A DNA stretch of 64,000 bases from Desulfatiglandales bacterium (GTDB taxonomy: Bacteria > Desulfobacterota > DSM-4660 > Desulfatiglandales > Desulfatiglandaceae). Position 1 is the stretch's first letter, and each line of letters starts with the position of its first letter. The notes beneath the pieces are model-generated. The model did no database searches, was not told the DNA's origin, and saw only the letters and a program-made list of their open reading frames with translations. The DNA lies in assembly GCA_963662465.1 (NCBI GenBank), contig OY759599.1, positions 6,432,001-6,496,000 on the forward strand, read 5' to 3'. Shown here one piece after another: positions 1 through 64,000 of the stretch. The position numbers were made by a program, and so were the translations under genes.

Positions 1-236
1 TTGTGCAGCGATATGTATCCTGAAACTTTTGAATTTCCGTCAGCTGAACCGACATTCGCGGGATTGCACCAAATAGTCGTGGCAAGCACGGCAGAAGTCC
101 CATTTACAGCAAAAATGGAAAATGACAATGCCAACGAAAACAAAACCATTTTAAATGAGGCAAGAAAATCCCGCTTATTTTTTCGTAACCTAGAGAGAAA
201 CCTTTGGATTTTAAAAAAAATTGGCAAAATGATCAT
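1..236 (-). CDS. 5' part of a secreted protein (signal peptide), running off the window edge
   Basis: Manual minus-strand translation: MIILPIFFKIQRFLSRLRKNKRDFLASFKMVLFSLALSFSIFAVNGTSAVLA-TTIWCNPANVGSADGNSKVSGYISLH; basic + hydrophobic + AVLA cleavage pattern; alternative start at 149; same strand as the locus. Confidence 0.6.
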   Translation of the reverse strand, partial: MIILPIFFKIQRFLSRLRKNKRDFLASFKMVLFSLALSFSIFAVNGTSAVLATTIWCNPANVGSADGNSKVSGYISLH

Positions 237-330
237 TTCGTAATAAAAACGGCCAGTGAATTTCATTTTTCTGTCCAATCTTAAGCCTTTTATTTCTCTA
301 CCATATGAATTTTTTTTAGGGAATATCCCA
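201..330. repeat. Degenerate ~130-bp upstream module, copy A
   Basis: Blocks CCTTTGnATTTTA, AAAATGnTCnTTT, CAGTGAATTTCA, TCCAA, AGCCT and GAATATC occur in the same order at 1704-1847. Confidence 0.6.
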
Positions 331-350
331 TGGGCTTATGCAACCTGCAT

Positions 351-1670
351 CTATAGCATATTGGGATCAGAATCCATAAGGTTTGAAAAAACCATTGCCA
401 ATTTCCTTGTCAGAGACTTTCTTTCGTATTGTGAAATATCAATATCCTGCCTATTTCTGATTGTTCCTTTATTTGTAACAAGCTTTAAAATCTGATTCGA
501 AATGTTTTCTACCTCTTTTGGATGAGCGATAGTGGCATTGCTGTATTCCCTTTTTAACAATCCGGAAGTCTCTCCCTCTGGAACAATGGCAAAGATGTGT
601 TTTCCGGTTGCCATATACTCAAATGTCTTGCCCGGTATGATCTGATCCGATCCGGGTAGATCACTTAACGTCAACAAAAGAATATCCCCTGAATTCATGG
701 CCTTTATGGCATGGCTATGGGTTACATAGCCCTCAAAATTGAAAATATTTTCAACGCCCTGCTCTATCAGATGTTCCATTTCCTGTTCCACCACGCGCCC
801 AAAAACTTGGACCGACATCTTAATTCCCAAATTCGGATCCTTCTTAAGAATAATCTTAACAGCATCAATAAAGGGGCGTAGAGATGTGGCCTGCCATACA
901 GTTCCACAGTAAACGAAGGTGACTTTTGAATTACCTCTGTCATCATTCTCCCTTTCTGTCAAAAAATATTTAAAATCATCACGGTCATAGCCGTTGGTAA
1001 TGACGTGTGCCTTATTTCTATCAACTGACGGGTTCCTATCAATTATACTCCTAACATAGCTTTCCGTTGCGGCCGTAAATGCCCAGCAGTTTGAAACCAC
1101 ATAACGCTCCAAAACCCTGTCAGCTTTGATGGCAAATTCTGACTTACTTGCATTCTCCAGAAATAATCGCGAAAACTGCCAATCATCCCTGAAATCGGCA
1201 ACCACGGGTAGACCAAGTATTTTTCCCAGCAAAACGACGGCAACTAACGTTGAAAAAGGTGGAGCAGTTACAAACAGACAACTTATCCTCTCAAGACGAA
1301 CAATTCTTATGAGAGATGTGAAAAGTCCCGGCCACCATAATATTTGTGAGTCTGGTACCATTAGCATTTGTTGAATATTCCTGAGTGCCTTTTTAATCCA
1401 CAGATTGGTCTGGAAAGGACTTTCCTTCCGGAAAAAGTCTCCTTTAAATTTGTATGATGGCTCAAAGGTTCTTGCGCTGTATATCCTGGAATTAGCCGCT
1501 AGGTCTCTCATTTGGCTAAAATCAAAAACAGGAACCGACGGATTTTTGACCGTCAACAAAACCGGATCCCATCCAAATTCTCTCAGATATTTTGAAAACT
1601 TGGTTACCCGCTGAACACCTGCACCCCCGACAGGAGGAAAGGCGTATGCAACGACTAAAACCTTTTTCAT
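351..1670 (-). CDS. GT4-family glycosyltransferase
   Basis: MKKVLVVAYAFPPVGGAGVQR N-terminus; D(F)RDDW; IPGKTFEYMATGK; start 1670 follows GGAGG. Confidence 0.9.
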   Translation of the reverse strand: MKKVLVVAYAFPPVGGAGVQRVTKFSKYLREFGWDPVLLTVKNPSVPVFDFSQMRDLAANSRIYSARTFEPSYKFKGDFFRKESPFQTNLWIKKALRNIQQMLMVPDSQILWWPGLFTSLIRIVRLERISCLFVTAPPFSTLVAVVLLGKILGLPVVADFRDDWQFSRLFLENASKSEFAIKADRVLERYVVSNCWAFTAATESYVRSIIDRNPSVDRNKAHVITNGYDRDDFKYFLTERENDDRGNSKVTFVYCGTVWQATSLRPFIDAVKIILKKDPNLGIKMSVQVFGRVVEQEMEHLIEQGVENIFNFEGYVTHSHAIKAMNSGDILLLTLSDLPGSDQIIPGKTFEYMATGKHIFAIVPEGETSGLLKREYSNATIAHPKEVENISNQILKLVTNKGTIRNRQDIDISQYERKSLTRKLAMVFSNLMDSDPNML

Positions 1671-1703
1671 TTCAGGAAGCCTCCAGATCCTTCCAGATCG
1701 AGA

Positions 1704-1847
1704 CCTTTGAATTTTAGGAAAAAAAAAGAAAATGGTCCTTTTCCAAAAAAAATATGACAAAAATTGTCAGTGAATTTCAATGTTCCATCCAAGAACCAGC
1801 CTCTGTTTTCGGTCCAGTATAGCATATTTTTCCTAAGAATATCGCCC
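1704..1847. repeat. Degenerate ~140-bp upstream module, copy B
   Basis: Colinear similarity to 201-330; contains the palindrome TGACAAAAATTGTCA at 1755-1769. Confidence 0.6.
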
Positions 1848-1864
1848 TCCAAGAGTTTCAGCCG

Positions 1865-2183
1865 GAAAGGCTTGTCAAGGCCCAGTCTTGAAAATTTCTT
1901 AAAATGATATCCATTCTCTAATTTGATTCTCAAGTTCAGGGTCTGAGGGAATTTGAAACCACTTCTGGAACAGCATGCGCTTCATCAACAGCAACGGGGG
2001 GAAATCATCCGCGCCTTCTTTGCTTTTTCCAACATCGTAGTGTTCCAACAATATTTCCTTGATGTTCGCCCATTCCACAAAATCGTTAATTTTCTCCATC
2101 ATTTTGAGGCTGTGGTCATGTTCCAGAGACTTTGAAATGGCCAAATCGGTGAAGCTCAAATTTACTACTATTTGTTTGTACCC
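1865..2183 (-). pseudogene. IS5-family transposase N-terminal remnant
   Basis: GYKQ..NLSFTDLA..INDFVEW..GADDFPPLLLMK..QKWFQIPSDPELENQI..ISF, then KKF..LDKP in another frame; no ATG start, no DDE domain. Confidence 0.75.
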
Positions 2184-3376
2184 CGGTGATCCACACTTTT
2201 TCTTAAGACTTTTTGGAATGTACGCATGTATAATGATGCGCACTGCTCCCAAGTAAATCCGAGTACGGATTCCCTGATCGTTTTCCTATCCCAAGATCGG
2301 TTAAGGCAAACAAGGATTTGTCGACGAAGGTTTTCCGGGTCGCCCGCCTGGGCTATGCGCCCATTGCCTTCGTTGATGATCTCCGGGACTGATCCTACGC
2401 CTGACGCAACCGCCGGAGTACCGCATGCAAGGGCCTCCATGAGGGCGTTTGGCCGGCCTTCCCGGATGCTGGGCAGACAGAACAGATCTGCTGCGTTCAT
2501 CCAGATGGGGATCTCATGGTGGGGTCTTCTTCCAAAAAAGGTTATTTGTCGGGTAAGGCCCAAGCTTTGAGCTTGTGAGAAAAGGGCCTGTTTTAAAGGT
2601 CCATCTCCCACCATGAGGAGGTGTGGCAGAGCCTTTAAAGCATCAGCCATTTTATTCAGCGCTTCCAACAGGTAACAGGTTCCTTTTACTTCATCTAAAC
2701 TTCCCACTGTTAAAAGAAATGGGCCGTTTCCATGGATGCCAAGCTCCTGGCGGGCTGCGCTCCTGTCCATAATATGAAAACGGTGGAGGTCTATGCCGTT
2801 TGGGATCAAGAAGACTTTTTCATCTGGAACCTGCAGATCAAGGACTTTTTCTTTGAGGCTGTTACCCTTGACCGTAACGGCGTCTGCCATGCGCAATGCC
2901 CCCTTTATTTGGCTTTTTCGGAAAGTCAAGGTTGGATAGTAGTTGATGTCGCATCCGAGAGCCGTAAGGATGATCGGTTTTCCGAGCTTTCTGGCCACCC
3001 ATCCGGCAGCCACGCCGTCCGGAAATATCCAGTGGGCACTAATGAGATCGATTTGGTTTTGCCGGTCCAATCGTTTAACGAGTCTTAAAAGCGGCCCAAA
3101 CATGAACACAGGATGCATGAACCCCAGTACTCTGGGGATAACCACATACCGGGGATGGTAAACCCTCAATCCGCTGATTTCCTCCCTAACGGGAACCTGA
3201 GCGTGGGCATACTTTCCCTTATTCTTCTTTCTTAATATGGGCGGAACCCATGGAAGGGGTGCCACCACATCAACCCGGCATAGGGCTCTCAATGCCATGG
3301 CAATTCGGTAGGTAAAAACACCCCGCTCCTTTTCAGCGGAATTGGGAAAGATATTGCTTACCAGAAGGATTTTCAT
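2168..3376 (-). CDS. GT4-family glycosyltransferase (TuaC-like)
   Basis: MKILLVSNIFPN; AHWIFPDG; EGRPNALMEALACG (EX7E motif). Confidence 0.9.
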   Translation of the reverse strand: MKILLVSNIFPNSAEKERGVFTYRIAMALRALCRVDVVAPLPWVPPILRKKNKGKYAHAQVPVREEISGLRVYHPRYVVIPRVLGFMHPVFMFGPLLRLVKRLDRQNQIDLISAHWIFPDGVAAGWVARKLGKPIILTALGCDINYYPTLTFRKSQIKGALRMADAVTVKGNSLKEKVLDLQVPDEKVFLIPNGIDLHRFHIMDRSAARQELGIHGNGPFLLTVGSLDEVKGTCYLLEALNKMADALKALPHLLMVGDGPLKQALFSQAQSLGLTRQITFFGRRPHHEIPIWMNAADLFCLPSIREGRPNALMEALACGTPAVASGVGSVPEIINEGNGRIAQAGDPENLRRQILVCLNRSWDRKTIRESVLGFTWEQCASLYMRTFQKVLRKSVDHRGTNK

Positions 3377-3381
3377 GGGTA

Positions 3382-4500
3382 TTAGCTCGGCGTTTGTTCT
3401 TTCAGGGTTGATGCAACGATTTCAGGATCAAAGATCAGGCCCGTGGTCAGGTTGCATCCGTGGATGCAACAACAGCGGCTGATCAATTTTCGCATTTTGT
3501 CCGCTTCTTCAGATTCCCAAATCTTTCTGAAATCGTAATCATTTTTTCGAATATTGGTATAGGTTTTTGACAATTCGCAGAATACCACATCTCCGTTTGC
3601 ATAAAGGACTGACTCCATGGCGTTGGCATAACACAATATTTCACAGCGACCCTCTTCAAGCATTCTGATTGATAGTTCCCATATCTTCTGCTGTCTGGAA
3701 GGCCAGAATTGAAAAGTGTTTTTATCGCTCTTGTCTTTCAGCCAAGCGTAGGTCTTTCTGATTTCTTCCAGTGAAAGAAACGTGCTTCCTTCATCTTTGG
3801 GATCAAAGTCGCTGGAAGCATTTTTCGGTAAATTAAAAACCCCAAAACGACCCCCTCTGACAATATTTTGAATCGCAGAGGGATGTTCAGGGGTAAAAGA
3901 TATCCTATAAATTCCTTAAGCTCTGAGATATTTTGCTTTTGAACGGACAAAGCTGTTCTCAGATAAAAATCCGGGTAGTCCTTCCTGATTTTTTCAAGAG
4001 CCTTCAGAGTTGACATGACTTTCTCAAAGGAACCCTTGGCCCCCCTTATGGCATCATGGGTTTCTTCCAAACCGTCAAGGGAAACCTAAACGCTGAGGTT
4101 TGACAATAAACCTTCATCAAGAATAGAACGAACTGTTTCAACAGTAGATGCTTCAAACGTTCCGTTGGTTGCGATGCCGACTTCCCGTGTACCGCAACCC
4201 TCATGAAAAGCCCAAATGATTTCCTTAAGGTCCCTTCGCAGAAATGGTTTTCCACCCGCCAAAGACAGGGACACTGGATGCTCAAACGAGCGTGCAATCT
4301 TCCTGATTTTACCAATTGACAGCTCCTTTTCGGAAGCTGCATTAAGTTCCCTACAGTAGAAGCAATGTCTGTAGCGCAGGTTGCATCGGGATGTGACGAA
4401 AAAAATCAAAGCGACCGGTGTTTGTAGATGTTGAACCCATTTTTTTTGCGATTGCAATAGGCTCTTGCCAGGGGCAGTTGAAGATGTGGAAGTTTCGAAA
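3382..4500 (-). pseudogene. Radical SAM/SPASM-like protein, disrupted
   Basis: IFFVTSRCNLRYRHCFY (middle Cys of CxxxCxxC is Tyr); GGKPFLR; TNG; in-frame TAG at 4086-4088 before VSLDG; frameshift near 3865; C-terminal GDVVFCE..CCCIHGC. Confidence 0.85.
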
Positions 4501-4517
4501 ATAGTTTTTCTTGTCGA

Positions 4518-4619
4518 TTATTTCTGCCTTCCGACTAAGGTGGCAGACATTTTGGCAATCCCCGACGTTTCAACACCACTATTGCGTTTAAAGCTCAAAA
4601 TGCCACAAATTCCACACAT
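4518..4619 (-). pseudogene. asnB: Asparagine synthase (glutamine-hydrolysing)/amidotransferase N-terminal stub, 33 aa
   Basis: Manual translation MCGICGILSFKRNSGVETSGIAKMSATLVGRQK*; ends where HRGPD would be expected; absent from the ORF track. Confidence 0.75.
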
Positions 4620-4822
4620 CACTTACACCCAGTATATCCGAATTAAGGGGAGGTCTTAAAGGTTGTCTTTCACAAATGTCGCTGGCCTTCATTGTCACCC
4701 TGAAATTCAGGGGCGTATTTTTCATCCTTTACTCTATGTCCGTTTATCCCCACTTACGGTACGTCCTTCAGATCCCAAACGTTGTTCATAGACAATTTCC
4801 GGTCAAAATGAAGGTAGTTGAA

Positions 4823-5854
4823 TCATGAATTTTGAAATTCTGCAAAATCGCCATCAGAGTCACCTGCCATAATGAACCAGTTACTCTCAGGCTTGCGATC
4901 ATTTTCTATATTAGAGTATATATAAAACCGAGGTCGGTGCTTATATTTAATGAAGCCCAGAATTTCTAAAGATTTTTTGAGCTCGATATCAGTACAAATA
5001 CATGATAGCAATCTAGAATGAGAACATTCCTTTTTAAATGTCTTTACGATTAAATATTTGATTTGCCGCAAACCTTTTGCCGGGCCAACATAATCAACTA
5101 ATCTTGACTTATCTTTATTTTTTATGAAAACGCCTAGTCCAACTAACTCGTTACCTCTTTCTACAATTATAAGTTGGTATTTCGCTAAAGGACAATTTCC
5201 GTACTTCCATTTTATGTATAAATAGTTTCTTATGACTATATTCGAATATCCACTTTGAACTTTTTCCCATAAATGATCAATTTGTTTTGGCGAATCTGAT
5301 GCATCTATAATTCTTACATTTAAGTCGCACCTTTTGAGTCTAAACGAAATATTTTTAAATATTTTCATATACTGAAAAAATTTTTTAATAACGTTTTTCA
5401 AACTATATAATTTAAGAACATAGAAATATTCTTCAATTTCTTTATTAACTTTATAACCATTTTTTATCCTAATGTGCGACTGAATGTCACTAATACCAAA
5501 TGCCATAACAATCGGACGCATAATTTTGACTTCATTGACCATCTTTCCGCCATAGCCTTTACCTCTATATATTGGATCTATTATCGCATCAACACTCCAA
5601 TAAGCTTCAACAATATTACCCATATAATTTAACTGAACCGGCATCAATCCAGTGAAACCAACAAGTATTCCCTCTTCAAATACTACGATATTATTTCCTG
5701 ATTTATTAGAAAAAGGATTTTCAATGTACTGCCAATTCCATATCTTATGCCTTTTCTTAAAATAATCAGAATCCTTTCCCTGGGACAATAAGTCTATCAC
5801 AGTATTTTTATATTTTTCTTTATATTCAGCAATATACATAATATTAACGCCCAT
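4823..5854 (-). CDS. GNAT-family acyltransferase
   Basis: IDPIYRGKGYG acetyl-CoA motif; WQYIENP; very AT-rich; start uncertain (5839-5899). Confidence 0.8.
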   Translation of the reverse strand: MGVNIMYIAEYKEKYKNTVIDLLSQGKDSDYFKKRHKIWNWQYIENPFSNKSGNNIVVFEEGILVGFTGLMPVQLNYMGNIVEAYWSVDAIIDPIYRGKGYGGKMVNEVKIMRPIVMAFGISDIQSHIRIKNGYKVNKEIEEYFYVLKLYSLKNVIKKFFQYMKIFKNISFRLKRCDLNVRIIDASDSPKQIDHLWEKVQSGYSNIVIRNYLYIKWKYGNCPLAKYQLIIVERGNELVGLGVFIKNKDKSRLVDYVGPAKGLRQIKYLIVKTFKKECSHSRLLSCICTDIELKKSLEILGFIKYKHRPRFYIYSNIENDRKPESNWFIMAGDSDGDFAEFQNS

Positions 5855-5888
5855 TTTACAAAATTTTACATATATTTCTTCGCACAAC

Positions 5889-6911
5889 TCAACCGCCAAA
5901 TTTCACAAATAGCTGTGGAAGAAGAAGATTTGCTTGGAACAAAGTATAATCAACATCTGTCTCCACATGAATTCTTGGTATATTAAACAGATTATTCTCA
6001 TCAAATTTTTTCACATTATGTTCGTAAGAGATTCCAAATTGATATCCGCAATTCTTGGCACAGTTCATGACCCTATGGTCATAGCTTCCAAAAGGATAGG
6101 CTATACTTTTAATTTCTTTACCTAACTGCTGTTCGATGAAATTTTTTGATTCCAGAAGTTCATACATCATTTCGCTTTTTGTTAAATTTGACAAAAAGGG
6201 GTGGCTTACAGTATGCGAGCCGAATTCTATTCCCCCGTCACTCATTTCCAAGATTTGATCCCAGGAAAGGGGCCGGGCTAACGCAATATGCTCAGATGGT
6301 ATGCTTACATTACATTGTTTTTCCAAATAACTATACAACTTGACTCGCTCCTTTTCGGAAACGGACCGAAATATCAGCATTACCGACTCTCTTATCATTT
6401 CCCTGTTTTTGTTTCCTGTTTCAAAGACATATTTTCCAAAATTTATCGAACCCCCTGAAAACCTTTTTATTATGTAAGACAATTTATCAAACCAAAAAAG
6501 ATTTGAAGACTCGACGAAAGATGTGGCCAAGAAAATTGTTGCAGTCAGTCCATACTTTTTCAAAATTTCCCAAGCTATTTCATAGTTATCGGCATAACCA
6601 TCGTCGAAAGTAATAATAAGTGAATTTTTTGGAAGTGGCTTCCCGGATGATATAGCATTAGATAATCTCTCAAAATTGATTACACTAAAATTTTTGCTTA
6701 CGAACTTCATTTGTTTATCGAATTCTTCTGGAGTAGCACTTATCGTTCCTTCCGAAAAAGGATAATCCTTTCCAGGCAATGGAAATATTCTGTGATAGGC
6801 TAATATATAAAGAAGGTTAGGCCTTATTGATATGAAAAACGGGGAAGAAATACATCTCAGATATTTAGACAATATTTCAGCTAATAGTACTTTTTTGCTA
6901 ACCTTTTTCAT
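5889..6911 (-). CDS. Polysaccharide deacetylase (CE4/NodB)
   Basis: LAYHRI, ITFDDGYADN, GSHTVSHP, AYPFG. Confidence 0.92.
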   Translation of the reverse strand: MKKVSKKVLLAEILSKYLRCISSPFFISIRPNLLYILAYHRIFPLPGKDYPFSEGTISATPEEFDKQMKFVSKNFSVINFERLSNAISSGKPLPKNSLIITFDDGYADNYEIAWEILKKYGLTATIFLATSFVESSNLFWFDKLSYIIKRFSGGSINFGKYVFETGNKNREMIRESVMLIFRSVSEKERVKLYSYLEKQCNVSIPSEHIALARPLSWDQILEMSDGGIEFGSHTVSHPFLSNLTKSEMMYELLESKNFIEQQLGKEIKSIAYPFGSYDHRVMNCAKNCGYQFGISYEHNVKKFDENNLFNIPRIHVETDVDYTLFQANLLLPQLFVKFGG

Positions 6912-7120
6912 CTAAACTTATATGTCCTCCAAAAAGATCTATTTTCATTTTTACCTTGCCGCATAACCCATTGGACGGAACAGCTTCGTTGAAACACTCT
7001 CGGCACTTTTCACCCATTCTACCTTTTCTTAATAGGGGCGATCAGGGATGGATCGGCGGCGGCGTTTTTTCAAACCAAAAAATGCTACAAAATTCACACA
7101 TAGGTTATACTCATTTGCAC

Positions 7121-8047
7121 TCAGGCATTAGAAAGACGTCGCAGGATAGACCGTCCAAAGCTTATCAGGGGCCTGGGGAGGAGGGTCAAGAGGAAATAGG
7201 CTATGATGCGGGAGTCCCATATACTCAACTTCAGAAGATGACAAGCGGTTCGATTGCAGGCGGCAAAAAATCCAGAGTGAAAGTAGTTCATCATCATAGC
7301 CTTGCCTCTGTTCCGGTAGGCCCCGGCCATGACCGGATAGATTTTTGGGTCTGTCTCGGGAAACAACCGGACAATCCGATCCAGACAGGACAGCGTGCCT
7401 ATAGCAACATCCACCCGGTTCTTTAGATTGCAGTCATGTATCCTTCGCCTCACCAATACGTCTGGGACCCCGATGATTTTATGGTTCCGTGCAATCCTGA
7501 GATACAAGTGAGTGTCTTCGGCCGTTGTCAGGCCTTCGTCAAACCCTCCCAGTTCTTTCAGCACCTGATTCCTGACGACCACGCTGGAAAGGAGAAACAG
7601 GGGAGCCGTCAGCAAAAGGTCAAACAGCATTCCGGAATGTATTTCCCTTGGATAAATACGCAGTTCCTTCCCTGTGCGGTCACGGAAATCCACGCTTCTC
7701 GAATAGACCAGGCTGGCTTCCGGATCCTGCTGGAATGCTCTGAGTTGCTTTTCCAACTTGGCGGGAAGCCATATGTCATCAGCGTCCAGAAATGCTATGT
7801 ATGCCCCCTTCGCCTTTGCGATGCCTCTGTTGCGGGCTCTGGAAGGACCTGATTGCACTTGCCTGATATACACTGTGCGATCGGTATAGTCCGCCATTAC
7901 AGCTGCCGTGTTGTCAGTGGACCCGTCGTCTATGACAAGAACTTCAAGGCAGGTATGGGTTTGAGCGAAAACGCTTTCCAGGGCTTCCGACAGGTATGGG
8001 GCGGAATTGTACGTGGGGATGATAACGGAGATCAGCGGGGCAGTCAT
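7121..8047 (-). CDS. GT2-family glycosyltransferase
   Basis: ISVIIPTYN, DDGSTD, AFLDADD, AED. Confidence 0.92.
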   Translation of the reverse strand: MTAPLISVIIPTYNSAPYLSEALESVFAQTHTCLEVLVIDDGSTDNTAAVMADYTDRTVYIRQVQSGPSRARNRGIAKAKGAYIAFLDADDIWLPAKLEKQLRAFQQDPEASLVYSRSVDFRDRTGKELRIYPREIHSGMLFDLLLTAPLFLLSSVVVRNQVLKELGGFDEGLTTAEDTHLYLRIARNHKIIGVPDVLVRRRIHDCNLKNRVDVAIGTLSCLDRIVRLFPETDPKIYPVMAGAYRNRGKAMMMNYFHSGFFAACNRTACHLLKLSIWDSRIIAYFLLTLLPRPLISFGRSILRRLSNA

Positions 8048-8125
8048 ATGGTTTCAGGGGAGGGGTTTAGGCAAGTTCGGAAATGTTCTCTTGCTCTTTC
8101 AAATACTGGTTGGTATCCTCAGGCT

Positions 8126-9469
8126 TCAAAATCCACGGCATTTTTTTACGGCCCATTTAAAAAAATCTTTATGATCAGGTCGGCGAACCACGAGAAACCA
8201 CAATAGCTTCTGTATGAAAAACATGCATTTCATAAAAAACGTCGGCGGATATTTTATTAATCTTTGCGAAAGAAAGCGGTTATCTCCTATCCATCGTTGT
8301 AGATTCTCAAAGGTCAGGTAGATTTCATCATAAACGCTCTTGCTTTCGAATAATTTTTTGAGCCCATTATGATCTTTGCAGCCATTGAACAGGTTTGATT
8401 TGTTTAGCCTCTTTTTCCGAATGATATTGCTCGCGAAGTCCTTTTTCACTTCCATTGCGTTGACAGGCCATAGGCTCAATATGCCCTTTTCTCTCATTTT
8501 GTCAATAATCGCCTGAGCCTTACTCGTTCGAGTTATTATGAGGGACCTCCCGACAGTATCATTTTCAATGCTATCCAACCACGCATCTCCGAGTGAAATA
8601 TCTGATAGTTCGGCAAAGAAATCTTCACACATAAGGCAGTGTTTTAGTGCGAAATAGTTCGATCCCAAAAAATATTTCCAGCAATTTTTATACTCGATCT
8701 TGGAAGCACCCGAATCGGATGCTATTCTTACAAAGCCTGGCCAGCCTTGCCCTCTGTAGGCAATGCTTAAAACATGCGCGGGGTTATGGCCTAGCGCCCG
8801 GCACAGACAATTGGTAGCATTAGCGGAAGGTGTTTTTCCGCAAAAAAGTCCAATATAGGCGACAATCAGCTCATTTAGCTCTGAATTAGCAGCCGAAGCG
8901 AGACGGAGTCCATGCAAATGGCACGGTAGTCCCACAACCGCGACCTTTATCTTTTTCTCCAATATTTCCCTGATCTTAATATTTAGGGGAACAGGGTAGT
9001 ATCGTGATCCCTTAGCCTCAAAAGCATCAGAAGATGAATAAGCAAGAAAGGGAACCGGACGAATTGGATTGTTTGGATTGCCTTTTACCAGCAGTGCGGC
9101 ATCAATTGCGCCCGACTGGAGAAGGTAGGATATCAAAGTCGTTCCTACGCCACCGGAGGAGCCTTCATGCCGCGCTTTAACATCACTCGAGAATCCTTGA
9201 AATAAATCAATATAATGTCCAATCTCACTGTCTTTTGGAGGGTTTCCGAAAAGCTTTTCGGCAAAATCGCCTAAGTTCAAGCTGAGGGGTGGGCAGGTTC
9301 CAATACACATGTTACACCTAGTGCATTCTTTTCCACTGGTTATTCTGGGTCGATAGGAGCCTGCTTTGCTTTGAAACATCTCGACGACTTTGAAAGGGCA
9401 AATCCCAGCACACGTACCACATCCTGTACATTTATTAGGATCTTTGAGTACCTCAAATGCTCTACTCAT
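8126..9469 (-). CDS. Coenzyme F420 hydrogenase/dehydrogenase beta-subunit-like (FrhB-like) Fe-S protein
   Basis: Two ferredoxin motifs (CTGCGTCAGICP, CTRCNMCIGTCP); SSGG; VGLPCH; GLFC; DISLGDAW. Confidence 0.85.
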   Translation of the reverse strand: MSRAFEVLKDPNKCTGCGTCAGICPFKVVEMFQSKAGSYRPRITSGKECTRCNMCIGTCPPLSLNLGDFAEKLFGNPPKDSEIGHYIDLFQGFSSDVKARHEGSSGGVGTTLISYLLQSGAIDAALLVKGNPNNPIRPVPFLAYSSSDAFEAKGSRYYPVPLNIKIREILEKKIKVAVVGLPCHLHGLRLASAANSELNELIVAYIGLFCGKTPSANATNCLCRALGHNPAHVLSIAYRGQGWPGFVRIASDSGASKIEYKNCWKYFLGSNYFALKHCLMCEDFFAELSDISLGDAWLDSIENDTVGRSLIITRTSKAQAIIDKMREKGILSLWPVNAMEVKKDFASNIIRKKRLNKSNLFNGCKDHNGLKKLFESKSVYDEIYLTFENLQRWIGDNRFLSQRLIKYPPTFFMKCMFFIQKLLWFLVVRRPDHKDFFKWAVKKCRGF

Positions 9470-10691
9470 TTTCCACGGCCCTTAACAAACGGATCAACTC
9501 ATGACGATTATGCTCGAATTCAGTCCTTTTGGCTTCCAGCGATCTTTGTATTTCTTCACGTCTTTTCACGAGTTCCGACAGAATATTATCGATAGGTGCA
9601 GCAAAACCAGAATATACCCATCTCTCAAGGCCCAATAGTTTCATTATCCCTTCAGTTTTGTGGCTATAGGAAATTGCCAAAGTCGGTACACAGGAGGATA
9701 ATGCCGCAATGTTTGCGTGCATTCTCGCACCGATGAAGATCCGGCATTGACTAATTAGTCCCTTGAGTTCGTCGGCTTTGTAGTGGCCCTTTAATAGAGA
9801 AATATGAGCTTTGTGTTCTGAAAGTTTGTAAAGATTTCTGCAGGCAATCCTATCATCATGCCTTTCTGTGTCCGGCCCGGTTACATGGGGTATCAAAAGT
9901 ATATTTGCATTTAATTTGTTTACACAAAAATCAATGGCATCTAACATTGAATTAAAATAGTTTTTTTCCACATTACAATTTGAGTCAGAACGAAATCGAA
10001 CAAAAGACTGACTAACTGAAATGCCGACTATAGGTAAATGGGTATTTATTTTTTCCGATCCAATAATTTCTTTTAGCCGGTCTTTGTTCGCTGGTTTAAG
10101 CCAAAACCCTACATCATTAATAATGACATTGCTAATGGTTTTGATACCAAGGCCCTTTAGAATGATATTCGTAATTGGCTCACGTGGAATGACTAGCTTG
10201 CATCTATTAAAAATATATTTCGCAAAGATTCTGTTTCGTTGATAAATATACGGTCCGATTGACTGAGGTAAAATGACAATCTTTCGTTTATAGCATATGG
10301 AAGGTAGAAAATGCAGGAGCTCTTCGAATGAGTTCTTCTTACCATAATGATCAGATAAAGTATCTCCGGAAATATCTACCACAAGGTCAGCTTTTTGAAG
10401 GACGTGACTGTCACGATGATCGAGCAGTCTTTTTACAAGGCTTGTGGACAACTTATTTAAAAATAAGCCGAACAAAAGTCTTTTATATCCGTAGCCATAT
10501 GCTAAAAATGGACTTACATTCAAACGGTATTTTTTTATTATTCTTTGTGTGGGTTGTAAATCACTTTTGGAAACAGGAACGTAGAGACGCGGAGACTTAA
10601 ATGTCTGCTCAAGCAAGTTTATAGTGCTGAATAGCATGGCAACAGCACCTTCGTTATGTAAGAATCCCGCTCCTTGGATTATGATATCCAT
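9462..10691 (-). CDS. Polysaccharide pyruvyl transferase (WcaK-like)
   Basis: NEGAVAM, SGD..SDHYG, PQSIGP, RMHANIAAL, YSHK. Confidence 0.88.
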   Translation of the reverse strand: MDIIIQGAGFLHNEGAVAMLFSTINLLEQTFKSPRLYVPVSKSDLQPTQRIIKKYRLNVSPFLAYGYGYKRLLFGLFLNKLSTSLVKRLLDHRDSHVLQKADLVVDISGDTLSDHYGKKNSFEELLHFLPSICYKRKIVILPQSIGPYIYQRNRIFAKYIFNRCKLVIPREPITNIILKGLGIKTISNVIINDVGFWLKPANKDRLKEIIGSEKINTHLPIVGISVSQSFVRFRSDSNCNVEKNYFNSMLDAIDFCVNKLNANILLIPHVTGPDTERHDDRIACRNLYKLSEHKAHISLLKGHYKADELKGLISQCRIFIGARMHANIAALSSCVPTLAISYSHKTEGIMKLLGLERWVYSGFAAPIDNILSELVKRREEIQRSLEAKRTEFEHNRHELIRLLRAVENE

Positions 10692-10780
10692 TGTTTACCT
10701 CCACACTGAAGGGCAGAGAGAATGGCGAAGTTTCGGCCGTTGCCGGAAAAAGAAGCCACACCCATAGATCGGAAGCTCAT

Positions 10781-12313
10781 TTAGCCTGCACGACCAACGC
10801 GCAGCCTTCCGATTCTATCACGGATTTTCAAGTAATACTTTTTCTCATCTTTAGAGAATGCAATTAAATAAATAATTGGAAAATATGAGAGTGAAAAAAA
10901 ACATGCGATCGACAAGCGAAGGTAGTCTGGGACCAAAAACGGCGTTATGATAAAATATAATCCAAATATCAGTAAGCTGGATTTGATAAAGCTATACAGC
11001 AATCCGCCAAAGTAAAATTCATAGAAAGTAATAAAACTCACCTTTTTACTTGTCAGATAGGGTACAAATATTAACTTAGATACAACCATCGGCAACATGG
11101 TACCTAGTGCAACCCCTACTATCCCATAATTTCTGACAAGAATTAGGCTTAATGATATATTGACAAAACCTTCACCAATATTACAGAACATAATTATCTG
11201 ATGTTCGGAAATCCCACGAAGCAGATTTATTGTTGGCACCTGCGAAAGAGCAATAGTAAGGCCAAAAGTGAGCACAGTCAAAACAACATAACTTTCATCG
11301 AAACCAGCCCCCATCCAACGCTGAATAAAAGGTTTGCCCGTTATTATGAGCATCCCCCCCAAATATACGCTCAGCACCGTTGAAATCTTGACAAGAAAAA
11401 AATATGTATTTCTTAGACCATCAAGGTCATTTTTTCCTTCCAGATGACTGAAGACCGGAACTGTTTGTCCCAAAAAGGCAGAGATCGCCTCAACAAAGTA
11501 GTTGCTTATTTTATTCGCTATTGCGTACGGAGTTACTGCTGAAAGGCCCACAAATTTCGCAATAACAAAATAGTCAATTTTGAATCTAAGCACGTCTCCA
11601 ATTGCAGCAATTATGTTTTTATAGCTATAGTTGAAAAGCAGTTTAAATGTACTTGAATTGACGTTGTATAATTTAATTTTTATGTCTTTTTCCCTGATAG
11701 AGAAGAATGCTATGAGAAAGACGTAACCAAAGGAGTCAACCACAAGTGTAATGATTGCCATTGAAACTATGGTGTATTCGTACGAAAGAAAAATGTATAT
11801 TAGTATTGATCGTACTATTGCCTTTACTAAATCAATCTTGGCAAGCAAATCATACATCAATTTCGATTCAAAATATCCCAACAACGTTTTCATGGGAAAG
11901 CCAATGGCGGCGCTCATACCCATTACAATGACCAATGTATTGAAGATTCTGGCTGCTGCCTCTTTTGCGAACCATATGTGCAGGGGGTGAATGAGCAAAA
12001 TGAAAAAGATAGCAATAGAAGCGCCAATTATTGAAAACAGAAATAGAGAGGATGAAAAGACTTCATTGATTTTCTGAATATCATTGTTTGCATAGTATTT
12101 TGGAAAATATCTTTTTAAAGCAGAGCTCAATCCAAGATCCAAAAATCCGCTAACACCTATAAGACTGCTGATTAGACTCCACAAGCCGAACATTTCCTCT
12201 CCAAGCTGTTTGATGATGAAAGGAGTGAGGAAAAAAGTTATTATGACCATAACGCCTAAAGTCAAAAATCTCCAAATTGAACCAGAAATTAGCTTATTTC
12301 CAATATTTTCCAT
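10781..12313 (-). CDS. wzx: Oligosaccharide flippase (Wzx, MOP family)
   Basis: Multi-TM 510-aa protein with LTPFIIKQLG..FGLW..DLGL pattern, inside a polysaccharide locus. Confidence 0.85.
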   Translation of the reverse strand: MENIGNKLISGSIWRFLTLGVMVIITFFLTPFIIKQLGEEMFGLWSLISSLIGVSGFLDLGLSSALKRYFPKYYANNDIQKINEVFSSSLFLFSIIGASIAIFFILLIHPLHIWFAKEAAARIFNTLVIVMGMSAAIGFPMKTLLGYFESKLMYDLLAKIDLVKAIVRSILIYIFLSYEYTIVSMAIITLVVDSFGYVFLIAFFSIREKDIKIKLYNVNSSTFKLLFNYSYKNIIAAIGDVLRFKIDYFVIAKFVGLSAVTPYAIANKISNYFVEAISAFLGQTVPVFSHLEGKNDLDGLRNTYFFLVKISTVLSVYLGGMLIITGKPFIQRWMGAGFDESYVVLTVLTFGLTIALSQVPTINLLRGISEHQIIMFCNIGEGFVNISLSLILVRNYGIVGVALGTMLPMVVSKLIFVPYLTSKKVSFITFYEFYFGGLLYSFIKSSLLIFGLYFIITPFLVPDYLRLSIACFFSLSYFPIIYLIAFSKDEKKYYLKIRDRIGRLRVGRAG

Positions 12314-12351
12314 TGTTTGGGTGCCAGGGATAGAAGAGCATTTTTTTTAGT

Positions 12352-13551
12352 TCATTTAATCTTTCTATCTGGCAGATAAGAATAACGGGGAATTATATAA
12401 TCCCTATACCTGTTCGGGTTTCCTTCTTCACCGCACTCTGCCGCCTTTACTATATTATACATCTCTCTTGCTGATACGTAGTGAAGAGCGAACTTTTTCA
12501 TATCATTGTACTCTTCTTCAAGATAACTAAACATTGTGTCAGAGTCCTTGTTTAACAAAATCTCGCTATCTGCTTTTTCAGCGCTCGCCCCATGTCCATG
12601 GATCTTAATGAATATCCAATTTGGTCTTCCTTTAAGATGTATTCCTTTATTTATCCAGTAGTCAATACGGGCTGGAAATGGGACATCGCTACTGGACATA
12701 TTAGATTGCTCCAGGCTTGGTCTGAATAAGTGAATACGAGATTTCCATCGCAAGCCAATAATTCCCTGAATAAAAAGTAGGCCTTTTGTTTGCCTAATTC
12801 CAACTTTGGCGACCGAATGGAGTTTATTGTATCCCTTTGGGTAGGAAGAACAGCTTTGGCCGTAAAAGATTGTATTAGCAAATTTTGGCTGTGCCTCGTT
12901 TGATATTGGGAAAGTAAAATCTGCATAACATCCGGTCTCTTCCAAGACGGAAAGTTCGTCATTAACACCGCAATGCTCACCATTTTTCAGAGAGTTCGCG
13001 AGTGCCCAGTCTCCGTGAATAAACCCGTATGCCTTTCGACCCTCAGGAAGACAAAAAATGCCATATCTTGAATACGTTTCTATGCAGTCAAGAATTTTCT
13101 TTTTGAGGGATAAGCTGTCATCCGGCCAAGGTTGTTGTCTGTCATGGTGGAGATGCATTTCCACTTCTCCGAATCCTTGGGAACACAATTTAGCAATTTT
13201 TTCCAAATGATCATGAGTGTCGTAGTGGGGGGGAAAGAAAAACGTGTGTTGGGGACACACTCCGTCGCTGTCTTTATGATTGCCAGCTAACTTCGGATAT
13301 CGTTCGACCCAGGCATTAACCCTTAATATTTGCTCTTCCAGGCTTGCATTTCCATTTCCTGGTTCAAAATGGTCAACAAAAGCAAACATAATGTGGATGG
13401 GTCCTTTCGACTTCGACTGGAAAAACCTGATTATGCTTCTTTTTAAATCCGAAAATATCCAGTACTGCATCTTTTTTTTGAAGATGCCGAGCAAAAGTAA
13501 ACCAAACATCAGGAGGAAGACTATGGCGAAACTTGATCCTAAGAATAACAA
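12352..13551 (-). CDS. Conserved hypothetical protein with N-terminal membrane anchor and His/Asp-rich putative metal site
   Basis: VDHFEP, GEVEMHLHH, FIHGDWAL, CGVNDE, KIHGHG, LHYVSAREMYN; start uncertain. Confidence 0.75.
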   Translation of the reverse strand: MLFLGSSFAIVFLLMFGLLLLGIFKKKMQYWIFSDLKRSIIRFFQSKSKGPIHIMFAFVDHFEPGNGNASLEEQILRVNAWVERYPKLAGNHKDSDGVCPQHTFFFPPHYDTHDHLEKIAKLCSQGFGEVEMHLHHDRQQPWPDDSLSLKKKILDCIETYSRYGIFCLPEGRKAYGFIHGDWALANSLKNGEHCGVNDELSVLEETGCYADFTFPISNEAQPKFANTIFYGQSCSSYPKGYNKLHSVAKVGIRQTKGLLFIQGIIGLRWKSRIHLFRPSLEQSNMSSSDVPFPARIDYWINKGIHLKGRPNWIFIKIHGHGASAEKADSEILLNKDSDTMFSYLEEEYNDMKKFALHYVSAREMYNIVKAAECGEEGNPNRYRDYIIPRYSYLPDRKIK

Positions 13552-13590
13552 TACTCAGGCCCCAGTTATATTTCGACTGGCGTTCTTCAT

Positions 13591-14295
13591 TCAGACCGCC
13601 GGCTCAGGGATGACATCGTACCTGTTTTTTCTGTTTGGCCGCTTTTCTGCCAGCACAATGATTTCCTCTGAATATAATCTGAAAATGTATCTTTTTTTCT
13701 TTATAATTAATCCGGCATTGCCCAATAACTCGGAAATGTCTGCTAATGAAAGCGATTTTTCCTGTATTGTCTTCGGTGAGATAAATCTTTTTGAAAAGCG
13801 CTTAAATTTAGCAAAGAAGGAATCATAGGAGAAGGAGACGATTAAGAACCTACTTGTTACTCTATTTATCTCTTCTGCTATTGATAGTTTCGTGGAATCC
13901 GGTATTAGGTGCATTAATTTAATCGTGAGCACACAGGAAAAAGAATTGGAACAAAAAGGCATAGCGCAACCATCTAGAGCCAATGCACCCCAAAAAGAAG
14001 GACAATGCTTTTTTTGAATTCTCAATTTGGTATGTTTGAGCATTTCGTAGGAAACATCCGCTACAAGAATTTTATACCCCTCGTTCATCAATAGACTATC
14101 TAACCGCCCGGTTCCACAGGGCATATCCAATATCGTAGATCCTTTCGGAACAGCTTTCATCAATACTTTGATAGCATTTCGTTGTAATCTGGCATAAAAT
14201 TTGCCTTTCAGGCTTGAGAATCTAACTTTGTCGTATTCATTTACAGTATTTGTCTTTCTGTATCCATATTTTGCTTCATAGGATAAATTGTTCAT
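13591..14295 (-). CDS. Class I SAM-dependent methyltransferase
   Basis: ILDMPCGTGR motif I; ADVSYEML. Confidence 0.88.
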   Translation of the reverse strand: MNNLSYEAKYGYRKTNTVNEYDKVRFSSLKGKFYARLQRNAIKVLMKAVPKGSTILDMPCGTGRLDSLLMNEGYKILVADVSYEMLKHTKLRIQKKHCPSFWGALALDGCAMPFCSNSFSCVLTIKLMHLIPDSTKLSIAEEINRVTSRFLIVSFSYDSFFAKFKRFSKRFISPKTIQEKSLSLADISELLGNAGLIIKKKRYIFRLYSEEIIVLAEKRPNRKNRYDVIPEPAV

Positions 14296-14372
14296 GTTTT
14301 ATGACTCTAATTTAATCCGTAAATTTGTCGCCAAAATGCTACACCAAAATACTTTAAAAAAACATGCAATTT

Positions 14373-15440
14373 TTAAATTATTGGTATTTTTTTTAAATAA
14401 GACTCTATTTTGAACAATACACCCGATAACTTTCGGCGATAGATACACTGCAAGTACATTGAAGCGAATTTGCCAATTACGGGATTGATCCTATTCATTG
14501 TTAAATGATGACGCATACATGATTTCAATAGTGCCTGTAACTCATAGACAGAAAGCACAAATCGCAACTCAGCATCTATGTTTTGTGGTTGAAAATAGGT
14601 TTGTAAAAAAATGCTTTTATACCGGGCTGAATGTTTTCTACTGAAAAGGTATAGATAAGGCATAAGCTCCATGGCTACTAAAAAGGCGGAAATGTCTTGC
14701 GCTACCGGCTCAATTCTGTTTGAATCAATGTCTAGTACCGTAATCGCACGATCATGGATAATAATATTGGACAAACCAAAATCTCCATTTCGATTTGCAT
14801 ACTCACATAAAACCTTACTCTTAATTAAGAGGAGTTGGTTTAGAACTCTTTCAATTTCAAATAAAATCTTGCCACTAAACGCAAACTTGTTCCTTTTCCC
14901 TTCATAAGGCTGCCTGTCGGAGAGGTACCGCATGTATCGAATTGTATCTTCGAAATATCGCTCATTTATCGCTTCTTTCTTCGCTGTTTTTGCTATTGAA
15001 TGAAACGTCCTCAACCACAATGCGCAGAGCTTGATGATTTCAGCTATTTCTGCCTTGTCAACCTTTTTGAATATCCTATGAATATTTTTAAAAATACGAT
15101 GTAGGTTATCTCCAGGGACAGCTTCTGTCAGTAAAATGTTTAAGTCTTCAATGAAATCCAGCGGACGAGGGCATGCAATATTGGGATTGGTGTTTATTTT
15201 GTTAAACTGCCGGTAATGATTAAATTCAGTAAGACCTTCGTTGTTTTGTTCACTTCTCGGTGTGCATTTTGCGAACACCTTTTTTGTCACGCTTTCTGAT
15301 TCTATCTTACAATAATACATTTGATAAGTTGACCCAACGTATGGCGTAACCATTACCGAATACCTTTCTCCCAAATCAGGGAAGTAGGTCTTTGCATTTT
15401 TGAGGATGTGATTCTTGATCAACGTGGATTTATGAGACAT
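14373..15440 (-). CDS. APH/kinase-like phosphotransferase
   Basis: VFAK; LLTEAVPG; NGDFGLSNII (HGDxxxxN-like); VLD. Confidence 0.7.
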   Translation of the reverse strand: MSHKSTLIKNHILKNAKTYFPDLGERYSVMVTPYVGSTYQMYYCKIESESVTKKVFAKCTPRSEQNNEGLTEFNHYRQFNKINTNPNIACPRPLDFIEDLNILLTEAVPGDNLHRIFKNIHRIFKKVDKAEIAEIIKLCALWLRTFHSIAKTAKKEAINERYFEDTIRYMRYLSDRQPYEGKRNKFAFSGKILFEIERVLNQLLLIKSKVLCEYANRNGDFGLSNIIIHDRAITVLDIDSNRIEPVAQDISAFLVAMELMPYLYLFSRKHSARYKSIFLQTYFQPQNIDAELRFVLSVYELQALLKSCMRHHLTMNRINPVIGKFASMYLQCIYRRKLSGVLFKIESYLKKIPII

Positions 15441-15455
15441 TTATCCCTTCCGAAC

Positions 15456-16724
15456 TTACCATACCTGCCTGAGAAATAGATACCATGCAATCAGTACGGC
15501 GATGGTGATTCCGAAAATGTTCTTATTCCAGAGATGAGCTGTTTCTATAGGGAAAAGTATGCCTTCAGCACTGACTTCATCAGTGTCGCCAAGGGCCAGC
15601 CTGCCCATCGTTCCAACCAAAGCAACGCAAATTAGAAAAATCAGGTCGTATGTTCTGGTCGAAAAGACGGAGGCGGCAATATAGGAAACAAAGAACGCTC
15701 CAAAACCGGCATAATATGGACGCCATTTTTCGTCAAAAACCGGTTTCTGTAGACTTAAAATAGTCAATGCTACGGCATAGATCATCCCTATGAAGGCATA
15801 TAGACCCAACAGCCCCAATTCAGCGCCTGCACGAACATAGGAACTGTGCGTATCCTTTTTATGATGCTCACGAAATTGGTCCTTTCCAACGCCAGTTATT
15901 GGGTTGCTTTTTAGAAGTTGCCATCCCTTAGCCCAGGCCTCTATCCTACCCATGGCTGATTCATCTTCCCGATATCCGGTTGATTGTGCCACTCCGACGG
16001 CTATAATGCCCGTAATTGCCAAAAGCATTAACTGGCGTTTTCTTTTTGGATTGTTGATCCATAAATAGAACCAGGTACCCAAAGAGGCAGCCAATGCAAC
16101 TTGTCCACCTCTTGACTTTGTAAGATAGATGCAGTATCCAGAGACTATCAGAAGAATGAGGGCGATAATTCTACCCAGGAAGCCTTTTGTTTGAAAGAGG
16201 AGGCCCAATGCGAAAGGGACAACGAGAACAACGGAATAGGCTAAGTCATTAGGATTATCAAAATTCCCAATGCCTTTGATCTGCCAAACGCCTTTGTCAC
16301 CAGCAAAAATCATGCCCGCTCCGGTTATGTCATAACCATAGTGTTGCAGAACACCCATTAGGGCTACCAATCCCATAAGAATGACCATTGCCCAGACTGT
16401 TTTTGTAAACCTATCCTCACTGTTTACAACTATGATGATAAAGTAATAAATCAGAGCTGTTTTCATTGTTGCGATTGCAGTGTCGACGACATAGGACAAC
16501 CAAAACAAACTTAAAGTAGACAGCACAATAGATGCAAGGAACAGCCCTGTATATTTATCCTGAGGACTTTTAATCAGCTTTTTCTCAATCGGGCTAAATA
16601 AAAGACCAATAAGCAACGTGACCATCAAATATAATACCAAACGCGTACCCTGCAGACCCGGAACAAAATCCTGGGGGCGAATGATTTGAAGGAATATAAA
16701 CAGGAGTAAGCCGAAAAACAGCAT
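15456..16724 (-). CDS. O-antigen ligase/Wzy-like polymerase
   Basis: Multi-TM; NPNDLA, TKSRGG, GRIEAW..NPITGVG, HSSY..AELG. Confidence 0.85.
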   Translation of the reverse strand: MLFFGLLLFIFLQIIRPQDFVPGLQGTRLVLYLMVTLLIGLLFSPIEKKLIKSPQDKYTGLFLASIVLSTLSLFWLSYVVDTAIATMKTALIYYFIIIVVNSEDRFTKTVWAMVILMGLVALMGVLQHYGYDITGAGMIFAGDKGVWQIKGIGNFDNPNDLAYSVVLVVPFALGLLFQTKGFLGRIIALILLIVSGYCIYLTKSRGGQVALAASLGTWFYLWINNPKRKRQLMLLAITGIIAVGVAQSTGYREDESAMGRIEAWAKGWQLLKSNPITGVGKDQFREHHKKDTHSSYVRAGAELGLLGLYAFIGMIYAVALTILSLQKPVFDEKWRPYYAGFGAFFVSYIAASVFSTRTYDLIFLICVALVGTMGRLALGDTDEVSAEGILFPIETAHLWNKNIFGITIAVLIAWYLFLRQVW

Positions 16725-16817
16725 TATCTTATGGCTACGTTTGAAGTGAAGCAAACAGATGTCGGTAGGAATGACGCATTGTGTACCGATGAGGTTGCGG
16801 CGTTTGTATCTTGATGT

Positions 16818-17960
16818 TTACAGAGCCGAATTGTTTTGGAACCCGGATAATTTGTCATAAAAGGTTGCGTATTTCTTAATCATCCTATTCAATGAGAATT
16901 TTTCCTCAACGGTTCGCTTTGCATTAGATCCAAGCCTGCCTGCGAGATCCGTGTTTGTTGTCAGCGATGCAATCGCCTCAATAAATTTTCCAAGGTCATT
17001 GGAAGGGTAAAGGATGCCATTTTTCATATGATCAATGATTTCAGGGCATCCCCCGACATTAGCAGAAATCACGGGGAGGCTCATTGCCATGGCTTGAAGC
17101 AGCACGTTGGGGAAACCCTCCTTCAATGAACAAAGGACAAAGACGTCCATGAGGGAGAGATACTCGCCCACATTCCGGGAGTAACCGGTAAAAATTATTG
17201 CTTTTTCGAGATGGTATTTCAGGGCCATACGCTTGATATCATCCAGATCATAACCGCCTCCCACGCAGATAAGCTTCAAGTTTTTGTTTCTATGAAATAG
17301 AATCTTAAATGCCTTTATCAGGAATGGATAGTTTTTTATTTTTCTGAAATTCGCGACTGTCCCCAATACAAAATCATTTTTTTCTATGCCATGGATTTTT
17401 CTGAATCTTTCAGCTTGGGATATCTCTTTCCTGAAAAAATCAATATCGATGCCGTTTTTTATAACTGATATTTTCTTTTCAGGGACGAAAAATGTTTTGA
17501 ATAATTCCCGTGATTTTCCAGAATTGCAAAGCACTTTGTTTGTCAATTTCAATAAGATTACAAGAAAAAATTTATGGCGGACACCATAGTGGTGAAGCAG
17601 ATCAACCGAATGGTGGATAGTTTTTATTCTTCGGCTGCTCATGCATTTTATGGCCGTCGACAGAAACAATTCCTTCAAACCAAAAGAGTTTATGATCGAA
17701 ATATGATTTTTTATAACATATTTATAGATTTTCCATGCCTTATTTAATTCTAAATAACCTCTCGTAACAGGTTCAACATGAACCCTGGCATTAGTTTCGA
17801 GAAATTCGGGAAGCAACGCCAGATTTTTACTCGTCACGCAAATGTGCATCTTGATATGAGGAGGGAAATGCCTTGCAAAGTCGAGCAGCCTCATCTCTGG
17901 GCCACCGCGTTCCAGATCATATATTAGGAACAGAACATTTATTGATTCCGAATTCCACAT
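16818..17960 (-). CDS. GT4-family glycosyltransferase
   Basis: LERGGPE, KIKNY, EGFPNVLLQAMA. Confidence 0.9.
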   Translation of the reverse strand: MWNSESINVLFLIYDLERGGPEMRLLDFARHFPPHIKMHICVTSKNLALLPEFLETNARVHVEPVTRGYLELNKAWKIYKYVIKNHISIINSFGLKELFLSTAIKCMSSRRIKTIHHSVDLLHHYGVRHKFFLVILLKLTNKVLCNSGKSRELFKTFFVPEKKISVIKNGIDIDFFRKEISQAERFRKIHGIEKNDFVLGTVANFRKIKNYPFLIKAFKILFHRNKNLKLICVGGGYDLDDIKRMALKYHLEKAIIFTGYSRNVGEYLSLMDVFVLCSLKEGFPNVLLQAMAMSLPVISANVGGCPEIIDHMKNGILYPSNDLGKFIEAIASLTTNTDLAGRLGSNAKRTVEEKFSLNRMIKKYATFYDKLSGFQNNSAL

Positions 17961-17979
17961 CGAGTCACACTTTTCCTTT

Positions 17980-19122
17980 TTACCAGAGTTTTCTGGGATT
18001 CAGAGCTAGCTTCAGCGGCGCCAGAAATGCGAAATAATTTAGAAAAATGATACTTCTAAAAATTCTGGTAAATTTGGATAGTAACCTGAATCGCCCTTTC
18101 ATGGGAGGTAGAAATGAAATCAGAAAAAAGAGCGCAACGGTTGCGAGAAAAAGGTAAGAATAAACATCTTCTAATTTCAATGCGACAAATAGAAGTGTAA
18201 TCAGGCAATATGGAATTAACAGCCTGAAAATTTTATGGCTCATGAATCTTATCCATAACGGATTCTTCAATGGATTCAGAAGCGCTGGTTCCAAAAAAAG
18301 CAACTGCCAGTTGCCGGCAAGAGTCCTTATTTTTCTTTTCTTTTCCAAATCAAGGGTATTTGAAACAACATCGTAGGCGATTGCTTTGTTTTCAAAAACG
18401 GTCCTGTATCCCAGCATGCACACATGCATCGGAACCAGCACGTCATCCAAGAGTGTTTGAACCGGAAGCGGTCGAAACAGCTTTTTTCTGATAGCGTATA
18501 TGGCCCCCGTGGCGCCCGGCACGGAACCCGTGGCGCTCTCAAGTTTTCTTAGCCATTTCTCAAAGCGCCAGTAAGCTCCCATTTCGGATTGTATTGAACT
18601 TCCAGGCGTTTCTTCAAAAACCAGTTCTCCGCTTACACATCCCACTTTCCGGTCACCGAAATTTTTGACCAGTTCTTTAATGGCGTTATCGTCAAATCGC
18701 TGTCTGCAATCCGCGAAAACAACAATATCGCCGGTGGCGGAAGCCACACCCGTATTTATGCAAAAAGGTTTTCCAAGAGAAGGCTCGTGAGAATGCATTC
18801 TTAAAAAGCCTTTCGTCAAACCGTCGGTTTCATGTATAATTGTTTTCACGATATCATCAGTTGCGTCCATAGAACCATCGGATACAATAATTATCTCCAG
18901 TTTTTCTTTTGGATAATCCTGGTTCATTATGTTGCGTATGCGTCGCTCTATGTTTTTCGCTTCATTTCGAGCTGCAATGACAATGGATACGCGAGGGAAA
19001 TCTTCCATATGCCCGTATGAAATCGGATATTTTTTAAATACGGATTTAATGTAGAGCCCCAAAGGGTAGCCCAGATAGGTATAAAAAATGAGGAATAGCA
19101 GTATCCAGAAAAGGAATTCCAT
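17980..19122 (-). CDS. GT2-family membrane glycosyltransferase
   Basis: VSIVIAARNE, SDGSMD, GATGAIYAIR, LLDD; terminal TM segments. Confidence 0.9.
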   Translation of the reverse strand: MEFLFWILLFLIFYTYLGYPLGLYIKSVFKKYPISYGHMEDFPRVSIVIAARNEAKNIERRIRNIMNQDYPKEKLEIIIVSDGSMDATDDIVKTIIHETDGLTKGFLRMHSHEPSLGKPFCINTGVASATGDIVVFADCRQRFDDNAIKELVKNFGDRKVGCVSGELVFEETPGSSIQSEMGAYWRFEKWLRKLESATGSVPGATGAIYAIRKKLFRPLPVQTLLDDVLVPMHVCMLGYRTVFENKAIAYDVVSNTLDLEKKRKIRTLAGNWQLLFLEPALLNPLKNPLWIRFMSHKIFRLLIPYCLITLLFVALKLEDVYSYLFLATVALFFLISFLPPMKGRFRLLSKFTRIFRSIIFLNYFAFLAPLKLALNPRKLW

Positions 19123-19425
19123 TTTTTCTTAAGTTCGGGCTTATCTTGGCCCCAATAGAACAGCTCTGACCCGATATCTTTGATTACAATTATGTTCCCT
19201 TATCGTATCTGTTTTCATGGCTCCGCTTGGTGGGTTACGAAATACTCCAAATCGCATCCCATTTTTATCAGATAAATTGAGGGTAGTACCCGTTTGCAAA
19301 TTGATGCATATTACGCCGAACTCTATACTAGTCAGGCGTAAAATGCAACGCAGACAATGAAATTTTCAGCGGGAATTTAAGCAGGCTGCTCAGAAAAAAA
19401 CGGTTTCCTGATCTAAATATCATTG

Positions 19426-19455
19426 TTGCCATTTATAGGTCGATGTTGTTATAAT
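19426..19455 (+). promoter_or_regulatory. Sigma70-type promoter for the export operon
   Basis: TTGCCA-N18-TATAAT with extended -10 TG. Confidence 0.55.
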
Positions 19456-19512
19456 ACTAGAGATGCTGGGTTTAAGCCTGATATATTGAAACAGAAAAAG
19501 GGTTTATAAACG

Positions 19513-21978
19513 ATGAAAAGATCCATTGTTCTGAGTATGTGGCAATTATGGCTTATTTTGTTTTTTTTTACATCGACTGTTTATGCGGATTACGGGTTGA
19601 TGCTTGGTTCTTTTAAGGATCAGGCTAATGCACAAAAATATTTGAATGAGTTCCAAAATGGAAACAAGGTTTCGACAGAGAATGCCTTTATCGAAAACAT
19701 ACAGATGCTCGGAAAAGGCATTTGGTACAGGGTCTGTTTGGGACCCTTTGTCAGCAGGGAGGATGCTGTAAAAAAACAGATTTTTCTTCAATCCAGGGGG
19801 CATGACAGCGTTGTTGTTTCCATAAATGCGCCTGAAATACGCCTCTCATCGGGAAAATCTCTTGAATCTTCCCCCCAACCTCTTTCATTAATACCATCCG
19901 AGCCGGATGCTGCTCCCTTGAAAAATGACCCGCCGTTGATTGCCGCTGACGCTTCAGGACCCAAGGATGTCCATGCCGGGACCGCAACGTCATTGCCTGT
20001 TGATGGATCATCACATTTGCCCGAGAGAGAAGACAGCGTTTCCACGAGTGAATCGACACTACAATCGAATACCCATGAGGGACAGACGGCTTCAACGGGA
20101 TCACAGGCAAATTCGATGATTGTATATCCGGGGGACATCCTGAATATCGAAGTCCCCACCCAGAAACAGATGAGTCAAGATTATGACGTTGATCCCGAGG
20201 GTAGGATATTTATGATGTCGGTCGGGGAAATCAGGATTGGCGGTCTTGATCTTTCTTTGATTCAGAAGAAAATTACAGTCCTTCTGAAGCAGCTTATTCC
20301 CAAAGAAGAAAAACCGACCGTAACGCTTGTTGGCAGAATGCGGTATATCAATATCAGAGGCGGGGTCAATTACCCGGGTTGGTACCGCGTTTCAGCAGTA
20401 TCTAACCTGGATGATCTGGTGGAAATGGCGGGTGGCCTTGTTGCGGGAGCGGATTTTTCGGAAATCAAAATCAAACGTCCCACAAAGACCGGGTTCCGGG
20501 ATATAAACGCCAGAGGTCGGATTTCCCTGGAACCAAATGATGTCCTGATGGTGCCCACGCCCCAAAAATATGAGAGAAAGATTGACAGCGGGGATCTTTT
20601 GTTTATCAACATTCCTGAAAGAGCAAGTGGTGAACCAGGTTTATCCGAGATAGAAAGAAAGGTGACGCAAAACAAGATTGAGGTTGATAAATCCGGCTAC
20701 ATCTACATTCCGGACTATGGGCACATTTATGTCAAAAATTTACTGACAACAGAAGTATCCAAGATTATTACAAACCGGCTTCCAAAATACCTTGCTCGTT
20801 CCGCAAAAGTGCATGTGAATATCATAGAGAAAAAGCACTATGTGCAGATCGGCGGCCATGTGGCAACACCGGGGTGGTATAGTGTTCCGGAATCGGATAA
20901 TATTCAGGCGGCCCTGAGTGTGGCGGGCGGCGCCGTGGACGGCGCCATTTTGAGCAAGGTGACCGTAACCCGTAAATGGGGGGGGCAAACTCGAGAGGTA
21001 AGGGTCAATTTATACCAGTTTACCGTTACGGGAGATGTCAGGCTGCTTACTCCTGTCCACGAAGATGATTCTATTTTTGTGCCCATTTCGGCGGCTTTCG
21101 GAGACGTGAAACGTACGCTCAGCAACTGGCAACCGCCCCCATCGAAGTTGGAGGAGGATACGGGCAGCAAGGTTCGCATCTTTGGTGCTGTGGGCAGTCC
21201 CGGAGTTTATGAACCCAAGGAGGACATGAATATCCTCGATTTGTTGATCCTGGCCGGCGGAAACAGGGATGACGCCGATTTGGCCAAAACAATGCTGATT
21301 CGGGAAAACAAGACTCAAATTTATGACCTGAATGCTTTGATACTTGGAAGCACACAGGGTAAAGCGAAGATACCGAAGGTCCAAAACGGGGATGCCGTTT
21401 ATGTCGCCTTTGTAAAAAAGGCAAGCTATGAGAAACAGGACCCTAAGGAAATGATAAGGATTTTCGGAGCGGTTAAAAAGCCGGGCATTTATGAGGTCTC
21501 TCCAGATATGAACATCATAGACGTATTTTCACTGGCGAACGGGCAGACTTATGATGCTGATTTGAAAAAGGTGAATATCGCAAGGGCAAACGGTACATTT
21601 GAAATGTTGGATTTGCAGGAATATTTTGACGCGAAACTATCCGACCCAACGAAACTACCGATAATCAATGCCAGCGATACCGTATATGTTCATTATCTGC
21701 AACATCTGAGTTTGGAGAAAAAGGAGCCTGTTTACCTTTTGGGCAAAGTCAAATCTCCAGGGCAGTATCAATTGGCAACTGGGGGCATGACGGTTTATCA
21801 AATGATTGCATATGCCGGTGGCCTCGATGAGTGGGCTGATACTGAAAACATCATGGTTATTCGGATGGTTAGTGGAAGACAGCGCAATATTCACTATAAT
21901 CTCCGAAAGGCGCTTTCGGGAAAATATCCTGAGCTGAATATTAGATTGAGATCTTTTGATACCATTTATGTGCCATAA
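19513..21978 (+). CDS. Polysaccharide export (OPX/Wza-like) protein with N-terminal SPOR domain and multiple SLBB repeats
   Basis: Signal peptide; LGSFKDQANA..WYRVCLGPF.SREDA (SPOR); two Poly_export-like segments; repeated GxVxxPGxY..AGG SLBB units; ends DTIYVP. Confidence 0.85.
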   Translation: MKRSIVLSMWQLWLILFFFTSTVYADYGLMLGSFKDQANAQKYLNEFQNGNKVSTENAFIENIQMLGKGIWYRVCLGPFVSREDAVKKQIFLQSRGHDSVVVSINAPEIRLSSGKSLESSPQPLSLIPSEPDAAPLKNDPPLIAADASGPKDVHAGTATSLPVDGSSHLPEREDSVSTSESTLQSNTHEGQTASTGSQANSMIVYPGDILNIEVPTQKQMSQDYDVDPEGRIFMMSVGEIRIGGLDLSLIQKKITVLLKQLIPKEEKPTVTLVGRMRYINIRGGVNYPGWYRVSAVSNLDDLVEMAGGLVAGADFSEIKIKRPTKTGFRDINARGRISLEPNDVLMVPTPQKYERKIDSGDLLFINIPERASGEPGLSEIERKVTQNKIEVDKSGYIYIPDYGHIYVKNLLTTEVSKIITNRLPKYLARSAKVHVNIIEKKHYVQIGGHVATPGWYSVPESDNIQAALSVAGGAVDGAILSKVTVTRKWGGQTREVRVNLYQFTVTGDVRLLTPVHEDDSIFVPISAAFGDVKRTLSNWQPPPSKLEEDTGSKVRIFGAVGSPGVYEPKEDMNILDLLILAGGNRDDADLAKTMLIRENKTQIYDLNALILGSTQGKAKIPKVQNGDAVYVAFVKKASYEKQDPKEMIRIFGAVKKPGIYEVSPDMNIIDVFSLANGQTYDADLKKVNIARANGTFEMLDLQEYFDAKLSDPTKLPIINASDTVYVHYLQHLSLEKKEPVYLLGKVKSPGQYQLATGGMTVYQMIAYAGGLDEWADTENIMVIRMVSGRQRNIHYNLRKALSGKYPELNIRLRSFDTIYVP

Positions 21979-22015
21979 AGCGGGATACTCGCAACCCAAA
22001 GATGAAGTTGTAGGA

Positions 22016-22048
22016 GTCAGTTGTCAGTTGTCAGTTATCAGTTGTCAG
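22016..22048 (+). repeat. (GTCAGTT)n heptamer array, left arm
   Basis: GTCAGTTGTCAGTTGTCAGTTATCAGTTGTCAG. Confidence 0.9.
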
Positions 22049-22062
22049 CGCTGGAGGCTATT

Positions 22063-22408
22063 TTGAAATTTGAGGATTTGGAAGTATGGAAGAGGTCTTC
22101 ACGATTATGTGCAGATTTGTATAAACATTTTCAAGATATTAAAGATTTTGGGTTTCGTGATCAGATTACCCGGTCTGCTTTATCAATACCAAGCACGTGC
22201 AGAAGGTGTGGAACGAGACTCAAAAAAAGATTTTGCCAGGTTTCTGCAATATTCAAAAGGTTCTTGTGGAGAATTAAGAACACAAATTTATATTGGTATT
22301 GATATTGATTATATTGAACCAGCAGTTGGCAAAAAATGGATTCAGGAAACAAAAGAACTCTCGGCGATGCTCGTAGGTCTTAGCAAATCCCTAAAGAAGA
22401 TAAATTAG
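22063..22408 (+). pseudogene. Four-helix-bundle protein (23S-IVS/TIGR02436-like), frameshifted
   Basis: KFEDLEVWK..RDQITRSALSIPS / AEG.ER.SKKDFARFL.YSKGSCGELRTQ; frameshift at ~22195-22198, where SNIAEG is expected; GGAGG RBS before TTG. Confidence 0.88.
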
Positions 22409-22423
22409 TATCGATATGCTTTT

Positions 22424-22444
22424 ACTGACAACTGACAACTGATA
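22424..22444 (-). repeat. Heptamer array, right arm (inverted relative to 22016-22048)
   Basis: ACTGACAACTGACAACTGATA. Confidence 0.88.
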
Positions 22445-22580
22445 CCATATAACGATTTTCTTGTTTTTTGTGACAGAAAACTCAAGTGATAGGCTATAAA
22501 GGCGCAGAGGCGCAGAGAACAGAGGAAAGATGACGGAGAATGGATGGGCAGTTTGCAGCATAGTGGCTTAGGGGAACTTG

Positions 22581-22817
22581 ATGCCAACGATTAAGGATAT
22601 CAGTGGGGCTTACCGGTTTTTCTTTTACAGCTTCGACTGTAACGAACCAAAGCATGTCCACGTACAACGAGAGAAATTTACATGCAAGTTTTGGCTTAAG
22701 CCAGTTGCTCTCAGCAAGAATTATGGCTTTCCTCCAAAGGAATTAAGAAATATTTTCAAAATTGTAAGGTCCAATCAAAACAGAATTGAGGAGGCCTGGA
22801 ATGAACATTGCGATTAA
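22581..22817 (+). CDS. DUF4160-family protein (putative toxin-antitoxin component)
   Basis: MPTI...YRFFFYS..EPKHVHV...KFWL. Confidence 0.85.
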   Translation: MPTIKDISGAYRFFFYSFDCNEPKHVHVQREKFTCKFWLKPVALSKNYGFPPKELRNIFKIVRSNQNRIEEAWNEHCD

Positions 22818-23061
22818 TCAAATAGAACCGAGGCTATTGGATGTTCGGGTCTCTGAAGAGGAAATCATCGTTTTTCTTGCTGATGGGCGAACAGTAAGTG
22901 TCCCTCTGGCTTGGTCTTGGCGACTATCAGAAGCATCACAGAAGGCACGCCAAAACTTTCAAATAATCGGAGATGGGCAAGGTATCCACTGGCCGGATGT
23001 GGACGAAGATATAAGCGTTGTGGGTATGCTGGGCGGTTTACCGGCCCGGCGACCATCATAA
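22801..23061 (+). CDS. DUF2442-family protein (putative toxin-antitoxin component)
   Basis: LADGRTVSVPLAW.RL..A; GIHWPDVDEDISV; overlaps the upstream gene. Confidence 0.85.
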   Translation: MNIAINQIEPRLLDVRVSEEEIIVFLADGRTVSVPLAWSWRLSEASQKARQNFQIIGDGQGIHWPDVDEDISVVGMLGGLPARRPS

Positions 23062-23228
23062 GGGGCATAGGTCAGGAAAAGACAGAGAAAAGATGCCTTG
23101 GGGGGCAAAGCTCCTTGCCTGATCTCATATAAAACGGGCGAACCAAAATACTGCGTAATCTTGCGCAATTATTTTTTGCTGAGGCCCTGAAAAGCCAGAA
23201 AGCTCAAAGCATGGAAGCTTCAAAGCTT

Positions 23229-23361
23229 GACAGTCCAGTAAAAAGTCCCCAAGCCCGTCACCCCCGCGAAAGCGGGGGTCCATAAACCCCTGATGTTACT
23301 GGATTCCCGCGTTCGCGGGAATGACGAAAACGGGTCATTGCTGACTTTTTACGAGTTTGTC
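23229..23361. mobile_element. 133-bp MITE-like element carrying two inverted REP-like hairpins
   Basis: Terminal IRs GACAGTCCAGTAAAAAGTC / GACTTTTTACGAGTTTGTC (15/19 match); AAAGCTT on both flanks (23222-23228, 23362-23368); internal hairpins at 23257-23282 and 23300-23325. Confidence 0.8.
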
Positions 23362-23383
23362 AAAGCTTGAAGCGAAGTCAAAA

Positions 23384-25267
23384 ATGAACAGGAATGATGT
23401 TGCGATAGATTTGAAAAAGAATTCAAAAAATAATTCTGCCGTCATATCAGGCGTTGTGGCTTCCCTCTTATTGCCCATCGTGTTCTCTTCTTTTTTTTTT
23501 CTTATCGTCAATCAACTTACTTCTGCATTCGGTGAACAGAGCCAAGCCAACGTGGGTCGAGTGTGTCTTTATTCACTGTTACAGAGATATCCCATTGCTT
23601 CAAGTGAAATACAATCGCGTCTATCCGGCGGACAACGAAACACACGTTCAAACAGGCTGATCGAAGTGCCTGAACATACGTTCATTCAAAAATCCACGAT
23701 AAAGATCAATGATCTCATCGTTTCTCCTGCTTGGGGCGTAAAGATGCAAGGCCGGTCTGTCAACCCTGTATATACTCCCATCCACGCCCATGAAAATGTG
23801 AGAGATGTCGAAGTCAGGACCGGGCGTGATAATGTGGAAGAGAAATTTTACACTGCTTTCAACCTGACCAAAACCCGCAAAGATCCTATGAAATCTCTAT
23901 CTGCTAAGATACCGCCACGCGAAAATCCGTCCGGCGGCGATAATCTATTGGAAGGCGCCGGGGGCTCACTTGGCGATTTTTTTGAGGGTGGAACTGTTTC
24001 CACACCTTCAAAAGGGGCGTATCGAATTGAAGTCTCCCCCAGGATAAGTATAAAAGAAGAATATGATGACAATATTACATTGCTCAATAAAAACCCGATT
24101 GGGGATTATTCAACAACGGTTTCTCCCGGCCTAAAGATAAGTGCTGATTCGGGCAGCAATGGTTTAGACCTGGATTACGAATTTGGTTGGGTTAAATACC
24201 ATAAAAGCACCAAAAATGATTATATCCAACATCTCGGAACTTTAGGATTATGGCAGAAAATCGGCAGCCACTTAACTTTTCGACTGACAGACGCCTATAT
24301 TAAGTCAAATGATTATCTTGCAGATCTTAATCAATTCCCAGTGACCCAAAGGGTTGCTAATACGCTAAGTGCTTATCAAAGAAATGACGCCAAGGCGGTT
24401 TTGGATTTCCAATTTGGCCCCAAAAACCATTTTGTGGTCGGATATATTTACAATATTTTGGATAATGATGATCCGTCCTTAGAAGATGCAAGGGAGCAGG
24501 GTCCATCTGCAGCGCTATCATACTGGTTCACCCAGAAAGATGGACTGGATTTGAGCTATGAGAATCTCAGGTACATTTATGATCAGCCTGATTATTATAA
24601 TAATTGGAAAGACCTGAACGCACATAATATGCGGGGCGCCTATGTTCACCAATTTGGAGTTCGTTCAACCGGTAGCCTTTATTATGCACTTTCCATACGG
24701 AAATCTATCGATTTCCCCATACAATATGAGATCCATGATGTCGGGGCAGGTTTTGACCACCGCTTTTCATCTTCTACCTCTTTATCATTGGGTTTGGGAT
24801 ATTATAAACCAACCGGCGATACTTCATTGCCCGGAACACCCGCTTTGAACCCTGGCGTAACTTCTTTGATTGAGCTGAGAAAAAGTTTTCAACACGGGAG
24901 CGTTTCTTTAGGTGTCACGTCTGGATGGGATGATGGTTTATTGGAGGTGATACCCAGGGGGTTTACAAAGTTTGGGGGGGCGTTTGGTCGCTTTGATTAT
25001 GAACCGATTGAAAATGTGAGTGTTTTTGGTGGGGTAACATATCGAAAAAATAGATATGCGAATGAAGAAATCGACATTCTTCTGAATCAGGCAACGGAAG
25101 ACGAAACGTATCAAGGTCGGTGCGGTGTAGATTGGAGGCTTTGTCGATGGTTTACGTTGGGATTGCTTTATACTTATACGAACCGGATAAGTCCTGATCC
25201 TGAAGATGAGTTTGTGGATAACAGAATTGGGTTGATTTTTACGGCGGAAAAACCTTTTAAATGGTAG
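23384..25267 (+). CDS. Outer-membrane beta-barrel protein associated with polysaccharide export
   Basis: PRISIKEEYDDNI, alternating aromatic strands, C-terminal DNRIGLIF; start 23384 because the ORF-track start lies inside the MITE. Confidence 0.75.
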   Translation: MNRNDVAIDLKKNSKNNSAVISGVVASLLLPIVFSSFFFLIVNQLTSAFGEQSQANVGRVCLYSLLQRYPIASSEIQSRLSGGQRNTRSNRLIEVPEHTFIQKSTIKINDLIVSPAWGVKMQGRSVNPVYTPIHAHENVRDVEVRTGRDNVEEKFYTAFNLTKTRKDPMKSLSAKIPPRENPSGGDNLLEGAGGSLGDFFEGGTVSTPSKGAYRIEVSPRISIKEEYDDNITLLNKNPIGDYSTTVSPGLKISADSGSNGLDLDYEFGWVKYHKSTKNDYIQHLGTLGLWQKIGSHLTFRLTDAYIKSNDYLADLNQFPVTQRVANTLSAYQRNDAKAVLDFQFGPKNHFVVGYIYNILDNDDPSLEDAREQGPSAALSYWFTQKDGLDLSYENLRYIYDQPDYYNNWKDLNAHNMRGAYVHQFGVRSTGSLYYALSIRKSIDFPIQYEIHDVGAGFDHRFSSSTSLSLGLGYYKPTGDTSLPGTPALNPGVTSLIELRKSFQHGSVSLGVTSGWDDGLLEVIPRGFTKFGGAFGRFDYEPIENVSVFGGVTYRKNRYANEEIDILLNQATEDETYQGRCGVDWRLCRWFTLGLLYTYTNRISPDPEDEFVDNRIGLIFTAEKPFKW

Positions 25268-25348
25268 GGGTTGTGGGAATCATTTCCGGTGGGGGAAATT
25301 GATTGAACTTAAAGCCTGGCCAAAGCTATTCGGAATTTTTGAAAAGAT

Positions 25349-25666
25349 GAATATCGAATATCGAACAAGGAATGTAGAATGACGAAGGGGAAGTCAGAGT
25401 TTGATCTTGAAGACCGTTTGATTGATTTCGCTGTGCGTATTATTCGAACATCAGAATCTTTGCCGAAAAGTAAAGTTGGGAAACACATTGCTGGTCAACT
25501 TATTCGTATCAGAGCCGACCTGATAAAACCAGCATCGAAACTCGAAGCTTTGATTGATGAAAGTGACCAACTGATTTCAATTTTTGTAAAAAGTGTAAGC
25601 ACCGCCATGCAAAATTTAAAGAAAACTTCATAATTCGACATTCCCTTGTTCAATATTCTGCGGTTC
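25349..25666. repeat. ~40-bp inverted arms built from GAATATC-like heptamers bracketing the gene
   Basis: Left (25349-25387) GAATATCGAATATCGAACAAGGAATGTAGAATGACGAAG; reverse complement of right (25626-25666) GAACCGCAGAATATTGAACAAGGGAATGTCGAATTATGAAG. Confidence 0.85.
25379..25633 (+). pseudogene. Four-helix-bundle protein with in-frame central deletion
   Basis: FDLEDRLIDFAVRII..LPK..HIAGQLIR joined directly to ADLIK..LIDESDQLISIFVKS; the usual SGTS..NY.EA..S..DF.HK..KE..ET core is missing. Confidence 0.8.
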
Positions 25667-25891
25667 AAAAACATATATAATTCCAAATAATTACAGGTCT
25701 TCCTGATAAATTTTTCGGTAAAGAGTTGCATGGAAAAGCACGATTGTATAGAATCGTAAACATAGCGTGAGGTTAAAGGCTGCCAATTCTAAGCTGAGAG
25801 GAAGAATCGCCCCATGATGAAAACAACCGGCATCGCCTGTTTGGCCTGATGCTCATGGATTATTTTTCTGACCGGGGCTTTCGAGTTCCCA

Positions 25892-26360
25892 GATGGCCAC
25901 TTCAAAATCCCCCACTTGTGGCCACCCCAAAATCCCCCACCTGTGAAGGTGGTCGTGTAGGATCTTGACCGTGGCAATGGAAAGATCTTCAGCGACAAAA
26001 CGGCTACACTTTATTCTTTTTTCTTCCCTATGGCAAGCTTTTCTGCAGCCTCCTTTAGCTTGTAGCTTTTTCCTTCAAATTTGAGCAAATCGCCTCGGTG
26101 GAGCAACCTGTCAAGGATCGCAGAGGATGCGGCATTGTCTCTGAGCAGTTTACCCCAGTCCTCCACCGGACGGTTCGGTTTGATGTTATGAGTGTTCTTT
26201 TTCTTTTGGAATAACGATTCAGTATGATATCAAGAAGATCATCTGCCGCATGTTCAGGGACCCTTTTTCTCAGGAAAAGATCATCTATTATCAGCAAGTC
26301 TGCTTCTGAAAAAAGCTTTGTTATTTTTTTTGTCTTCCCTGTTTGGGCAGCTTCTGAGAG
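25892..26360 (-). mobile_element. istB: IS21-family remnant: istB 3' fragment plus end repeats
   Basis: DLLIIDDL..L.DIILNRY...TLITSN, frameshift, then DRLLHRG..LKFEGKSYKL; tandem TGGCCACnnCAAAATCCCCCAC repeats at 25894-25941. Confidence 0.8.
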
Positions 26361-26859
26361 TGGACTCGCAAATTGATGTAAACGTTGCCAACTTATATGG
26401 TGGAGTAGCGAAGAAAAAATCGGAAGTGCTTCTCGGTCTAATGAAAAGTGTTTTTTTAAGGCATGGTCATGAGCTTGAATAATAAGTGATCTTTATGGCA
26501 TCAATGGATGTAAATTTTTCAGGCTGGAAGAGACACTTTGCCGAGGTTATGTTTGAACACAATTTAAAAGATTATAAGGATGGACAGGATTCCAATATCC
26601 TGTTCATCTGAAAAATCCTGTTTATCGTGGTTAAGACAGTGAGGTGATCAACCATGGTGGTTAAACTTTGCCCCTACAATCCTGGCCGAAACGATGATCA
26701 AGGCCTTTTCAATTATGAAATTGGAAACTAAAGAATTGATTCTGGGTTCTTTACTATTGGTCCATTTCTTGATAAGAAGAGTTTCGATTCTGCCGAATTC
26801 CGGGCATGATGAAAAAAAACCCCGGGGCAGGGACCATCTAACAGAAAGGATGAAACAAA

Positions 26860-27201
26860 ATGGCATCAAAGGACAAGGAATCGAGATTGGGGCAAATGAG
26901 CTACTGGGAAGAACAGTTGAACCAGCGGCTTGCCCTGTTGGCTGAAAAAGGCGATGCACCTGAAAAAATCGCCAAGGACACCGAAGTTAAAAAAATCCGC
27001 GCCAAAATAAGGGAAACCCGCGATCGGCTCAAAGCCATCGAGGAAAGAGAAAAAAAGCTGGAGGATATGGCCAAGGCCAAGGTTGAAAAAGCGGCCATGC
27101 CCAAAAAATCCAAAAAGAAGAAAAAGGAAGAGGAATCGCCTGAAGAAAGTAAACGTCAGCAGAAAAAGAAAAAGAAAAAAGAAAAGAAACCCAAGGATTA
27201 A
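26860..27201 (+). CDS. Hypothetical Lys/Glu-rich coiled-coil protein
   Basis: 113-aa ORF after AGGA; charged helical sequence with poly-Lys tail. Confidence 0.7.
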   Translation: MASKDKESRLGQMSYWEEQLNQRLALLAEKGDAPEKIAKDTEVKKIRAKIRETRDRLKAIEEREKKLEDMAKAKVEKAAMPKKSKKKKKEEESPEESKRQQKKKKKKEKKPKD

Positions 27202-27788
27202 TGTTTTCCTGGGATTTTCAGGCCTTTTTTAAAGCGCTCGGTTTCAGCCTCGTCCATTTTTAGCAGGGATTCGGGGCTGAACTTTAACTTGCAAAACAGT
27301 TTTTCTTCCACCTGCCAACATCGCTTGAAATTCAATTTTATGGCCTTGCACAGCTGTTCCTGATCTCGCCCGTAACGTTTGAGGATGTAATCCTGCCGTT
27401 CTTCGAGGGTAACGATTTTGTCATGCTTTACCCGTTTATCCGCGTAAAACACTACCACCTTTTCAGAATTGGTTCCGTTTAGATGGTAGTCCTTCAACTT
27501 GACATGTTCCCCCACGATATCGGCGATTTCATCAAGACCGTTTTCGATACAGATCTGTTTCCCTAGTTCAGCATGGTTCTCCCCTGATGTCAATGAAGGC
27601 GTTTTTCCGATATCATGCATCAGCGCCCCGACCGTTGTTTTTAAGACGGAGATATCCATGTTGACGTCCCGAAGTCCTTCCGCAATCATACGGGCCACCC
27701 TTGCCACAACCACTGAATGGGCTTTGATGTGCTCAAGCATATGATATTGATCCATGAAATGGTAGCAGTCTCTGATGGATGGGATCAT
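27198..27788 (-). CDS. HD-domain (HDIG) phosphohydrolase
   Basis: HS..VA, ALMHDIGK, HAELG, YADKRV. Confidence 0.88.
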   Translation of the reverse strand: MIPSIRDCYHFMDQYHMLEHIKAHSVVVARVARMIAEGLRDVNMDISVLKTTVGALMHDIGKTPSLTSGENHAELGKQICIENGLDEIADIVGEHVKLKDYHLNGTNSEKVVVFYADKRVKHDKIVTLEERQDYILKRYGRDQEQLCKAIKLNFKRCWQVEEKLFCKLKFSPESLLKMDEAETERFKKGLKIPGKH

Positions 27789-28048
27789 GATTGACCTCTT
27801 CTTTTATTTTTAATTACGGGCCTGATCATTACCAGGTTCACCTCGGTCATTCAAGCAAAAATCAAAAAATACACCACAGACATTGAGCGCACAAAGATGA
27901 CCACGGTAATAGCTTGGAATCAAATGGTTTCCTAAGTATTCTCGGTGTTTTGGTGGAATTTCGCTCCGCCAAACCAGGGAAACCCTTCGAATTTTCCTCA
28001 CGGAACAGCGCCCAAACATGAACGTTATTCATTCAGGGGGGATTGGTC

Positions 28049-29668
28049 TTACACTCGACTTCGCCTGACCCGCCTGATGGCGGCAACAGAAAGCAGCATG
28101 ACCAGCAGAACCATGCCCCATTCACCAAGGGTGGGAATGGGTTCCGTGGCTATGGCCACCCCGCCCTGATCCAGAATGGGCGGCACCGGGGTGTCATCGC
28201 CCAGGTGTGCTTCGGTCAGCGCGAACGCTGTTCAGTTGGACGGTGACGTCCGGGATGCCCGTTTCACCGTCATCCTGAATCCCGTTGCCGTTTAAATCTT
28301 CGAACACGGTTCCGGTTACGACGCCCCCTACCACGGTGATGTCATGTGTCGCTGACCCCAGGCTCATGCCGCTTTTGCGACTGGCGGTCACGGTCGCGGT
28401 ACCCGCGGCTGTGTCCTTGTAGTAGAATGTACAGGTGCTGTTTCCTTCCGTGATGGTGGTCTCCGAGATCTCCGTGCTTCCAGCGGCGTCCCTGTAAAAG
28501 CGGGCCGTGCCCGTTGAGTTGCTGGTGAGATCAAATACCGTGTCTTCATCCACATTCGCCGCATTGTTATCCGCGTCTTGGCTCGTGAGGGTAAACACCG
28601 TGGAGACCGAACCCGCGGTTACCGTCGCCGGGCCGGTGAGCGCTACCTTTTCAGCGGGAGGGTCGTAAGGGTGCTCATAGGCTCCGATGGTCGATCCGGG
28701 ATCGTGGCGGTTCACGCCCCGCTGGTCCGTGGGGACGGCGGCATCGTACAACCCGTTACCCACGGGAATACCGGTTTCGGCCAGAATGGCCAGGGTTTCT
28801 GTGGGGCCGCCGTTGTCGGCCAGGGTATCGGAAAGGTTCAGATTCTGGCGGTCAAGGACCACGCCACGCCGGGTCCAGGTGGTTTCGGTGGTGCTTGCCG
28901 TGTTGTATTTGGTGTTATACACGATTGTGTCGGCATGGTTGAAACCGCCGGCGGCATTGGCGGGGGTGTTGGAATATGCCACCCCGTTGGTTCCGTTATC
29001 CGTCAAAGTCCCCGACGCACGAAAATAATCATCATTTGTCGGCGCCATACCGCAGGCATTGTTTGCCACCAGGCTGTTTTGGACCGTCAAAGTTCCGCCG
29101 TTCAAATAAATGCCGCCGCCGTCACCCCCCCCAAATCCTCGCTGTCACACTGATTTTCGGCGACCGTACCGTAGTGGAGGGTAACGGAAGCGCCGCCATC
29201 CGTTGAAATCCCACCGCCGTTACCGATGGAAAAATTGCCGGCAAGGGTGCAATTGGTCACGGTCGCCGTGCCGGTTACATGAAGGCCGCCTCCCGCGCTT
29301 TCTGCGGCGTTCCCGGACAGGGTCGAGCGGGTCAGGACCACCCCGTCGGCACCGGCAAAAATGCCGCCGCCGTTACGCGCTCTTGAATCTGAAACGGTCA
29401 CTGAATCGAGGTTGACCGTGGCGCCCCTGCCCACATAAATGGTGCCGCCGTCGGGGGCGCCGAGACCGGTAATGTCCCCGCCTTTGAGGGTCATATTGGA
29501 AATATTGACGGTCTTTCCAGATGCATCCATTTCACCGCCGCCACCGGGGCTGTTGTCGGTGTTCAGGGTCACCACCTGATCGGCGGCCCGGACTTCGGAA
29601 AAAAAGAAGCAGAAGAAAAACAGAACAATGGGGAAAACAACCGCTTTGGGGAAATGAAGATGTGTCAT
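28049..29668 (-). pseudogene. IPTL-CTERM cell-surface protein (beta-helix/choice-of-anchor Q-like plus SdrD-B start), split over three frames
   Basis: Signal peptide; GGGI repeats; LADNGGPTETLA..DQRG..IGAYE; GTVFEDLNGNGIQDDGE; tail PIPTLGEWGMVLLVMLLSVAAIRRVRR* (stop 28049-28051); frame breaks at G8 (29125-29132) and ~28230. Confidence 0.8.
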
Positions 29669-30038
29669 GAGAAGACTCCTTCGAATGCAGATACCGTACG
29701 CCATTTGAAATTCAGCCGCATGAAAAATCGCTGGAACATGAGGATTCGATACAACTTTTGCAACTTAATCGAAAGTAGCCATATTTCGACATGTAAAATA
29801 TGTCAACCCTAAAATCACGATACGAAAACTCCGACATAAGGAAGAGCGTACTCGCTTTTGATCCGGTGGATCGGTATATAAGAGGTGTGGTTTGTTCGTA
29901 ATGATTCCAAGTTCTTAGATGATATTTTTTTCGATTCTTATGTCGGAGTTTTAGTCACAATAGCTACATTTCTTGAGGTCCCGGCAACAAAAATCCCTGA
30001 TCTGGAAGAACCTGCCGTGCCCAACCTCCACTGGAGAG

Positions 30039-30067
30039 TTGACAAAGTCTCTGATTTTGTTTACATT
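30039..30067 (+). promoter_or_regulatory. Sigma70-type promoter
   Basis: TTGACA-N17-TACATT about 100 bp upstream of ATG 30164. Confidence 0.55.
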
Positions 30068-30163
30068 CAAAAAAGTCAAAAAGAAATGGATGCGATTTTT
30101 TTGCGACCGATTTTTAAACAGGCTCTAAACCGGGAATCTGTAAACCGCGAAAGGATTTCGACT

Positions 30164-31528
30164 ATGTCTGATTTTTCCCAAAATAACAGCAAAGTCACCT
30201 CGTTTCATATTCTTCGCCAGGACCGGGAACACCTGAGAAAGCAGCTGACGCTGCATTCCAGATGGCAAAAGACGATTCTGATTCTACCGCTTCTGGCCAG
30301 CGAATATACCGATCCCGCCAACCATCCGGTTTTTGAAAATATCCTAAACCAGCTCAAAGATGTTACCTACGTCTCCACCATTATCTTCGGCCTCGACAGG
30401 GCCACGGAGGAAGAGGCATTTTTATTGCGGGACCTCCTGAATAATGCCGGTATCCAGAATTATATGATCCAGTGGAATGACGGTCCGGGGTTTCGGGGTA
30501 TTTATGACAGGCTGAACGAGGCCGGATTTAATATCAGTGAGCCGGGCAAGGGGAAAAACATGTTCCTGAGTTTCGGGATCGCCATGGCCCTGGGTGGGGA
30601 AACCATAGGTCTCATTGATGCGGATATCCGAACCTTTGAACGGGTGCAACTGGATCGGCTCTTTTACCCGGTGGTGGCTCTGAACTACGATTTTTCCAAG
30701 GCCTATTATTCCCGAATCAAGGATAACCAGCTCTACGGTCGGGTCAAGCGACTTCTTCTTGACCCCCTTCTCATCGCCCTGAAGCGGAAATTCTCCGAAA
30801 CCAGAGATCAGAAAATGCTGAATCTCATCGAGTTTCTTTTGAGTTTCAAGTATCAGCTCAGCGGCGAGGTGGCCTTTCATGTGGATCTGCTGAAGAAGAT
30901 GCGGTTTGCTACCAACTGGGGCGTGGAGATTTTTACCCTCATCGAAGTGTATCGAAAAGCCTCGTCGCCCGCCCAGGTCATGTTCACCCAGGAACCTTTC
31001 GACCATAAGCACCAGGATGTTTCTCCGCAAGACCGCACCAAGGGCCTTAACCGAATGGCCATTGACATTGTTACCACCCTGATGAATGCCCTGATCATCG
31101 AAGAGGGCCTGGAGATTTCGGATACTTTTTTCAGGGACCTGACCGTGACCTACCAGGCCGTTGCGGAAGGGCAGGTTAAAAAATATTCCGATGATGCAGA
31201 TTTCAGTGGTTTGACATACGATCGTGATAAGGAAGAATTCCTGGTCAGGGAGGTCTTTAGTCATTGTATTCTCGAAGCGGGGGATGTGCTCACCTCACCT
31301 TACCGCATGACGGAGAAATTTTTGCGGTTTGTCAATTCCCACAAGGAATTCGGCGAATTCCTTAACAAGGGGTTGGCCCAGACTATTTTGCAGGTGGAAC
31401 AGAAAAACGAAAGACGGCTCTTTGAGACGCCTCAAACGGTTTCCTGGGAACGGGTGAGCAACAAGCTGCCGCGCATCTTTTATGATTTGATCGAAGTGGT
31501 GGAAAACGAGAAAAGACGTTTTTCCTGA
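30164..31528 (+). CDS. gpgS: Glucosyl-3-phosphoglycerate synthase-like glycosyltransferase
   Basis: MSDFSQ start; GLDRA; GKGKN; DADI; KAYYSRI..LYGRV; LSGE; WGVEI; DHKHQ; next to a HAD-IIB phosphatase. Confidence 0.7.
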   Translation: MSDFSQNNSKVTSFHILRQDREHLRKQLTLHSRWQKTILILPLLASEYTDPANHPVFENILNQLKDVTYVSTIIFGLDRATEEEAFLLRDLLNNAGIQNYMIQWNDGPGFRGIYDRLNEAGFNISEPGKGKNMFLSFGIAMALGGETIGLIDADIRTFERVQLDRLFYPVVALNYDFSKAYYSRIKDNQLYGRVKRLLLDPLLIALKRKFSETRDQKMLNLIEFLLSFKYQLSGEVAFHVDLLKKMRFATNWGVEIFTLIEVYRKASSPAQVMFTQEPFDHKHQDVSPQDRTKGLNRMAIDIVTTLMNALIIEEGLEISDTFFRDLTVTYQAVAEGQVKKYSDDADFSGLTYDRDKEEFLVREVFSHCILEAGDVLTSPYRMTEKFLRFVNSHKEFGEFLNKGLAQTILQVEQKNERRLFETPQTVSWERVSNKLPRIFYDLIEVVENEKRRFS

Positions 31529-32496
31529 TGCAAAAGCGGGACAATTCAATGGCTGATTCTTTTTTCATCCGGAATTTTCCTCCGCCATCCCATCTGGTGT
31601 TTACCGATCTGGACGGCACCCTGCTGGATCACCACACCTACGGCTGGAAAGAGGCTCTTCCGGCCCTTGAACATTGTCGAAGGACCGGCGTGCCGGTGAT
31701 CCTGGTTTCCAGTAAAACCAGGGCTGAGATGGATGTATTACGCCATGAATTGCGCCTTTCAGCGCCCTTTGTTTCTGAAAATGGCGGGGGCGTCTTTTTT
31801 CCGAGGGAAACTTTTAGCGAAGCGCCGGCCGGTTCATTTCCATCTGAAACCCAGGGGTTAGAGGCCTTAAAGAATACGGCTGCATGCCTAGTCCCCGCAT
31901 CGGAAGGTCTCTGGCAGTGGTCTCTGGGCGTTCCCTACGCCCATTTGATTCGCGCATTGAGTGATATTCGAAAAAGCCTGGGCTTGTCCATCAAGGGTTT
32001 TTCCGACATGGATGTTGACGAAATTTCCAGACTGACCGGTTTGAGCGCGAAGGCCGCTCGTCTCGCCGCCACGCGGGAATATGATGAGCCCTTTATTTTT
32101 GAGGGCGAGACGCCTCCCGATCTACGCCCCCTTTACGAAAGTGCCGCCGGAAAAGGACTGATGATCGTCTCCGGAGGTCGCTTTTACCACCTGTTGGGAA
32201 ATAACCACAAGGGAGACGCCATGGCGCGCATTGAGTCCTGGTATAATATGCAATACCATTTTGATGGGCATGGCCGTATTCCGACCGTTGCTCTGGGTGA
32301 CAGCCCAAATGATTTTCCCATGCTTATGCGTGCCGACTTTCCCGTACTGATCCGTTCGGATCACGATTTTTCAGATCTCAAAATAAAAATTCCAAATCTC
32401 AAAACAACAGAATATCCAGGTCCAAAAGGCTGGAACAACGCTGTTTTAAATATTTTAAGTAAAAATGAGGAGAATCCCGATGCCCGATCGTTTTGA
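31528..32496 (+). CDS. Mannosyl/glucosyl-3-phosphoglycerate phosphatase (HAD-IIB)
   Basis: FTDLDGTLLD, SSKTRAE, ENGG, REYDEPF, GGRFYHL, LGDSPND. Confidence 0.88.
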   Translation: MQKRDNSMADSFFIRNFPPPSHLVFTDLDGTLLDHHTYGWKEALPALEHCRRTGVPVILVSSKTRAEMDVLRHELRLSAPFVSENGGGVFFPRETFSEAPAGSFPSETQGLEALKNTAACLVPASEGLWQWSLGVPYAHLIRALSDIRKSLGLSIKGFSDMDVDEISRLTGLSAKAARLAATREYDEPFIFEGETPPDLRPLYESAAGKGLMIVSGGRFYHLLGNNHKGDAMARIESWYNMQYHFDGHGRIPTVALGDSPNDFPMLMRADFPVLIRSDHDFSDLKIKIPNLKTTEYPGPKGWNNAVLNILSKNEENPDARSF

Positions 32497-33712
32497 AAAG
32501 GAGATTAATCCGGAAAACATCAAAAAAGCGGACATGGTGGTTTGTATCCCTTCCTACAGAGAAGCCGATTCCATCGGCTACCCGACCACCCAGGCCGACG
32601 AAGGGTTACAAAAATATTTTGGTGAGTACAGCGCCGTCATTATCAATTGCGATAACAACTCTCCTGACCATACCCGGGAGACCTTTCTCGAGACGGCGAC
32701 TAAAGCGCCAAAAATTTATCTTTCCACTGAACCCGGTCTTAAAGGAAAAGGGAATAACTTTAGAAACCTGTTTCAAAAGGTGGTGGACCTTAAGGCCAAG
32801 GCCGTGGTGGTGGTGGACGCTGATCTCAAGAGCATCACCCCTGAGTGGATCAAGCACCTGGGTGAACCGTTGTTCAGCGGATTTTCATATGTGGCGCCCC
32901 TGTACATTCGGCATAAATATGATGGGACCATTACCAACGGCATTGCCTACCCCATGACAAGATCCCTTTATGGAAGACGGGTCCGTCAGCCCATCGGCGG
33001 GGATTTTGGATTCAGCGGAAAACTGGCGCCGTTGTACCTTGAAAGCAAGACCTGGAGCGAAGCGGTCGCCAATTTCGGAATCGACATCTGGATGACCACC
33101 CTTGCCATAAATCACAAGGCTCAGATCTGCCAGGCGTTCATGGGGCGACCCAAAATTCATCGTACCAAGGATCCGGGATCCGACCTGGGACCCATGTTTC
33201 GACAGGTGGTCGGCACCATTTTCTCCATGATGAAAGAGTTTGCACCCTTCTGGCTCAAGGTGAAATACAGCCGTCCTACCGCCATTTACGGGTTTGGCCT
33301 GGGCGAAACGGAAATGCCGCCGGAGGTTTCTGTGAACCGGGAAAATCTGTTAAACCAGTTCCATGAGGGATTTGGCAAATACAGCGGCATCTGGAAAACC
33401 ATCCTTTCGTCCGATGTTTACCAAAAGCTCCTGGAGATCAAGGATATGAGAGAGCAGGAGTTCAACTTTCCCACTGATTTATGGGCACGGCTGCTTTTCG
33501 ATACCGCCGCTTCATATGGGGAGGTGGGAATTAACGAGGACGACACCATGGATTCCCTGATCCCTCTCTATTTTGGACGTACGCTCTCTTTTGTTAGAAG
33601 GACGGAAAAAATGTCCATCAAACAGGCGGAAGAGGCCATTGAAGATGACTGCACTACCTTTGAGATGGCGAAACCTTATCTTCTTCAGCGCTGGAAAGAG
33701 AGACGTTGGTGA
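32480..33712 (+). CDS. Glucosylglycerate/mannosylglycerate synthase-like single-step glycosyltransferase
   Basis: IPSY.EAD.I, GKG, DADL.SITPEW, RHKYDGTITN, RQPIGGDF, FGIDIW; GAGGAG RBS. Confidence 0.7.
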   Translation: MPDRFEKEINPENIKKADMVVCIPSYREADSIGYPTTQADEGLQKYFGEYSAVIINCDNNSPDHTRETFLETATKAPKIYLSTEPGLKGKGNNFRNLFQKVVDLKAKAVVVVDADLKSITPEWIKHLGEPLFSGFSYVAPLYIRHKYDGTITNGIAYPMTRSLYGRRVRQPIGGDFGFSGKLAPLYLESKTWSEAVANFGIDIWMTTLAINHKAQICQAFMGRPKIHRTKDPGSDLGPMFRQVVGTIFSMMKEFAPFWLKVKYSRPTAIYGFGLGETEMPPEVSVNRENLLNQFHEGFGKYSGIWKTILSSDVYQKLLEIKDMREQEFNFPTDLWARLLFDTAASYGEVGINEDDTMDSLIPLYFGRTLSFVRRTEKMSIKQAEEAIEDDCTTFEMAKPYLLQRWKERRW

Positions 33713-33773
33713 AGAGTGAAGCGTAAAGAGTGAAGAGGTGGGGGCTGGTGCTTTTCACTCTTCACTTTTCACC
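33709..33773. repeat. Inverted (GTGAAGA)n / (TTTTCAC)n heptamer arms forming a hairpin between convergent genes
   Basis: GTGAAGAGTGAAGCGTAAAGAGTGAAGAG, 13-nt spacer, CTTTTCACTCTTCACTTTTCAC. Confidence 0.85.
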
Positions 33774-33779
33774 TTTCTT

Positions 33780-35132
33780 TCATCGAACCAATAAAAGCCT
33801 CACATCCATAACATTCGTATTGGTGGGGCCGGTCACAAGAAGATCCTTGGTTTTCTGGAAGAAGTGGTAGGCGTCATTGTTGTTCAAAAAATCAACGGCC
33901 TCCATTCCGGCTTCCCTGCCCCGTGTGACTGTAAAGGGGTCTACAACGGCTCCCGCCGCATCCGTGGGGCCGTCATTGCCGTCGGTCCCACCGCTTAAAA
34001 CAACCAGCTTCAATGGCAGTTCGGCGATTTCAATGGCCGCTGCCAGGCAGAACTCCTGATTCCTGCCGCCCAGGCCCTTGCCCCGAATGGTTACGGTGGT
34101 TTCCCCTCCTGAAATGATGCAGGCAGGTTTATGAATGGGCCTGCCGCTCCGAACAGCCTCTTTGGCAATGGCGCAGTGGACCCGGGCGACATCCCTGGTT
34201 TCCCCCTCGATCAAAGAGGAGAGAATCAGGGTCTTGTATCCAAACGCCAGGGCCTTTTTTTCCGCCGCTTCAAGGGCCAGGATATTGCTGCCCACGATGA
34301 TGTTAGAGACATAAAGAAAAACCGGATCAGCCGCCTTTGGGGTATCGGGAATTTTTCCCCGGGCGCCCTTTTCGAGGCGCTGAACAATGGCTTCGGGAAC
34401 GCCTTTTAAATCATATTTTTTCAGAATGCCCAAAGCGTCTTCAAAGGTGGAAGAGTCCGGTACAAAGGGGCCTGACGCAATGACGTCCATCTTGTCTCCC
34501 ACCACATCGGACAACATGAGGTTGACCACGGTGGCCGGAAAGGCGGCGCGGGCCATCTGTCCGCCCTTGGCGGCGGATATGTGTTTCCGTACGGCGTTGA
34601 TTTCGTCAATGCCGGCGCCGCAATCCAGCAGCATACCGGTGACGGTCTGTTTTTCTGAAAGCGTAATGCCTTGAGCGGGCCGGCAAAGCAGGGCGGATCC
34701 GCCGCCGCTGATGAGCGAAATGATCAGGTCTTTGTTGTTGGCTTTTGCCAGGAGATTAAGGATTGCTTTGGTTCCCTTGACCCCGTTTTCGTCGGGCAGG
34801 GGATGGCTGGCCTCAACGGTTTGTGTCACTGAGAGTTTTTCGGTGAATCCATACTTTACGTTGATCAGTCCCTTGTGAATCCTGTCGCCCAGAAGTACTT
34901 CCATGGCCTTGGCCATGGGTGCGGTGGCCTTTCCGCCTCCCACGAGGGAAATGCGGTCAAATTGTTTCAGGTTCAGGCTGGTTTGGTCGGTTTCATCCTT
35001 TCCCAGGATGAGTTGGTCGTCCTTGACCCGCACAAAGTTTTTCACGGCGCCGTAGGGGTTCACGGAGCGCAACGATTCCCTGAATATGGCTTTGGCCTCT
35101 GTACGCATTTCTTTTATGCGGTAGTCATCCAT
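33780..35132 (-). CDS. Glycerate kinase, class II (MOFRL family)
   Basis: GKA, HPLPD, LISGGGSAL, SDVVGD..IASGP, GGETTV, GGRNQE, TNTNVMD. Confidence 0.92.
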   Translation of the reverse strand: MDDYRIKEMRTEAKAIFRESLRSVNPYGAVKNFVRVKDDQLILGKDETDQTSLNLKQFDRISLVGGGKATAPMAKAMEVLLGDRIHKGLINVKYGFTEKLSVTQTVEASHPLPDENGVKGTKAILNLLAKANNKDLIISLISGGGSALLCRPAQGITLSEKQTVTGMLLDCGAGIDEINAVRKHISAAKGGQMARAAFPATVVNLMLSDVVGDKMDVIASGPFVPDSSTFEDALGILKKYDLKGVPEAIVQRLEKGARGKIPDTPKAADPVFLYVSNIIVGSNILALEAAEKKALAFGYKTLILSSLIEGETRDVARVHCAIAKEAVRSGRPIHKPACIISGGETTVTIRGKGLGGRNQEFCLAAAIEIAELPLKLVVLSGGTDGNDGPTDAAGAVVDPFTVTRGREAGMEAVDFLNNNDAYHFFQKTKDLLVTGPTNTNVMDVRLLLVR

Positions 35133-35247
35133 TTTTTTCTCCTTATTCTGAATCCCATTTCGATATCCGTATTTTTGGAGTTTACCTTATTTTGTTTTGA
35201 AATAAAAGGGTTGCGTTGAAACATTGACCCTCTGTCCGGTTTTCAAC

Positions 35248-35277
35248 TTGACACATGGGTTCCAGTTTATCTAATAT
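35248..35277 (+). promoter_or_regulatory. Sigma70-type promoter of carB
   Basis: TTGACA-N18-TAATAT. Confidence 0.45.
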
Positions 35278-35323
35278 CCGCCGATCAAGTTTCAATTAAA
35301 ATGACAATAATAAGGAGCCTCGC

Positions 35324-38300
35324 ATGCCGAAGCGCGACGACATCAACAAGGTAATGATCATCAGTTCCGGACCCATCATCATCGGGCAGGCCTGTGAGTT
35401 TGACTATTCAGGCACCCAGGCCTGCAAGGCCCTTCGGAAACTGGGCTATGAAATTGTTCTGGCCAATTCAAATCCCGCCACCATTATGACCGACCCAGGC
35501 ATGGCGGAAGCCACTTATATCGAGGCCCTCAATGTGCGGACCATGACCGAGATTATTGAAAAGGAGCGGCCGGATGCACTGCTCCCTAACCTTGGGGGTC
35601 AGACAGGCCTTAATCTTTCCTCGGAACTGGCGGAAACAGGCGTTTTGGATAAATACGGCGTCAAGATCATTGGTGTCGAAGTGGATGCCATCAAACGGGG
35701 GGAGGATCGCATCGCCTTCAAGGCTACCATGGATAAATTGGGCATTGAAATGCCCCAAAGCGAGCCTGCATTCAGTGTTGAAGAAGCGGAAAAAATTGCC
35801 GACCAATTGGGATATCCCGTGGTGATCCGGCCTGCCTACACCATGGGCGGCACGGGGGGCGGACTGGTTTATAACGTTGAAGAACTGCGCATCATCGCTG
35901 CCCGGGGCATCTCCGCCAGTTTTGTGAACCAGATTCTCGTGGAAGAGTCGGTACTGGGTTGGGAGGAACTGGAGCTTGAAGTGGTCCGGGATGCCAAAAA
36001 CCAGAAGATTACGGTTTGCTTCATTGAAAATGTAGACGCCATGGGCATCCACACCGGCGATTCCTTCTGCACTGCGCCCATGTTGACCATTGCGCCGGAA
36101 CTTCAGGAAAGGCTGCAGCAATACGCTTATGATATTGTGGACGCCATCAAAGTTATCGGCGGCACCAATGTTCAATTTGCCCACGATCCAGAAACCGGAC
36201 GCGTGGTGGTCATCGAAATCAATCCCAGAACCTCTCGGTCTTCAGCCCTGGCCTCAAAAGCCACCGGGTTTCCCATCGCCCTGGTGTCCGCCATGCTGGC
36301 TGGTGGCCTGACCCTGGATGAAATTCCCTACTGGCGTGATGGAACCTTGGACAAATATACCCCGTGGGGAGATTATGTGGTCGTCAAATTCGCACGGTGG
36401 GCCTTTGAAAAATTTGAAGGTTCAGAGGACAAACTAGGGACCCAGATGCGGGCCGTAGGCGAAGTTATGAGCATCGGGAAAAACTACAAGGAGGCATTTC
36501 AAAAGGCCATCCGGTCCCTGGAAAACGGACGGTATGGTTTGGGGTTTGCCAAAGATTTCAACCAAAAACCCCTGGAAGACCTTATGGACCTTCTGTCTGA
36601 ACCCAGCAGTGAACGTCATTTCATCATGTATGAAGCCCTGAGAAAAGGCGCCGGCGTGGACGCCCTTCACCTGAAAACCCACGTTAAACGATGGTTTATC
36701 GAGCAGATGAAAGAACTGGTGACGCTGGAGGAAAAGATTCTTGATTTCAAAGGGAAGCCATTGCCCGATGATCTGTTGGCACAGGCCAAAAAGGATGGGT
36801 TTTCAGACCGGTATCTCTCTAAAATCCTGGCGATTCCTGAAAAAGAGATTCGGGAAAAGCGTGTGGGCCTGGGGGTGGTGGAAGGGTGGGAGCCGGTTCC
36901 CGTCAGCGGCGTTGAAAACGCGGCCTACTATTTTTCCACCTACAACGCCCTGGATCAGGTGGATATCAGCGACCGACGGAAGATCATGGTGCTGGGGGGC
37001 GGCCCCAATCGAATCGGTCAGGGCATCGAATTTGATTACTGCTGCGTGCATGCGGCCTTCTCCCTGAAGGATGAGGGGTTTGAATCCATCATGGTGAACT
37101 GCAATCCGGAAACCGTCTCCACGGATTACGATACCTCCGACAAACTCTACTTTGAACCGCTCACCGTTGAAGATGTGTTAAGCATCTATGAAAAAGAAAA
37201 ACCGGAAGGGGTGATTGTTCAGTTCGGCGGGCAGACGCCTTTGAACATTGCCTCCGAACTGGCCCAGGCGGGGGTTACGATTATCGGTACGTCCCCTGAA
37301 GCCATCGATCTTGCCGAAGATCGCGATCGGTTCAGGCACATGATGCGCAAGCTGGGCATTCCACAGCCTGAGTCGGGCATGGCCAGCACCCTGGAACAGG
37401 CCCTTGAAATTGCGGAACGGATCGGCTATCCCCTCATGGTGAGGCCGTCCTACGTGCTGGGCGGTCGCGGTATGGAAGTGGTTCACGATGAGGAAATGCT
37501 CAAACATTATGTGATCGCCGCTGTTGATGTGAGTCCGGAACGGCCCATTCTCATCGATAAGTTCCTGGAAAATGCCATCGAGGCCGAAGCCGACGCCATC
37601 AGCGACGGCACGGACGCCTATGTGCCGGCGGTCATGGAACATATCGAGCTGGCCGGCGTCCATTCAGGGGATTCCGCCTGTGTGATACCGCCCATCAGTA
37701 TCGCGGCCAAGCATCTGGATACCATCAACGAATACACCCGCAGGATTGCCATCGAACTGAATGTGGTGGGGTTAATGAATATACAGTATGCCATTGCCGA
37801 CGATACGGTCTATATCATCGAGGCCAACCCCCGGGCATCCCGGACGGTCCCCCTGGTCTCCAAGGTGTGCAATATCTCCATGGCCCGCATTGCCACCCAG
37901 CTTATGTTGGGCAAAAAACTGTCGGACCTGAACATCAAACCCAAAAATATCCCCCACTACGGGGTCAAGGAAGCGGTCTTTCCCTTTAACATGTTCCCGG
38001 AAGTGGATCCGCTTCTGGGACCTGAGATGCGGTCTACCGGGGAAGTGCTGGGTATGGCGGATTCTTTTGGACTGGCCTACTACAAGGCCCAGGACGCTAC
38101 CCAGATGACTTTGCCGGACCAGGGTTCTGTTCTTCTGACCGTATCTGAGGCGGATCGGCCGGCTGTGGGGGAAGTGGCACGGCAGCTTCACCAATTGGGG
38201 TTCAAGATCCTGGCCACCAACGGCACCCATCAGTTTTTAGAGGAATGCGGTATTGAATCCGGAATCATCATGAAGATGCATGAAGGACGTCCCAATATTG

Positions 38301-38524
38301 TGGATGCCATTAAAAACAATGAGATTCAGCTGGTGATCAATACTCCCAGCGGCAAATTGAGCAAGTATGATGATTCTTACATTCGAAAAACCGCTATCAA
38401 GTTCAAAATTCCCTACATTACAACCCTGGCCGCTGCACTGGCCGCGGCGAGGGGAATTGCCGCCCACCGGCGGGGACATGGTACGGTGAAATCCCTTCAG
38501 AGCTATCACCAGGATATCAAATAA
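35324..38524 (+). CDS. carB: Carbamoyl-phosphate synthase large subunit
   Basis: MPKR..GPIIIGQACEFDYSG; duplicated ATP-grasp halves; GPNRIGQGIEFDY; C-terminal MGS domain. Confidence 0.98.
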   Translation: MPKRDDINKVMIISSGPIIIGQACEFDYSGTQACKALRKLGYEIVLANSNPATIMTDPGMAEATYIEALNVRTMTEIIEKERPDALLPNLGGQTGLNLSSELAETGVLDKYGVKIIGVEVDAIKRGEDRIAFKATMDKLGIEMPQSEPAFSVEEAEKIADQLGYPVVIRPAYTMGGTGGGLVYNVEELRIIAARGISASFVNQILVEESVLGWEELELEVVRDAKNQKITVCFIENVDAMGIHTGDSFCTAPMLTIAPELQERLQQYAYDIVDAIKVIGGTNVQFAHDPETGRVVVIEINPRTSRSSALASKATGFPIALVSAMLAGGLTLDEIPYWRDGTLDKYTPWGDYVVVKFARWAFEKFEGSEDKLGTQMRAVGEVMSIGKNYKEAFQKAIRSLENGRYGLGFAKDFNQKPLEDLMDLLSEPSSERHFIMYEALRKGAGVDALHLKTHVKRWFIEQMKELVTLEEKILDFKGKPLPDDLLAQAKKDGFSDRYLSKILAIPEKEIREKRVGLGVVEGWEPVPVSGVENAAYYFSTYNALDQVDISDRRKIMVLGGGPNRIGQGIEFDYCCVHAAFSLKDEGFESIMVNCNPETVSTDYDTSDKLYFEPLTVEDVLSIYEKEKPEGVIVQFGGQTPLNIASELAQAGVTIIGTSPEAIDLAEDRDRFRHMMRKLGIPQPESGMASTLEQALEIAERIGYPLMVRPSYVLGGRGMEVVHDEEMLKHYVIAAVDVSPERPILIDKFLENAIEAEADAISDGTDAYVPAVMEHIELAGVHSGDSACVIPPISIAAKHLDTINEYTRRIAIELNVVGLMNIQYAIADDTVYIIEANPRASRTVPLVSKVCNISMARIATQLMLGKKLSDLNIKPKNIPHYGVKEAVFPFNMFPEVDPLLGPEMRSTGEVLGMADSFGLAYYKAQDATQMTLPDQGSVLLTVSEADRPAVGEVARQLHQLGFKILATNGTHQFLEECGIESGIIMKMHEGRPNIVDAIKNNEIQLVINTPSGKLSKYDDSYIRKTAIKFKIPYITTLAAALAAARGIAAHRRGHGTVKSLQSYHQDIK

Positions 38525-38535
38525 GAGGAAATGTT

Positions 38536-40011
38536 ATGGATGGAATTGTGGGGATTTATGGGCCGGATGACGAAGAACTGGTGAGCAAGGCTTTTCTGGC
38601 CACCGGGGCCTGTCAGCACCGGGGAAAAGCCAGCACCGGACTGGCTGTGGGAAACAGCAAGGGAATTTATGTTTATAAAGGCCTGGGTCGGATCGCGGAA
38701 GTCATTGACCGGGATATTGCCAAGACCTTTCAGGACCTGTCGCCCGTGGCCGCCATCGGCAATATCGGATACACCAAGCGGCGAATTCCTGAAAAAATCA
38801 ATGTGGAGCCCATCGAGATTCGGCCGAAAGATAGCTCAGCGCTGAAGGTGGTTTTGACCATGGATGGGTATCTTATCAAGGAAGACGATATCAAGGCCGA
38901 ACTCGAAGCGCATTACCGCTTTCAAACCAATAACAAAACCGAGGTCGTGGGCGCCCTGCTGCATCGATATATGCTTCAGGAAGGGATCAGCTTTGCCGCC
39001 GGCGAGAGGCTCGTTGACAAATTGAGCGGCCGGGGGACCTTTGCCCTGACCGCGCTGGTTCATGACGGCCACGAGACCCACCTGGTGTCGCTGAATGACG
39101 ATAAGGCATTTGAACCTTTCTGTCATGCCATCATTGACGGCGCCTTCGTGGCGTGTTCCGAATCCTGCTCCCACCGACGGTTGGGGGGAACCACGGAAAA
39201 TGAGTACGATGGCGCCGAGATGACCCTTTGTTCATCGGCGGGCATTGAGACCCGGCGTTTGCGGAACAAGCCCATCATGCCGGATATTTTTCAGGGGGTT
39301 TATTTCGGCAATGTGGCGTCAATGTTCCGGGGAAAAGAGATTTTCCAGATTCGAAGGGAACTGGGCCTGGGGTTGACGGAGCAGTATCCCATGTCAAAGG
39401 CCGACCTGGTTATTCCCAATCCAGAATCCGGTTGGGGCGTTACGGTGGGTGTTGCGGAAGGGCTCGATAAAAATCTTCTCCCAGCGCTCATCAAACTGCC
39501 CCAGGCGGTCAGGACCTTTCAGGAAGATGCCCGAAAGGCAAGGTCCCAGGAAGTGGGTCTAAAGTTTGGCGGCATCGATTCCCTTCTAAAGGGAAAAAAT
39601 GTTGCCATGGGAGACGACAGCATTGTGCGGGGGACCGTTAGCGAAGGAGGTTCCGTATGGGTGGTCTACAATGCCGGAGCCAAATTTGTCGAATTCTGGA
39701 TATCCTACGGCCCCATGGTTTTCCCTTCTTTCAAGGAATGGCACAGGGGTCTGGATTGTCTTCACGAACTGGCCGCCAGGCGTGCATTTCCCGACGGCAA
39801 CCCCTATGACAAAAGTCTCGACGAAATCAATCGCGCCGTGGCCGGCTTAATCGGTGTTGATGAGGTTCGGTATAATACCCTTGAAGGCATCAGAAAAGTG
39901 GCCGGTGACGGGTCCTTCCAGTCGTTGGATGCCAGTTATCCCATCGACGAGGCGTTTTGGCCCGACTGGCTTAAAGTCGAGGTTGAACGGTATTATCGGT
40001 ATCGTCCCTGA
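38536..40011 (+). CDS. Amidophosphoribosyltransferase (PurF)-like paralogue lacking the catalytic Cys
   Basis: MDGIVGI (MCGI is typical), QHRG, PESG, DDSIVRGT PRPP-binding motif. Confidence 0.75.
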   Translation: MDGIVGIYGPDDEELVSKAFLATGACQHRGKASTGLAVGNSKGIYVYKGLGRIAEVIDRDIAKTFQDLSPVAAIGNIGYTKRRIPEKINVEPIEIRPKDSSALKVVLTMDGYLIKEDDIKAELEAHYRFQTNNKTEVVGALLHRYMLQEGISFAAGERLVDKLSGRGTFALTALVHDGHETHLVSLNDDKAFEPFCHAIIDGAFVACSESCSHRRLGGTTENEYDGAEMTLCSSAGIETRRLRNKPIMPDIFQGVYFGNVASMFRGKEIFQIRRELGLGLTEQYPMSKADLVIPNPESGWGVTVGVAEGLDKNLLPALIKLPQAVRTFQEDARKARSQEVGLKFGGIDSLLKGKNVAMGDDSIVRGTVSEGGSVWVVYNAGAKFVEFWISYGPMVFPSFKEWHRGLDCLHELAARRAFPDGNPYDKSLDEINRAVAGLIGVDEVRYNTLEGIRKVAGDGSFQSLDASYPIDEAFWPDWLKVEVERYYRYRP

Positions 40012-41380
40012 AGATATTCCCCGGCGCCATGATGCCCGTTGGGTCCAACTCTTTTTTGATGGCTTTCATGGCATTGATGATGGGCGCCGGATACTGCAAA
40101 AGCACTTGACGGCGTTTCATTTTTCCGATGCCGTGTTCTGCCGAAACGCATCCCCCAAGTGCTACGGCCTTTTGGGCCATGAGGTCGTCTATTTTTGATG
40201 CCGTTATTTTTTCTTCCCCGGTTCCGGCAATAAAATTGAAGTGAGGGTGCCCGCTACCCAGATGTCCGAACCGGGTGACCATTATGTCCCCCAGAGGACG
40301 TCTGATTTCTTCAAAATAGGCAAACAGGTGGTGCAGTCGGTTTTGGGGAACGGCCCAGTCGGTTGAAATTTTGCAGCCACCGGTTTTGACGGCCTTGATG
40401 CTTTCCTCATTGGTTTTTGAGGGCACATGATGCCGCAAGTCGAGAAGATGCTTTTTCTGTTTCCTGCTGACGGCGATCTGTGTGTCATCGGAGAAGGGGG
40501 TGTGCTTTTCGATGAGGGGAAACCATAGATTCAGCCAATGGTCTTTTTCCGAGTCATCGTTATATTCCTGTTCAAAATAGACCATTACGCGTGCATTGGC
40601 GGGTATGGCAATCCCTTTTGCTTTCGGGCGAATTATTTCCAGACAGGCGTGATCCATGAACTCCATGCTTGCGGCTTGATAGGCGGGTGCATAATGGGCT
40701 TCCATGGTAAAATCAACGGCGCTTTTCAAATCCGGGAAAAAGACAATGCCCACAAACACATTCGCGGGCAATGCCGTTAAGGACACTTCAATCCGGGTCA
40801 CAATTCCCAAGGTCCCTTCGGATCCCACAAACAGTTGCGTGGGTCTGTACATGGCGCCGTAACCGGCGCATATCTTTTCAGTCAGACCGTTTTTCACTTC
40901 AAACAACCTGCCTGTTCCATCCACCACCCGCAATTCCCTGACCCAGTCGATGGTACTCCCATACTTGAGGGATCGGGAACCGGAGGCATTGGTGGCCACG
41001 TTTCCCCCCAGGGTGCATTCTTCCGCACTTGTGGGATCCGGCGCATACATGAGGCCTGCGTCTTCCACTGATTTTTTGAAATGGGATAAAAGGATGCCGG
41101 GTTCAGCGACGGCACGCTTTCTTTTGACATCAATATCGATCAGCCGGTTCATCCGTTCCAGGGAAAGGGCGGCGCCTTTTTCACAGATGGCAGCCCCGGT
41201 CAGGGATGACCGAAGTCCCTGAGCGGTCAGGGGTATCTCCTCGGAAACACAGGTCTTTACGATTTCGAGGACTTCCCGATCGGACGTGGGGCGATAGAGT
41301 CTTTCAAATCCTCCTTGAATGCCCAGCGTATCTTCATTATAGGCGGCAAGAATTTCAGGGTCTGTGATCATTTCAGGCAT
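39971..41380 (-). CDS. FAD-binding oxidoreductase (GlcD/D-lactate dehydrogenase family)
   Basis: PDPTS..CTLGGNVATNASG, GSEGTLG, GHLGSGHPH, SAEHGIG; AAGGAG RBS before 41380. Confidence 0.88.
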   Translation of the reverse strand: MPEMITDPEILAAYNEDTLGIQGGFERLYRPTSDREVLEIVKTCVSEEIPLTAQGLRSSLTGAAICEKGAALSLERMNRLIDIDVKRKRAVAEPGILLSHFKKSVEDAGLMYAPDPTSAEECTLGGNVATNASGSRSLKYGSTIDWVRELRVVDGTGRLFEVKNGLTEKICAGYGAMYRPTQLFVGSEGTLGIVTRIEVSLTALPANVFVGIVFFPDLKSAVDFTMEAHYAPAYQAASMEFMDHACLEIIRPKAKGIAIPANARVMVYFEQEYNDDSEKDHWLNLWFPLIEKHTPFSDDTQIAVSRKQKKHLLDLRHHVPSKTNEESIKAVKTGGCKISTDWAVPQNRLHHLFAYFEEIRRPLGDIMVTRFGHLGSGHPHFNFIAGTGEEKITASKIDDLMAQKAVALGGCVSAEHGIGKMKRRQVLLQYPAPIINAMKAIKKELDPTGIMAPGNIFRDDTDNTVQPRL

Positions 41381-41430
41381 GGTTAATTTTCTCCTTGAAT
41401 ACTGGCAGGGATTTTCATAACGTATCTGAA

Positions 41431-41492
41431 TGAAAGTGACAAGTGAGAAGTGACGCGTAAAGCTAAGAGGGTTCCGCTTGTCACTTGTCACT
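41431..41492. repeat. Inverted (AGTGACA)n heptamer arms between divergent genes
   Basis: TGAAAGTGACAAGTGAGAAGTGAC...CTTGTCACTTGTCACT. Confidence 0.8.
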
Positions 41493-41515
41493 AATAAAGA
41501 AAAGGACCCGAGATT

Positions 41516-42271
41516 ATGGGGCTTATATTCGATGAAAATACGCTGGGTTTCTATGATTCATGGCGGCAAAGCCATCAAAGCCGGACCATTGACAGGTCCA
41601 TCGAACCGCTTTTGACGTCGTTGCTGGAGCCGCGACCGGGCGACCGGGTTCTGGATATCGGTTGCGGCACGGGAAACCATCTGATCATGTTCAGCAAAAT
41701 GGGGCTGAACGTCAGCGGTGTTGATGCTTCCAGCCAGATGTTGGAAAGAGCCAGGGCCCGGCTGGGGAACAAATCCAACTTCAAAATCGGCATGGCGGAG
41801 GATCTGCCCTTCGATGACAATGAATTTGATCTGGCGGTTTTGATCAATACCCTGGAATTTCTGGATAATCCCCTTTCCGCGTTGCGGGAGGCGGGGCGTG
41901 TGGCCAGAAAGAAGATCTTTATCGGTGTTTTAAACAGCTTCTCCTGGAACGGAGTTTTAAAAACAATCCAGGGCTATTTTGGGGACCCCATTTTTGGACA
42001 GGCGAAACTTTACAATCTCTGGCAGCTCAAATCCCTGCTTCAACTGGCCTATGGTCCGATTCCCATTTCTTGGCAGTGCATCCGAATTATACCATCCTTC
42101 CTTGAAGAGACCTTTTCCGTAAACGGGGACTCGAAGGGCTTTAAACACTCTCCTTTTGGATTTTTTCTGGGTCTTTCCGCTACCCTGGTGTACCATTATG
42201 AGACCGACAACCTTCCGCTGAAAGTCAGGCTCAAGACGGCGAGTCAATCGTTTATGGGGATAGAGACTTAG
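41516..42271 (+). CDS. Class I SAM-dependent methyltransferase
   Basis: VLDIGCGTG, GVDAS..ML, AEDLPFDDNEFD. Confidence 0.9.
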   Translation: MGLIFDENTLGFYDSWRQSHQSRTIDRSIEPLLTSLLEPRPGDRVLDIGCGTGNHLIMFSKMGLNVSGVDASSQMLERARARLGNKSNFKIGMAEDLPFDDNEFDLAVLINTLEFLDNPLSALREAGRVARKKIFIGVLNSFSWNGVLKTIQGYFGDPIFGQAKLYNLWQLKSLLQLAYGPIPISWQCIRIIPSFLEETFSVNGDSKGFKHSPFGFFLGLSATLVYHYETDNLPLKVRLKTASQSFMGIET

Positions 42272-42277
42272 GAGGGA

Positions 42278-42312
42278 TGAAAGGTGAAAGCTGAAAGCTG
42301 AAGGGTGAAAGA
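42278..42312 (+). repeat. 5x (TGAAAGS) heptamer array
   Basis: TGAAAGG TGAAAGC TGAAAGC TGAAGGG TGAAAGA. Confidence 0.85.
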
Positions 42313-42321
42313 GGAGCAACC

Positions 42322-43335
42322 ATGAAAGAGGCGTATCTATATGAAAAGCTGAACAACAAAAAAGTGCAATGTCGTCTCTGTAATCATTTCTGTATTGTTG
42401 AGGATGGCGACAGGGGACTTTGCGGTGTCAGGGAAAACCGATCGGGGACTCTCTTCAGCCTGGTTTATGGAAAAATTATTGCGGCACACTGTGACCCCAT
42501 CGAAAAAAAACCGCTGTTTCATTTTCTTCCGGGAAGCAGCTCTTATTCCATTGCCACGGTGGGGTGCAACTTCCGATGTTCCTTTTGCCAAAACGCTGAT
42601 ATCAGCCAGATGCCCCTGGATCAAGCTCGCATCCTTGGGCAGAACACGACACCCGAAGATATTGTGCAGGCCGCTGTTGACCAGGGGGCAACCTCTATTT
42701 CCTATACTTACACAGAACCGACCATCTATATTGAAACGGCGCTTGAAACCGCACGGATTGCGTCAGAGAGGGGTCTATTAAATGTTTTTGTGTCCAACGG
42801 TTATATGACAAGCTCCTGTCTGGAAAAAATGGGTGGCGCCCTGCATGCAGCTAATGTGGACCTCAAAGCATTCAATGGAAAATTTTACCGGGAACAGTGC
42901 GGCGCTAAGCTGGAACCCGTTTTGAAAACCCTGGAAACCCTGAAAGCCATGGGGGTCTGGCTGGAAGTCACCACCCTGCTGATTCCGGGATTAAATGATA
43001 AACCGGAAGAGCTAAAGGAACTTGCCGGGTTCCTGGTGGATCTGGACCCGGGCATTCCATGGCACATTAGTCGATTTCACCCTACTTACCGTTTGGTGAA
43101 TATTCCCTCGACCCCCGTGAAAAGCATTCAACGTGCCAGGGACCTGGGATATGACGCAGGTCTCCAATATGTGTACACGGGGAATATCCATGGGGACGAA
43201 GGGGAAAACACTTTTTGCCATCATTGTAAGACGCTGCTGATCGACCGCACCGGATTTTTCGTGGGTGAAAACAGAATTCAGGGCAATCGGTGCGCCGTTT
43301 GTGAAAAAGAAATTCCCGGCCGCTGGAATGTTTGA
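42322..43335 (+). CDS. amrS: AmmeMemoRadiSam system radical SAM enzyme
   Basis: C..C.H.C....G.CGVREN; DPIEKKPLFHFLPG; GCNFRCSFCQN; SRFHP. Confidence 0.92.
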   Translation: MKEAYLYEKLNNKKVQCRLCNHFCIVEDGDRGLCGVRENRSGTLFSLVYGKIIAAHCDPIEKKPLFHFLPGSSSYSIATVGCNFRCSFCQNADISQMPLDQARILGQNTTPEDIVQAAVDQGATSISYTYTEPTIYIETALETARIASERGLLNVFVSNGYMTSSCLEKMGGALHAANVDLKAFNGKFYREQCGAKLEPVLKTLETLKAMGVWLEVTTLLIPGLNDKPEELKELAGFLVDLDPGIPWHISRFHPTYRLVNIPSTPVKSIQRARDLGYDAGLQYVYTGNIHGDEGENTFCHHCKTLLIDRTGFFVGENRIQGNRCAVCEKEIPGRWNV

Positions 43336-43485
43336 TTTTTTTTCTGTTGGGTGTTAAGTAAACATTGGGTGTCGGGAAGGGCTTTATGGGTTCTTTTTTT
43401 CACCAGGATCCCCGCTGAATTATTTTGATGGCCTTCTTCTGTTCAGCGGGGTTCCAAAAAAACGGTGCATGTTTGGAGAATCGCC

Positions 43486-43644
43486 ATGAAAAAAGAAGAT
43501 GAACTCGCGATTAAGGTGACCAAGGAAATTGTGGTTAAATTTATTGAGGCGGGACGGCTGAGCGCCGGCTCCTTTGAGGAAGTTTGGAATGATATTCATC
43601 GCATCGTCAGCCATTCAATGAAAGAGGCTAAAACGGAGGCCTAA
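43486..43644 (+). CDS. Small hypothetical protein (52 aa)
   Basis: GGAG RBS; MKKEDELAIKVTKEIVVKFIEAGRLSAGSFEEVWNDIHRIVSHSMKEAKTEA; fills the amrS-truA gap; missing from the ORF track. Confidence 0.75.
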   Translation: MKKEDELAIKVTKEIVVKFIEAGRLSAGSFEEVWNDIHRIVSHSMKEAKTEA

Positions 43645-44384
43645 TATTTTACCGTCATGAGGAATAATCCCTGGGGTGGCGCTTTTTTGCCGGCCAATCG
43701 ACGGTCTCTCGATTCCAGGATCTGCTCAAACCGCTTAACGTCCATTCGACCCAACCCCGCGTCCACAAGTGTTCCCACCATGTTTCGAACCATGTGCCGC
43801 AAAAAACCATTCCCCTCTACCACAATACGTAAATCCCCGTCTAAGTCGTTTTTGATGCAGGCCGCCAATATTGTTCTTATGGGGTTGGTATTGCTGCTTC
43901 CAGATGACTTGAAGCAGGAAAAATCATGGGTTCCCTTGAGGAGGTTCAGACACTCGGACATCTTGTTCACATCAAGGGGCACTCTGATATGCCATAGGGC
44001 ATTACGGCGAAAAATATCCGGATATTCTTTGTTCAGAATTCGGTATTCATAAATTTTGCTTTTAGCCCGGTACCTGGAATGAAAATCCAGAGGAACAATG
44101 GCTGCGTCCGTGATGAGAATGTCTGAAGGAAGAAGGGCATTGAGCCCTCGCCAAAGGGAGTCAATGGGGATAAGGGAACGGGTTTGGAAATTACAGACCT
44201 GGTTTAAGGCATGGACGCCTGCGTCAGTTCTACCGGAGGCCAGAAGTTTGACAGGCGATTTTGTCATTATTTGAAGCCTGTCTTCAATCACCTCCTGAAC
44301 GGTCAGCCCGTTTTTTTGCCGTTGCCATCCGTGATATCGGGCGCCGTCATAGGCAACGTCAAGTCTGATATTGCTCACATCCAT
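43641..44384 (-). CDS. truA: tRNA pseudouridine(38-40) synthase
   Basis: YDG..YHGWQ.Q, GRTDAGVHA, GTHDFS.F, FLRHMVR, PQGLFL. Confidence 0.96.
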   Translation of the reverse strand: MDVSNIRLDVAYDGARYHGWQRQKNGLTVQEVIEDRLQIMTKSPVKLLASGRTDAGVHALNQVCNFQTRSLIPIDSLWRGLNALLPSDILITDAAIVPLDFHSRYRAKSKIYEYRILNKEYPDIFRRNALWHIRVPLDVNKMSECLNLLKGTHDFSCFKSSGSSNTNPIRTILAACIKNDLDGDLRIVVEGNGFLRHMVRNMVGTLVDAGLGRMDVKRFEQILESRDRRLAGKKAPPQGLFLMTVKY

Positions 44385-44392
44385 TTTTTTTC

Positions 44393-44427
44393 AAAAAAAA
44401 AGGGAATCCGGCACAGATTCCCTTTTT
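44393..44427 (-). terminator. Intrinsic terminator after rpsI
   Basis: AAAAAGGGAATC-N7-GATTCCCTTTTT hairpin with A/T tracts on both sides. Confidence 0.75.
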
Positions 44428-44452
44428 GATAAATCATAATATGGATACAAAG

Positions 44453-44845
44453 TTAACGCTTTGAATACTGGTATCGTGCCCTTGCACCAGGCTGACCATA
44501 TTTTTTTCGCTCTTTCATTCTGGAATCTCGGGTTAGAAAACCGGCTTTTTTGAGGGAATCCCTCAATGAAGGATCCGTATCCACCAGTATCCGACTGATG
44601 CCATGACGAATGGCGCCGGCCTGTCCCGCAATTCCACCGCCCTTGACATTGATGTAAACATCAAACTTTTCAGCCAAATCAACCAACTTAAGAGGCTCCA
44701 TAACAGAGTTCTGATCCGCTTCTCTGGGCAGATATTGCTTCAAAGGTCTCTTGTTAATCGTTATCTCGCCCGTGCCGGACTTCATCCAGACCCGCGCAAC
44801 AGCTGACTTTCTTTTCCCAGTGGCGTGAAATAGTTCCTCTGCCAT
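44453..44845 (-). CDS. rpsI: 30S ribosomal protein S9
   Basis: TGKRKSAVARV, GGGIAGQAGAIRHGI, ERKKYG..ARARYQYSKR. Confidence 0.99.
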   Translation of the reverse strand: MAEELFHATGKRKSAVARVWMKSGTGEITINKRPLKQYLPREADQNSVMEPLKLVDLAEKFDVYINVKGGGIAGQAGAIRHGISRILVDTDPSLRDSLKKAGFLTRDSRMKERKKYGQPGARARYQYSKR

Positions 44846-45274
44846 TTATATCTCCAATGCCTCCAGTTGTTGTGCCTCATGTGGATTTTCAGGGCCGACG
44901 TAAATTTTCAACTTTTTCAGCTGGCGTCTGCCCAGGCTGTTTTTGGGGAGCATGCCCCTAACCGCAAAGCGCAGAACATCTTCCGGTTTCTTCTCTAGCA
45001 GTTTTCGTGCGGAAATCTCTTTTAAACCACCGATATAACCACTGTGTCGATAATAGATTTTTTTGTCCCATTTCTTGCCGGAAAGGGCAACCTTTTCAGC
45101 ATTGACGACGACAATAAAGTCTCCGGTATCCGCATGGGGCGTAAAAATGGGTTTATGCTTTCCCCGCAGTCTCATGGCAATCTGGGTGGCAAGCCTTCCC
45201 AGGATTTTATCTTCCGCATCGACCAGATACCACTTTCTATCGACTTCCTGTTCCTTGGCAACAAATGTTTTCAT
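44846..45274 (-). CDS. rplM: 50S ribosomal protein L13
   Basis: [38 protein letters not shown]. Confidence 0.99.
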
Positions 45275-45309
45275 TTTCTTTATCCTGTTCAACAAAATAC
45301 GAAAAGATC

Positions 45310-45390
45310 TTTTTAGGCCAAATGGGCTTACATGTCAAGGTATTTTTTACGAAAAAAAATGTTGACATGATTTCGATTTCCTGTTAGATA
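45310..45390. promoter_or_regulatory. Back-to-back sigma70 promoters (rplM and tRNA operon)
   Basis: Minus strand: TTGACA (45338-45333)-N17-TAAAAA; plus strand: TTGACA (45362-45367)-N17-TAGATA. Confidence 0.55.
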
Positions 45391-45404
45391 TTGCCTTCCA
45401 TTTG

Positions 45405-45481
45405 GCGCCCGTAGCTCAGCTGGATAGAGCGCCGGGCTTCGAACCCGTAGGCCGCAGGTTCGAGTCCTGCCGGGCGCACCA
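45405..45481 (+). tRNA. tRNA-Arg (TCG)
   Basis: GCGCCCG acceptor stem, AGCTCAGCTGGATAGAGC D-arm, CT-TCG-AA anticodon loop, GGTTCGAGTCC, CCA end. Confidence 0.95.
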
Positions 45482-45499
45482 TGGAGAAAACTATATTAT

Positions 45500-45575
45500 G
45501 GGCCTGTAGCTCAGCTGGCAGAGCAGTTGACTCTTAATCAATTGGTCGAAGGTTCGAATCCTTCCAGGCCCACCA
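45500..45575 (+). tRNA. tRNA-Lys (CTT)
   Basis: GGGCCTG acceptor stem, CT-CTT-AA anticodon loop, GGTTCGAATCC, CCA end. Confidence 0.96.
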
Positions 45576-45583
45576 ACGAAATC

Positions 45584-45620
45584 AAGCACTTACGGCATTT
45601 TGCTGAAAGTGCTTTTTTTG
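45584..45620 (+). terminator. Intrinsic terminator after the tRNAs
   Basis: AAGCACTT...AAGTGCTT hairpin followed by a T run. Confidence 0.7.
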
Positions 45621-45782
45621 TGCTTGCCCGTTTTTGTACAGTCTTTGTACAAGATTATGGATTTTACCACAACCCCCCATGTTCCCGAAATCTATTTCGG
45701 GACCTTCCCGGCAAAATAAAAGTTGTCCCTGACTTTCCCCCATGGTAGAATTCAGCATGTTCATTCATGAAAGGGGTTCATC

Positions 45783-46088
45783 ATGGGCACCACCATTACT
45801 TTTGACACTCATGCTTTTGTAAAACAATTAAAATCCGCTGGGTTCAATGACAATCAAGCTGAAGTTCAGGCGCAAACAATCAATCAAGCACTATCTGATT
45901 TTCAGAGCAATCGTTTGAATGAATTGGCAACAAAGGCGGATCTATTGACAGTTAAAGCCGAATTGCAAACAGAAATCACGTCTACAAAGGCTGAGATTGC
46001 CGCATCCAGGTCCGAAACCATCAAATGGGTTGCCGGAATGCTGGTTGTCCAGGCTGGCGTTGTCGCTGCCCTGGTTAAACTTCTGTAG
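45783..46088 (+). CDS. DUF1640/CCDC90-family coiled-coil protein (phage-associated)
   Basis: FDTHAFVKQLKSAGF...QAE; LATKADL; IKWVAGML..Q C-terminal TM. Confidence 0.85.
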   Translation: MGTTITFDTHAFVKQLKSAGFNDNQAEVQAQTINQALSDFQSNRLNELATKADLLTVKAELQTEITSTKAEIAASRSETIKWVAGMLVVQAGVVAALVKLL

Positions 46089-46653
46089 GTTTCCCACAAA
46101 AACCGGTCCCATTTCTGAAACCGGTTTGGTGTCCCCTGATAATGACGGATTATTCCGTGGCAACACCTATTTCCTGATCCCGATAGGCCAAAGGCTTTGT
46201 CCCTGAGTTCTGACTTCAGGTCCTTGTCAATCCTGTTTCTTCCATACGTTATAAAATGGTGGGCGGCACAACGTTTACCGACTTCCATGCTGTATTTTGC
46301 TAACTTTTTGCGCTGGGTTGTCTGTTAAATAAATCGGTTACGTCACTACATGCCCCGTTTTATAGGACCTCCCAAATGGACTTTTCAGCCACTAAAAAGG
46401 GGGCTGATAACATGACCTGCGCTTTTTTCGGAAACAATTCCGCGCAGTGCGCGGATTTGAAATTGCTCATAAACATATCGGCGAATTTCGCGATTTGAAA
46501 TTTGTAGCAATGTTCATGAACTCCCGGGCCGATCTTTCAGACCACTGAAATCGCGTATTTATCCAATTTCCAAATTGCCCGTGGTGCTGCTTTGATAGGC
46601 GGTCGGCGGTTTTGGGGGTGTCACTTTGATCCCCCGAAAAGTCTCTATCCGCC

Positions 46654-46941
46654 CTACCATGCGCCGCCTTCTTCTCCCGGTTGTAAATTCGCCCCCGGAT
46701 CAGGCTTATCTGGTCCGGCGTCCATCATCGCTGATAGTTCCGGGATCAGGTCCGCCAGGGTGCGTAGGCGTTTGACTGTCGCTATGGATTTTCTGGTTTC
46801 TGTCGCTATGGTTTCCAAGGTATCACCGTGATCCCTTGCCCCACCATGTTCAATCCCCCAAATCTCATACAGTCGCTTGATCGCCCGCGCCATGGAAGAT
46901 GTGGACAACTGCCGGCAATGTGTCTCAAATACCACCCGCAA
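46654..46941 (-). pseudogene. ParB-like HTH fragment
   Basis: RQLS.S.MARAIKRLYEI.GI.HGG.R..IA....S.ATVKRL..LADLIPEL; lacks the N-terminal ParB domain. Confidence 0.5.
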
Positions 46942-46959
46942 TGTGAGACATATCCCGGT

Positions 46960-47389
46960 TCAATTTCCTGCGAGTATTCGCTTTTCGATTTCAGCAACCG
47001 TGGCCATCTCTGAAAGCCCCGTCAAAATATCATCCACCAACCCTTGCAGAACCCCCCCTCTGATCTTCCGGCCCCATGCCCACCATGGCGGAAATGGCGT
47101 GATCAGGGACCAACTGGAACGCCGCTTTGGTAACTGTAACCAGGTTCCATAAGGCATCCATGACATCCTGCCTGGGGAGAAGAGCGCCTTTCATCTTACC
47201 AAGCTCGAATTCAAGTTTTTCGGCACGGGCAAGCTCCCATCGCTCCCTTGAATTTGTAATTTCCTTGTTATCTTTTGGGAAAAAGATATTCTCGGACCAC
47301 CATCGAATGAAGGCCCCCAGGTCCCAGGTGTACATGGTATCCGTACTTCCGGCTCTCATGGTCCCTCGCCTGTAGCCCCTTTCCGACAT
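46960..47389 (-). pseudogene. Phage terminase small subunit (Nu1-like), frameshifted
   Basis: WDLGAFIRWW; RERWELARAEKLEFELGKMKGALLPRQDV; frame break at G7 (47052-47058), continuing GVLQGLVDDILTGLS. Confidence 0.55.
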
Positions 47390-47503
47390 TAATCGCGTCT
47401 GCAAAGGCTGAGATTGCCGCATCCAGATCCGAAACCATCAAATGGGTTGGATAATTGAGCTGAAAGCCGTTAGGAAAACCGGCCAATAGGATGTTTTAAA
47501 TGG

Positions 47504-48691
47504 TTAAAATCGGAACTGAAACTGAACGCCGTAGATGGCGTATTTGCCGTTGTTTACCCTGTTATTGAAGGTATCCCGATTGTCATCTCCGTCATTATAC
47601 CATATGAACTCGGGGATCAGTTGGAAACCCTTGGCCACGTTTATGGGAATGCTGATGCCCCAGAACCAGGACTTGTAGGCCATGGGGTTTTTATTGCCTT
47701 CGCTTTTCATCTGCCCATACATCAGGTGCGGCGTTACGCTTCCTAAGCGGTAAGATCCATCCACCCACCAGGCGTAAGTCCTGGTATCATCCAGTTGACG
47801 GTTATAGATGGTGGCGGCGGCGTTTCTTGCCGGTGGACTGACACCCATGCCGCCACCGGTATTGCTCCAGTTCTGCCCCCAGTTGCCTTCGGCGCTCATC
47901 TGAAAGGGACCGAAGGCGGCCATGATCCCCAGTGAACCGATGTAGGTGTCAATGTGATTGTCAATGCCATCGCAATCCGGGTGTTCGGAGAGGAAATTAA
48001 TTTTCCGCCGTTGATAGAGGAAGCTGGGATAAATGCTGATGGGTCCCGCATAAATGGGCAGACCCAGGTCGATTCGGGGCAGTTTGGTGTCGTTTTGATA
48101 GGGGATAATGGCATCTCCATACGGTGCATAATTCCCGAGCGTGCTTCCGTTCGGGTTTACCAGAGCGACGGCAAGGCGTATGGTATTGGTAAAATGGTAG
48201 GTTCCTCTTATCTGTGCAAAACGTCCGGAATAGAGTTCGCCGTAACCCTCGCCGATAATGTTCAGGCTTCCCGATCGGGTGCCGATCATCTGGAAAGGCA
48301 CAAGGGGAGAGATGGGGGTTGTGGTTTTTCCGGCCAGGATCTGAAAGTCGCGGGTGACGTCCCACCAGCCGTAGGCATGCCTGAGTGTAACCCCGTCGCT
48401 GGTGCTGTCGGCAGTGCCGCCACTGATCTGGCCGATGCCCACCTGAATGAACATGCCCACGTTTTCTTCGTTGGTCCATTCGGCATTTAACCGGGTTATA
48501 TTGGGAATTTGCAGGGCCGTGTTGGTAAATGAATTGTCACCGAGCTTTTTCCACTGGGAATTTTCTTTGTTTCTGTCCAGATAGTAGCAGTCCATATAAA
48601 TCCTGCCGCCGATGGTGATCTTGGCCGATGCGGTTTTCGCGGATATATTCAGTACAAACAGAAGCATGCAACAGAAGTATAACCCTTTCAA
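47504..48691 (-). CDS. Outer-membrane porin-like protein
   Basis: GAGGAGG RBS + TTG; signal peptide; LRHAYGWW..ILAGKT; ends YGVQFQFRF. Confidence 0.8.
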   Translation of the reverse strand: MKGLYFCCMLLFVLNISAKTASAKITIGGRIYMDCYYLDRNKENSQWKKLGDNSFTNTALQIPNITRLNAEWTNEENVGMFIQVGIGQISGGTADSTSDGVTLRHAYGWWDVTRDFQILAGKTTTPISPLVPFQMIGTRSGSLNIIGEGYGELYSGRFAQIRGTYHFTNTIRLAVALVNPNGSTLGNYAPYGDAIIPYQNDTKLPRIDLGLPIYAGPISIYPSFLYQRRKINFLSEHPDCDGIDNHIDTYIGSLGIMAAFGPFQMSAEGNWGQNWSNTGGGMGVSPPARNAAATIYNRQLDDTRTYAWWVDGSYRLGSVTPHLMYGQMKSEGNKNPMAYKSWFWGISIPINVAKGFQLIPEFIWYNDGDDNRDTFNNRVNNGKYAIYGVQFQFRF

Positions 48692-48865
48692 AAATTTGTC
48701 CTCCTCGGAAACGTATGCTAAAACAATGCCGGGGTTATAACCTGGATATTTCAGGAAATCAACGCTGATGCGGCAACATATCATATTGACATTTTGCGTC
48801 AAATACGCATTTAATACAATCGTCCGAAACCTGAAATCAGCGGAACCCCGCGAACAGGAGGCTTC

Positions 48866-49789
48866 ATGATGAATCGAAGGGAATTTTTAAAGGTTCAGGC
48901 AAAGGGCATTCTGTGCCTGATGGCCGGTGGATCCGGAATATGGTTTGCCGGAAAAGCCCTCGCCGGGTTGTTGCCGGATATTGCCGTGGTTAAGGGGGGG
49001 CCTGCCGCGGCTACCCGGGCCGCCGTGGAACTCCTGGGCGGCATGAAACAGTTTGTGAAACCCGGAAACCGCGTGGTCATCAAGCCCAATATGAGTTTCC
49101 CCACGTCGCCTGAAAGGGCCTCCAACACGCATCCGGAAGTGATTCGGGAACTGGCTGTCATGTGCCGGGAGGCGGGCGCCGGGAGTGTGCTGGTCCTGGA
49201 CCATACCCTGGGCCCGGAAGCGCTTTGCCTTGAAAATTCGGGCATTGTCAAAGGGTGCAAATCCGTCAGTAATGATATGGTGTTTGCTGTTAATGATCAG
49301 CGATTTTACAAGGAAACCGATCTCCCCCAGGGGAAAAGCATGATGCGTACGGATATCGCAAAAGAAGTCCTCAAATGCGATGTCCTCATTGCGGCTCCCG
49401 TGGCCAAGAGTCATTCCAGCACCGGCGTCAGCCTCTCCATGAAGGGGATGATGGGGCTCATTTACAATCGCCGCGTGATGCACGGGCAATTTGACCTCAA
49501 TCGGTCCATTGTGGATTTGTGTACGGTGTTGAAAGCGGATCTGACCGTTATTGACGGCACCCGGGTCCTTTCCACCAACGGCCCCCGGGGACCCGGCAAG
49601 GTTTTGAAAGAGGACACCATTATTGCTTCAAAAGACATGGTGGCCGCCGATGCCTATGCGGTTTCCGCTTTTGAATGGTATGGCAGAAGATTCAAGCCTG
49701 AACAGGTGAAACATATCCATGAGGCCCATAAGAGGGGATTGGGCCGGATGGATGTGGAAAATCTGTCCATCAAGACCGTCCGTTTATGA
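48866..49789 (+). CDS. DUF362-domain protein with Tat signal
   Basis: NRREFLK; VVIKPN; THPEV; PVAKSH; SMKGMMG; D.VAAD. Confidence 0.88.
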   Translation: MMNRREFLKVQAKGILCLMAGGSGIWFAGKALAGLLPDIAVVKGGPAAATRAAVELLGGMKQFVKPGNRVVIKPNMSFPTSPERASNTHPEVIRELAVMCREAGAGSVLVLDHTLGPEALCLENSGIVKGCKSVSNDMVFAVNDQRFYKETDLPQGKSMMRTDIAKEVLKCDVLIAAPVAKSHSSTGVSLSMKGMMGLIYNRRVMHGQFDLNRSIVDLCTVLKADLTVIDGTRVLSTNGPRGPGKVLKEDTIIASKDMVAADAYAVSAFEWYGRRFKPEQVKHIHEAHKRGLGRMDVENLSIKTVRL

Positions 49790-51426
49790 TTCTGTTTCGG
49801 CGGGTCATTCAAGTGTTCAGTCTGGGGCTTTTTCTGCTGTTGCTGGCGATGGCCGCGGCTTCTCTCCATTCGTCCGCCCCCCTTGATCTTTTTCTGCGGT
49901 TGGACCCCGGGCTTACGCTGCTGACGGCCATCAGCGCCGGAACGCTGACGGTCGCTTTTGTTCCGGCGCTGTTGGTTCTGATAGCCACGTTTTTTTTCGG
50001 GCGCATTTTCTGTGGTTATCTCTGTCCCATGGGGGTGACCCTGGATGGGGGGGATAAACTGTTTGCCCCGAGGAAAAAACCTGTTGGGCCAACGGAAAAC
50101 CCCCGGCGTTTGAAATACATGGTCCTCTGTTTTTTGCTGGGCAGCGCTTTACTGGGTGTGTCCCTGGTCTTTCTGGCAGCACCCCTGTCCCTGATTACCC
50201 GCTTCTACGGGCTCCTGGTGCATCCGATTCTGGCTTTTTTCGCCCACCGGTGCCTCGGCCTCCTGCATCCCCTGGCTGAGCAGTTGAACCTCAATGCCAT
50301 TATTTTTATTCAGGTTGCAACCCCGCGATTTGCGACCCTGTTGTTTATCCTGGGGTTTTTCTGTACGCTCTTTGCGTTGGCCCGGATTTCGCCCCGTTTC
50401 TGGTGTCGCAATTTTTGCCCTTCCGGGGCGCTGATGGCTATTTTTTCCGTAAAACCGGTTATCCGCAGATGCGTTTCCGATGCATGCACTGCCTGCGGAA
50501 AATGCATTCGCGCCTGCCCCATGAATGCCATTATAACGGAAAATCCACTGGAAACCCGGCATGAAGAGTGCCTGGTGTGCCGCACTTGTGAAGCCCTTTG
50601 TCCAGAGCAGGCCATCTCCTTTGGTCGAGTCAAAAGAGAACGGACATCCGATAAGGCGTCGTTTTCATCCAGCCGACGTCATTTCGTCTATTCGGGAATT
50701 GCGGGCGTTGTCGTCGCCGCAACCGGGCATACCGGACTCCTTGCGCCCCAAAGTAAATCCGGGCCGGGTCAGGTGTTGCCGCCGAGGCTTCTCAGGCCGC
50801 CGGGCGCGCTCCCCGAGTCGGCGTTTCTTGCCCGGTGTGTCCGCTGTGGCGAGTGTATGGCGGCCTGCCCCACCAACACGCTTCAACCTATTTGGTTTGA
50901 TGCCGGCTTCATGGCCCTTTTCAGTCCGACGTTGACCCCCCGGCGCGGCTATTGCAGCCCTGAGTGTCGCATGTGCGGCGAGGTTTGTCCAACGGATGCT
51001 ATCAGGGCATTATCCCCAAAGGAGCGAATCTGGGCCAAGACGGGCACGGCTGTCATTGATTTCAGTCGATGTCTGGCGTGGGAACAGCAGAAAAGCTGCA
51101 TGGTTTGTGATGAAGTCTGCCCTTACAAGGCGGTGGCATTTCGAAAAGAACCGGGTAATCCGGTTCCGGTTCCCCGGGTGGATGAGAACAAATGCGCCGG
51201 ATGCGGCTACTGCGAGCATTACTGCCCGGTGCAGAACCGGGCGGCCATTGTGGTGATGGCCATGGGGGCGCTCAGATTGTCGGAGGGGTCTTACAGTATC
51301 CAGGGTAAAGCCCAAGGGCTCCAGCTTTCCATCCATGCCGGACCCGGGTACGGCAAACTGCCTGAAAATGCGGGTGAGGAAAACGGATTTGCGCCCGGTT
51401 TCGATGATGCGGCGCCGCCGCCCTAA
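49786..51426 (+). CDS. Membrane polyferredoxin (NapH/MauN-like fused to NapG/MauM-like)
   Basis: GRIFCGYLCPMG, RFWCRNFCPSG, LRPPGA..E..F..RCVRCGEC, several CxxCxxCxxxCP motifs. Confidence 0.88.
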   Translation: MILFRRVIQVFSLGLFLLLLAMAAASLHSSAPLDLFLRLDPGLTLLTAISAGTLTVAFVPALLVLIATFFFGRIFCGYLCPMGVTLDGGDKLFAPRKKPVGPTENPRRLKYMVLCFLLGSALLGVSLVFLAAPLSLITRFYGLLVHPILAFFAHRCLGLLHPLAEQLNLNAIIFIQVATPRFATLLFILGFFCTLFALARISPRFWCRNFCPSGALMAIFSVKPVIRRCVSDACTACGKCIRACPMNAIITENPLETRHEECLVCRTCEALCPEQAISFGRVKRERTSDKASFSSSRRHFVYSGIAGVVVAATGHTGLLAPQSKSGPGQVLPPRLLRPPGALPESAFLARCVRCGECMAACPTNTLQPIWFDAGFMALFSPTLTPRRGYCSPECRMCGEVCPTDAIRALSPKERIWAKTGTAVIDFSRCLAWEQQKSCMVCDEVCPYKAVAFRKEPGNPVPVPRVDENKCAGCGYCEHYCPVQNRAAIVVMAMGALRLSEGSYSIQGKAQGLQLSIHAGPGYGKLPENAGEENGFAPGFDDAAPPP

Positions 51427-51427
51427 T

Positions 51428-52765
51428 TCACTCCTTTCCCTTTTTTATTTCCCCTTTTTTCATCTTGTACCGCAACACCCGTTCGCTGATGCCCAGGAGT
51501 TCGGCGGCCCGGGTCTGCACCCATCGGCTTTTTTCCAGCGCCGACAGGATCATCTCCTCCTCCACGGCGGACAGTCGTTCGGCAAGAGACCCCTGGGTTG
51601 CAGCCCGGTGATGCCTGATTTCTTCGGGAAGGTCTTTGGGTCCGATGGTCTTTCCCCTTGCCAGGATGGCGGTTCGCTGCACGATATGCTCTAGTTCCCG
51701 GACGTTTCCCGGAAAAGGGTATTTGATGAGAATATCCATGGCATCCGTGGAAAAGGTTACGGGGGATACGGCGTATCGCTCCAGAAAAAAATCGGCAAGG
51801 GGAGGGATATCTTTCCGGCGATGTCTGAGGGGCGGAATTTCAATTTCAAAGACTTTGATGCGGTAGTAGAGGTCCTCGCGAAACCGGCCGTCCTGCGCCA
51901 TTTTTTTAAGGTCCCGGTTGGTGGCGGTGACGAGACGCACATCCACCTGAATGTCTTCCTCGCCGCCCACGGGCGTAATCCGGCCCTGTTGCAGGGCCCG
52001 GAGCAGCTTGGACTGCAGGAGGAGGGGCATTTCGCCGATTTCATCCAGCAGCAGTGTTCCGCCGCTCGCCAGTTCAAAGCGGCCCCGCCGGTTTTTAACG
52101 GCCCCGGTAAAAGCGCCTTTCATGTGCCCGAACAGTTCGCTTTCAAAGAGATTCTCGGGTATGGCCGCGCAGTTGACATCCGAAAAAGGACCCGAATTCC
52201 CCCGTGGGCTCAGCAGGTGAATGAGCTGGGCGGCCAGCTCCTTGCCGGTCCCGGTTTCGCCGAAGATGAGTACCGGCCATGGGGATGGGGCGACTCGCCG
52301 AATGAAGGAGATCACCTCTTTCATTTCAGTGCTTTGTGCGATTATTTTCAGGGGGAGCGGCCCTTCTTCAACCACTTTTTCCACTTGGACCACATCTTCA
52401 TCCACGGCGATTCGTTGCTCGATCCGGTCAATTTTCTCAAGCAGCCGGGACAGGTCCACGGGTTTTTCGAGGAAATCGCCCGCCCCCAGTTTCATGACCT
52501 TGACCGCCGTATCCACGTCGCTGTAAGCGGTGATCATGATGGCCTGAACCAGTGGGTTAATGGCCTTCATTTTGGCAAGGACCTCATCCCCCGTCATACC
52601 GGGCATGCGTTGGTCCAGGAGTACCAGTTGAACCGGTGTGCTCTCGAAAAGTTTCAGTGCCTCATGGCCGTCGGAAGCCGAAAGTGTATGGTGTCCCTGA
52701 TGATCCAGGAAGCCTTTCAGCAGTTCCCGCTGGAGGGGATCGTCATCGGCGATAAGAATTTTCAT
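51428..52765 (-). CDS. Sigma54-dependent response regulator (NtrC/ZraR family)
   Basis: Receiver domain; [29 protein letters not shown]; Fis-type HTH. Confidence 0.95.
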
Positions 52766-52798
52766 GGGTCCGGTTGCCTTTCCTTAAGACTGTAACGG

Positions 52799-54349
52799 TT
52801 ACGGGTTGTCGTTAAAAGGGAGATAAACGGTGATTTCCAGAGCGCCCGGTTCGGGAACCGCTGTTTCCAGGCGCCCCTTGTGGGCCTGGATGATCCGTTG
52901 TGCAATGCTTAACCCAAGACCCGTCCCCCGGGCTTTGGTGGTGAAATAGGGGTCCAGAATTTGAGTCGTTTTTCCTTCGGACAGGGTGAATCCGCCGTTT
53001 CGAATTCTCAAGTATACCGCCTTGCTGTCTCGGTCCACCGTCACATGGATAAATCCTCCATGGGGTTGGGCTTCCATGGCGTTTCGCAACAGGTTTTCAA
53101 TGACCTGACCCAGCAGTTCGGGATCCCCGGAAATGGTCTCCCTGAAATTCAAGCGCTGGTCAACCAAAATCTTCAATTCTGCCAACCGGGGAAGATAAAG
53201 GGCCAGGATTTTTTGAAACAACCGGTCCAGGCGGAGGGGCTTCCGGTTGGGCATGGGCGGTCGCGCGTAATTGAGCAGTCCGCTCACACTGGCGTTGGCG
53301 CGACCCATCGCATCCGTCAGAAGGGTCAGCAGATGCCGGTGATCCGGCGTTAGTTCCTCGCCTTCCAGTTGAAGACGCTGAAGGCCCATTCCCAAGGCAT
53401 TCAGGGGATTTCTGATTTCATGGGCAATGGCCGCGGCTGCCCGCCCCAGAGCGGCGTCTTCCCGCTCTTTGGCGATCCGTCTTTCATAGGATTGAACCTG
53501 TACCAGATGGGACGACTGGTTTCGGTAGAGGATGAAGGAAATACAGATTCCCAAAAACGCAAAAACGGCGCCGAAAACAAAAAAATCACGCCACAGGCGA
53601 TGGATGGATCGATCCAGATGCCCTGTGTCCACTCCCACGGAAAGAATTCCGGACTGAAAAGGCAGTCGGGCTATGGCCACATCCTTTTCTTCAAGGGTCG
53701 TAAAGGTTACGGAAGGATTTTCGGACAATGGCGTTTTTCCGGGAATTGGGGTTTGCATGCGCACCGAATGAATGCCGGGAAGTTCGGACACGGTTTTCAT
53801 CACATGGTCCAGTCCCAGGTTCTCTTGGAGAGCCGCAATCATTTTGTCGCCGATCCCCAGCACGACGCATCCAGCCTCGTTAGGTCGGGGCCATGAAAAC
53901 AGATACAGGCTTTTTTTGTTCCGATGTTCCAGAACGGGTTTGTTTTCGCAGGGAGATGCGCTGATGGGTCGGAATTCGGAAAAACCATCCACCGCGGTCC
54001 CCGTTGATTCTGAGATCAGAATCCCCGCCAGCCCGGATTCTTTGGCAAAGGCGGACAATTCTTCCGGCGTGAAGGGTTCAATGTCGTTTAAGTAATTTAC
54101 AAAACGGGCCGTGTTTCCCAAAAGGGTTTCGAGGAGTGTTTCGGCCGCTTTTTGGGAGGCCATGGCACTCTGGGCGCTTGATTGGATGACCTCCGCCACC
54201 TGCCGCACATGGGTGCGTACATGGGCCAGAAAGTCCTCTTTGGCCTGATGGATCTGCCAGAAAAAATAGGCCACGGCGGAAAGGGTCAGCAGGGTAAACA
54301 GAAGAAGGTTGGTCAGCCAGAGCGGAAACCCTTGCCTATTTTCGGCCAT
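52799..54349 (-). CDS. Sensor histidine kinase
   Basis: Two TM segments; AHEIRNPL; NLLRNAMEA; PYFTTK..GTGLGL. Confidence 0.93.
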   Translation of the reverse strand: MAENRQGFPLWLTNLLLFTLLTLSAVAYFFWQIHQAKEDFLAHVRTHVRQVAEVIQSSAQSAMASQKAAETLLETLLGNTARFVNYLNDIEPFTPEELSAFAKESGLAGILISESTGTAVDGFSEFRPISASPCENKPVLEHRNKKSLYLFSWPRPNEAGCVVLGIGDKMIAALQENLGLDHVMKTVSELPGIHSVRMQTPIPGKTPLSENPSVTFTTLEEKDVAIARLPFQSGILSVGVDTGHLDRSIHRLWRDFFVFGAVFAFLGICISFILYRNQSSHLVQVQSYERRIAKEREDAALGRAAAAIAHEIRNPLNALGMGLQRLQLEGEELTPDHRHLLTLLTDAMGRANASVSGLLNYARPPMPNRKPLRLDRLFQKILALYLPRLAELKILVDQRLNFRETISGDPELLGQVIENLLRNAMEAQPHGGFIHVTVDRDSKAVYLRIRNGGFTLSEGKTTQILDPYFTTKARGTGLGLSIAQRIIQAHKGRLETAVPEPGALEITVYLPFNDNP

Positions 54350-54743
54350 GGCCACGGGCGCCCCCTTTGGTTCCGGAGATTCCCCGTCCCTTGCCCAGCC
54401 GTCGGCGTACCCCGGTGGGATCCTTGTTGTCTCTCGTGGCGGCTGATAATAAATTGCCGGCCAGAAAGTTTTGGGAACTCCCCGAAAATTTACCCCAAAT
54501 CCGGATAATGTCTCCTGGAAGGAGTCCTTTCGGTAAGTAACCGGAGGTCGTTTGGACGATGATATCTGTTGTCTCTTGATTCCCAGCCCCCTCCCGGGAC
54601 CCTTCCAGCACCTGTCCCGATATTTTTCCGGATGCCTGATCCAGGCTCAGGATGCGCACCAGCAGGGGTTCCTCCCCATAAGCCATGGAAGAAAAGAAAG
54701 GGTGAAGTAAAACCCCCATTAGAAGGACCAGGAAAATCCGCAT
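54336..54743 (-). CDS. Hypothetical exported protein
   Basis: Signal peptide; PGDIIRIWG; DPTGVRRRL; Gly/Arg-rich tail; in operon. Confidence 0.7.
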   Translation of the reverse strand: MRIFLVLLMGVLLHPFFSSMAYGEEPLLVRILSLDQASGKISGQVLEGSREGAGNQETTDIIVQTTSGYLPKGLLPGDIIRIWGKFSGSSQNFLAGNLLSAATRDNKDPTGVRRRLGKGRGISGTKGGARGHGRK

Positions 54744-55837
54744 TGAACCACCGTTTGTGAATAAGATTCATAATCCAGGGGCGCTTCGCCGTTTGTAATG
54801 GCCGCCGCGGCGAAAATCTCCAGGGAACCCCAGAAACGACTCACTTCCAACCCCAGGGTATAAATGGTGTTGGTTTCCCTGACGCAGTGCATGCTGTCAG
54901 GCACATGATGATAATCCATCCGATACCACTTGGCTTCCCCCATGACCCGCCATTCTTCAAAGGGTTCCCATGCCAGCGAGAATCCCGCCTCAATCTGCCC
55001 ATAAGACTCCAGATCCACGGATGAATCCAGGTCAGTGTAGCCTCCATAAAGAGATCCGGAAAGGGATGGCATCAAAAACAGATCCATGGTTAAAACCGTC
55101 CGAATCAAAAGGTTGTTTCTGGGGGGCAGGTATTCATTGAGGATGCTCTTTTTGCCGCACCCGTATGCTCCCCCGGACCCCTCTCCGGATGAAAGGCTTC
55201 CCAAACCCTCCCGCACAAGATTTGACAAGGATGACGGCCCTGGTGCTCCACCGCCGCCCTGTCCCTGGATCGGTCGGCCCTGACCCCGTCCCGAAAAGGG
55301 CTGGGCCCAGTTCAGATAATGCTGCCGATTCCAGGTATTCTCCAGGCGCAGGTTGATGCGGCTGTTGACGATCAAGTCCGCCGCAAGGCCTGCCATCACC
55401 TCATTTCTCTCCGCCGCCTCTACCAGATGGTCCCGGTAAACCGCCGCTTCCAGCAAAAGGGCCGGCATGAAGCGCCCATTGGCCAGTGGATATGAGAGGG
55501 CGCCGCCACCCCGCACATCATAATTGTCTTCGACCTGCCAGTAGTCCTGATAATGGGCATTTAAGAAAGTATCGAGGGTCAATGGGTTCTCGAAGCGAAA
55601 CTGTTTCCCCAGTCCTGCTGTGTATACGGAAAAGCCTGAGCCGTCGGCATCAGCTTCGAGGGCCGGGTTGGAATCATACCCAGTGGTTCCTTCCACAAAA
55701 AGATCCAGAACGTCCAGTGCCTCCGCCTGGGGAAGTCCCATGGTTTGACAGCAGAAAAAAGTGACCAGGAAGGCCTGGTAAATTAAAGAAGAAAGGCCCC
55801 TTTGCCGAGGCCTTTCCGGAAAGTCAATGTCAAACAA
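54719..55837 (-). CDS. Putative outer-membrane beta-barrel protein
   Basis: Signal-like N-terminus; GYDSNP; ends GFSWSF; Gly-rich internal loop. Confidence 0.7.
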   Translation of the reverse strand: MFDIDFPERPRQRGLSSLIYQAFLVTFFCCQTMGLPQAEALDVLDLFVEGTTGYDSNPALEADADGSGFSVYTAGLGKQFRFENPLTLDTFLNAHYQDYWQVEDNYDVRGGGALSYPLANGRFMPALLLEAAVYRDHLVEAAERNEVMAGLAADLIVNSRINLRLENTWNRQHYLNWAQPFSGRGQGRPIQGQGGGGAPGPSSLSNLVREGLGSLSSGEGSGGAYGCGKKSILNEYLPPRNNLLIRTVLTMDLFLMPSLSGSLYGGYTDLDSSVDLESYGQIEAGFSLAWEPFEEWRVMGEAKWYRMDYHHVPDSMHCVRETNTIYTLGLEVSRFWGSLEIFAAAAITNGEAPLDYESYSQTVVQCGFSWSF

Positions 55838-55846
55838 AACCCGTTC

Positions 55847-56269
55847 CTAACGGTTTCGACCGCCACGCCAGAGTGGCGAACCCGTTTCAGCATCGCGAAG
55901 TGCCATGGTGGATCCATCAACGGTGATGGTCATGACGATATCTCTCAATTCCCCATTGAAGTCCACGGTGTAGCCGGTCGCTGTAATGGCTTCACCCGCA
56001 ATGGGACGATCCACCTCTTGGGCTTCCCAGTACCAGATGGGGCCGATGCCGTAGAGGGTTACATTTTCACTCTCCAGGGCCACTTCCATTCCCTGCCCCG
56101 GAACAATGCCCATCACCGTTCCCGTGTAAGTAAACGGTGTGCCGCTGAGGATATCATGAATGGGACCTGTTCCATTCCCCGGGCCTTTTCCATTCCCCGC
56201 GAAACTCAGTCCCATCCCCACAAACAATACCAGAAGTGCTGCCATCGTACCCGTCAAAATCTTTTTCAT
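55847..56269 (-). CDS. Small periplasmic protein (OB-fold-like)
   Basis: AAGGAGG RBS; MKKILT signal peptide; GIGPIWYW; LRDAETGSPLWRG. Confidence 0.75.
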   Translation of the reverse strand: MKKILTGTMAALLVLFVGMGLSFAGNGKGPGNGTGPIHDILSGTPFTYTGTVMGIVPGQGMEVALESENVTLYGIGPIWYWEAQEVDRPIAGEAITATGYTVDFNGELRDIVMTITVDGSTMALRDAETGSPLWRGGRNR

Positions 56270-56345
56270 CTGTTGCTCCTCCTTGTTCCTTGAATCCTGG
56301 TTTTCAGGTTCCGGCCTTTCCGCAACCCCTATTGTAGAATGGCTA

Positions 56346-56361
56346 AGCAAGAAGAATGCCA
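56346..56361 (-). promoter_or_regulatory. Sigma54 -24/-12 promoter
   Basis: TGGCATTCTTCTTGCT with GG-N10-GC spacing, ~77 bp upstream of ATG 56269. Confidence 0.75.
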
Positions 56362-56433
56362 GGTTTAAAAAATCAGCAAAATAAGTCAGTTGCCGATCAT
56401 CATCTATTCGGAAGGTCAACAATACGGGTGTTA

Positions 56434-56451
56434 ATCGACAATTTTGTCGAT
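56434..56451. promoter_or_regulatory. Palindromic enhancer-binding-protein site (putative UAS)
   Basis: ATCGACAATTTTGTCGAT, ~75 bp upstream of the sigma54 promoter. Confidence 0.6.
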
Positions 56452-56475
56452 AGGCCGGTTTTCGTTGATTCATGC

Positions 56476-56754
56476 CTATTTGGTTCCTGGAAAGACCAGC
56501 ATCCAGATCCCCAGCAGGATAAAGAGAATTGCGGCGCCCATTTTCATGTAAACGGGCGGGATCAGTCGGCTGATGGCGGCGCCGAAAAGAACCGCCAGTA
56601 AAGACGTACACACCAGGGCCCCGGCGGCGCCTAGAAATACCGCCAAACGGGTTTTGCTGTCAGTGGCAAACGCAAAGGTGGCCAGTTGGGTTTTGTCCCC
56701 CAGCTCAGCCAGAAAAATCATTCCAAAAGTCGTCAACATTACTTTCAAATCCAA
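56476..56754 (-). CDS. TMEM165/GDT1 (UPF0016) family half-size transporter
   Basis: FLAELGDKTQLA signature; 3 TM segments. Confidence 0.9.
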   Translation of the reverse strand: MDLKVMLTTFGMIFLAELGDKTQLATFAFATDSKTRLAVFLGAAGALVCTSLLAVLFGAAISRLIPPVYMKMGAAILFILLGIWMLVFPGTK

Positions 56755-56848
56755 AAGATATAAACCTCCCTTTTTTCTCCTCTTCTTCCGCCAGGGAAAA
56801 GGTAATTTCGTTTTCGACTATAAGTATGCGCACTATATCCTGTCGAAT

Positions 56849-58426
56849 TTATCGTCCTATCCCGATATTGAAGCTTAGAACATCCTTTTCTCCCACCCGG
56901 TGTTTTCCGGGTGTGCAGAGTTCACCGACTTTTGTTGCGGGGTCAAAGACGACAATGTAACCCCGGTCCACTCTTTCGGGCTTCAGGTATTTTTCAGTCA
57001 ACTGTTCCAGGGCCTCGTCGATGGTTCCGGAATATCTCTTGATCTTGAGTTCGATAATGTACTTTACCCCCCTGTGAATAAGCAGGATGTCCATAATGCC
57101 AAGCCCGGTTTTGCTTTCGTAGAAGAGGTCGCCATCCCCTTCCGGCACAAACTGATAAAGCCAGGCCGTGAGTTGGAATTTTCCCGTAACCTCCATGGGA
57201 TGACGGGTGGAGTAGAACGCGGCGGCCCCGATCCGGGCGATGTATTTTTCAAAGTCGGCCAGGACTCTTTCCATGTTCAACGTTTCATCGGAGAGATAAT
57301 AGGGCCTGAACGCCGGCTCGACCCTGTTCGCGATATCCCGAAAGAAGGTTTTGGTAAACCGTTTTTTGTAGATGGGGTTGCTGACGCAGAGTTTCTTTCC
57401 TTCGGCTTTGATCAGCCCGTGGGTCAAAAGAAGCGATTGCTCTTCATCGCCGGGGAGATATTCAACACCATCGAAGACCACATCCATGAAGGTCTCTTTG
57501 TATTGTTTGGCTTTCTCGGTAATGTTGTCGAAATGGCTGTTTTCCTCGTACAGGAGCGTCTCAAGGGCATTGTCCACGTCTTCAGCCGTGATGGGCGCCG
57601 TAGTTTCGGGTCGTATGTCCATGGTAAGAATCGTCCCGATTCGGTTCACCAGCCAGGGTTGCCCGGCCGTCTGTTCAAACACCTTTTCCACTGCTTCTTC
57701 CGTAAAAGGCTGGTTTGTTTCCCCTGTATACTGGCCATAGAGATCCCGAACGTTTTCCAAAACAAAGGGCGGCAGTTTCACCTGGTCGGCGATGTTGAAC
57801 GGAGAGACGCCCCCCACAATCAGTTTGGTGATGTTCCGAATCCCCACAAGCCCCACTGAATACAGGGCCTTGTCATCGCGTCCCTTGTATTCCTGGTACA
57901 GTTCCCGCAGGGTGGTCAGAAAGTTTTCCAGTTCCGATTGGGGGATGCCGTCGAATTCATCGATGAAAATGATGATTTTCTTCCTTTCTATGAGTTCGTT
58001 CAACCCTTCAAACAGCTTACGAAGAGAAATATGATTCGCGGTGGGATGCGCTTGCATATAGGCCTTCACATGCTCTAGTTGCGGGCAATCCACAAGGGTC
58101 AGCCTGCCGATGAGCTGCCCTAACAGAGATTCGTGTATGAGGCTGTAGAACTGTTCGCCGGAAATGTTTTTATAGTCCTGAAAGCTTAAAAGAACGGGCA
58201 CATAGGTTGGATCTTTCGCCAGCCTGGAACAAAAATCCCTGAAAAACGTGGTTTTGCCGCTCTGCCGGGGGGCGAATATGGAGAAGTAGCGCCCCATATC
58301 CACCATGGTTTTGATGTCTTGCCTGTCGGAATTGGTTACGTTTTCCAGGGGAACATAATAGGATGCGCCTGGATCGACCACGCCTGATTTTTCAAAATAT
58401 CGTTTTGGTTTTTTATATGGGGTCAT
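56849..58426 (-). CDS. AAA-like ATPase with C-terminal PD-(D/E)XK-like domain, copy 1
   Basis: Walker A APRQSGKTT; Walker B IFIDEFD; SPFNI; T.GQPWLV; GIMDILL..KYIIELK. Confidence 0.85.
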   Translation of the reverse strand: MTPYKKPKRYFEKSGVVDPGASYYVPLENVTNSDRQDIKTMVDMGRYFSIFAPRQSGKTTFFRDFCSRLAKDPTYVPVLLSFQDYKNISGEQFYSLIHESLLGQLIGRLTLVDCPQLEHVKAYMQAHPTANHISLRKLFEGLNELIERKKIIIFIDEFDGIPQSELENFLTTLRELYQEYKGRDDKALYSVGLVGIRNITKLIVGGVSPFNIADQVKLPPFVLENVRDLYGQYTGETNQPFTEEAVEKVFEQTAGQPWLVNRIGTILTMDIRPETTAPITAEDVDNALETLLYEENSHFDNITEKAKQYKETFMDVVFDGVEYLPGDEEQSLLLTHGLIKAEGKKLCVSNPIYKKRFTKTFFRDIANRVEPAFRPYYLSDETLNMERVLADFEKYIARIGAAAFYSTRHPMEVTGKFQLTAWLYQFVPEGDGDLFYESKTGLGIMDILLIHRGVKYIIELKIKRYSGTIDEALEQLTEKYLKPERVDRGYIVVFDPATKVGELCTPGKHRVGEKDVLSFNIGIGR

Positions 58427-58513
58427 CGAAAGCCTCCAGTGTGTATCGAAGAGGGAACAAGGAAACCGTTACCTTTCGTCACTTTTGCGTGTTTCGTGGA
58501 CGAAACGCGTCGG

Positions 58514-60091
58514 TCATTTCCCTATCCCGATATTGAAGCTTAGAACATCCTTTTCTCCCACCCGGTGTTTTCCGGGTGTGCAGAGTTTACCGACTTTTGT
58601 TGCGGGGTCAAATACGACAATGTAGCCCCGGTCCACTCTTTCGGGCTTCAGGTATTTTTCAGTCAACTGTTCCAGGGCCTCGTCGATGGTTCCGGAATAT
58701 CTCTTGATCTTGAGTTCGATAATGTACTTTACCCCCCTGTGAATAAGCAGGATGTCCATAATGCCAAGCCCGGTTTTGCTTTCGTAGAAGAGGTTGCCAT
58801 CCCCTTCCGGCACAAACTGATAAAGCCAGGCCGTGAGTTGGAATTTTCCGGTAATCTCCATGGGATGACGGGTGGAGTAGAACGCGGCGGCTCCGATTCG
58901 GGCGATGTACTTTTCAAAGTCGGCCAGGATTCTTTCCATGTTCAACGTTCCATCGGAGAGATAATAGGGCCTGAATGCCGGCTCGACCCTGTTCGCGATA
59001 TCCCGAAAGAAGGTTTTGGTAAACCGTTTTTTGTAGATGGGGTTGCTGACGCGGAGTTTCTTTCCTTCGGCTTTGATCAGTCCGTGGGTCAAAAGAAGCG
59101 ATTGCTCTTCATCGCCGGGGAGATATTCAATACCGTCAAAGACCACATCCATGAAGGTCTCTTTGTATTGTTTGGCTTTCTCGGTAATGTTGTCGAAATG
59201 GCTGTTTTCCTCGTACAGGAGCGTCTCAAGGGCCTTGTCCACGTCTTCAGCCGTGATGGGCGCCGTAGTTTCGGGCCGTATGTCCATGGTAAGAATCGTC
59301 CCGATTCGGTTCACCAGCCAGGGCTGCCCGGCCGTCTGTTCAAACACCTTTTCCACTGCTTCTTCCGTAAAAGGCTGGTTTGTTTCCCCTGTATACTGGC
59401 CATAGAGATCCCGAACGTTTTTCAAAACAAAGGGCGGCAGTTTCACCTGGTCGGCGATGTTGAACGGCGAAACGCCCCCGACAATCAGTTTGGTGATGTT
59501 CCGAATCCCCACAAGCCCCACGGAATACAGGGCCTTGTCATCGCGTCCTTTGTATTTCTGGTACAGTTCCCGCAGGGTGGTCAGAAAGTTTTCCAGTTCC
59601 GATTGGGGAATGCCGTCGAATTCATCGATGAAGATGATGATTTTCTTGGATTGAATGAGGCGGTTCATGGCCTTGAAAAAATCATATATCCCGCCATGGT
59701 CGGCAATGTTCGCCGATGTCAGATACGCCTCAACGGCATCCCTTCGGTCGCAATCTATTGATACGAGCCGATCCATCAACTGCTCAAAAAGGGACTCCCG
59801 AATGCGCCCATAAAATGCCGCCGTATTCAGATTTTTCATGAACTGAAAACTGAGCAGAATGGGAATGTAAGTTGGGTCTTTCGCCAGCCTGGAACAAAAA
59901 TCCCTGAAAAACGTGGTCTTGCCGCTTTGCCGGGGGGCGAAGATGGAAAAGTAGCGTCCCATATCCACCATGGTCTTGATGTCCTGCCCTTTCGTATTCA
60001 CCACATGGTCCAGATCTACGTGATAAGCGCTGCCCGAATCCACCATGCCGGCATCTTCAAAGAACCTTTCAGGTTTTTTATATTGGGTCAT
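58514..60091 (-). CDS. AAA-like ATPase with C-terminal PD-(D/E)XK-like domain, copy 2
   Basis: Same motifs as copy 1; 525 aa from ATG 60091; shares a ~37-bp leader with copy 1. Confidence 0.85.
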   Translation of the reverse strand: MTQYKKPERFFEDAGMVDSGSAYHVDLDHVVNTKGQDIKTMVDMGRYFSIFAPRQSGKTTFFRDFCSRLAKDPTYIPILLSFQFMKNLNTAAFYGRIRESLFEQLMDRLVSIDCDRRDAVEAYLTSANIADHGGIYDFFKAMNRLIQSKKIIIFIDEFDGIPQSELENFLTTLRELYQKYKGRDDKALYSVGLVGIRNITKLIVGGVSPFNIADQVKLPPFVLKNVRDLYGQYTGETNQPFTEEAVEKVFEQTAGQPWLVNRIGTILTMDIRPETTAPITAEDVDKALETLLYEENSHFDNITEKAKQYKETFMDVVFDGIEYLPGDEEQSLLLTHGLIKAEGKKLRVSNPIYKKRFTKTFFRDIANRVEPAFRPYYLSDGTLNMERILADFEKYIARIGAAAFYSTRHPMEITGKFQLTAWLYQFVPEGDGNLFYESKTGLGIMDILLIHRGVKYIIELKIKRYSGTIDEALEQLTEKYLKPERVDRGYIVVFDPATKVGKLCTPGKHRVGEKDVLSFNIGIGK

Positions 60092-60398
60092 TGGAAATCT
60101 CCAGTGTGTATTGAAGAGGGAACAAGGAAACCGTTCAGCCAATGCGCTTGAGGTAATGCGCTTGACCCTGGGAGGCCGAATATTCGATATTACACCTGCT
60201 TCATGTCAATGTGCAAGATACAAATTTGATGCACACGCAAGAAGTCAAGCATCTCTCGTTATATAACCATAATCGTTCCGCCACCTGGACGGCGGGCGGT
60301 CGCACGATTGCGTTAATTTGGAAGTCGGCGCGCCTGTCCATGAGATAGCGCTGTTTTTGGGGAGAATTGACAGCCGGATTTGCTCACCGGGGTTGTTG

Positions 60399-60427
60399 TT
60401 GACAGGGTGTGCGGGGATTGTTAGGAT
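60399..60427 (+). promoter_or_regulatory. Sigma70-type promoter of the gsp operon
   Basis: TTGACA-N17-TAGGAT. Confidence 0.5.
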
Positions 60428-60522
60428 ACTTTTTTTTAAGTTTTAAGTTTTAGGTTAATGTGCGAAAATCCAGACCGCATATGTTCCCTGGGTGTACGTT
60501 TTGAGCCGGAGCGAAGTAAAAA

Positions 60523-61749
60523 ATGCCCGTTTATGAATACCGGGCCCTTGATGGGGCCGGCAAAAGCAGAGACGGGATTATGGATGCCGACAGCCCCATC
60601 GCGGCAAGGCAGAAACTGAGGGAAACGGGTCTTTTTCCGGTCAGCGTTAAGGAATCCGCTTCCTCGGCCAAAGGGTCCTCTTCAACCCAAACAGTCCGAT
60701 GGTCGTTTCTTAACCGGGTTAAACTGACGGAGCTGTCTGTTGCGACACGTCAGCTGGCGATCCTCCTGGGCGCCGGAATTACCCTGGTCGCGTGTCTTGA
60801 AGCCATGTTGCTACAGGTTTCCAATCCGGCATTCAAGCGTGTGTTGGCCCAGATTAAAGAATCGGTGAATGAAGGCAATAGCCTGGCCCATTCCCTTGCC
60901 AATCACCCAAAGGTCTTTTCCAATGTCTATATCAATATGGTTCGGGCCGGGGAGGCATCAGGCTCCCTTGAGCCGGTGCTGCACAGACTGGCCGATTTGA
61001 GCGAGCAGGAGCAGGCCTTGAAGGGGCGAGTGAAGGCGGCCATGGCATATCCGGTCCTCATGTTCGTTGTGGGGGTGGTGGTGGTTTTTTTTCTGGTGGC
61101 CTTTGTGGTGCCCAATGTCACCCGGATTTTCCATGAGATGCATCAGGTGCTCCCGCTGCCGACCCTTATCCTTATCGGGATAAGCGATTTTCTCATGCGG
61201 TTCTGGTGGCTGGTGCTGGCCATGGTGGCGGGCCTCGCGGTTTTGCTCTGGCGGTTAAAAAACACCCAACGGGGGCGTTTTGCCTGGGATCGGCTGAAAC
61301 TTTCCATCCCCCTTGTGGGCGCCTTTAATATTAAGACGGCGGCGGCGCGCTTTGCGCGAACCCTGGGGAGCCTTATTCAAAATGGCGTCCCGCTCCTGAC
61401 TGCGCTGAATATTGTCAAAAATGTGGTGGGAAATATCCTTTTTGCCGAAGTCATCGATGCTGCCATGGGTGCGGTTGAGAAGGGAAACGCCCTTGCCGCC
61501 GCCATTTCGGGAAATCGTTGTTTTCCGCCCATTGCGGTGCAGATGATTTCGGCTGGAGAGCAAAGTGGTCAGTTGGAAGAGATGCTGGATAAAATTGCGG
61601 ATATGTATGAAAGGGAAGTGGAATCACAGGTCCTGGCCATGACTGCCATGCTGGAGCCGGTGATGATTTTGTTTATGGGCGTTACCGTTGGCTTTATCGT
61701 TATTTCGATGCTGCTGCCGATCTTCGATTTAAACCAGATGATCCGGTAG
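60523..61749 (+). CDS. gspF: Type II secretion inner-membrane platform protein F
   Basis: MPVYEYRALD..G; TRQLA.LL.AG; AGEASG.L; AMAYP; LEPVMIL. Confidence 0.93.
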   Translation: MPVYEYRALDGAGKSRDGIMDADSPIAARQKLRETGLFPVSVKESASSAKGSSSTQTVRWSFLNRVKLTELSVATRQLAILLGAGITLVACLEAMLLQVSNPAFKRVLAQIKESVNEGNSLAHSLANHPKVFSNVYINMVRAGEASGSLEPVLHRLADLSEQEQALKGRVKAAMAYPVLMFVVGVVVVFFLVAFVVPNVTRIFHEMHQVLPLPTLILIGISDFLMRFWWLVLAMVAGLAVLLWRLKNTQRGRFAWDRLKLSIPLVGAFNIKTAAARFARTLGSLIQNGVPLLTALNIVKNVVGNILFAEVIDAAMGAVEKGNALAAAISGNRCFPPIAVQMISAGEQSGQLEEMLDKIADMYEREVESQVLAMTAMLEPVMILFMGVTVGFIVISMLLPIFDLNQMIR

Positions 61750-61792
61750 TCTGGAGCAAGGGAGCAGGGGCAACTCAGGAAAGGAATCCAAA

Positions 61793-62236
61793 ATGTGTAG
61801 GAAGCGTTTGAGCGTTCGCGGTTTCACATTGATTGAACTGATGGTAGTGATTGTTATCTTAGGAATCCTGGCCGGTTTGATTATTCCTCGGATCATGGGA
61901 AGACCCGAGGAAGCCAGAAGAATGAAAGCCAGGGTGCAGATGGAGAGCATGGAAACCTCTCTCAGGCTCTACAAACTGGACAATGGGGTCTATCCGTCTA
62001 CGGAACAGGGCTTGCAGGCCCTTGTGGAGGCGCCGACCGCGGGGGAACTGCCCAGGGCCTGGCGAAAGGGCGGTTATCTTGAAAAGGGAAACGTGCCCAA
62101 GGATCCATGGGGCAATGAATATGTATATCTCAGTCCCGGCCTTCATGGTGATTTTGATCTTTTGAGCTACGGGGCCGATGGGCAGCCCGGGGGAGAAGAC
62201 CAAAATCAGGATGTCAACAGCTGGGACCAGGAATAA
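61793..62236 (+). CDS. gspG: Type II secretion major pseudopilin G
   Basis: GFTLIELMVV; YKLDNGVYPSTEQGL.AL; DPWGN.Y; SYGADGQPGG. Confidence 0.96.
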   Translation: MCRKRLSVRGFTLIELMVVIVILGILAGLIIPRIMGRPEEARRMKARVQMESMETSLRLYKLDNGVYPSTEQGLQALVEAPTAGELPRAWRKGGYLEKGNVPKDPWGNEYVYLSPGLHGDFDLLSYGADGQPGGEDQNQDVNSWDQE

Positions 62237-62265
62237 CCACGGGAACCGGAGGGCGCTGCGGAATC

Positions 62266-62772
62266 TTGGCCCGGAACCATAAAGGCTTTACTCTGATTGA
62301 GTTGGTGGTGGTGATGAGCCTCATCGTCATGATGATCGGATTGACCATGCCCAAAATTCGAACCACCTTGTTGAGCGATGGGTTGAAACGCACCTCCCTG
62401 CGTATGATGGGGCTGGCATCCAATTTGAGAGACGAGGCGGTGCGTGAACAAAGGACCTATGCCCTTCATCTGGATATGGCGCGCCGGCAATACTGGATCG
62501 GGTTTGCCCACATGACCGAAGAAGAACAGGCCCTTGCGAGAGAAAATGCCGAGAAATTGCCTTCGGATATTCAAATCCTGGACGTATGGTTCAAGGAGGG
62601 GGGCAAGGTGACCGAGGGTGAAGCCGCCATCCTGTTCTTCAAACAAGGGTATGTTCAGCCGGCGGCCATTCACCTGGGCGCGGATGACGGCAGGCGATTC
62701 ACCATTGTGTTGAGTCCTTTCGTGGGAAAGGTTAAAGTGCTGGAAAAGTACGTTGATTTCGAGAATGCGTAA
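62266..62772 (+). CDS. gspH: Minor pseudopilin H
   Basis: GFTLIELVVV prepilin motif; position after gspG. Confidence 0.8.
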   Translation: MARNHKGFTLIELVVVMSLIVMMIGLTMPKIRTTLLSDGLKRTSLRMMGLASNLRDEAVREQRTYALHLDMARRQYWIGFAHMTEEEQALARENAEKLPSDIQILDVWFKEGGKVTEGEAAILFFKQGYVQPAAIHLGADDGRRFTIVLSPFVGKVKVLEKYVDFENA

Positions 62773-63172
62773 GAAGCCCGACGGGTTTACCCTTCTGGAG
62801 GTCATGATCGCCGTTGCGGTGCTGGCGATTGCCCTGGTGGCCGTGCTGGGGCTCCAGTCCCGGACCCTGACCCTGGCCGCGGAATCCCGGTTCCATACTA
62901 CGGCCGCCCTGCTGGCGCAGGGGAAAATGGCTGAGATGGCGGTGGCCGATTTAAAGGCTTTGTCCTCGGATTCAGGTGATTTCGGCGATGAATTCTTAGG
63001 GTACGCCTGGCGCCTGTCCGTTCAGGATGCCGACTTGCCGGGCCTTGAAAAGGTCAAAGGCCGGCTCAAATGCATTGACCTGGAAGTGACCTGTGGCGAG
63101 GGGGATATCTATCGATATGATCTCAGGCTGTACCGGTTTTTTCCGGTGGAAGCTGTGACAAGTGAAAAGTGA
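62765..63172 (+). CDS. gspI: Minor pseudopilin I
   Basis: GFTLLEVMIAVAVLAIAL; A.LLA..KM. Confidence 0.82.
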   Translation: MRKKPDGFTLLEVMIAVAVLAIALVAVLGLQSRTLTLAAESRFHTTAALLAQGKMAEMAVADLKALSSDSGDFGDEFLGYAWRLSVQDADLPGLEKVKGRLKCIDLEVTCGEGDIYRYDLRLYRFFPVEAVTSEK

Positions 63173-63210
63173 AGAGTGAAGAGTGAAAAGTGAAGAGTGA
63201 AGAGTGAAAA
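63155..63210 (+). repeat. 8x (GTGAARA) heptamer array across the gspI-gspJ junction
   Basis: GTGACAA GTGAAAA GTGAAGA GTGAAGA GTGAAAA GTGAAGA GTGAAGA GTGAAAA. Confidence 0.92.
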
Positions 63211-63884
63211 GTACCGAAGACAGGGGGTTTACGCTGCTTGAGATTCTGTTGGCGATTTTCATGCTGACCGTTGTGGTGTCGACGGTTTTCGGTGCTTTTT
63301 CAGGAACTTTCAAGGTCGTGAACGAAACGGAATCCCAAGGGGAAATTTATGCCATGGCACGGGTAGCGCTGGAAAGGATTTCCGAAGATCTGGCATCGGT
63401 CTATGGGGGTGATTCGTCGAAAACGCCGGCATCTGAAGCGGTCGCCCCACAACAACGGTTTCTTTTTGTGGGAGAAAACCATACCGTGGATGGGCAGAGC
63501 GCCGATACCCTCCGGTTTATGTCCTATGCGCATGTGTCTTTCAAGGCCGGTCGGCAGGACGAGGGGCCGGCGGAGATTGTTTATTACCTGCAGCGCAATG
63601 AAGATACGGGGGAACAGGCCCTGTACCGCTCCGATACCCTGGATTATCTGGAAGCACCGGAAAACGGACAGGGAGGGTTCCTGCTCTGTGATCGTCTCAA
63701 ATGGGTCGATTTTATCTATTATGACGGCAACGGCGAGGCCCGCAATGCCTGGGACACCACGGAGAACACCGGAAAAGAGGCACTCCCTTCACGGGTTGAG
63801 ATCTCCATGGGATTTGAAAATGCCCTTGACCCGGAAAACCCGCTGCAATTCATGACCGGCGTGGCGTTGCCGCCGGTTGAATGA
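63204..63884 (+). CDS. gspJ: Minor pseudopilin J
   Basis: GFTLLEILLAI; LPSRVEI near the C-terminus. Confidence 0.82.
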   Translation: MKSTEDRGFTLLEILLAIFMLTVVVSTVFGAFSGTFKVVNETESQGEIYAMARVALERISEDLASVYGGDSSKTPASEAVAPQQRFLFVGENHTVDGQSADTLRFMSYAHVSFKAGRQDEGPAEIVYYLQRNEDTGEQALYRSDTLDYLEAPENGQGGFLLCDRLKWVDFIYYDGNGEARNAWDTTENTGKEALPSRVEISMGFENALDPENPLQFMTGVALPPVE

Positions 63885-64000
63885 GGACGGGTTGCGCGAT
63901 GCCTGGGATTTGCTTGAAACCATGTCCGACGTTTGGGAACCGACAGGGGTTTGCGTTGATCCTGACCCTCCTCATGATCAGCATGATGGTGGTAACGACC
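63881..64000 (+). CDS. gspK: Minor pseudopilin K, 5' part
   Basis: ATGA overlap with the gspJ stop; ..NRQGFALILTLLMISMMVVTT. Confidence 0.75.
   Translation, partial: MRTGCAMPGICLKPCPTFGNRQGFALILTLLMISMMVVTT

Follow-up and report, generated by a model that had tools for sequence, protein, structure and literature searches.

Among the described systems closest to the locus reported here is Coxiella burnetii's ORF-bearing 23S rRNA intervening sequence (IVS), known as S23p IVS, which according to the available portion of its report (PMC4990558) carries tandem GACAGAT heptamers at its 5' end and forms a stem that is cut by RNase III. It has in common with our locus the protein family, complementary stem-forming ends, tandem heptamers and gene decay. 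MITEs and REPINs offer a second comparison, as the accessible parts of two studies (PMC3337134; bioRxiv 10.1101/119735) present short intergenic hairpins that are multi-copy, are gained, lost or replaced at orthologous sites, and are moved in trans. Intergenic heptamer arrays, often of about four units and often in convergent pairs, have in addition been reported from Xanthomonas (GGGAATC, in convergent pairs; PMC4692102), Beggiatoaceae (TAACTGA; PMC4679880) and Geobacter (PMC2700814); the portions of these reports at hand give neither a link to a four-helix-bundle gene nor a mechanism of spread. The homology of the four-helix-bundle family to Avd, the accessory protein of DGRs, is remarked upon in the accessible part of PMC10053308. 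A link between TIGR02436 genes and heptamer arms outside rRNA was not described in the open-access main texts that we searched.

Here we analyse a window of 64,000 nucleotides from a Desulfatiglandales bacterium. We consider it somewhat probable that this window holds, in and beside a polysaccharide-export gene cluster, two broken copies of a widespread cassette made of a gene and heptamer arms, which is probably a small mobile element of DNA, mobilised by a putative host enzyme. The relevant features, all on the + strand, are as follows.

21975-21978, +: left core ATAA of cassette 1, which holds the stop codon of an export gene; placed from the sequence and the family core (C)TAA
21980-21992, +: leader hairpin GCGGG-ATA-CTCGC, a variant of the left end of the cassette 1 family
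22016-22048, +: left arm of cassette 1, (GTCAGTT) x4.7, G/T-rich
22063-22408, +: four-helix-bundle gene 1, TIGR02436/PF05635, FEDL type, with a frameshift from the loss of 2 bp near 22195
22424-22444, +: right arm of cassette 1, (ACTGACA) x2.7-3, C/A-rich (x2.7 scored over 22424-22442)
22457-22499, +: conserved tail, T-rich, with the right core ATAA at 22496-22499
22578-23061, +: DUF4160 and DUF2442 gene pair, a neighbour outside cassette 1
23357-25267, +: outer-membrane beta-barrel of BBP2 type, a host gene of the export cluster lying between the cassettes
25315-25325, +: left end motif of cassette 2 (approximate), CCTGGCCAAAG, common to gene-less family members
25349-25387, +: left arm of cassette 2, GAATATC-based, overlapping the start codon of gene 2
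25379-25633, +: four-helix-bundle gene 2, DLEDRL type, with an in-frame deletion of 42 aa
25626-25666, +: right arm of cassette 2, overlapping the stop codon of gene 2, with a family-conserved tail on to about 25700

Cassette 1 spans 21979-22499, reaching past its arms and bounded by the repeated ATAA (ATAAAG at 21975-21980 recurs at 22496-22501). Its arms are complementary at 19/19 positions, and gene 1 follows a GGAGG at 22053-22057 and probably starts at a TTG. In cassette 2, 25356-25387 pairs with 25626-25658 (28/33 columns matched), and GAATATC is repeated 2.4 times at 25349-25365. The inverted-arm scores of 38 (pair 1) and 39 (pair 2) were matched by 0/1000 shuffles each (maxima 26 and 29), and only 2/251 background windows of the same geometry within the 64 kb scored at least 28. 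Contigs of run X1, possibly the source sample of the window, matched 22073-25375 and 25346-25740 throughout, free of differences and gaps (0 each), so the breaks in both genes are unlikely to be assembly errors. The original prediction, which saw two four-helix-bundle genes inside an export operon, each tightly bracketed by arms of 7-bp tandem repeats, must accordingly be amended: the arms lie where they had been placed, but one gene is frameshifted and the other has lost 42 aa; the heptameric make-up stands for pair 1 and only in part for the left arm of pair 2; and gene 2, preceded by a porin and followed by an IS-like remnant, lies at the cluster's end, not within it. Neither cassette lies in an rRNA gene, both being flanked by protein genes. 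An Rfam search of 18000-28000 returned no match, no long direct repeats were found in 21500-26200, and a promoter and terminator scan gave results near chance.

The assignment to TIGR02436/PF05635 is borne out. Gene 1 is split over two frames that correspond to model positions 1-47 and 47-105, and its halves pass the HMM cut-offs of both models. Gene 2 (84 aa) matches no Pfam or NCBIfam model; the 42 residues that it lacks relative to an intact relative include the conserved central motif, and this relative, to which it aligns at E 5e-31, itself matches the family at E 1.1e-22. The proposed Avd-like fold was likewise recovered, in a Foldseek search with a model of a relative (the first sequence of alignment A1; pLDDT 95.6) standing in for the window protein: 2GSC matched at TM 0.93 and Avd (4DWL) at TM 0.82, yet with 13% identity. 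The relatives 2GSC and 2RLD each have five chains per entry. Intact family copies sit at other loci within the genus, and substitution rates in three intact gene pairs (dS 0.67/dN 0.04, dS 1.96/dN 0.13 and dS 1.82/dN 0.09) show that intact four-helix-bundle genes are under strong purifying selection.

The family was present in 106/201 sampled genomes of the phylum, and inverted arms are enriched around its genes. They flank 24/30 TIGR02436 genes against 0/30 DUF2442 genes from the same genome sample, and were found at 62/80 loci, which represent at least 12 phyla, and at 21/27, against 2/185 shifted control intervals. The arm period is 7 in 77/83 cases; the arms carry AG every 7 nt and have a median of 4.6-4.7 units. 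Within the genus, 5/15 cassette copies are without inverted arms, and no rRNA was seen in the flanks of 135 sampled loci. As had been proposed, architecture rather than sequence is conserved, the arms recurring around relatives while the heptamer follows the protein lineage: units match at 6/7 or better in 83% of pairs with >70% protein identity and in 1-2% of those with <50%, and this tracking of the protein holds across taxon labels as well (4.47, against a null mean of 3.84 and a null maximum of 4.28). The tree, from a quick search with 9/72 branches starred, serves for display only. These associations bear on the possibility that ordinary heptamer repeats, simple-sequence or REP-like, make up the arms and that polysaccharide loci collect such debris around genes. 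Period-7 arrays are indeed plentiful in the genome of the window (466, against 26-49 for periods 6, 8 and 9), and most are partnerless (477/603 in G000 within 1.5 kb), but the DUF2442 and shifted controls and the heptamer's allegiance to the protein largely refute this account, which we regard as highly improbable. Array density in genomes with and without the gene was 18 vs 10 (loose) and 5 vs 3 (strict), as measured over 400 kb each in 10 and 7 genomes, where 'without' means no match at E 1e-15, two members had weaker matches, and 7 of the 10 loose arrays came from one genome without a convincing match.

About 45 elements, most of them gene-less, have the same asymmetric ends as cassette 1. 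A profile of the tail matched 46 times in the genome, with a leader less than 600 bp away in 24 cases and 600-2500 bp away in none, and among tail-bearing elements only the window copy has a full-length gene. An intact cassette 1, 96% identical, lies at a different locus in G001, where the orthologous G000 site is empty; this copy has neither leader nor tail, so those ends are not general. At the orthologous site in G009 cassette 1 is absent, as is the neighbouring DUF4160/DUF2442 pair. For cassette 2 an empty site in G009 was considered and rejected: a different gene follows the porin, which marks a breakpoint rather than a clean empty site. One gene-less deletion derivative, recognised by a single junction, occurs at 11 loci in 3 genomes, at different G000 sites where these could be mapped, and 35/120 indel events between G010 and G000 (91-97% identical) carry a heptamer array. 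In the clean G010/G000 events, 4/9 overlap by 3-4 bp (CTAA/TAAA, perhaps a shared core) and 5/9 are without duplication; most of 23 junction pairs replace about 10-100 bp of target, with no clean insertion. Filled and empty orthologous sites between close genomes thus support gain and loss as a DNA cassette; the further suggestion that this occurs through the arms is only partly right, since clean junctions fall at short ends outside them. We dropped a suspected likeness of the (C)TAA core to integron attC or to the guide motifs of IS608.

Multi-copy, non-coding and polymorphic between strains, the gene-less elements resemble MITEs, and the cassette family with these MITE-like derivatives probably represents a type of small mobile DNA that has not been described before. 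It differs from MITEs and REPINs in that its arms are internal period-7 arrays within an asymmetric leader and tail, with no terminal inverted repeats on inspection, and in that the parent encodes a helix-bundle gene instead of a transposase. Unlike the rRNA IVS, the window cassettes are intergenic in protein operons and have dispersed gene-less copies and filled and empty sites. The TAACTGA unit of Beggiatoaceae, as given in the accessible part of that report, is a variant of the right-arm unit of the cassette 1 family.

Searches for a linked mover (an autonomous partner, a RAYT, an IS110 or a reverse transcriptase, RT) found none. This negative result counts against the mobile-element account, as do the clean events free of duplication, the replaced stretches of target, the missing leader and tail in G001, the partnerless arrays and the genus copies that have no inverted arms. 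No transposase was found between the family ends, no leader-tail pair 600-2500 bp apart that could mark an autonomous partner was present in the whole G000 genome, and none of 20 inspected Y1/IS110 loci, comprising 19/30 Y1 matches and the IS110 match, had clear arms, nor clear arrays at 13/14. The neighbours of 135 loci included one Y1 gene and no RT (motif screen of 648 ORFs, with Pfam on 6 candidates), and inspection of the ORF list for 14-34 kb of the window showed no RT. Insertion is biased to the sense orientation (17:3; also 30:4), which would be unexpected under plain DNA transposition. Target supply was rejected as the cause (CTAA/TTAG 867:897; stops 264:354), and the replication-strand bias expected of HUH transposition was not seen (12:16).

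The arms are predicted to pair into a long sense-strand stem (z -4.4 and -2.1), in keeping with the original prediction. Its further proposal of an mRNA intervening sequence, whose arms would be kept for an RNase III-cut stem that loops out the gene and tunes operon expression, is in our view unlikely. The predicted stems, the sense bias, the location of 442/527 intergenic arrays between co-directional genes (64% baseline) and the RNase III-cut GACAGAT stem of Coxiella, so far as the available part of PMC4990558 describes it, would all agree with such a role. However, G·U pairs on the sense strand are not over-represented among mismatches in the arms (107:112, p 0.79; 29:36 when counted by locus), so covariation gives no signal for an RNA stem and the arm symmetry looks DNA-level; occupied sites change between genomes that are 91-97% identical; the two genes in the window are defunct; and the main loop-deletion joints in RNA libraries (22139-22409 and 22141-22415, in contigs of relatives sharing 6-11% of words) are present in DNA or unlabelled runs too. 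Processing of the stem may occur without being why the element exists.

Retro-mobility, in which an Avd-like pentamer would bind the cassette RNA stem and recruit a host RT in trans, the cDNA integrating at CTAA and arrays growing by repeated templating of one unit, seems to us rather unlikely. It would account for the Avd fold, a sense bias that goes with transcription and not replication, loop deletions at the stem base and concerted change across all units, and it could draw on the 47 RT matches in G000 and the intact gene 1 seen in four RNA libraries (possibly DNA carry-over). Against it stand the lack of any RT beside the 135 loci, the absence of G·U bias, a second heptamer family that is unbiased for sense (14:10 and 16:14), and an Avd-like gene in G063 that lies directly upstream of an RT-like ORF but has no arms around it. 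The cassettes likewise differ from DGRs in having no adjacent RT and no TR/VR that we could find.

For a small DNA element mobilised by the host, we envisage that an enzyme acting in trans would join it at a (C)TAA core, which in many cases is a stop codon; an oriented recombinase of the HUH/IS200 or IS110 kind would best fit the asymmetric ends. Slippage and template switching may keep the units and both arms alike, and the pentameric protein probably binds its own arms and helps the cassette to spread or persist. Folding of the transcript would give a long stem, in mRNA a tolerated by-product and in rRNA the known RNase III-cut IVS, which would then represent one landing site. A bolder proposal, which we put forward as doubtful, is a new class of mobile element in prokaryotes whose Avd-like pentamer is its own mobility factor: it would read the array of AG every 7 nt (about five units, one per subunit), recruit a host recombinase or RT, and insert the cassette, or copies without the gene, in sense orientation at (C)TAA. 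Such an element would be selfish, a relative of DGR Avd or its ancestor, and the common source of ORF-bearing rRNA IVSs and of many unexplained heptamer repeats in bacteria.

Both window copies are dead, and what the locus contributes is a recent copy elsewhere (96% identical), a deletion derivative that can be traced, and the junctions supplied by a closely related genome. The mobile cassette lends itself to testing, with a protein whose predicted ligand is the repeat of its own arms, with ends that are defined and with a core as target. It would connect three long-standing questions: what a widespread, conserved protein family does, the abundant heptamer repeats, for which a mechanism of spread is not seen in the accessible part of MacGregor 2015 (PMC4679880), and the origin of ORF-bearing rRNA IVSs.

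Two cassettes, each holding a four-helix-bundle gene (TIGR02436/PF05635) between inverted arrays of 7-bp repeats (arms), lie in the window in the following arrangement (coordinates are those of the window unless prefixed G000:C1, its genome and contig):

Upstream of the cassettes: SLBB/Poly_export gene
21979-22499: cassette 1, with gene 1
22016-22048: left arm of cassette 1, (GTCAGTT) x4.7
22424-22442: right arm of cassette 1, (ACTGACA) x2.7
Between the cassettes: DUF4160, DUF2442, a REP-like palindrome and a BBP2 porin
~25315-25700: cassette 2, with gene 2
25356-25387 and 25626-25658: arms of cassette 2

Both pairs of arms stand where the original prediction had placed them: the cassette 1 arms are complementary at 19/19 positions and those of cassette 2 match in 28 of 33 alignment columns, with scores reached by none of 1000 shuffles (2 of 251 background windows scored 28 or more). 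The prediction of two four-helix-bundle genes holds in part, as gene 1 matches PF05635/TIGR02436 but both genes are broken. The matches of gene 1 are split over two frames, and gene 2, for which profile searches returned no model, is 42 residues shorter than an intact relative. Contigs of X1, a sequencing run possibly from the source sample, agree with the window at both breaks; both copies are dead.

Several other repeats were observed in the window. Next to cassette 1, 22500-23061 carries an 8-mer repeat (AGGCGCAG) and then the DUF4160 and DUF2442 pair (weak DhiT match), a second insertion that is missing at the orthologous locus of the compared genome G009. At 23217-23373, a 36-nt inverted repeat of AAAGCTT-like units surrounds the 32-bp REP-like palindrome, with very high depth in sequencing run X6. 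Directly after cassette 2, 25888-26297 holds a 25-bp tandem repeat and a multi-copy IS-like remnant, one fragment of which we take to be IstB-like (Pfam gave no match). Gene-less heptamer hairpins, G-rich arm leading, occupy 33709-33777 (GTGAAGA/CTTTTCA) and 41434-41492 (AAGTGAC/CTTGTCA). Single arrays lie at 42278-42311, stopping just 5' of a ribosome-binding site and ATG, at 60434-60456 and at 63155-63212, where eight units continue into a prepilin-like 'GFTLLEIL' reading frame.

The gene-plus-arms packaging is real and specific. With an inverted repeat score of at least 28 as pass criterion, 24/30 TIGR02436 loci and 0/30 DUF2442 loci passed (the 30 best per family among 201 sampled genomes of the phylum). 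From GTDB, 62 of the best 80 of 597 stretches passed (their record titles name at least 12 phyla), as did 21 of 27 viral loci (5 of 32 having been dropped as near-duplicates), against 2 of 185 shifted control intervals; these GTDB and viral loci are top matches to one subfamily and non-random, and related sequences among them are not independent. The predicted enrichment over other small genes was thus found. Period 7 scored best at 77 of 83 loci, and G outnumbered C in the left arm at 71 of 83. Mere coincidence of genes and arrays is highly improbable beside these counts, even in a genome (8.16 Mb) where period-7 arrays number 466, versus 26, 27 and 49 for periods 6, 8 and 9. There, 126 of 603 loose arrays are paired with an inverted array no more than 1.5 kb away; G exceeds C in 63/67 left arms and C exceeds G in 49/54 right arms. 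Judged by eye, most of the 13 PF05635 genes of G000 have one or both arms and two fusion-type genes have none.

Of the 15 copies displayed from the genus, 10 pass, and the five others have one-sided arrays or arrays in direct orientation. Direct arrays were seen at fetched loci L319, L325 and L328 (genome G007) and L315 (G004). At L307 (G063:C1:2048598-2048900), likely a DGR, an Avd-like gene without heptamer arms directly precedes an RT-like ORF start. G000 has 47 RT matches; group II intron-like RT genes begin just past a leader hairpin at G000:C1:1759177 and just past a four-helix cassette at G000:C1:7116125-7117714. Both ends of its contig (G000:C1:86000-101400 and 8147900-8161100) show near-identical array patterns with four-helix genes and a ~105-bp left-arm-sequence unit amplified many times, a likeness reflecting real duplication or assembly overlap.

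Arm units (median 4.7 and 4.6 per arm) vary widely, yet AG is present in 63 of 75 (43 expected from shuffling), and their likeness climbs with protein identity: units match at 6/7 or better in 1-2% of pairs below 50% protein identity versus 83% above 70%. The link is kept for nearest neighbours of different taxon label (4.47 versus a null maximum of 4.28). At dN/dS of about 0.05-0.07 (three pairs with measurable dS), sequence comparison indicates that intact genes are under purifying selection.

Filled and empty orthologous sites, as a cassette gained and lost would leave, were found. In G009 the export gene directly abuts the porin, without cassette 1; G001 has an intact, 96% identical copy between other genes, at a site empty in G000. 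G007 and G003 hold intact cassette 2 copies elsewhere. G000 contains 19 loci resembling each cassette, most of them consisting of arms from which the gene is wholly or largely missing. A single deletion, recognisable by its derived junction, recurs at 11 fetched loci of three genomes, which correspond to different G000 sites where mappable, and in one further copy in G000 itself; the gene-less form was therefore itself copied. Across 1.2 Mb of G010 (774 kb aligned to G000, mostly 91-97% identical), 35 of 120 indel events contain a heptamer array; four of nine clean array events have 3-4 bp overlap at CTAA, CTA or TAAA/AAA. At many junctions about 10-100 bp of target is replaced, sometimes another heptamer element. 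At each of L240, L191 and L248, comparison with G000 shows one intergenic site occupied by different heptamer elements in the two genomes, and in L207 (G004:C1:346710-347100) the 5' half of the cassette 2 gene reads in frame into an unrelated small ORF.

The outer asymmetric ends are a leader hairpin and a T-rich tail. Cassette 1 is a family member of 522 bp with ATAAAG at both borders (21975 and 22496); it alone among tail-bearing members in G000 has a full-length gene. A profile of the tail matched G000 at 46 places; a leader hairpin lies no further than 600 bp away in 24, and 21 end in ACTA. Because identical outer ends occur with differing arms, and the intact G001 copy has neither leader nor tail, the outer ends form one module and the arms with the gene another, separable from it.

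An RNA-processing role of the arms is quite unlikely: stems are predicted on the sense strand, but G·U arm mismatches number 107 on sense versus 112 on antisense. Contigs of relatives' intact gene 1 are present in four RNA libraries, but the main deletion joints also occur in non-RNA runs. Among 50 loci (including about four repeats of one site and two long copies), element orientation was same-same in 30 versus opposite in 4. Leader elements are sense-biased (17:3), unrelated to replication (12:16); CTAA and TTAG targets are equally available, and the AACAGCT family showed no orientation bias. The sense bias possibly comes from counterselection of antisense copies or from a step coupled to transcription.

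We consider it somewhat probable that the system consists of a mobile DNA cassette and its non-autonomous derivatives, in which an enzyme acting in trans would join the cassette at a short oriented core, and DNA-level homogenisation would make the arms alike. A mover enzyme was not found in element interiors, among cassette neighbours or at the Y1/IS110 loci inspected, nor was a link to RT genes. Retro-mobility involving an Avd-like protein is unlikely. A modelled family member resembles Avd at TM 0.82 and has the 2GSC fold at TM 0.93.

As described in PMC4990558, the Coxiella IVS carries the gene together with GACAGAT heptamers, forms a stem of 28 bp and is cut by RNase III; the window cassettes resemble it in packaging but are not rRNA IVSs. 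Three tandem 23S rRNA genes of G000 (G000:C1:6654817-6669038; equal scores, about 3050 nt each) hold no large IVS. Excerpts of further sources describe gene-less heptamer pairs in Xanthomonas (PMC4692102), TAACTGA arrays in Beggiatoaceae (PMC4679880) and heptamer elements in Geobacter (PMC2700814); REPINs (PMC3337134, 10.1101/119735) and DGRs (PMC10053308) were likewise compared from excerpts. A literature search of partial coverage, supplements excluded, returned no paper connecting the family with heptamer arms other than in rRNA, and the packaging as a general system is apparently unpublished. The system would be a variant of a non-autonomous mobile element/IVS, whose four-helix-bundle protein likely binds its own arms.
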